A stretch of DNA of 64,000 nt from Podarcis gaigeae (lineage: Eukaryota): NCBI GenBank assembly GCA_964106915.2, contig OZ066922.1. The stretch is one strand, 5' to 3'. Below the pieces are notes generated by a model. The model did not search any database, was not told the origin of the DNA, and saw only the letters and a program-made list of their open reading frames with translations. The position numbers and the translations under genes are program-made. Of this stretch, positions 1 through 64,000 are shown one piece after another (position 1 is the first letter of the stretch; each line of letters begins with the position of its first letter).

Positions 1-2327
1 GTATCTAATTAACTGTCTTTTAATACCACACAAAATGTCAAAGAGGTATTAGAGACAGCTGAAAAAATGAGGCTAAAAATGCACAGTGTCTAGCTATTCA
101 CCGAGTACATTTGAGCATTGGAAGCAAATGGTGTTTGCCCGTGCGGGTCATGATTTGGTGCCAGATACTGCCCTGATCACAGACAACAATAATAAAGCAC
201 CCCTGGCACTCCTCATGTGCATCAAAGCTATTGGCTCATGACCAGTGATGATAATACTGTTCTTGCCAGTATATGGTCTCTTGTCTCAATTATGACCGGC
301 TTTCAGTCTTGCATGAAGACCCTGTTTATCCAGTACTCAAACCCTTGGGGAGTTAATCACAGCAAGCAAATTGCTATTCAAAACCAGGATCTCATCTTCA
401 GTATGTGGCCAGATCACTGCAGCATCCCCATCCTCCATTACTCAAATACTCACCATCACATGTGAGCTTGCCAAGCCAACAGGTTGCATTGGAAAAGGAT
501 TTCGAAGGCTAAAAGGTGGTAATAGGCTGGAGAAAGGCAATATGTTGCATAGAGAAAAGATCTGGAGGCTCACAATCTGGGGACAATGCCCAGTGAATTT
601 TAGTAGCTAAAGGGGTGGCTGAATAAGGGCTAGGCTAGATCTGATGTTGCTCACATGTTTAATGCTGATTAAATAAAAAATAAAAATAAATAGCCAGTGT
701 GGAATGGCAAGCTGGATTGGGATCATAGCTGAGGAGGAGATATTTTATCCCTTAACCCTTCCATGGTCCTGATATGAATTGGGGCCCTCCACATCTGCTA
801 TTTACAGTAGAAGAAATGCTTCCATTGGCATATTGGCAATGCTGTTATGCAGAAGTACTGGCACAACCTTCTTTTTATTTATCATCGTAGGACACTTTAG
901 GAGCCCTTTCGGGCTGGAAAGCGGAGTGAAATATAAATAAATAAATAAAGACCCGTTTGGCTCCACTGATTTTTTTCCCCAGCTGCCCAGCTGAAAAGCA
1001 GCACAAAAGGAAACAGAGATTACTTAAATAAATGATGCTGTAATATGCTTTAGGTAAGCAGCCTTGAGCTTTGGAAAGGTAGGATTCAAGGGTTTTAAAT
1101 AAATCCCTTTTCTAAATAAATCAGTCTGCATACTTCAGTCAATAATTCCCCTCCATGGCTTCATATATATTTTTATTGAAAAAGTTAAGAAATGTTCAGT
1201 ATTTACTGCTGCCAATAAACATTTACTTTTGAGCCATTTTTCAAAGAAGCCATTCATATTTTGTCTGAAAATATTTGAACTGCTACTACTGAATCTTAAC
1301 AATACAGTCTGCTGCCTTGTATTCTAGAATAGCAATGATTTCCTTTCTCCCTGACCTTACCCAGCCGTTGGGTTGGAGCCAGACCTGTACTTTTAAGCCT
1401 ATATATGTTTTCTGTCCAGCTGTGTTCAATGGAGCCTACTCCCAGGAAACTCTTCAGAGTTGAACAAGATGAAGTGTGTATTGGTTTGCAGCTATAATCT
1501 CACTGAAATCAGCAGGAGAAGTTGGTCACAACTCACTTTTAAGCTCATTGCTTCCAATTGGAACTTAAAGGATTATTAACCCAACCTGGATTCAACTCAC
1601 AGACTTTGAATGAATGAACTCTCCTGCCCACCTCTCATGATAACATAGGTGCTTCTGACCATCTCCCATAAATGTGAATGGGATTCCTGCTGGAATGTAT
1701 CCAATGGCTCTGGAATGAATGAATCAGTGTTCCCTTAGTCAGAATGTCACAATGCAAAGATCCCTTCAGAGCTGTAAGCTTTGATTTAAAATTGTAATGC
1801 TCAACCTTTTCTCACACTAACACATTCTGACTTGTAGGATCTCACATATATCACCTCCACACTGAAACTACCATAGTAAAAATAACAATTTACTTTTATA
1901 ACAATGTTATTGCACACTGTAGGGAAATCCTTCACAAGGGAAAGGAATGATATGCACACTCTGGAAAAAATATGTATCTCCATGCAATAACTGGTATGCC
2001 ATTTGGGATTTTATGCAATATCAGGAAAATGCAATGCACATTCAATGGACATTTTGTTCCTGGTAGAATATAAGAAATTGTGGACAATATCCTGCTTCTG
2101 ATAGAATAGATTCTTCGAATTTAAGTCACTTACATCCATGGATTTCAGTGGGTGTGCTATGAAACATTGGATATCACCCTATGCTCCAGAAATTATTAAT
2201 TATAATAAGGGCTGTAACTCAGCTAAATAAATGTTAACAGCACAATCCTTATCAGGTCTACGCAGAAGTGACCCCCATTGAATAAAATGGGACTTACCCC
2301 CTTATAAATGGGATTAGCATTGCGGCC

Positions 2328-3232
2328 ATTTGGACTTCCAACTTATATGAGAGACTAAATTGGGATCTCTAAACTATATGAGAGACTGGCTTCTGGAGAA
2401 CTGAGACGCTGGGGAACTAAAACGCCGATATAGCTAAAAAACGCTACCTCATAGAGACTTGGTGATACCTAGTGACACCTAGTGGCAGGATGGAGATCGC
2501 TTAATTTCTGACCGGTCTCTGCTTCCTCCTGCTCTCCCTCCCTCCCCCCTGCCCCCCAATCTGTTTCTTTCTCTTTTTCTTTGTTATATACCTTTTCTAC
2601 TAAGTGCTCTTGTGTGCCTACCCAGCCATATGGACTAGCCAGATTGGAAGCGAGATGATTTTCTGGTAGTGGAATAATTCAATCGGAGGAAAGAAGAATC
2701 TACAGGATTTTGTAGCAAGAACTTTATAGTGACTTTCTGGAAAATATTTATATATGAGACTAAACTCCGGAGAATTAAGATGCTGACATACCTTTAGAAA
2801 GCAATTTGGACTTCCAACTTATATGAGAGACTAAATTGGGATCTCTAAACTATATGAGAGACTGGCTTCTGGAGAACTAAGACGCTGGGGAACTAAAACG
2901 CCGATATAACTAAAAAACGCTAACTCATAGAGACTTGGTGACACCTAGTGACACCTAGTGGCAGGATGGAGATCGCTTAATTTCTGACCGGTCTCTGCTT
3001 CCTCCTGCTCTCCCTCCCTTCCCCCCTGCCCCCCAATCTGTTTCTTTCTTTTTTTCTTTGTTATATACCTTTTCTATTAAGCGCTCTTGTGTGCCTACCC
3101 AGCCATATGGACTAGCAAGATTGGAAGCGAGAAGATTTTCTGGTAGTGGAATAATTCGATCGGAGGAAAGAAGAATCTACAGGATTTTGTAGCAAGAACT
3201 TTATAGTGACTTTCTGGAAAATATTTATATAT
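2328..3232 (+). repeat. Tandem duplication with ~476-bp period forming the L1 5'UTR
   Basis: ATTTGGACTTCCAACTTATATGAGAGACT starts at 2328 and at 2804; copies are near-identical for ~430 bp. Confidence 0.92.
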
Positions 3233-3382
3233 ATATATAAGAGTTTGGTAACTCAGTAATATTAAGGACGGAAGGTCGGCAGAAAGAAAATTGATAAGGT
3301 CGGATATATATAAAGAAAGCATTAGGGACAACTACGGAGGGAAAGGTACTATTGGGGAGCGGTGGGAACTTAAATCTGTAAG

Positions 3383-4377
3383 ATGTCACATACACGAAAG
3401 AAGGGAACAAATGGGGGGACCCCTGGTGACAGGAGGGGCTCTAAACAAGAGGTAGATTTTAAGACAGATATTTTGAAGATGTTTGCGGAAATTAAACAGA
3501 GTCAAAACAATTTAGAGCACAAATTAGAGCAGGTAGATAATAAGATTGGGAGAATGGATAAAAAAATGGATGAAACGGTGAACGAACTCAAAGGCCAAAT
3601 AAAGGAAATATTTAGGAGAACGCAGCTCACTGAAGAAGGGTTAAAGAGGACAAGGTTGGAACTAAAGGATATAAAAAGGATAAAGAAAGGGTTAAAGCAG
3701 AAGTGATGGATTTAAATAAGGCACAGGAGGAGATGAAGGATATTATAGCGATGAATGAACTAAGGCAGAGGGAGGTGAATCTGAGGCTTAGAGCTGTACC
3801 AGAGACACAAAATGAAAATATTAAGGAGAAACTGATAAAGGAGCTAGCGGAATGGATGGGCGTACCAGTTGAGGAAATGGTCAAAAATGTACAGAACGCA
3901 TTTAGAATGCGGGTCAGTACAATGAGAGTAAAGAAATTTACAGGTGACTGCCTGATTACATTTAAGGATAAAGAAATGAGGAATAGGATTCTTCAAAGGA
4001 ATAGAGATAAGAGGCTGAATATAGACAGGAACTACATTATTATCTTCAAAGACATCCCAATCAGATTACTTAAACGAAGAGACTCTTACAAATCATTGGC
4101 GCAATCATTGAAGAAAAACAAAATCGAATTTAGATGGGAATTCCCGGAAGGGTTATCATTTACATATAGAGGCAAGAGGCATAGGTTATCAAATCAGGAA
4201 GAAACCGGGAAATTTCTGAGGAAATATAAGGAATTGAGAGTGGAGGCGAACGGTATGGGGGGAGCAGAGAGAGGATCATCAGGAGAACCAGAAGCAAAAG
4301 AGGAGGAGGAGAGGGGAGGAAGCGGACCGGACGAAGAGACAGAGGAAGAAGAAGAGGAAGACCCAGGGAATTTATAA
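3383..4377 (+). pseudogene. L1 ORF1 (coiled coil plus RNA-binding region, acidic tail), one frameshift
   Basis: ORFs 3383-3706 and 3703-4377 join via a 1-nt indel near the A-run at ~3673-3677; heptad-rich N-terminus; NLRLRAVPE and FRWEFPEGL resemble L1 ORF1 motifs. Confidence 0.85.
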
Positions 4378-4410
4378 AGAAAAGGAAAACTTAAGTGAGA
4401 GTTAGATATC

Positions 4411-7400
4411 ATGGGGTTAAAAATTTGGAGTTGGAACATTAATGGGATGAACGAGAAAAAGAAGAGGAATAAAATTGAGCAATATTTGAAAAAGAAAAAC
4501 TTGGATATTATTTGTCTTCAGGAAACGCACGTAGCCAGAAGACATAGGAAAGTATTAATTAATAAGAGATTGGGAAATGAATTTGATTCTCTGGACAGAG
4601 AAAAGAAAAGAGGGGTAGTATTGTATATTAAAAATAAGATCGAAGCCAAAACAATATTTAAAGACGAGGAGGGGAGGATGATAGGGGTCCGTATTAATTG
4701 GCAAGGAGAAAATCTGGTGGTAATCGGGGTGTACGCTCCAAACGGAAATAAGACTGAATTCTTTAAAAAATTAGAAGAGAAAACATCTGAATATGTAGAT
4801 CAGAAAATTATCTTAGTGGGTGATATGAATGGGGTGGTTTCGTTAGGAATTGATAGATACAGGGAAGGAGTAAGTAAGGAAGGGAAACTACCAAAAACTT
4901 TCTTTTCAATGGTGGAAAACTGCAATTTGATAGATATATGGCGCCTCAGGCACCCTCTAGATAAACAATTCACCTTTCACTCCGAACCAAACCAGTCGAT
5001 GTCGCGTATAGATCAGATATGGATTTCAAGTGAATTATGTCCAAGAGTTAAACTAATAGAAATAAGACCGAAAGTAATCTCAGACCATAATCCAATAGAG
5101 TTGGAATTAGAAAGCTTGGAGACAAGAACCTTCAGATGGAGACTGAAATACTATCTCCTGGATGATCAGAAAATTGTTGAAACTGCGCAGGAAAAATTGA
5201 TGCATTACTTTGCGGATAATTGTGATAAAGGAACAAAGGTTAATGTAGTGTGGGATGCAAGTAAGGCAGTGATAAGAGGATATTTTATCCAGCAGAATTC
5301 AATTTAAAATAAGATTAGAGAGAAAGGTAAAGAAGAAATCCTAAGGCAGATAATGGTAAACAAACAAAAACTATCCCAGAAACCTAACTGTCAGAAAGCA
5401 AAAGAAAGAATAAAAATTCTACAAGCCCAATTTGCCGCAATAATAAATAGAGAGGTGGAGTGGAATATCAAAAAATTAAGACAAAAAAACTTCGAATTTT
5501 CGAATAAGTCAGGCAAATGGCTTGCATGGCAAATTAAAAAGAGGAAGGAACAGAGCACAATAAATAAAATAATAGTGGGGGGGGAGAGAAAAAACTGACC
5601 CTAAAGGAATTAGGAGGGAGTTCCTCAACTACTATAGAAGTTTATATAAAAATAACGAGAGAATAAGTTTAAGGAGGATAGAGAGATTTTTGAAGGATAA
5701 AGGGGTGCAAAAACTTTCAACAGAGGAAAAACAACGACTGAATAACCCAATTGGAAATGAAGAGATAGAAGACGTAATTAAAGATCTAAAGAGGGGGAAA
5801 GCTCCTGGCCCGGATGGATTTACCGCAGGCTATTATAAAGAGATGAAATCTGTTCTGGTGGGACCCCTGAAAGAGACTATGAACAATATCTTAAGGAAAG
5901 GAGAATTCCCAGAGACTTGGAAGGAGGCATACATCACATTCATCCCTAAACAGGATGCAGATCCAACCCAAGTTAGAAATTATAGACCAATCTCACTACT
6001 AAATACAGACTATAAAATATTTGCAGGGATCCTTGCAAAAAGGTTGAAGAGGTTGCTATCAGAAATTATTCATAGGGACCAAGCGGGATTCCTGCCAGGT
6101 CGGCAGTTGAGAGATAACATAAGAAATATAGTCAATATGTTAGAATACCTATCTGTCAAGATTGATAAACAAGTTATAATGATGTTTGTGGATGCCGAGA
6201 AGGCATTCGACAATGTGATATGGGACTTCATGCTGAAAAATCTAGAATATATGGACGTGGGAAACGACTTTTTTAACGGGGTAAAAGCTATATATACAGA
6301 CCAGAAAGCTAAACTGATCATTAATAACATTGTGACAGAAGAGATAAAGATACAAAAAGGAAGAAGACAGGGTTGTCCACTCTCCCCACTTTTGTTTATA
6401 ACAGTTTTAGAAGTTCTTCTAAACTCTATAAGACAAAATCAAAAAATAAAAGGAGTGTTAATTGGACAGAATGTATACAAGATTAGAGCCTTCGCGGATG
6501 ACGTAGTAATAATGACAGAAGAACCAACAATTGCAATAGAAGAAATATTAAAGGAATTAGACCAGTTTGGGGAGGTAGCAGGGTTCAAATTAAATAAGAT
6601 GAAAACGAAAATGATAGGTAAAAATGTAGACTTAAAGACAACAGAAATAATTCAACTCCAATCGCAAATAGAGGTGGTTAAAAAAGTGAAATATCTCGGT
6701 ATTTGGCTAACACCTAAAAATATAGATTTATTCAAAAATAATTATGAGCCGGTGTGGAGGGAAATAAGAAAGGATTTGGAAATATGGGGAGGGCTGAAAC
6801 TGTCATTCTGGGGAAGGATTAATACAATTAAGATGAATGTCCTTCCACGGCTGATGTTCTTATTCCAGACTATTCCTATAATTAAGGGGAGCCGAATCTT
6901 TAAAGAGTGGCAAAGAGTGCTCTCAAGATACATCTGGCAGGGAAAAAAACCTAGGATTCAGTTCAAATTATTAACGGATATAAAAGAAAGGGGGGGTTTT
7001 GCGCTGCCGGATGTGAAACTATATTATGAGGCAGTTTGCCTCTGTTGGATAAGAGATTGGGTAAAGTTAGTGAATAGGGAGCTTCTCGATTTGGAGGGCT
7101 TCGATAATAGATTCGGCTGGCACGCCTATTTATGGCAGAACAAAAGAAAAGTACATAAGGGATTTGAAAATCATATTTTTAGAGGGCCATTAATTGAAAT
7201 ATGGGGAAAATATAAAAATTTGTTGGAACCGAAAACACCACACTGGCTTTCACCCCCGGAAGTAATGAGTGTAAAGACTATTAATATGAGAAGTAATTGG
7301 GCAACATACAGTCAGTTATTAACTAAAGAAGATGGGAAATGGAAGGTTAGACCATACGAACAAGTGAAGGACCATGTTTATGATTGGCTACACCATCTTC

Positions 7401-8173
7401 AGGTGAGTCAGATGTTCAGAAAAGATATTAAAGAAAGAGGCTATGCAGAGAAAGAGTCCAAATATCAGACGGAGATTATAAATAATGAAGAGAAAATTAT
7501 ATCTAAAATGTATAGAATACTGTTAGATTGGAACTTGGGAGACGAGGAAGTCAAATCCGTGATGATCCGCTGGGCAAAGGATGTAGGACATAGTATACTA
7601 TTTCAGGACTGGGAAAAACTTTGGAAGGATGGATTAAATTTTACGGCGTGTATAATGATAAAGGAAAATGTCATGAAGATGTTCTATAGGTGGTACTTAA
7701 CACCTATGAAACTATCGAAAATGTATAAGGTGGACAATAAGTGTTGGAAATGCAAGGACAAAGAGGGCTCCTTTTACCACATGTGGTGGGAGTGTGGAAA
7801 AGTAAAACAGTTTTGGGAAAATATCTACATTGAACTAAAGAAGATCCTAAAATATACGTTCACAAAGAAATCAGAAATTTTCCTATTAGGGATTCTAGGC
7901 CACGAGATAAAAAAAGAAGACTGTAAATTAGTATACTATGCAGTCACAGCTGCAAGGGTAGTGCTAGCCCAGATGTGGAAACAGCAGGAAACACCAACGG
8001 TGGAGGAGTGGAGATCAAAGCTGCTAGACTACGCGGAATTGGATAAACTTACAGGAAAAGTTAGGTATATAAGAGACCAAAAGTTCATCAAGGATTGGGG
8101 AAAGTACGTAGACTATCTGGAATCTATCAGTGAGGGAAAAACAACGCTAAAGGGATTCAGAGATGCACTGTGA
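4411..8173 (+). pseudogene. L1 ORF2: APE endonuclease, reverse transcriptase, CCHC knuckle; one nonsense codon and one frameshift
   Basis: EN motifs SWNING, LQETH, GDMN, SRID, SDH; RT motifs KAPGPDGF, YRPISLLN, DAEKAFD, QGCPLSP, FADD, KYLG; CWKC..HMWWEC; TAA at 5305-5307; +1 shift in G8 run 5577-5584. Confidence 0.95.
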
Positions 8174-9382
8174 TAGACTAGGAGTTATTGTGTAAAGAAA
8201 ATAGGAGATAGAGAAAGGTACAATGACAATATATGCTAAGAAATGTGTAACCCAAATTATTACTTCGAATGATTTTCGGGCAAGCTAAAGGAAGCCTCGA
8301 AAGGGAAGATTAGGTAATTTTGCTGATGTGAAAATTATAATTTTGTGTATCTTCTTTTTTATTTTTATTTTCCTTTTTATTATTTTTTATTGTTATTTGT
8401 CTGTGTAATATTCTTTTTTGTTTATCTGTGTTTTAGTCTCTATTTCCTTTATGGAATGAAGCAATAAAAAGAATTTTCAAAAAAAAAGAAAGAGAACAAC
8501 ATTCATAATGCAAAGGCCATCTGAAATAAAACTGAAACTTATCAAAAAAAAAAAGCATTGCAGCCATTGGCTGCATTCACACAGCAAATTATTGCACTTT
8601 CCTGTTAATTTCTGCATCATCTTTGAGCTTTCACAGAGCGTAAAAGACACATCCAGAAATACAGTGGAATACAGTGCAAGTATTGCGTTCATTTCTATTT
8701 AATACAAGTTTAAGGCTCATTATTTGCAAGCAGGTTTTTTTTTCTGGAAGCAAAAAACAAAGAAATGCATGCTAAACGTCTGCTGTGTTCCAATACAGTT
8801 CCACAAGTGGCTTTTCTGTCCCGTGAAAGATCTAATTATAATGTGAAAATTATAACAGTCAGGGAAACATCGGGGAAAATAAAATAAGCTGCCGTGCGAA
8901 TGCAGCCATAGTTTGTTAGTCATGATTAAGTCGATTAATTCATCAATCAAATCTGCATTACTTTGCCTATAGAAAAAAAAATCTAAAGAGGGGGAGAGAT
9001 ATTTTCTTTTTCATTTATATAATTGCAAGGGGCCAGAAGTGACACACTGCAAGATGGCAGGTGGGCGTGGGAGAGAGTGATAGCAGCAGCAAAAATGCGC
9101 AGAGAGGAAGACAGGGAGGAAAGAGTGGCTGGCAAGCACACAGCAGCAAAAGAGAGATAAGGAGCAAAGAGGGAGAGGGACCTCTGTCCCAGCAAAGACA
9201 CGGGAGCCGAATACTAATTGAAAGTGGGAGAAAAGGAAAACTGTGGAGGGAGAGGAGCAGAGTGAGACAGCTGTGAGGGGAACAGCTGTGAAAGAGTTAC
9301 AAAAAGTGATAGCTTGAGGTTGCAAGCTTAGTGGTGAGGCCAAATGTAATAGTGAACCACTACAGGTCTATGCCACACAAGG

Positions 9383-9470
9383 AATCATAGAAATGTAGCG
9401 TTGTAGAGTTGAAAGGGACCACGGGAATCATCTAGTCCAGCCCCCTGTGATGCAGGAATCTTTTGGCCCA
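9383..9470 (-). mobile_element. 3' part of tRNA-Lys/CR1-tailed SINE
   Basis: Matches the reverse complement of the tail of the copy at 14939-15086. Confidence 0.6.
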
Positions 9471-9742
9471 ATGTGGAATGCACAGGAGGTGGTTTGCTTG
9501 CTCATATTTGAAAAGCAAGGAAGAAAAGCCTCATTTTATTGTAGTGAACAATCCTGTTCAAGAAAACCATGTAGCTATTGGTTTATGCCATGCATCATTG
9601 TGCAAATTCTTCCATCAGTCCTTGCCCATTTCATCAGTGGTAAGCTAAACCCTGACTTTTTAATAAGGAAAAGTTTCTGCTCACGTATATATCTTTTTAA
9701 AGTGTGGTTTAATGCTTTGGGCAACTCTTAATTGTTTAGGTA

Positions 9743-10086
9743 GGGATGCGGGTGGCGCTGTGGTCTAAACCACAGAACCTAGGGCTTGCTGATCAGAAGG
9801 TCAGCGGTTCGAATCCCCACAACTGAGTGAGCTCCCATTGCTCGGTCCCTGCTCCTGCCAACCTAGCAGTTCGGAAGCACATCAAATAAATAGGTATCGC
9901 TCTGGTGGAAAGGTAAACGGTGTTTCCATGTGTTGCTCTGGTTCGCCAGAAGTGGCTTACTCATGCTGGCCACATGACCTAGAAGCTGTTTGAGGACAAA
10001 CGCTGGCCTATAGAGCAAGATGAGTGCCACAACCTCAGAGTCATCCACGACTGGACTTAACAGTCAGGGGTCCCTTTACCTTTACC
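9743..10086 (+). mobile_element. Sauria SINE, full length
   Basis: GGGATGCGGGTGGCGCTGTGG head, B box GGTTCGAATCC, (CCTTTA)n tail; TSD TAATTGTTTAGG at 9729-9740 and 10448-10459. Confidence 0.9.
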
Positions 10087-10097
10087 TAATTGTTTAG

Positions 10098-10444
10098 TAA
10101 AGGTAAAGGGACCCCTGATCATTAGGTCCAGTCGTGGCCGACTCTGGGGTTGTGGCGCTCATCTCGCTTTATTGGCCGAGGGAGCCGACGTACAGCTTCC
10201 GGGTCATGTGGCCAGCATGACTAAGCCGCTTCTGGCGAACCAGAGCAGCACACGGAAATGTTGTTTACCTTCCCACCGAAGCGGTACTTATTTATCTACT
10301 TGCACTTTGACGTGCTTTCGAACTGCTAGGTTGGCAGGAGCAGGGACCGAGCAACGGAAGCTCACCCCATCGCAGGGATTCGAACCGCCGACCTTCTGAT
10401 AGTCCTAGGCTCTGTGGTTTAACCCACAGCGCCACCCGCGTCCC
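10098..10444 (-). mobile_element. Sauria SINE, full length, inverted relative to its neighbour
   Basis: Reverse complement of the preceding SINE; own TSD ACCTAATTGTTTAG at 10084-10097 and 10445-10458. Confidence 0.9.
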
Positions 10445-10525
10445 ACCTAATTGTTTAGGCAGTCATAAAAGACCAACTCAATATAGTCAATACTGCATAC
10501 AGTAAATACCTCGATCACTTTGCAT

Positions 10526-10716
10526 CAGGGGTGCCAACTTGAATAAAATATTATGGGGGCCCAGGTAAGCCCCGCCCTGCATAATCGATCATATGACGCA
10601 GTGCACCCCCCCCCCACTTGAATGGGAATGGCGATCAACTTTGTGGCGGCCTGGCTCCCTCAAATATTTTATTGTGGGGGCTGAAGCCCCCATGGCCCTA
10701 AGAGTTTGCTCCTATG
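10526..10716. mobile_element. Non-autonomous hAT-like element (MITE)
   Basis: 8-bp TSD CTTTGCAT (10518-10525 and 10717-10724); imperfect TIRs CAGGGGTGCCAACT / AGTTTGCTCCTATG. Confidence 0.65.
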
Positions 10717-11419
10717 CTTTGCATGTTAACTACCAAACATAGTTAGGCAGCTGAGCTAACCAGAAATGGTATGTGCACATTTCATGAACCAGTTCTCCCC
10801 ACTGCAAAACTTTGCTCTTCTGGGTGATTTCCCCCCATCGCTTTGTGAACAGATGCAAAATGTTCATAAAGGGCAGGTATCAGGGCAAAGAGAACATGGA
10901 GAGCACAAGGCCTGTGGCTTATTATTTACTGACCCCTACATACGTTGATTCTCATTATTGTTCTTACATTTTTCATGCCGATTCCTTAATCCCACTTTAA
11001 AGCACATTGCAAATGCATAATCTCTCAACACATGCCTGAGCATGTGTATTCCACACATACAATGTACAGTAAGCAAACATTTTTGCCTACAGGTTTGTAC
11101 AGTCACGTCCTAGCTCTCACTTGCTGATAGAGAAAGGACCAAGTGACTAAATTAGAGCTACCTTCCTATCACTAGGAGCACTCCGCCATCTGCTGGACGC
11201 CTCATTTGCCTGCAGTCTTGTGAATGGGCTCTTCCGATGGAAGCAAGTCCAAAGTCCATCTGAGCTCGATGGGAATTGTTGTCAGGACAGTATGTATAGA
11301 ACTGATGTGTCTAAATTACACAGGTGCCTTGTAAAAAGGTAGCACTGTTTTTAACACTGATTGGGAGCCACCCAGAGTGGCTGGGGAAGCTCAGCCAGAT
11401 GGGCGGGGTATAAATAATA

Positions 11420-11483
<64 letters not shown>
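11420..11483. repeat. (AAT)n-(ATT)n inverted microsatellite following a LINE 3'-end fragment
   Basis: Read directly; symmetry centre between 11451 and 11452. Confidence 0.9.
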
Positions 11484-11486
<3 letters not shown>

Positions 11487-11574
11487 GCACTGTCTTAATA
11501 TGAAGCCTTTGCCAAGTACATTATTTCTATCCCTAAATAGGATATTGCTACTTTCATCTTAGATAATTTTAGAC

Positions 11575-11925
11575 AGTATGTTTCCGAGCACAATTCAAAG
11601 TGTTGGTGCTGACCTTTAAAGCCCTAAACGGCCTCGGCCCAGTATACCTGAAGGAGCATCTCCACCTCCATTGTTCAGCCCTGAGGTCCAGTGCTGAGGC
11701 CCTTCTGACCGTGAAAAGCGAGGTTACAGGGAGCCAGGCAGAGGGCCTTCTCAGTAGTGGCGCCCAGGAAATAAACATCTATCTGACTTTTAGAAGACAT
11801 CTGAAGGCAGCCCTGTTTAGGAGGTTTTTAATCTCTGATGTTTTATTGTATTTCTAATATTTTGTTGGAAGCTGTCCAGAGTGGCTGGGGAAACCCAGCC
11901 AGATGGGCAGAGTATAAATAATAAA
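11575..11925 (+). mobile_element. 3' fragment of an L2-like LINE
   Basis: VLTFKALNGLGPVYLKE and TFRRHLKAALF resemble L2 ORF2 C-termini; CCAGAGTGGCTGGGGAA..CAGCCAGATGGGC terminus also seen at ~11365-11410. Confidence 0.6.
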
Positions 11926-12673
11926 TTACTACTATTATATTATTATTATTATCTTTTGGGGGGCAAGATTTAGTAATGGCACTTGTAAGCATGGATGTTT
12001 GCATAGGAAATGGAGATAATTGGGAAGACATAAACGTTAAATACGAACTCAAGCCAGCTTGTAGGTGTCACATACAGTGATATGCCTCAGTATCACTGCA
12101 TGTCAGTTACCAAACATTGTCACGTACTAACTCTAAGCAGCCTCTCTAAGGCTTTCCAGCTGCCCAAGTCCCATAATATCTTCATGGTGCCAAATCTACT
12201 TTCCTCAGAGTCTAGCTTTTCATGAGATCTTTGACTTCTCCTTTTAAAACTTTGTTCTTAATCATAAACAAAATTCGGAAGCATTTTAAGTAGTTTTATC
12301 TACTTTTATATATTCTGTTTTGTTGATGGGCAACACAAACAATTTCCTGTAGGCTCTTTTATAAAAGCTAGCTGAGCCAACCACTGCTAATAAAGCTCTG
12401 TCCTCAAACATGAGGAAAAGATTTCAAAGGATGAGAAAATGACCAGGAAAAGGCCCAAGATCCTATTACAAGTCTTGTAATCCGACCCTAAATGTGATTA
12501 TTGAAAAGTAAGTCCCACTTTGTTCAGTGGGACCTGCTTCCTAGTAAGCATGCTTAGAATTGCAGTCTTAACTGAAGTCTGGCTTTGAAGAAATATCATT
12601 AGCACAACCTATTCATTTGACGCTATCTTAGAATCCTTTTCACCAGAGACTCAAGGGTGGTTTCCTTGTCCAT

Positions 12674-12767
12674 ACAAAAAAAAATTCCTTCCAGTAGCAC
12701 CTTAAAGACCAACTAAGTCAGTTCTTGGTATGAGCTTTCGTGTGCATGCACACTTCTTCAGATACAC
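12674..12767 (-). mobile_element. 94-bp Penelope-like element terminal fragment with 10-bp TSD
   Basis: TSD CCTTGTCCAT at 12664-12673 and 12768-12777; shares AATTCCTTCCAGTAGCACCTTAAAGACCAACTAAG with 61654-61690; contains a hammerhead motif. Confidence 0.75.
12728..12765 (-). ncRNA. Minimal type I hammerhead ribozyme motif
   Basis: Minus strand reads GUAU-CUGAAGA-A-GUGUG(CAUG)CACAC-GAAA-GC-UC-AUAC: catalytic boxes, 4-bp stem I, 5-bp stem II, palindromic AGCU stem III. Confidence 0.75.
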
Positions 12768-13795
12768 CCTTGTCCATGTTTATGAGGACTGTGCCATCAA
12801 GTAATGACTTGCATGCGTACATGCCACCAGGTGTCATCGCAGATGCCTTGCTTTTCAGTAGCATCAGTTCATACGATTAGAAGGGTGCATAATCAAGTCT
12901 AGAGTCATCAAGAGGCATACATTTGTGAACTAGACCTAAGAGAATTCCTTTTCAGGAGGGAGTCAGTTTTAGGAAAGCTTTGACTGTAATTTTAGACTGG
13001 TTCCTATTTACATATTTGGTTGTTTGTTACTGCTAGTACTAACCAAGAAATAATCTGAAACCATTTTAAGTAGGGGCACTTAATTATCTACTATAGGCAT
13101 GAGGAACATTTGACCCTCCAGATATTGCTGAACTGCAACTCCCATCATCCCTTGCCATTGGCCACACTTCCAGAGGCTGATGGGAATTGTAATTCAGTAA
13201 CATTTGGAGAGCTCCCTGCACCTGATCTGCTGCAGCACATGGTTGGAATTCTATCCTCTGATCTGCTTTTATTCCAGTCAAAAAGTAGCACTAGTCCTAA
13301 AGTGTCTGTTAGTCGTTGTTACCTGCAGGCCCCTCCTAGTCCTAGGGTGCTACTGTAAAAGCTCTGGTTAAGATATTGAGATAAATATCAGAACCAATGA
13401 TTTCACCTGTTTCTGGGAAGAATACACCAGCATTTTTTTGCTGATAGCATCTCTTTAACTATGTAATTCTACTTGAATTCTAGTTGAATTCAACAGGACT
13501 TGCTCCAAATCCCAAGTTAGCCAACTGGCTTTCAGAAAGACTGAAGGAAATCACCAACTCATGGACAAATACTCAATTACTCATTCCAACAAAATTTATA
13601 ATATGTGTGTTTGTAGCAGGGATAGCTAGTATCTGAGGGTTAACATGACAGTTCCATAAACTGTGAACAGGTCTTCAGTTAGGTATCACCACCAGACATA
13701 CTAAATTTGATATTAACATCAGGTTATTAATATTAAAATGTAATAAATTTCAACCAAGTTTTCCTGCTCAAAATATAACATGGCACTGGCATTTA

Positions 13796-13846
13796 TATAT
13801 TATTATATTATATTATATTATATTATATTATATTATATTATATTAT
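13796..13846. repeat. (TTATA)n microsatellite
   Basis: Read directly. Confidence 0.9.
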
Positions 13847-14751
13847 GATTTAGAATATCCAGATTAGTTATCAGTCAATTGCCACCGAAATGTTCCAGGA
13901 GCAGGTGAGAAAACCACTTGTAGGCCAAGGAGCAAATCAGGAACCTGCTGCTCTAGAACCGACCCAGGCCAGAGTAATCAGTTTGTAGATTGTAGGCCAA
14001 GCAGCATTAGGTTGGTGAAGATATAAATACAAAAACAGTATTCTGGAAATGCAGAATCTAAACCAAGAATGCCAAGATGAAATATAACAGGGAAAGCTTT
14101 CCCATTAATAAATGATCTCACAATCTAATCAACGGTGCTGAGGGATTTTTAAAAATTCAGTTTCGTGAAAAATATAGTGTACTGCATTGCAAGTCAGTGT
14201 ACCTCCTCCCTTTGGTGTGTGAGGGTGGTTCCTCCATTGAAGTAAAGAAGGAATGTCTTGAAGGCTCTGTATTTGCATCATGACTGCTGCACCACATCTC
14301 GGGTTCCGACACTGACTTCCAATCCCTTCCCAATGCCATCACAAATGCCTAACCTTTAAAGGGCTCCATAACCTTTTCCCAAACTGTCTCCCCATCCGTC
14401 TTTCCCAATATATCTCTGCCCTCATGACCTCAAACATTACCACTGTCGGCCACTTATTCCCTTGCTGTCTCTTATCCCAGAATTCTTAAATGGCTGCCAA
14501 ATCTTTTTACTTCCTTCCTCGAAAACATCTTTCGTTTGAGGTTCTTTCCTAAACTGAACATCCAGTGGAAACTGCAATGAAGCCTACGTATTTGTACCTC
14601 CATTGACCACACTGATTTAATTATTAGTCTAATATTTCTCCACCTCCCTTTCCTCTTTGCCCTCTGTTTTCCTCGTTGTCAAACTTCAGACTGGGAGCCC
14701 ATTGGGGAAGGGACCTGGCTAAAGCATCATGTACATTGATGGTGCTGCAAA

Positions 14752-14753
14752 AA

Positions 14754-14803
<50 letters not shown>
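14752..14803. repeat. (AAAT)n microsatellite
   Basis: Read directly. Confidence 0.9.
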
Positions 14804-14804
<1 letters not shown>

Positions 14805-14938
14805 CAGATTACTGAATTAGGCCAATGGGTCATTTTATAAAACATGCTTGACTATATTTACAAGTGCCTTTTCTCTAAACTGTCCACCAAATTCAGATTT
14901 TAAAACAAAGGTGGGGCTTCCAGGTGTTGTTGCTAGCA

Positions 14939-15086
14939 GCTGGGATAGCTCAGTCGGTAGAGCACGAGACTCTTAATCTCAAGGTCATGAGTTTGAGCCC
15001 CACGTTGGGCAAAAGATTCCTGCATTGCAGGGGGTTGGACTAGATAACCCTTGTGGTACTTCCAATGCTACAGTTCCATGATTCTA
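14939..15086 (+). mobile_element. tRNA-Lys(CTT)-derived SINE with CR1-type 3' tail
   Basis: Head TAGCTCAGTCGGTAGAGCACGAGACTCTTAATCTC..GAGCCCCACGTTGGGC fused to GGTTGGACTAGAT..TTCCAA..ATGATTCTA; more copies in the window. Confidence 0.8.
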
Positions 15087-18000
15087 CCCATGACCATTGT
15101 TGATGCTGGGTGGACCTGATGGGAGCTGAAGTCCAACCACTTCTGGAGAATCACTGGTTCCCCACCCCTTTTAAAAACCATCACATGAAGTGACAGCTGT
15201 GCTTTCCCCCATAACATATCCTTTCTCTGTTTTCTTAAAGATTTCTTTAAAAAAAAGAAAAGTGGTTTGTACTAGCTTTCTATTTCCTAATATTGCAGAC
15301 CAATGTCCCCTTATTATCTGAGTAACATGGATTATTCAGATCTCAATAGCAGCGCTCTATTTCTAGGAAAAAAGACAGGAGTGGTAATTCCTTCCTAGAA
15401 ATCCCTTCGTCTGCCTTGAAAGGCCTCATTCTTAACAAGAGAAGTATGGGAGTGAGGAAAATTCACTCTACATGCATTCCAAAGTCTTCTCTCCTTTGAA
15501 TCATGTCCACATGCTCAAGCGTTATGCTTCAGAACATGGGTTCTGAAACCAGCCTTGGACGCTACAGTTAACAGCAGTTAGCAGAATCAATAGGCTTCTC
15601 CCCAGATCAATAAGAGATTTTAAACAGCCTTGCATGTAACCAGTGTTGATCAGGCAAAATGAAGCAAAATGTCAGTTGCCAAACCTGTTCCCTGTTCCAT
15701 CTGTGCAGCTGTCCTCTTGAAGTCTCTTTCTACATGATCAACCAAGAGCCCTTAAAAACTACCCATTTAACTCTTCAATAAGCTTTCCAAGGCAGCAACC
15801 TTCTTCATAAGGTGAAAGTTAATGAATAGGGCGAAAAGGGATGTTGCTTGCAAAAGCTTATGCCACAACAGAATAGTTCATTTCTACAATGCCACAGGAG
15901 CAATGGTTGCCCCTGCTATAACACAGCTCTCCTTTAGGAATGTTCATTTTCATTGCAGGAAGCTGCATCTGGCAATTGACTCCCTAATCTTTTGAATGTG
16001 TGGGGTGTGCTTTGGGGTCATGTGGGCACATCCCTGTTCTTGTTCTCCCCCTTCTTCAAGTTCTTGGCTTTAAAACCCTTGGCATCGCCCTCTTAGAAAA
16101 TGCCTGTATCAACTGGGGACAGAATGGAACACATTCCTTTAAAGAAAGTATGACAAATTGCAATTCTAATCATCTTAGCTGGCAGCGATTTTTCTGCTCA
16201 GGCTATCACTTCATTCAGTCTTCTCCTCCCCTGCTCAGCTTTCAATTTTTAAGATATTGTACCTTTATTCTTACAGTCATGTGTTGTGAGGTATCTGTTT
16301 GTTCTTAATTCAATACGAGCGCAAACTGACAGAATTACATTTCTCTTGCAGTTACATTGCATTGCATGGGAGCAACAATTCAGACCTTAATGTTAACTAA
16401 GCCCCATTCAGTTACTGTTTTTACCACCAGTATAGCAAAGGGGTAGCATCATACTGAACTGAACAAGAATCTAATCAAGGAACCTTCCCATTACCTGAAT
16501 GATTTAAACAAAAAATGAAATAATTTCATAGCTGTCATTTTGGTAGTGCCAGGGACAACTGTTCTTTGTTCCATCAAATATATCCCCTAAGGAGATGTAC
16601 ATTCCAGCTGAGGAACATCATGAAAAACAGAGCATTTTCAGATTTGATTTTATCGTGGTATTATTTTTGCTACTTGACCCTTGCAATAGCTACAGAGTGC
16701 CTATTACTGAAGCCTTCTAGAAAACCCTCTGAGCCTTACAAAAGAGAAATATCAAGATGATGCCAAGTGAGAGACGGAAGGATGGTCACATGTGCATACT
16801 GTATATACTAAAAATTCATCTGAATCTATGTCATAGGAGACTGCTGTTCCAGAAAAGCAATGTTCCCTGTAGCAGGCTTATCACACAGGCAAGAGCCATT
16901 TCTATCCCAAATGCAGGACTCATTCTGTGCTCACTCTTCAGTTGCTTTCCTCCCCCCAAATCAAGGAAATGTTCCTGAGAGTGCTGTGATTTATTGAGAA
17001 AGGGATGGGGCAGAGTAATTCTAATATGGAGAATTGCAAAAAGGAAAATGGCTGATCGGTGCCTCTTGCAGCTATTGCTGTTCAAAATCAACAATCCACT
17101 TGCAGCTTTTTTGCTGCTTCCCCACTCATCCTCTTGCTATGCACCCTTTCCTACACCAAAAGAGGCCTTGGGGGTTGAAACATCCCTCAAGAATCTCTCT
17201 CTCTCTCTTTTTAAGCATAAGGCATATGCCAGAATGTGGACTTGTGAATTACTGAGGCAGCCTTCACAAGGCAATGAACAGGCTTGGGATAAATGGTCCT
17301 GTGCCATGTGCAACCACGCACAAGGATGCTATCTTGCCACCCCTCCCAATTTGCCCACTCCTTCTCCTCCTGCATATGTGTAGTAACTCTGCCCAGTGAG
17401 ACAACAGGCTGCTTCTGGACACTGCTTTTAGAAGAGTAAGCAGAGGAACCTGGTGCCAAATGTCTTTCCCCCTATTATGGAAAGATGGTGTGCTGAATAT
17501 TCATCTTCCCAGTATACTCTGCTGTGGGAAGGTGAAAATATACACTGTTTCTAGCAGTGGACAGGATTAAGCAGCCGGTGCCCCTGAATCTTCAGGAAAA
17601 GGCAGGAAGAAAGCCCCAAATGCCGCTGTCCTGCAAGCTCTTGTCGCCACATTCTCTCCCTGCATCTCTAAAGCATTTCTTCAGGGAAGAAAGACCCGCC
17701 TTCACAAAGCAAATACCCATGCAGAAAGGGTTGACATGACATTCAGTCACAATGCATGCAGAGGTAAATAAGAGCACACCCCACATAGGCAGGGCCCATG
17801 GGGGCTTCCATTATGGAGCAGGGTGGGGTCCTGCTTACACCACAATCAGTCATGACTGCAGCCAACCTTATGTAATACGTTGAAAGCACAAGAGAGAGAT
17901 CCTTGGAAGTCTCTAGCCAAAATGCAAAGCAGATGGTATGATCTGGTCTGAAGGGGGTCAAGTGGCAGGACAGGAGTAGAGCAGGACCACCCTGAGCAGG

Positions 18001-18252
18001 CAATGGTGCAACCATCTTCCAGAGGGAAATTTAGCTGGATGGATGGGTGCATTCTCCCTAGTTTAATCCCCTCACGCCCTGCCCCACAAGCCCTCCCAGG
18101 CTCTCTGGAGCAGCTGAATGCCAAAGTCATGATTCCCACCCCACTCAAACACACACTTGCTTAATGCACAAGAGCACCTGCTGCCCTAACTCCACCAACA
18201 CAGGAGCAAAGGGTTTCTGGGTAGGGGAGGATTTGAATGAACTGAACATTCA

Positions 18253-18492
<240 letters not shown>

Positions 18493-19092
18493 TCACAAAG
18501 AGAAAGAGACCTTCGTTCATTTGCCATGGGACTTGCCTCAGATTGCCAGTTTCACTGACCTTAGGGATGATCTATATCCTAAAATCTCAGCCATCTCCCT
18601 CCCTCCCCTTCAGGGTCCGGATACCCAAACTGAGCTTGGCAGGGGAAGGGGGGCAATATCTGGAAAGCACATGGCTTGTTGCCTTCCTCACATGAAGGGT
18701 GCAATCCAGATCTATTCAGAGCAATGAAAGGTGGGAGGTTTTGGCTTCCCCATCCTGATTTCGATGGGATGTGGATTGCACCTTCCCGAATGTCATCAGT
18801 GAAGTGTTTAGTTTTAAGCCATGAACTGCCTTGTGGAAAGGAGTTGCTTCTAGTGGGATGGGATTCGAGAAGATGGGTAACCTTTGGATTTAAGAATGGG
18901 GGGGGGAGGGCACAGGAGTTGATCTAAAATGAAGGCACTTTTCCTTTTTTTGGCAAGCATCCACTCCAGCAAGAAAAGGCTGGATTTAAGGGTGCATGCC
19001 ATGAATACGGCAATTGGACCTGAGTGGTGACCGTGTGCCAGAATCTCATCTAACAATATATATATGGGATCCTCTCTGACGGGGCCACTCAC

Positions 19093-19180
19093 CTATTTGT
19101 ATGCCGTTGGAGTAGACCCCCCAGATGAGTCCCCAAACCAAAGGAGCCAGGAAGAGAGCAATCTGCCGGATCTTTTGCAT
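19093..19180 (-). CDS. GRIA2: AMPA-type glutamate receptor subunit 2, coding exon 1 (88 nt, signal peptide)
   Basis: MQKIRQIALFLAPLVWGLIWGVYSNGIQI-G|gtgagt; homologous to the GluA2 N-terminus [29 protein letters not shown]. Confidence 0.93.
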
Positions 19181-19646
19181 TGCCATGAAAAGTAGAGCAT
19201 CCACAAAGCCACAGAATATTCCTTTGCTGCAGCCGCCGCTGCCTTCTCCTCCCTTGCCCGTTTGTCGCTCAGCAAATTAGATCCTCTGCATCTTGGGCGA
19301 GCAGATGAAGGACCCGAGCTGGAAATGAGCCCTCAGCGAGAGAAGAAGCAGAGGAGGAGGAAGAGGAAGAGGAGGAAGGGGGTGGATAGAGAAGCAGCCT
19401 TGGCCCGCTGCTGCAGTGCTCCCGAGGCCAGCCCGGGGAAGGAAAGAGGCGCCTGGGATGCCGTTTTCAACGCTGCTCTTGCGCTGCCGTCGCCTCGGTA
19501 CATCCAGCTCCTTCGCCGGCGAGCACACGCATTCGCCCAGCTCTGCCTCTCTCGCCCTCACACACACGCACTCACACACTCACACGCGCGCACACACCGC
19601 ACACTCGCGCACAGCCAGGCAAGGCGAGCCAAGGGAAGAGGCGGCG

Positions 19647-19658
19647 TGCGCGTGCGCC
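19647..19658. promoter_or_regulatory. NRF1-type site
   Basis: TGCGCGTGCGCC fits the GCGCAYGCGC core on the minus strand; an NRF-1 site is known in the rodent GluR2 promoter. Confidence 0.6.
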
Positions 19659-19759
19659 GCCGGAGAGAGAGCCTCCTTATGCCCCCCCCCTCTCCGCACG
19701 CCCCCTCCCCGCGTAGGCCTGGACGCGCGCGCGAGCTCGGCGAGCCTTGGCGAAGGCAC

Positions 19760-19760
<1 letters not shown>

Positions 19761-19794
<34 letters not shown>
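19761..19794. repeat. (CTG/CAG)11 trinucleotide repeat in the GRIA2 promoter
   Basis: Read directly. Confidence 0.92.
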
Positions 19795-19795
<1 letters not shown>

Positions 19796-19827
19796 GGGCG
19801 GCTGGGCTCGCCAAGAGGCTGGTCCTT

Positions 19828-19848
19828 TTCAGCACCACGGACAGCGCC
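19828..19848 (+). promoter_or_regulatory. RE1/NRSE (REST binding site)
   Basis: TTCAGCACCACGGACAGCGCC is the canonical 21-bp consensus; GRIA2 is a known REST target. Confidence 0.95.
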
Positions 19849-19923
19849 GCGGAAGACAGCCGGGGACAGCTAGGCTTCGGTCCAAAGCAGCCCCTTCCGC
19901 GCCCCCTACGGCTGCAGCGAAGA

Positions 19924-19925
<2 letters not shown>

Positions 19926-19975
<50 letters not shown>
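19926..19975. repeat. (CT)n microsatellite
   Basis: Read directly. Confidence 0.92.
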
Positions 19976-19977
<2 letters not shown>

Positions 19978-21735
19978 CCCCCAGTCTCTCTCGTTCTCTC
20001 TCGTTTCACCGGACAATCGCGGTTTCTGCCAACCCCCGCTCTCCCCACCTATTGAGAGCGATCAGGCTTACGATCCAGAGAAGCAGAATGGTGTGGGTTG
20101 TGCCAAAGCGTAACTTAGAAACGGCCTGCTTTCCAGAGCTGCTTGCTTTCCCCTCCCCCGCTTCCCCAAATCTGACGGTTCAAGGAGCATCTTGGTCGGA
20201 GGAGAGCTGCTCGTTTGCTTTCTGCATGCTAATCGCTTAAAAAACAATCAGACGCGTTGGCGGGCAGGAGAATGCCGTCTTAAAAAGAAGCGAAAGGAGA
20301 TCAGCGCCCACCAGCTAGAGCTGGTCTGTCTGAATTTTTCACTCTTCCACCGAGACCAAGTTCTTGCTCTGAAAGGTTGGGAAACCGGGTCAAAAAGTAG
20401 GAACGGGGTTCAGCTACATTCTCTTTCCCAGAAACAGCTGTCTGCAGTTTCATGAGCTTCAAAGGAAAGCCAGTGCGAATATTGATCTCTTCAGCACACA
20501 TTCTTACACATTTGATTACATGTGCCCATTGCATACACGCCCACGTTTAGCTGTGACATTTTGTACATTCAGGAAAGGTGTCACAATGGTCATATGAATA
20601 CAGACCCACAGGTGCACGCCACTATTTGTTCATCTTGCTATGGGGCACCAGACTAGTAGTAGATTAATATACATCAGGTTTAACCTGCAGGCAATTGGAA
20701 AGAGGCCCCCATCTGTCTATAATGGAAGTTTATTGTATTTTTGTCTGTTTTATTATTTGGTTACTGTAGTTTAATATCATATTGTGTACTGGGGAATTGT
20801 AATAGTGATATATCACCTTTAAGTATAAATGAATAAATATTGTGAACTTGTAGCTTCAGATTGAGGTGAGAGACATCCATAGCCAAACACATAACTTAAA
20901 ATTAGTAGCAGAACATAATTACTGAGCTTCTGCCTATTTGTGAAAAACTTTACTGAAGAGAAGGAAGGTGCAAAATTGGAAACTGGGTTCCAGAGTATAT
21001 TACAACCCACTATCAAGCTCCTAAAGTGTTGCCATGTTATTCAGAGCTGCAGTGAAATTCCATACACTGGATGTTTCATTCCATTCATTTTAAAGCACAA
21101 ATTCTCTCTTGCCTTGCTAAAGCTTACCAGAGGCTTTGCCTTCTTCTGTGGTGTGTTTCTCAGATGAAAAAATATTGGCCAGGTGTGGGGTTGTCTACTG
21201 AAGGCCAGTGAAGAGATCCTCCCTCCTATTGGTGAGAGATACCCACTAGGGAAAAATAAAGCAGCAAGTGCCACTGAGTTTTCTTCCCAGAAAATCAAGT
21301 AGGGAATTGTGGCCTGAGAAGTGTAAGGGGAATCACAGTTATAATATTGTCCACTGGCTTGCCCCTGAGTCTATGTCTTTCCCAATGGACATAAAGCAAA
21401 AGCAACAAAACCCACTTCTACTTTAGTGTGATGGAGGAACGGCACAGCTCTTATTTTGCTGGAGCACACAACCAACCACCTGTGTTACAGATGGGCAAAT
21501 TGTGGCCTAAGCTGGTGAAGCCCTTGCCCTAATTTCATGTGCCAAGGAGAGGGAAATGGGCAGAGGAGAGAGAAGTGGCAGCAGTAGAGGGGGGGGGAGG
21601 GAATGTCAGAAAGAGAAAGGAATAAGTGGTGATATAAAGAGGGTGGCCTCACCCATCTTTGGCTTCAGCCCCACCCACATTTGGCCCTACCCTACCCAGG
21701 GCTTTTTTTCAGCTGGAACTCACTGGAACTCAGTT

Positions 21736-22480
21736 TTTTTTTTAATTAAAGATTTTCTTGTCTTACAAAAGTGTTTGCAGTCTCTCTCTCTCCCCCCCCC
21801 CCATGTAACATTTTTACAAATCAGCTGAGACATTGTTGAGACATTGGGAAGAAAAGGGGGAAAGAGGTGGGAAAGATGGGTGGGAGTCGGGCGACGGTGT
21901 TACTATTTTACTTACTATATGTAGGGTTTGGTGTCAGCGTTGTTTGTGTAGGTTCTTTGTTGTTCGCTTGTGTTCCTTTGGTGGTGAGAGAGGTTGGGGT
22001 TGGTCTAGGGTGTGGTTGTTCATTTGTGGTTGGCTGTGGTGATCTTGGTTTACATGTGTGAGTGGGGTGGGTGGGTGTTTTGGATCAGGTTAGCCATATT
22101 GATTTGTATGTTGTTGGTGGGCTTTTGTTGTTGTCTTGTTGGGCTGTGTATGTGATAAAGGGGAGTCATACCGGGGTGAAGTTGTCTTCGTCTATTTGTC
22201 CCTGTGTCAGTTTGTTTATTGGTTAATTTTTCTAGTAAGGCTGTTTCCCATACTATTTGGTACCATTGGTCCATGCTTACTCCTGACAGGTCTCTCCAGT
22301 GTCTGGCTATGATGCTTCTGGCCCCTGAAAGTAGGTGGGTTATGAGTTCTTTGTGGTGTAAGTGGGCATTATTGTCTGGGAAGATGTTTAGTAAGGTCAA
22401 TTCTGGGGTGATTTCTAATACTTGCTTGGTTATTTTGTTTATTTCTTGTATGGTTCTTGTCCTGAATAGTTGGATTTTGG
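21736..22480 (-). mobile_element. 5'-truncated L1 (ORF2 C-terminus, 3'UTR, polyA) with 15-bp TSD
   Basis: TSD CACTGGAACTCAGTT at 21721-21735 and 22481-22495; T-run and ATTAAA-type signal at the left end; ARSIIARHW..WETALLEKLT resembles L1 ORF2 C-terminus. Confidence 0.8.
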
Positions 22481-23681
22481 CACTGGAACTCAGTTCTGGC
22501 ACCTCTCAGGTGAGCACCATTGCCATTATCAGAGAAAAAGAGAGGAGTTTAAAGCAACAGCTCATTCTGAGTTCCAGCACCTCTTTTCCTAGAAAAATAA
22601 AACCGGCCCTACCAACATTGCCAGTATGTGGCCCCTGACAGATTATCCCCAAGAAAATGTAGTCTTTGGGAGAATGTAGACTTGGAGAGAAATAAGATTT
22701 GCCCATTCCTAAGCTAAAATATGCCCATAGATTTGCAGAGCAAACATTGGTGGAGCTGAGTTTACTTCCAAGTGTGCAATGCATACAAGGAAAAAGGTTG
22801 ATCTTACAGGAGAAGCTCCTCCGTTATTGGCTGAACCACTGAGGCCCCCCATGACAACAATAAAATGCAATTGAAGAGATTTATTTTAACAAACAAAGGT
22901 ATTTCCCCCACCATTGCTGGGCCATCTCTCTTTGAAAGAGATAGGAGATTTAAAGTGTACCATCATCACACTAACCAATCATGCTATTCTTCTCATAGCT
23001 GTCCTCTCAGGGACAAGGGAAGCTTAGAGATCCCAGAGAAAATCACATAACAAGATGTCTTGCTTCCTTATATTCTCATATTCTGTCTTTGGAATCAGAG
23101 CTGGGTTGAGAGACAAGAGTCTGTGGTGGTGGAATCAGGGCAACAATGCAGAGGAAGGGAAGATTCATCACCACCCCTCAACTGCTCATCCTTTTGTTCC
23201 GAAACCCATCCTCAACCCCCCACTTTATACAGAAACGGAGAAGGCACATGAACAACAACCATTGCTGCTCCTGCCATCTCTAGTGGGGCCCTGAATTAAG
23301 AGAATAGATGGAATAGATGTACCACTTCATAACAGCCCTTGACTAATTAATGCAGACAAGCTTTGCAAGAGCAGACATATTATGGAAATTTGATAAATTT
23401 TCAGGAGAGCATGCCAGCTGACAGCAACAACTTGTCTTTTATAAAACCCTGATGTGCCATATTTCAGCCAGCATGATTCCTAAGCCTTCTGTTATGGGGG
23501 GGGGGCAATACCTTCCAAAGATAAAACTTATGATTTTCACTTTCTGTTAAGCTTAGGCTGCATAAACACCATTCATATAAAACCCATTATTCCCCACCCC
23601 ACAAAGAATCCTGGGAACTCTAGTTTGTTAAAGTTGCTGGGAATTGTGAAGAGTAGACTACAGTTCCCAGGCTTCTTTCCG

Positions 23682-23714
<33 letters not shown>

Positions 23715-23735
23715 CGTGTGTGCGTGTGTGTGTGC
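23682..23735. repeat. (TG)n microsatellite
   Basis: Read directly. Confidence 0.9.
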
Positions 23736-25999
23736 ATGTGCTTTAAATGGATGAGCCTGGATTCAGTGTTCTCTGACTACCAGTGCAAAGGCTGTTGTGA
23801 AGCGTAAGGGCAAAAATAAAGGCTATGCAATATGAAAAACAGCACTGCAGTTGTGCTGGTGGAAGCTTGTTGCACAACCGTTTGTGCAACAAGAAGTATC
23901 AGGACTACAGCAATCTGAAGGGCAACTAGCCATGAGAACGATGCTGGCTTCCTGTGCTTTCTCTTGAACAAGGCATTCCTCCAGGACAACGAATATACTA
24001 CTACATGACTTTAAATGAGTGTGACATTAAATTCCTCCTATGTTGTTTTAAAAGTGCTTTAAATGTATGGTGTGTGCACAGATATATCAGGTCCTTTGAG
24101 AGATTTCAAGCACATGCTTAGCTTCTTACACTTCTCATTTCCCCTGCAGATGTTATTTAGAAATGTGGCCCAGGATCAACCCATCACTTGTGCTACACCA
24201 TTTTATTCCTGGGTTGTCTTCTCAGTAAGCATTTTTGAATTGCAGCGTTACTATTCAGGATTTTTTCAATCTTCTCTAATATAGCATAATTTGCTTTCTT
24301 ACGCTGTCTGTTCGTTGTCAATTCAAATCAAAGATAGGGTAAATATTTTATGAGATACAGAGAAAGGCCCACCTCCAATGGATGAGTTTGGCATGAAATT
24401 AAATGATTTTCACATTCTTTCTACTCTTACCATTTTCTGTGGTTTTCTTAATATAGTTTTGAATATTGACAAGAGTGTTGTTGTGATTGTTTCTTTTAAA
24501 AGTATATAGCCTTTTCCTCCATCTAAAATAGTTTAGCCCAATTTGTCAATTCTCATCAGATTCTCAGCGGGAAGCTTCGTTGCATAAATTGATTCTATTC
24601 CGGCTATTTTTAGTTTATTGTGTAGAGAAGTGATCACATTTTTTTACCATCTATTTTGCATCTTGAAAAATCCCCTCCCCCCAGGGCAACCTTCTTGTGA
24701 AAAATCTTTTAATTAAACTGTATTGTTCATCATCTGCCCCCTTTTTGTATTACTCTTTAAAATAAACTGGAGAGCGTAGATCAGTGTTTTACATAGATTT
24801 AATGCTGGAGAAGGTATGATGTGGTATGATATGATTCAATGAATAAAGCAATACAATGGGACCACAAGAAAAATGATGCAATATATAGCTTCTGGCTGAG
24901 ATGAGCACTTTGTGTTCCACTTGATAATCTCATTGGATTGCATTATAGTATTGCACAGAACAGTATAGGATTAGATTGCTTATTAGGATTATACTACAGT
25001 AATGGTGCAGAAAATGATGTCGATCCCATTGTAAACGGCAGTGTTTGAAAGCGCCAATACAGATTGCCATCATTTGTTTATAATAAAGTCTCTCCCAAGG
25101 CTTTTTCGGGGGCACAACCATGACATTGCAAATGCAATGGGCCAGTTCCAACAAAGACATGTTGGTTTCTTGATTGCCTGCATCCAAACTAATGGGCAAA
25201 AAATGTACATGGGTATAAAATAGGAATGGCATACTGAAGGGAATGGGGCAATGGTGGGTGTCACAACCAGAGCCACAAAGGAGCTAACAGCAATAGAAGG
25301 AGATTGCAGTTGGCAGCATGTTAGCAGATGGGTTACAAATAAAGCTGCAGAAGTGAAGCAAGAGTGAGGTCTTTATGGCTGCTTTAGCAGATTCTCATCC
25401 AGGCCTAGATTTTTGTGGGGGGGGGAGGGGTCTGAACTGGGCTGACACAGCTGAAGATAATCTCTGCCCCCCCTTGCTCCTTGTATCTCATTTCTTCAGT
25501 GTTAAACTGCAAGGAAACATACTATTGGGAGATACCTTGTAGATGCCTTGAATGGTCACTATGAATGAAGCTATGAATGAATCTCAGAATGAAAGCACTT
25601 TAAAATATTATGGGTATATATAATGCAATGTTTAAACCTCATGTGTTATTCATGTGTAACTGCTGTAGCAAATATCCACAGGGTTGATATGCATGGAAAG
25701 GATGGCAGCATTTATACCTGGAATCAGTCAGAACAGGGCTTTAGGCAGCTGATCATGCAGGGACTGAAAGACCTAGGATGGCAACCAGTATTAGATGGAG
25801 TACTGGGCCAGTATGGTAAATCTACAGGAAGTCAGGGGCAACTCAGAGGCTGAGCTGAAAAGCCTGCCTAGAAGGATGCTAGAACAAGGATAGGCCAGCT
25901 ACTTACATATCACCATAAAAAAGAAAATGCATCATCCTGCTTCAGGCACTGAAATTGCTCTGGTTGGTGACATTTGTCAAGAGAGAGATAAGTTCAACC

Positions 26000-26660
26000 T
26001 TGCTCAAAGTCCTTAATCTCTTAGTGACTTTTGCTACTATTTGGCATGCTATCGTTCTGGACCAGCTCCAGGAGGTGATCATTGGGCCACTGTATTACAG
26101 TGGCTCTGTTCCTGCTTTCAGGGTTGTTTTCATAAAGCAGTTATGGGGGGCTATTGCATCTTGTCTCTCATGCTATTGAACATCGATTTGAAGCTGCTGG
26201 AAGCTCTTGTCAAGAGATGTGGAGTGAGGTGTTATGCATCTGCAGGTGTCCCATTTTCTCTCTCCATTCCACCTCAATCAGGAGAGGCAGCTCAGATGCT
26301 AGAATGGTTCTTGGAAGCAGTGATGGACTGGATCCTGAGAAGACAGAAATGTTCTGTGTTCTCCAGTCCTGGAGGTGGGGAGGTGGCCTGTTCTGAACAG
26401 ACTTGCACTCCCCTGGAAGGTCTCTAGCCTGTGTTACTCCTGGATTCAACATTGTCACTGGAAGATCAGGTGGCCTCAGTGGCTAGGAGTGCCCATTCCC
26501 AGCTATGCAGTTGGTTTACCAACTACATATAGCTCCTTTTGGACAGATGTGATTTTGCCTCCATGCTCTGATACCTCTCAGATTGGATTGTTGTAACATG
26601 TTCTGTGTGGAGCTGCCCTGGAAGATGTCTCAGAAACTTCTTCAACTGGTCTAAAATGCA
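26000..26660 (+). mobile_element. Highly degenerate L2/CR1-like RT fragment
   Basis: Remnant peptides such as LEAVMDW, DPEKTE and GLDCCN across several frames. Confidence 0.4.
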
Positions 26661-28103
26661 TTTCTCGAATAGGACAAAGTGGGGTGTTTGGAAAGGAGCT
26701 TTGAGCTGCTTTTGCCTGTCTTCTGTTTTATGGCTGAATTGGAGGCCTGTGGGCAGAAAAGCAGGCAGAAATGGAATACTATTATAAATAAATCACATGG
26801 GCCAATTGTATTTGGTCTCATTCTGTTGACCTAGGGATGGAAGGACATGAAACAGGCAAGGTTTTAGCCAACTGCTGAAAAAAGAGTGTGCTAGGTTATC
26901 TGAAATTCTGAAGACACCTGTGTGTCAAAACATCTATTTTGAGCAATCTAAACCCATCACTTAACCACGGGAATCAGGAGATATGAAATGTCTTGGTGCC
27001 ACTCTTGGTGGCTTGCAGTTGAAGAAGTGTAAGCATAAGAAGCAGTCTGACAAATCATGGTACTGATTTAAAAGATCCTTTTCAATTTCTTCTCTCCTCA
27101 CTGAAGTGAGAGGGAAATGGTTGCAGTGGGATATAGTTCATGACCTTGCAAAACAAAACACGATTGTCCTCCTCATGTACTCTGCTTCCCAGCCTTTGCC
27201 AGTGATTCCACTTCAGACCTGTATTACCAAGCATATCACATCACACAGTTCTCATGTATCCTCTTGTGTGAGTTTAGTAGAAAAAATAATTATTACATTA
27301 TTGATTAAATGCTTTGTGATAAACACAAAGGCCATCAAGAAGGCATGAGAGCAAAGAGGAACATAAATTAATTTGAAAAGTAAATCCATATGGAAAGACG
27401 ATAAAGTTAAAATGTAGGCAATAATTACAGAAAAGTCATTTTGCTAACAAGGAAAATATACTTCAAAGGGGTTTGCAGCACAAGGTAATTATTTTCCTTC
27501 TAGAATCTGGAGAAGCAGTGAGTTGAAGGGAGATGAATCTATGTGTGTGTATCCTGTCATGTGTGTGGCATGCACTAACTGCTCAAATCTGGCCATGCAA
27601 TCCAACATGATTCAGTTCGTGAGAAAGTGTTGTGCATGAACAGGGAAAGTGAATGCACATCCAAAGAGAACCATCCCATGTAATTCCAATTCAACTGCAG
27701 GATGGAGACGTAAAAGCCCTATCTCATTCATACCCTGAAGTGTAAGTGGGGATTGCATATAATGCCTCACTGATTAAGCTGGTTGTGCATAATACTTCCG
27801 TGTATGAACTCAGTTCTTAAAATCCAGCAAGAACACCATACACTGTTTCAGCCTGTGAATGTCCCCTGATAGATCAGGGCCAAGGATTATTTCTCCAGTT
27901 CATACCACTTTAAACAGTCATGGCTTCTTCCAAAGACTCCTCATATTGGCAGCTTGCTACATGAACTCATTTCCATATGGCAACATTATAAGCTGCTGTT
28001 GCTGTCTGCATGCATGAAATGAGCTAAACACTGTATCTCTGTAATAAAAAAACCCTTTGAAATGTCCCATATGTAATTTTTTTTAAAAAATTATGTTTAA
28101 TTA

Positions 28104-28882
28104 TTGTTGTTTAGTCGTTTAGTCATGTCCTACTCTTCGTGACCCCATGGACCAGAGCACGCCAGGCACTTCTGTCTTCCACTGCCTCCCGCAGTTTGGT
28201 CAAACTCATGCTGGTAGCTTTGAGAACACTATCCAACCATCTCATCCTCTGTCATCCCCTTCTCCCAACATCAGAGACTTTTCCAGGGAGTCTTCTCTTC
28301 TTATGAGGTGGCCAAAGTATTGGAGCCTCAGCTTCACGATCTGACCTTCAAGTGAGCACTCAGGGCTGATTTCCTTAAGAATGGATAGGTTTGATCTTCT
28401 TGCAGTCCATGGGACTCTCAAGAGTTTCCTCCAGCACCATAATTCAAAAGCATCAATTCTTCGGTGATCAGCCTTCTTTATGGTGCAGCTCTCACTTCCA
28501 TACATCACTACTGGGAAAACCATAGCTTTTGCTATATGGACCTTCGTTGGCAAGGTGATGTCTCTACTTTTTAAGATGCTGTCTAGGTTTGTCATTGCTT
28601 TTCTCCAAGAAGCAGGCGTCTTTTAATTTCATGGCTGCTGTCACCATCTGCGGTGATCATGGATCCCAAGAAAGTAAAGTCTCTCACTGCCTCCATTTCT
28701 TCCCCTTCTATTTGCCAGGAGGTGATGAGCCCAGTGGCCATGATCTTCGTTTTTTTGATGTTGAGCTTCAGACCATATTTTGTGCTCTCCTCTTTCACCC
28801 TCATTAACAGGTTCTTTAATTCTTCCTCACTTTCTGCCATCAAGGTTGTGTCATCTGCATATCTGAGGTTGTTGATATTTCT
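28104..28882 (-). mobile_element. RTE-BovB LINE 3' fragment
   Basis: NINNLRYADDTTLMAESEEELK..GLKLNIKKTKIMATG and AMVFPVVMYGSESCTIKKA..IDAFELWCWR; terminus CCATGGGGTCACGAAGAGT..ACTAAACAAC. Confidence 0.92.
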
Positions 28883-30062
28883 TATTATCATTAAGATTAT
28901 TATCATTATTAATTATTAGAGTACTTCTATCTTATCCTCTTAGTGCAAACCACTTAGAGGTCTAACTAATCAAGCGGTATATAAATTTTGTTTAATAAAT
29001 AAATAAATAAACTCCTCAAGCACATTTTCCCTCCCCCCCCCACATGGCATCCCCCCCATGGCATTTGGGGCCTGATGAATCTTCAATAATTGCAAACAAG
29101 CAAAGTCAAATTCTCATTCTGTTTGCCCAAGTACACTGTCAATAGGAAATACATGGTTCTGTTTGTGAAATAAACAACTCAAATGCAATTCCATGCTAAG
29201 CAAGACTGAATCAGTGTCAGTTGACAAAGCTTTGTAACTTGATTCTCCTCCAGGGGCCTCAAACAACTGTAATCTTAATTAAGACACTGTACCCTGAATG
29301 TTCAGATACACAAACCCCATTTCTTTGCTCTTCACTATGACAGTCTTGGCTGGATAAATTTCATCTCCGTTGTGAGATAGCTATTTCTTTATTTGGTTGG
29401 CTGAAATTACAGACCTCAAGAAGACAGTGCAAGTCAAAGCTTTCTTCCAAGCAGTGTCTCACTTGCTCTCGTTACCAAACTTAGGTGTGGAGATTTGATG
29501 TGAGGAAAACAATGTGGGCTGTTTGCTTTATGGCGATTTTAATTGCTAGGATCTTACCGCAGAAAGATATTTTTGTGGATTTGGGGGGAAGATAGGGCTC
29601 TTGCATTCCAGATTATATGGTTGGAAGCAACACTAAATAGGGACATTAAAACTGTATGGTAAGCTTTGAGATTATAGGTTGTAATCCATGACAGATGGCT
29701 AGGGCCAAGCACTGGATTTGGCTGAACCCCAAAGCCTAAACTGAACTGGGTGATGAGAAGGGATCTGGGCTTTTCCTGAGTCGTGGAAAAAGCCCTGGAT
29801 TTCTCTAGGTTGGGCTGGGTATCCCGAGCGATCCAGGACTGTCAGTGGGAAGGAAAGGAAGATAGTTCAACCCGTTGCAGACCAGGGACACAGGGTTTTT
29901 CCTATGATCAACTTCAAGGAAGGGGAGCAAATTAGAAAATGCCCATCCACCCACATCACCACAACAGAACACTGCATGTGGCCCATAAAGCCCTCCTGAG
30001 TGGGTCTCAAGCCTTTGTCCCAGGAAGACTGCAATTGCTATCTGCAGGTATACTTGGCTGCT

Positions 30063-30119
30063 GTGTTGTACATCTTCTACTTGCAAGTGTTGTGCATCTT
30101 CTACTTGCAAGTGTTGTGC
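30063..30119. repeat. 24-bp tandem duplication (~2.4 copies)
   Basis: GTGTTGTRCATCTTCTACTTGCAA repeated. Confidence 0.85.
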
Positions 30120-31253
30120 TTAGGCTGCGAGGAGTCTAAGGGGATTCAAAGCCCTTACCTGAGAGATGCCTGTCAGCTGCAGGGCAGGATGTTGCCATCT
30201 TGCTTTTTATGTGTATGGTGACAGAGGGTTTTGTGCGGGGGGGGGGTATCTCTATCACTGTGAGTTCCCTGGCTACCTCTGGTAGCCTCTGAATAACCTG
30301 TAGGAGTCATCTCTGACATAGTATGTGATTGGTGGGCACAGGTAGCATTTCCACAGATGCTGTATCTGAATTTTTTATACTATTTTTGTATGTTCTGGTT
30401 CCGTACTTGATCCTTCCCTTCCTAGGCTGAGCATCTAATAGAAACAGCAGCATTCTACTAGTGTAGTAGCTGCAAGTCTCCATCCCCAGTGTAATGAGTA
30501 TGTAGGACTGCACTGTAAGTGAACTTATAGATAGGACTGCACTCTTTAGCCCTGGGTTTCTTCAAAGTCCGTTGCACTGAGCCAGTCTCCATCCACTATG
30601 TTTGGCAGCATTCTTGGCTCATGCTGAAACACATGGTGCAATTTTAAATAAATGATCTGATTTTGCAAAACTAGTAATTCTCTGATCTTTATTTTTCCAC
30701 ATAGACAAGATCAGCTTAAGATATACTTGGCCCACTTACAAAGTCTACATGATTTGAATTACAACATCAGCTTGTTCTTCCACAGTGCCATTTAATTTTA
30801 TACAAGAACAAGATGGGTCTTGGCTTTGAGAGTCATAAGGAGAACTTTTAAATACTACATATACTAGAATATTGATCTTACTGGTAATCAGCGTGCACAT
30901 CGGTTTCATTATCAGAAACACTTTGACTCTTGGTTATGTTCATAGGGAGTGTTGTCCAGCTTCAATAATGTAGTATGCGTTGTCCTTCGTATATTCCTAA
31001 AGCAGGATGTACGCTGTACATTTATATACAACAGTTGGTTCAAGCACAGACATTGCGGTGTCATGCTTTTATTCAAAACTAGGATGCCCCTTTCTCTCCC
31101 CACCCCCACCCCAATTACAGTCACATAGGGCATCTAATATGCAATATATTGCTTTGCAAATGCAAAATAATTGTTGCAGACCGGCCTTCATGATGGAATG
31201 GAATGGCATATATTGCACACACTTCTTTATTCCTCCAAAAATAAAAAGGTCTA

Positions 31254-55864
<24,611 letters not shown>

Positions 55865-56384
55865 TGTGGGGACTTTTAAGTCCAGAACAAAAGTTGACCT
55901 GTGATAAACAAGAGGGGGGAAAGTCATATATTAATGAAGTTGAATGTGAAAAATAGGGGGGGGGGGACTTCCTACCAAGGAAGTAAACAGCTAATAATCA
56001 TTGTAAACAATAATCATTCCAACGACAAGCTACTGTATAAAGGCTGCAATGCTATTACTGCTTACCTTGGAGTAAGTTCCATTGAACTCAGGGGTTTTGT
56101 TTCTGAATACCTAAGTATAGGATTGCACTGATAATTTATGTGGATTTCTCATTAATTAGAAATGCTTGTATGAATAATTTAGATAGATTTACTGGCTACA
56201 ATCTAGAATAGTGTTGGGCATGCTTAAACCCAGTAAACTCACTCTGTCTTGAATCAAGACCATTGTGTTCAAATGGAACATGCATTCATTATGAAAATTA
56301 TTTGAGGGGGAAAGGTAAGTAAGAGTAGACAGAAATGACAAAGCTATGTGAATTATGCATAGTGTGGAGAAAATAGGTAGGGAT

Positions 56385-56780
56385 ATCTTTTTCTCCCTTT
56401 TGTATATTACTAGAACCAGAAGTCATCCAATGAAGCTGAATGTTGAAAGATCCAGGAAAAGACAAAAGGATGTACAGTACTTCTTCACAGCATGTCTATT
56501 TAAACTATGAAATTTGTTGCCATAACATGTAGTGATGACAGTCAACTTGGATTCAGACAAATTCATGGAGGATAAAGCTGTCGGTGTCAATAAGGCTACT
56601 AATGATGGCTACTACCTCCAGCATCACAGGCAGTAGCTGGGGATCTTGATGGGCAGAGTGCTATTTCACTCATGTCCTACTTCTGGGGGCCTATAGAGAT
56701 ATCATTGGCCTCTATGTGAACAAAATGCTGAACTAGATAGGCCTTTGGCCTGACTGAGCAAGATTATTCTTAGGTTCCTA
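56385..56780 (+). mobile_element. Degenerate CR1 LINE 3' fragment
   Basis: ACTAGAACCAGAAGTCATCCAATGAAGCTG..TTAGACAAATTCATGGAG-like..GAACTAGATAGGCCTTTGGCCTGA. Confidence 0.6.
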
Positions 56781-58349
56781 AATGAGCAGCTGCCTAATAG
56801 TTGGTAATTTATACTACAGACCTTGTGCTGATATGTTTGCAGAACAAACTTACGGTACATCTTCCAGAGGAAGCTACCTAAATGGAAATCCACCTAGATA
56901 AGCTTCCCCAAAACTAAAACTTACAATATGTATGCTGGCATACACATGTTTATAACATTTCAACAAAAAAAAAAACCTTGCAATTATTGAGCAAAGACAA
57001 GGCATACAGACCCAGGCCTTGTCCATCCAACCCTTATTTTCACTACCAGTTCCATTAAAATCAGTGGGAAGTTTTAGTAATGAGTGCTAATTAAAACATC
57101 CCACTGAACCATGTGTCTTTGCTAACAATGAATCACCTCTCTTGTCATTAGTCTTGCATTTACTGCCCCATTCACAAAGTGAAACAAATTGCATGTGCTG
57201 CTTGCACCACAGAGAACATTTACTATCACACTATATTTGCACAGCACCTTTCTTATTGAATATTTCATATTGGCATAAAGAATAACAAACACATTTCCAA
57301 GAGGGCTAAGTGTTCATGTTCAGTACCAAATACTGCTTGCCTGCTCCTAGCTGCACTGACTGAAGGAGGGGGAAAATCTCTGCATTTTATGATCTCCGCA
57401 CTATATGGCGGGGGGGGGGGGATTGTCCGGGCTTCACTCTCTAGAGCAAGTGCCTGAATCTTATAACGGTGGCTGAATTTTTCTACATCTCCATTCATCA
57501 TTTTCTAGATGCAGCCACATTTTCCCCCCTTAAAAGCAGAAATATATTTATATCCCTTCAGTCACAGCAACAGAAGACATTCTTGTCTTCCTTCCAAGAG
57601 CAACAGAAGAAGCATCTCCTTATGCCCAGAGCAACAGCAGCCGGGGCTCCCAGCCAAATTGTAAGACATGGGACTTTCCATTCCCACAGCCAAGCTATGA
57701 TCACAATGGCAGTTCTTCCCTGCCGCAGCACTGGGGGAAGCGGTGGTGGTGCTTCCTCTGTCCCTCCAGTACCACAGTACCAGGTCTTCCAGCAACCCTT
57801 CCCCACGCTCCCTACCAAGGGACTTTTGTGACCTCTTTCCCCACTGTATTCTAAAGGTCAGCAGAAAGCACGGGAGCACTAAGAATTGCAAGCGGCCAAA
57901 GTCCAGTGAAGAGGGAAAAGGCACACAGCACATTTTTCACCAGAAGATGAGTCTTGAAAGCCAATTTGAAACCAGCCGGTGTTTTTCTTTGTCGTCTTCT
58001 AACAGTTGCCTATGCAACCTTGGCAACAGGTGTTCACACAAACCTCCAGCCTTGCAGGACCTTGCTTGCCCTCCCCACTCCCACATTTGAGCGACAAGGC
58101 CTCTGTGCACCATGGATCTCTGGCCAAAGCCAAAGCCACTTTCTTGCCTGCTTCACACACAAATCAAGATAGCGGTGCCTGGAGACCTCCCTAGATTTTA
58201 CCCGCTGCCACCGCCTCCAATTTCCAGGCAAAAGCAAAATATTCCCTCTTGGACCAACTGGAGTTTCCCGCCTCTACAGTCGAGGGCAGACTCCCTGGCT
58301 GGCTCCTTTCTCAATCAGCACAGCGCCAAGGAGGCCCCCAGATACCTCC

Positions 58350-59200
58350 CCAACCTCGGGAAGGGCCGGCCATGCAGAATGAGCCACTAAGGCGCAACAG
58401 CAACACCCCGCCAGGAGCTGCAAAGGTGCTGGCCGAGGTACTGAAAGAAGGAAGCAAGGCAGGAGCTGCTGCAGAGGAAGAGGGCGGCTTGGAGATGGCC
58501 ACCTCTGCAGGGGGACGCAGCCAGGCAGGGCTCGACGCGCACGGAGCGCACAGAGCGCCCGTTGCCTTGGCACGGCCAATCGCCCGGCCTCTTCCCGCGG
58601 TCACCCGAAGCCTTGCCATTCCTCCAATTGGGCGCGGATGGAGAAACCCCTCCGAAGCCCAGCGACGCGGCCCTTTCCCCCAACGTCCAGGACTTACCAC
58701 AAGCCAGGGAAGAGAGAGAGAAAGAGAAAGAGAAAGAGAGAGAGACGGCCGGGATGCCACCGGCGCCCCGTCCACCCGCTGGATTACAGCCGGAGATGGC
58801 TGAGCAGCCTGCAGCGCGCCATCGCTCAGCCGAGGTCCTGCAGCCGGCTCGAGGGGGAAGCGATTGCTCGGCGGCCGCCGCGACGCTACCAAAATGAACC
58901 CTGCATCAGAAAAGCGTCCATCTTGCTACTGAGCATGTGCACACTGCCCGAGGAAAGGCGGCCAGGGAGCATGTGCGGCCCCTTTGCACATGGGCAGTGG
59001 GGACGTGAAGCCTCGGAGAAGCTGCTGCCCTTGCTCGGCTCTGCCCTCAATCTCAGTCACCGCCTCGTCGGCTTGCAGTGCGCGGGAATGCGAGGGTTGT
59101 GGCAACGCGAAAGGGCTCTGCAAGCGCGCGTTCGCCCAGCCTTCTCCCCCCCTTTCTCCTGGAGCATCGGGGCTGCGGTGTTGGAATAATGGTAACAGAA
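58350..59200 (-). promoter_or_regulatory. GLRB CpG-island promoter with probable non-coding exon 1 (donor GTG|gtaagt, last exonic base 58698)
   Basis: CpG-rich block ~2.8 kb upstream of the first coding exon; strong minus-strand donor; TSS not determinable from sequence. Confidence 0.7.
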
Positions 59201-60069
59201 GGGTTCGACAGGGAGAATTTAATCTCAATCTAATCGTAGTCATCTGGCGTTGGAGCACAGGCACCCTTTGCTGACCAACACGAAGGTGGCAGTCTGGCAG
59301 AGGGCATGTTCCAAAAGCAAGCAGAGCCCGACCTGCTTGTCCCTTGGACTGGCGCTCTTCTTTTAATTGACAAGGCTGCTTTTTTGTTTTTTACTGTAGC
59401 AACACGTGGGGACAAAATATGATTCTGCAGTATGGTGGCGTTTCCCCCATCCAAACAAGCAATGCCAAGAAGGTAGCTTTACTGGTGTGCAGCAGAGGAT
59501 TAAATAAAATGGCCATATGATCCTTCCCAATCCTATGATTCTGTGGGAAATCATAATAAAATGTTCCAGGTCAGATTCAGCTTTCCAATGCAAGGAGAAC
59601 TTAGGAAGAATGAACTGGATCTCACCACACTTGCCCACTTGATCTTAGCCAAAAGGCTGAGAAGCTATGTCTCACCACACATGCCAGTCAAGACTTTAAA
59701 AAATAAGAGCTAATGAACATCATATTTTAGGAGAGGTTCGAAATTAGAAAGAAGTAACAAAATAGGATGAGTGATGTTGCTTCCAGATAACTTGTTTATT
59801 GAGGATGTGTTCTGATTTGTTTGAGATTTATTCGTGATTAGATGGCATTGGCTGTTTATTGAGCATTCATTATATTCATTTGCAGAAAAGTTCAACAATG
59901 TTGCATCAAATAAATGTGGTTCCTCACCTTCCAATGCATTTTTCATATTGAAAAAGTAACTTTTACCCATTTTCTTCTTGAGAACTGGGTTGTTATGCCA
60001 GAGCTCCAAAGGAGCTTTAACTGTGCAACCTAAATTTGCTGGTGTCTATTTGAATCCCACCTAAAAATG

Positions 60070-60720
60070 GCATAAGAAACAATAGGAGCCTGTTGGATCA
60101 GGCCAATTGCCCATCTAGTCCAGCATCCTATTCTCACAGCAACCAGCCAGATGCCTCAAGCAAGACCCGAGCAGAAGAGCATTCTCCCCACTTGTGAGTT
60201 CCAGGAGCATGTTTTCAGAAGCATTGCAGTCTCTAACAATGGAGGCAGAACATAGTCATCACAGCTAATATCTGTTGATAGCTTTATCATCCATGAATTT
60301 GGCTAATCCAAGACTATGGCCATCACTTCCTCCTCTGTATAACTATGTGCTCTGTGAAAAAGTACAGTGGTACCTTCGGTTACATACGCTTCAGGTTACA
60401 TACACTTCAGGTTACAAACTCCACTAACCCAGAAATAGTACCTCGGGTTAAGAACTTTGCTTCAGGATGAGAACAGAAATCATGCTCTGGCGGCGCGGCA
60501 GCAGCAAGAGGACCCATTAGCTAAAGTGGTACCTCAGGTTAAGAACACTTTCAGGTTAAGAACGGACCTCCAGAACGAATTAAGTACCTAACCTGAGGTA
60601 CCACTGTACTTCCTTTTATCTCTCCTTAAGCTTCCACATTCAGCTTCACTGGATTTCCCTTCATTCTAGTGCTATGAGAAAGGAAGGACAACTTCCCTCT
60701 CCACTTTATTCATGTGACAA
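60070..60720 (-). mobile_element. Degenerate CR1 3' fragment interrupted by a MITE
   Basis: CATAAGAA..GGATCAGGCCAA..CATCTAGTCCAGCAT CR1-type terminus; reverse similarity to 56385-56780. Confidence 0.6.
60365..60606. mobile_element. Tc1/mariner-type MITE
   Basis: TA TSD, TIR CAGTGGTACCT..AGGTACCACTG, internal CAGGTTAAGAAC subrepeats. Confidence 0.85.
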
Positions 60721-61324
60721 TTCGGAAGTATCCCAAGCCCATTGCACATCCTCCTCGCTGCCTTTCTAAAGTAACACTGAATGTAGGATTCTGAGATCAT
60801 CATTTTACCAAGGTGTACTCACAAGCTCCAGAAGTTATTTGAAGCTCATGGATTTGCAACGGAGGGGAGAGGGGACTCCTTAAATAAGTCACATTTCCCA
60901 TTGTCGCAGCCAAAGCAAGGAACGTGGAAGTGAATGACTCACTCACTCATGTACTTCTTTTCAACATGCAAAGGGACTCGGCATTGATTTTGCCACATTG
61001 TTTCCCACAGCAATTATATAACATTTTCAAAGCACTAAAAAGGGTGTCCTTGCAAATCTTACAAAACTGTGTCAAGGCCTTACTGTTCAGAGAAACATAA
61101 CTTGAAATATAGTTAACTTGTTTGCCAACAGAGATCTCATTTTGGATAGTTTAGCTGGCTGGAAGTTGAAGACTTCAGCTATGTTCAACCTGCATATAAA
61201 GAAAGGCAAATAGATGATCGATGAAAGATGACATATAGATAGATGACGGATAGATATCAGGAGCTGTCTACTCCTTTGACCTTCCATGACACCTGACCAA
61301 ATCCACCTCCCTTTATACCTTACC

Positions 61325-62192
61325 TGTCATGACTTCCAGGCTAGCTGCCTAGTGAAATCAGAGATGCAGAGAGTTTCTATTAGTTCTTTTATTTTAAATC
61401 AACAGAATACACAGAGAGACCATTGATAATGCTCCCTTCAGTCTTGGGGTGTTGCTCAAAGTGTCCGCTCCATCCCCCTTGCAGCAATTGCCCTAGCTTC
61501 CAAACCCCTCCTTACTGCCTACGGTGGCTGGCAATGGAATCTTTCTGTCTCTGTTTTGCCTTCTGCTCTAAGATACGAAGAGATTGCTTGGTCCATAGAG
61601 AAGGAGAAGGTTCCATCAGGTTTTCAGATTGTGACGTAGTGTCCACTCAAAAAAAAATTCCTTCCAGTAGCACCTTAAAGACCAACTAAGTTAGTTCTTA
61701 GTTGGTCTTTAAGGTGCTACTGGAAGGAATTTTGTTTTGTTTTGACTATGGCAGACCAACACGGCTACCTATCTGTAGTGTCCACTGTATGCTGTACTGT
61801 TTACCCCACTTCTGAATGCTGTCTCTGTTCAGGACTAGAGAATCTGCTTGCATGCTCATGTTCCACATCTTCCATTGCTTCCCAGTTCTTGGCTTCCTCT
61901 CCTGGGGTGTGTACTGTTCTCCACCACCACAAATCTGGGTCCATTGAATCCAGGTCCATCATATCATCAACCTCCTCCTGCCCAGACACATCTTGAGGTG
62001 GAGGTCTCCACCACTCCTCTGTACGAAGGGTCTCCACCCTCTGTGAAACCTCACAGCAGGTGTGCAATTAATGGAGGGTAGAGGTGATTTATGGTGCTTC
62101 CTGCCCTCTGTTAAACAACTTACCTGGGCCTGCTTGTGGTTCCTCATGCTGCAGTTGGCAGGGCAGCCTATTGGCTGTAGAGCACAATGACA
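61325..62192 (-). mobile_element. Solo-LTR-like element
   Basis: TGTCAT...ATGACA termini, flanking CCTTACC direct repeat, minus-strand AATAAA ~60 nt from the end. Confidence 0.55.
61648..61774. mobile_element. 127-bp Penelope-like terminal fragment with inverted duplication and 12-bp TSD
   Basis: TSD GTAGTGTCCACT at 61636-61647 and 61775-61786; 37-bp perfect inverted repeat; same family as 12674-12767. Confidence 0.75.
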
Positions 62193-63104
62193 CCTTACCT
62201 TTTTATTTATATAGAATATGTGTGTGCACGCACACACACGTGCACACACCTCCCTTATTAAAAAAAACACCATAAGCCTCTAGTGACTTTATTTCAATGG
62301 CAACTAAGCCCAGGGAAGCACTGTGCTCCTGGAAATTCTCATTGCTTAGAAAAGTGGAGTGATGGTAACAATATTCCCTAACTTTCCAGCTGGTGCAGTC
62401 AGCATTTGCTTTCAGGTTATTCTCTCATCCTGGGTTTTGTTGTATGGGTGTCAGCTTATTATTACTGGAATGCAAATGATCCTCCTGAAAATCAGGTGTA
62501 CATGGGGTCTCTTGCATCATTGGCAAGGAGCTGTATCCGCACTCCCCCCCCCCCAGGGGGGATCACTTTACTGCATGCTTTTGTGACATGGACAGGAAGT
62601 TTCTTCTGCATTTGATAATGCCGCAACATCTGTGTCATGTTGCCACACGCATATACGTCACATACCCCATAGTCTAATGGGTAATTTGTGCCCCTCACTA
62701 GGTCTTCATCCCCTGGCAGGAGTTGGTTTTGCCAGCCACTAGGTAATCACTGTACCCATGAGCCAAAGAAAAGTCATGACCGTCACACAGAAGAAGGCAT
62801 ACACTGAATTCTTCCTTTGCATTTTTCCTTGGTATAAGAGCCTCTGCCCATAACATGAGCATGCAACTGAAACTCCTCAATTTCACATATTCGTCTGAAA
62901 TCTTTGGCTGCCAGCCTCTAGTATTATCAGGGATTACTAGTTGTTGAGGGTCATGACCACTAGGGTGCTATTGTGCCCATGTCCTCCTTGTGGGCTTCCC
63001 ATGGACAACTACTTGACCACTGGAAAGAGAATGCTGAGCCACAAAGGCCTTTGGTCTGATGCATCAGGGCTCTTCTTGTGCTTTTAAGTTTACACGATCA
63101 GTTG

Positions 63105-63304
63105 NNNNNNNNNNNNNNNNNNNNNNNNNNNNNNNNNNNNNNNNNNNNNNNNNNNNNNNNNNNNNNNNNNNNNNNNNNNNNNNNNNNNNNNNNNNNNNNN
63201 NNNNNNNNNNNNNNNNNNNNNNNNNNNNNNNNNNNNNNNNNNNNNNNNNNNNNNNNNNNNNNNNNNNNNNNNNNNNNNNNNNNNNNNNNNNNNNNNNNNN
63301 NNNN
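63105..63304. other. Assembly gap (200 N)
   Basis: N run. Confidence 0.99.
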
Positions 63305-64000
63305 GAGGCCCTGTATGAGGATCGAACCTGCAACCTTGGCAACATCAGCACCACAATCTAACCAACTAAGCTATGTGTGATGTCTTACAAAATTTTTGAG
63401 AAATACATCATGAAAGCAGTAAAGACTGATCCACCAACCTTAGTCTGACCTCAGCCCTCAACCTCCCTTCTTACAACCGGTCCAGAGAGTGGCACTGCCT
63501 GCGAGACTCTTTCTCTTTAGTCTCAGTGATGCCCTTCTGGAACTCAGCGGGGAGGGGGAGGGCATGTCAACAGAGAAATCCACCACCGCAAGAACCCAAA
63601 TTCAGATCAGGTCTGATGCAGTATGTAGCTGGACTGGCTAGCCAAGGATCCAGCTAAGGAATTTTTCTACTGTGCCAGCCTGGAGATGGCGCAGCAAAAT
63701 AATAATAATCCTGAATTTCCCCCTCCTGCCCCTCTCCTCCCTTCTGCCTTGTCCAGCACAAGTGGGTTTGGGAATGAGGGGGCTTCAGCTGTAGTGATGG
63801 TGCTGGCTCCACCCCTCGGTTAAGTCCTGCTGATGCCTGCCAGGGTTTGGGTTGCTTTGTTCCTACATTACACATAAAGCGAAATTCAAATTCTGAGTCA
63901 TGTGATAAGCACAATAATAAACCACAACTATTTATTTTATTCTATTTTAAAGGAGAAAACTTGATCTTCCTAGCATCTTTAAAATTAGCGTGCCATTTAT

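Follow-up and report, generated by a model that had tools for sequence, protein, structure and literature searches.

Minimal hammerhead ribozymes of type I were described in Penelope-like elements (PLEs) of metazoans by Cervera and de la Pena (2014; PMC4209133). Most of these motifs are found as dispersed single copies derived from truncated PLEs, and reptiles (turtle and snakes) were already among their carriers. Lone PLE hammerheads displayed no detectable cleavage in vitro and dimers cleaved weakly (PMC4209133). As regards their genomic layout, inverted 5'-truncated partner copies and partial tandems are standard for PLEs (PMC8557442), and an optional tail of 30-40 bp, i.e., two alternative 3' ends, has been described as well (PMC8557442, PMC11167929).

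A second system of reference is Poseidon_Ac (PAc), a PLE of Anolis carolinensis (Frangieh et al., 2024; PMC11167929). Its hammerhead reads CCU CUGAGGA U GCCUGC..GUGGGC GAAA CG UC (File S1 of PMC11167929, parsed by eye) and is cut after nt 29; the tail is around 34-35 nt long (nt 85-119), which places the two 3' ends at about 56 and 90 nt past the cut, and these ends correspond to two internal start sites of reverse transcription. The PAc protein cleaves and extends both DNA strands and requires an RNA that extends past the start sites of reverse transcription, to about +172 of the ORF. The hammerhead cleaves only with the protein of the element and is dispensable for insertion. In Anolis RNA-seq no read ends at the PAc cut site, and coverage peaks at the junction between pLTR and ORF (PMC11167929).

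Animal non-LTR retrozymes (PMC7229834; Li et al., 2026, 10.64898/2026.07.22.740005) are short non-coding units with type-I hammerheads, coming from PLE pLTRs and occurring as duplication-flanked monomers. Monomers with a consensus down to 51 bp are known in vertebrates, including reptiles. In an active non-LTR retrozyme, two or more tandem hammerheads bound the excisable RNA.

A young insert with a complete hammerhead motif

The window, i.e., the whole 64-kb stretch of Podarcis gaigeae DNA analyzed here, contains a hammerhead motif within a short insert in an intron of GRIA2. The features at this locus were the following:

12664-12673, no strand: left copy of the target-site duplication, 10 bp, CCTTGTCCAT, seen by direct reading and in empty-site contigs
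12674-12767, minus strand (the element strand): insert attributed to a Penelope-like element, 94 bp, consisting of the hammerhead and 58 nt to the proximal 3' terminus
12674-12689, minus strand: 3' terminus of the 94-bp insert, GGAAGGAA-T9-GT, which is the proximal, tail-less family end
12728-12765, minus strand: minimal type-I hammerhead motif, by direct reading and structural descriptor
12731-12732, minus strand: predicted cleavage site, after C17 (12732) and before A1.1 (12731) in hammerhead numbering
12768-12777, no strand: right copy of the target-site duplication, 10 bp, CCTTGTCCAT, identical to the left copy at 10/10 positions
18261-18401 (approximate), minus strand: GRIA2 coding exon with AG/GT splice sites, 47-residue translation obtained with a local script

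Logan contigs of four public runs (three DNA runs, X3, X5, and X20, and one putative RNA run) were compared with positions 12300-13100. X3 is an independent sample of the species of the window, and X5 and X20 represent two related species (31-mer shares of 0.65 and 0.40, respectively; divergence around 1.5-3%). An empty site was found in both relatives, in one contig each (1,138 nt in X5 and 966 nt in X20); position 12663 was joined straight to 12768, the joints skipping 104 bases, with 10 letters compatible with either side. In X3, contigs ran into the 94-bp insert from both flanks, so that the filled state is no assembly artefact. The empty sites in the two related species indicated that the insert is young and its borders exact, and provided independent confirmation of the duplication, in agreement with the preliminary description, which had proposed a 94-bp insert flanked by a 10-bp duplication. 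The insert is a real and recent transposition.

On the minus strand, positions 12765-12728 read GUAU CUGAAGA A GUGUG CAUG CACAC GAAA GC UC AUAC, and the motif begins 2 nt inside the 5' edge of the insert. The invariant core is complete (C3 U4 G5 A6 N7 G8 A9, G12 A13 A14, the pair A15.1/U16.1, and C17, a permitted H17). Helix I (GUAU/AUAC) has 4 bp and is open-ended, which makes the motif type I. Helix II (GUGUG/CACAC, loop CAUG, closed by the pair G10.1-C11.1) has 5 bp, thus exceeding the canonical 4 bp and standing at the short end as compared to the 6-8 bp reported for PLEs (PMC4209133). A single bulged A lies between A9 and G10.1, and helix III is reduced to the pair A15.1-U16.1 within the palindrome AGCU (12736-12733, minus strand). 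All the defining features of the minimal hammerheads of metazoan PLEs are common to this motif, four of them listed in PMC4209133 and absent from our descriptor; the extra A after A9, already pointed out in the preliminary description, corresponds to the unpaired nucleotide that appears in that list. The plan is also that of PAc, where a short helix I leads into CUGANGA, a single bulged nucleotide comes before a helix II closed by G-C, and GAAA is followed by a palindrome of 2 nt and by UC at the cut. The assignment to a Penelope-type minimal type-I motif with palindromic helix III, also made beforehand, therefore fits both precedents.

A structural descriptor was built from the core boxes, a paired 4-bp helix I, a G-C-closed helix II of 4-8 bp, and a palindromic helix III. 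It matched once in the window, considering both strands, vs. no match in 300 random sequences of 64 kb with the same dinucleotide composition, which together with the direct reading bears out the complete motif that had been reported at these minus-strand positions. No second hammerhead was found on either strand of the window by descriptor or motif searches. The comparison with Rfam hammerhead models, suggested at the outset as a check, gave a negative outcome: cmscan of 12400-13000 with Rfam 15 and E values up to 10 produced no match to Hammerhead_1, Hammerhead_3, HH9, HH10, or II, and cmscan of the whole window at the gathering score retrieved two tRNA-like matches only and no hammerhead. 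We read this absence as a limit of the models and not as counter-evidence to the motif, since minimal PLE motifs have neither the real helix III nor the loops that the models expect. The 29-nt core gave no match in an exact-pattern scan of JGI metagenome contigs and IMG/VR viral contigs, and the 16-nt core string gave none in a full-text literature search.

Thermodynamic folding did not single out the motif. The 38-nt motif was no more stable than its shuffled versions (z = -0.44), and in the minimum-energy fold of the 94-nt insert (z = +1.30) the 5' half of the motif paired differently, disrupting the hammerhead. Cofolding of a dimer favored a duplex in which two molecules pair through the palindromic helix II over a double hammerhead through helix III, a result that is not decisive either way. 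The lack of folding signal and the negative Rfam outcome are what could be expected if the string were a chance match in ordinary intron sequence. Against this stand the absence of descriptor matches in the 300 random windows, the feature-by-feature agreement with the published plan of PLE hammerheads, and the membership of the string in a high-copy mobile family whose core shows no common variant other than the permitted H17, presented below. The probability of a chance match is practically nil, and we discarded this explanation on the basis of the random windows and of the contig evidence for a repeat family.

A very abundant family with two alternative 3' ends

Contigs matching the 94-bp insert at a likeness of at least 85% numbered 11,841 in X3, 14,430 in X5, and 4,794 in X20. 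In the putative RNA run, which comes from a more distant organism and does not contain the insert flanks, 548 contigs matched the insert, the repeat being embedded in longer contigs. Summed word depth was 4.7-6.3 million on the insert vs. 53-91 on the flanks, values which do not represent a copy number. The family of the insert is hugely repeated in the lizard lineage, and the order of magnitude is plain. The finding is no exceptional one, as the insert is one copy among very many in Podarcis gaigeae and its relatives.

Differences from the GRIA2-intron copy reached at least 10% of the family depth at six positions (12705, 12719, 12720, 12724, 12726, and 12732). All of them were located within 12705-12732, in the spacer that separates the 3'-terminal 27 nt from the ribozyme core, and the only one inside the motif, 12732, changes C17 to U17 on the element strand, a permitted H17. 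The proportion of variable positions was 1/38 in the motif vs. 5/50 in the rest (Fisher P = 0.23, not significant), among young copies that had little time to diverge, whereas their clustering in the 28-nt spacer gave P around 0.01 in a scan test picked after seeing the data. This pattern agrees with selection on the ribozyme and on the 3' end in the source elements; the evidence is weak because the copies are young.

Another insert of this family is present in the window:

61636-61647 and 61775-61786, no strand: target-site duplication of the second insert, 12 bp, GTAGTGTCCACT
61648-61774, left arm on the minus strand and right arm on the plus strand: second insert of the family, 127 bp, in which two 5'-truncated arms are folded back head to head

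Both arms begin downstream of the hammerhead and thus lack the motif. The left arm (minus strand) ends in GGAAT9G against its duplication, and the right arm (plus strand) consists of GGAATTTTGTTTTG followed by a 35-nt tail, TTTTGACTATGGCAGACCAACACGGCTACCTATCT, up to its duplication. Searches of the window for the upstream continuation and for further tails revealed no additional family copies. An N run occupies 63105-63304 of the window.

The three family arms in the window share GGAAGGAA(T)n, with the T9G end in two of them and an end 35 nt further in the third. The GGAAT9G terminus adjoins the duplication both in the GRIA2-intron insert and in the left arm of the second insert. Elsewhere in the genomes, many contigs lose likeness at 12674-12678, i.e., at the proximal 3' end, and the loose-end consensus GCCATAGTCAAAAC showed that the tail is carried by many other copies. 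The family has, therefore, two alternative 3' ends, located 57-58 and 92 nt past the predicted hammerhead cut, vs. the approximately 56 and 90 nt of PAc. Among the copies elsewhere in the genomes, contigs displayed joints between opposite strands (fold-backs) as well as joints that go back (head-to-tail); the GRIA2-intron locus itself is a plain single copy. Both layouts correspond to those known from PLEs (PMC8557442) and are consistent with the action of the PAc protein on the two DNA strands (PMC11167929). PAc and the Podarcis family are alike in being very abundant and in presenting inverted and tandem copies.

In contrast, the two sequences are barely alike and only short stretches coincide, e.g., GCTNCTGGAA and ATGGC..ACAC.GC (compared by eye). 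The T-rich run at the proximal end (T9G or TTTTGTTTTG) is a feature of the Podarcis family that PAc does not have. The PAc ORF begins inside helix II, whereas in the GRIA2-intron copy the ATG of the loop reaches a stop after 9 codons, which indicated a coding layout unlike that of PAc. PAc has a cognate ORF, whereas the window shows none for the repeat: no PLE ORF (telomerase-like reverse transcriptase plus GIY-YIG) was found in it, the only reverse transcriptase ORF (5690-8170) being that of an APE-type LINE. Strings of the family were not found in the supplementary files on Poseidon_Ac (PMC11167929), so the family differs from it, and the searchable literature yielded no record of its sequence. 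On the best reading, the repeat is attributed to PLEs by analogy with the systems described, the link to a coding PLE resting on architecture; the family is not Poseidon_Ac but a different PLE lineage of lizards or a non-autonomous derivative of such a lineage. The insert is an ordinary recent copy of a known kind of retroelement carrying the known ribozyme motif of that kind.

Regarding target choice, an AT-rich preference has been reported for PLEs. The target CCTTGTCCAT is not AT-rich, whereas the flanks of other copies of the family are, according to the loose-end consensus of the contigs; the composition of the target CCTTGTCCAT constitutes a counter-point to the PLE reading.

The family also resembles the non-LTR retrozymes, as head-to-tail copies of it exist elsewhere in the genomes. 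However, the GRIA2-intron locus has a single unit instead of tandem hammerheads, so that no ribozyme-bounded RNA could be excised from it, and the tandem joints of the Podarcis family fall at variable points of the T run, which resembles nested insertion and not the exact unit repeat of retrozymes. Signs of circular RNA were not found.

Taking the duplication, the empty sites, and the family architecture together, the 94 bp very probably derive from the 3'-terminal part of a very abundant PLE family, inserted recently and dead on arrival, with the hammerhead as a passenger. Following the example of Anolis Poseidon, the GIY-YIG endonuclease of the element would have made a cut with a stagger of 10 bp in the GRIA2 intron. 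Of the two internal start sites, reverse transcriptase would then have used the proximal one, 57-58 nt downstream of the ribozyme's cut site, and copied back through the hammerhead, the cDNA ending 2 nt upstream of helix I. The hammerhead would be the standard minimal ribozyme motif of the family, simply carried along. A copy that ends at the proximal start of reverse transcription probably lacks the downstream RNA used by the protein of the element and would hence be immobile. The insert had been presented in the preliminary description as a tiny Penelope-derived mobile unit; the Penelope derivation stands, whereas mobility is not supported, since by analogy with PAc (PMC11167929) the insert fits a terminal fragment or short cDNA ending at the proximal start site.

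The locus is a clean textbook case: its duplication is perfect, sister species have the empty site, and the window also contains a fold-back copy as a companion. The PLE integration signature, in which two internal start sites of reverse transcription are separated by around 35 nt and priming takes place from both strands of DNA, had so far been characterized biochemically only for Anolis Poseidon and can now be recognized in a second, sequence-unrelated lizard family.

The hammerhead copy and the GRIA2 pre-mRNA

The GRIA2 exon lies on the minus strand, and the insert is therefore located around 5.5 kb downstream of it, within the intron and in sense orientation, in accordance with the orientation given previously. 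By reference to the human gene, we take this exon to be exon 2 and the insert-bearing intron to be intron 2 of GRIA2.

The earlier proposal was that of a potentially self-cleaving RNA in GRIA2. On a rival reading, the hammerhead would be active in the pre-mRNA, through pairing in trans or with a PLE protein, and would cut intron 2, lowering or modulating GRIA2 expression. Several features are compatible with this: the catalytic core is complete and in sense orientation, core and stems contain no common family variant except the permitted H17, and the same build cleaves in Anolis with the protein of the element (PMC11167929). However, no partner hammerhead exists in the 64 kb, helix III has one pair, and the intermolecular AGCU helix, of 4 bp, is weak. 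The folding results reported above do not favor the active structure either, whether for the motif alone or in its 94-nt context. Single PLE motifs were inactive in vitro (PMC4209133), which also agrees with the restriction, expressed in the preliminary description, that the motif could act at best as a dimer, and Anolis RNA-seq contains no reads ending at the cut (PMC11167929). In addition, the copy does not include the segment past the start of reverse transcription that the protein requires, and the insertion is missing in two sister species, which makes a conserved role impossible. We consider cleavage with an effect on GRIA2 expression extremely improbable, and the earlier proposal is not upheld.

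By analogy with published PLE hammerheads, the GRIA2-intron copy most likely does not cut the pre-mRNA, given its one-pair helix III, the lack of a nearby partner, and the lack of downstream protein-recruiting RNA. From the Anolis system we infer that, because the copy ends at the start of reverse transcription, it would lack the protein-binding region and would be neither a substrate for protein-assisted cleavage nor mobile. Most likely it has no host function. For GRIA2 the insertion is of very little importance, being young, species-specific, and probably inert.

The recurrent 5' end of the family copies

Among the best-supported loose ends, beyond which 499 more exist, 65-70 contigs in each of the three DNA runs lost likeness exactly at 12765. 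The flanks past this position began with C, followed by unrelated sequence rich in AT (agreement of 0.36-0.37 and median length of 255). Within the same set of best-supported ends, 21-79 further contigs ended at 12766/12767, any copy longer than the GRIA2-intron one being clipped at 12767 by construction. Other contigs continued into a common upstream sequence, TGAAACAGAAGTCAC on the plus strand.

The recurrence in the family of a 5' end beside the hammerhead edge is a counter-point to random truncation. On one possible reading, a defined RNA 5' end agrees with it better than 5' truncation at random. The insert could then be the full-length cDNA of a short RNA whose beginning coincides with the 5' edge of the hammerhead or lies beside it, with reverse transcription from the internal start. 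A unit of around 90-130 nt would in that case be the main amplifying product of the family, either a mini-PLE or a monomer of the non-LTR-retrozyme type, driven in trans by autonomous PLEs. Besides the exact ends at 12765 and the additional stops at 12766/12767, this proposal is favored by head-to-tail joints elsewhere in the genomes that lead from 12765/12767 back to 12677-12690, by the PLE-derived non-LTR-retrozyme monomers of vertebrates, reptiles included, with a consensus down to 51 bp (10.64898/2026.07.22.740005; PMC7229834), and by the peak that Anolis RNA-seq coverage reaches where pLTR and ORF meet (PMC11167929). Conversely, contigs cannot reveal RNA ends, the 5'-end counts are affected by the selection and the clipping indicated above, and the loose-end consensus TGAAACAGAAGTCAC means that longer copies exist. 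We regard the short RNA as a tentative possibility, with the balance leaning against it; it refines the explanation preferred here, a recent terminal insertion with a passenger hammerhead, and does not replace it.

A more far-reaching version would be that the elements propagate mostly a leader RNA of around 90-130 nt, extending from the transcription start to the internal start of reverse transcription, and that sense intronic copies, that of GRIA2 included, could be cleaved with the help of PLE protein in cells expressing it and impose a species-specific drag on host pre-mRNAs. We consider this very unlikely; if true, propagation of leader RNA would account for the enormous numbers of mini-units and would imply thousands of sense-oriented intronic copies. 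Only one feature, the 5' end that recurs at the edge of the hammerhead, might add to what is known of how short PLE copies arise.

5' edge of family copies and open frame of the insert

Many copies of the family, the high-copy Penelope-like repeat to which the 94-bp hammerhead insert of the GRIA2 intron belongs (12674-12767, minus strand), ended exactly at 12765 in contigs of the DNA runs, and this occurred in three species. Past this position, the plus strand of such copies had one additional C (a G when read along the element strand), after which the sequence passed into AT-rich flanks. These recurrent ends suggested that the RNA has a defined 5' terminus at the edge of the hammerhead. Frame 0 of the insert was open from its first base, across the entire hammerhead, to a TAA at 12704-12702, and comprised 21 codons (VYLKKCACTRKLIPRTDLVGL).

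Second family insert and its target site

Another insert of the same family was organized as a fold-back:

61648-61774, head-to-head fold-back of two family arms, 127 bp, flanked by a 12-bp duplication

Both arms lacked the hammerhead; one of them carried the tail, a 35-nt extension past the proximal 3' end of the family, whereas the other was tail-less, and about 3 nt of common letters (CTT/AAG) were found at the arm junction. The motif TGTCCA was common to the target-site duplications of the two inserts (12664-12673, CCTTGTCCAT, and 61636-61647, GTAGTGTCCACT), with a chance of around 0.01 by rough estimate for these two cases (n = 2); this could reflect either target preference or coincidence.

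Other repeats in the window

The region 12489-12569, adjoining the hammerhead insert, was a further dispersed repeat. In each of the three DNA runs, its summed contig depth, which is not a copy number, was 1,000-3,200 as compared to 53-91 in the flanking sequence, and the repeat was also found in the putative RNA run.

The same GRIA2 intron harbored, in antisense orientation, a nearly intact APE-type non-LTR LINE (3703-8173, plus strand). This element contained three long ORFs, with lengths of 224, 298, and 827 aa, the second matching Exo_endo_phos and the third RVT_1.

Two tRNA-model matches scored barely over the gathering score (34 and 42 bits):

14939-15011, plus strand, tRNA-model match
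52353-52425, minus strand, tRNA-model match

Both are probably heads of tRNA-derived SINEs rather than tRNA genes.
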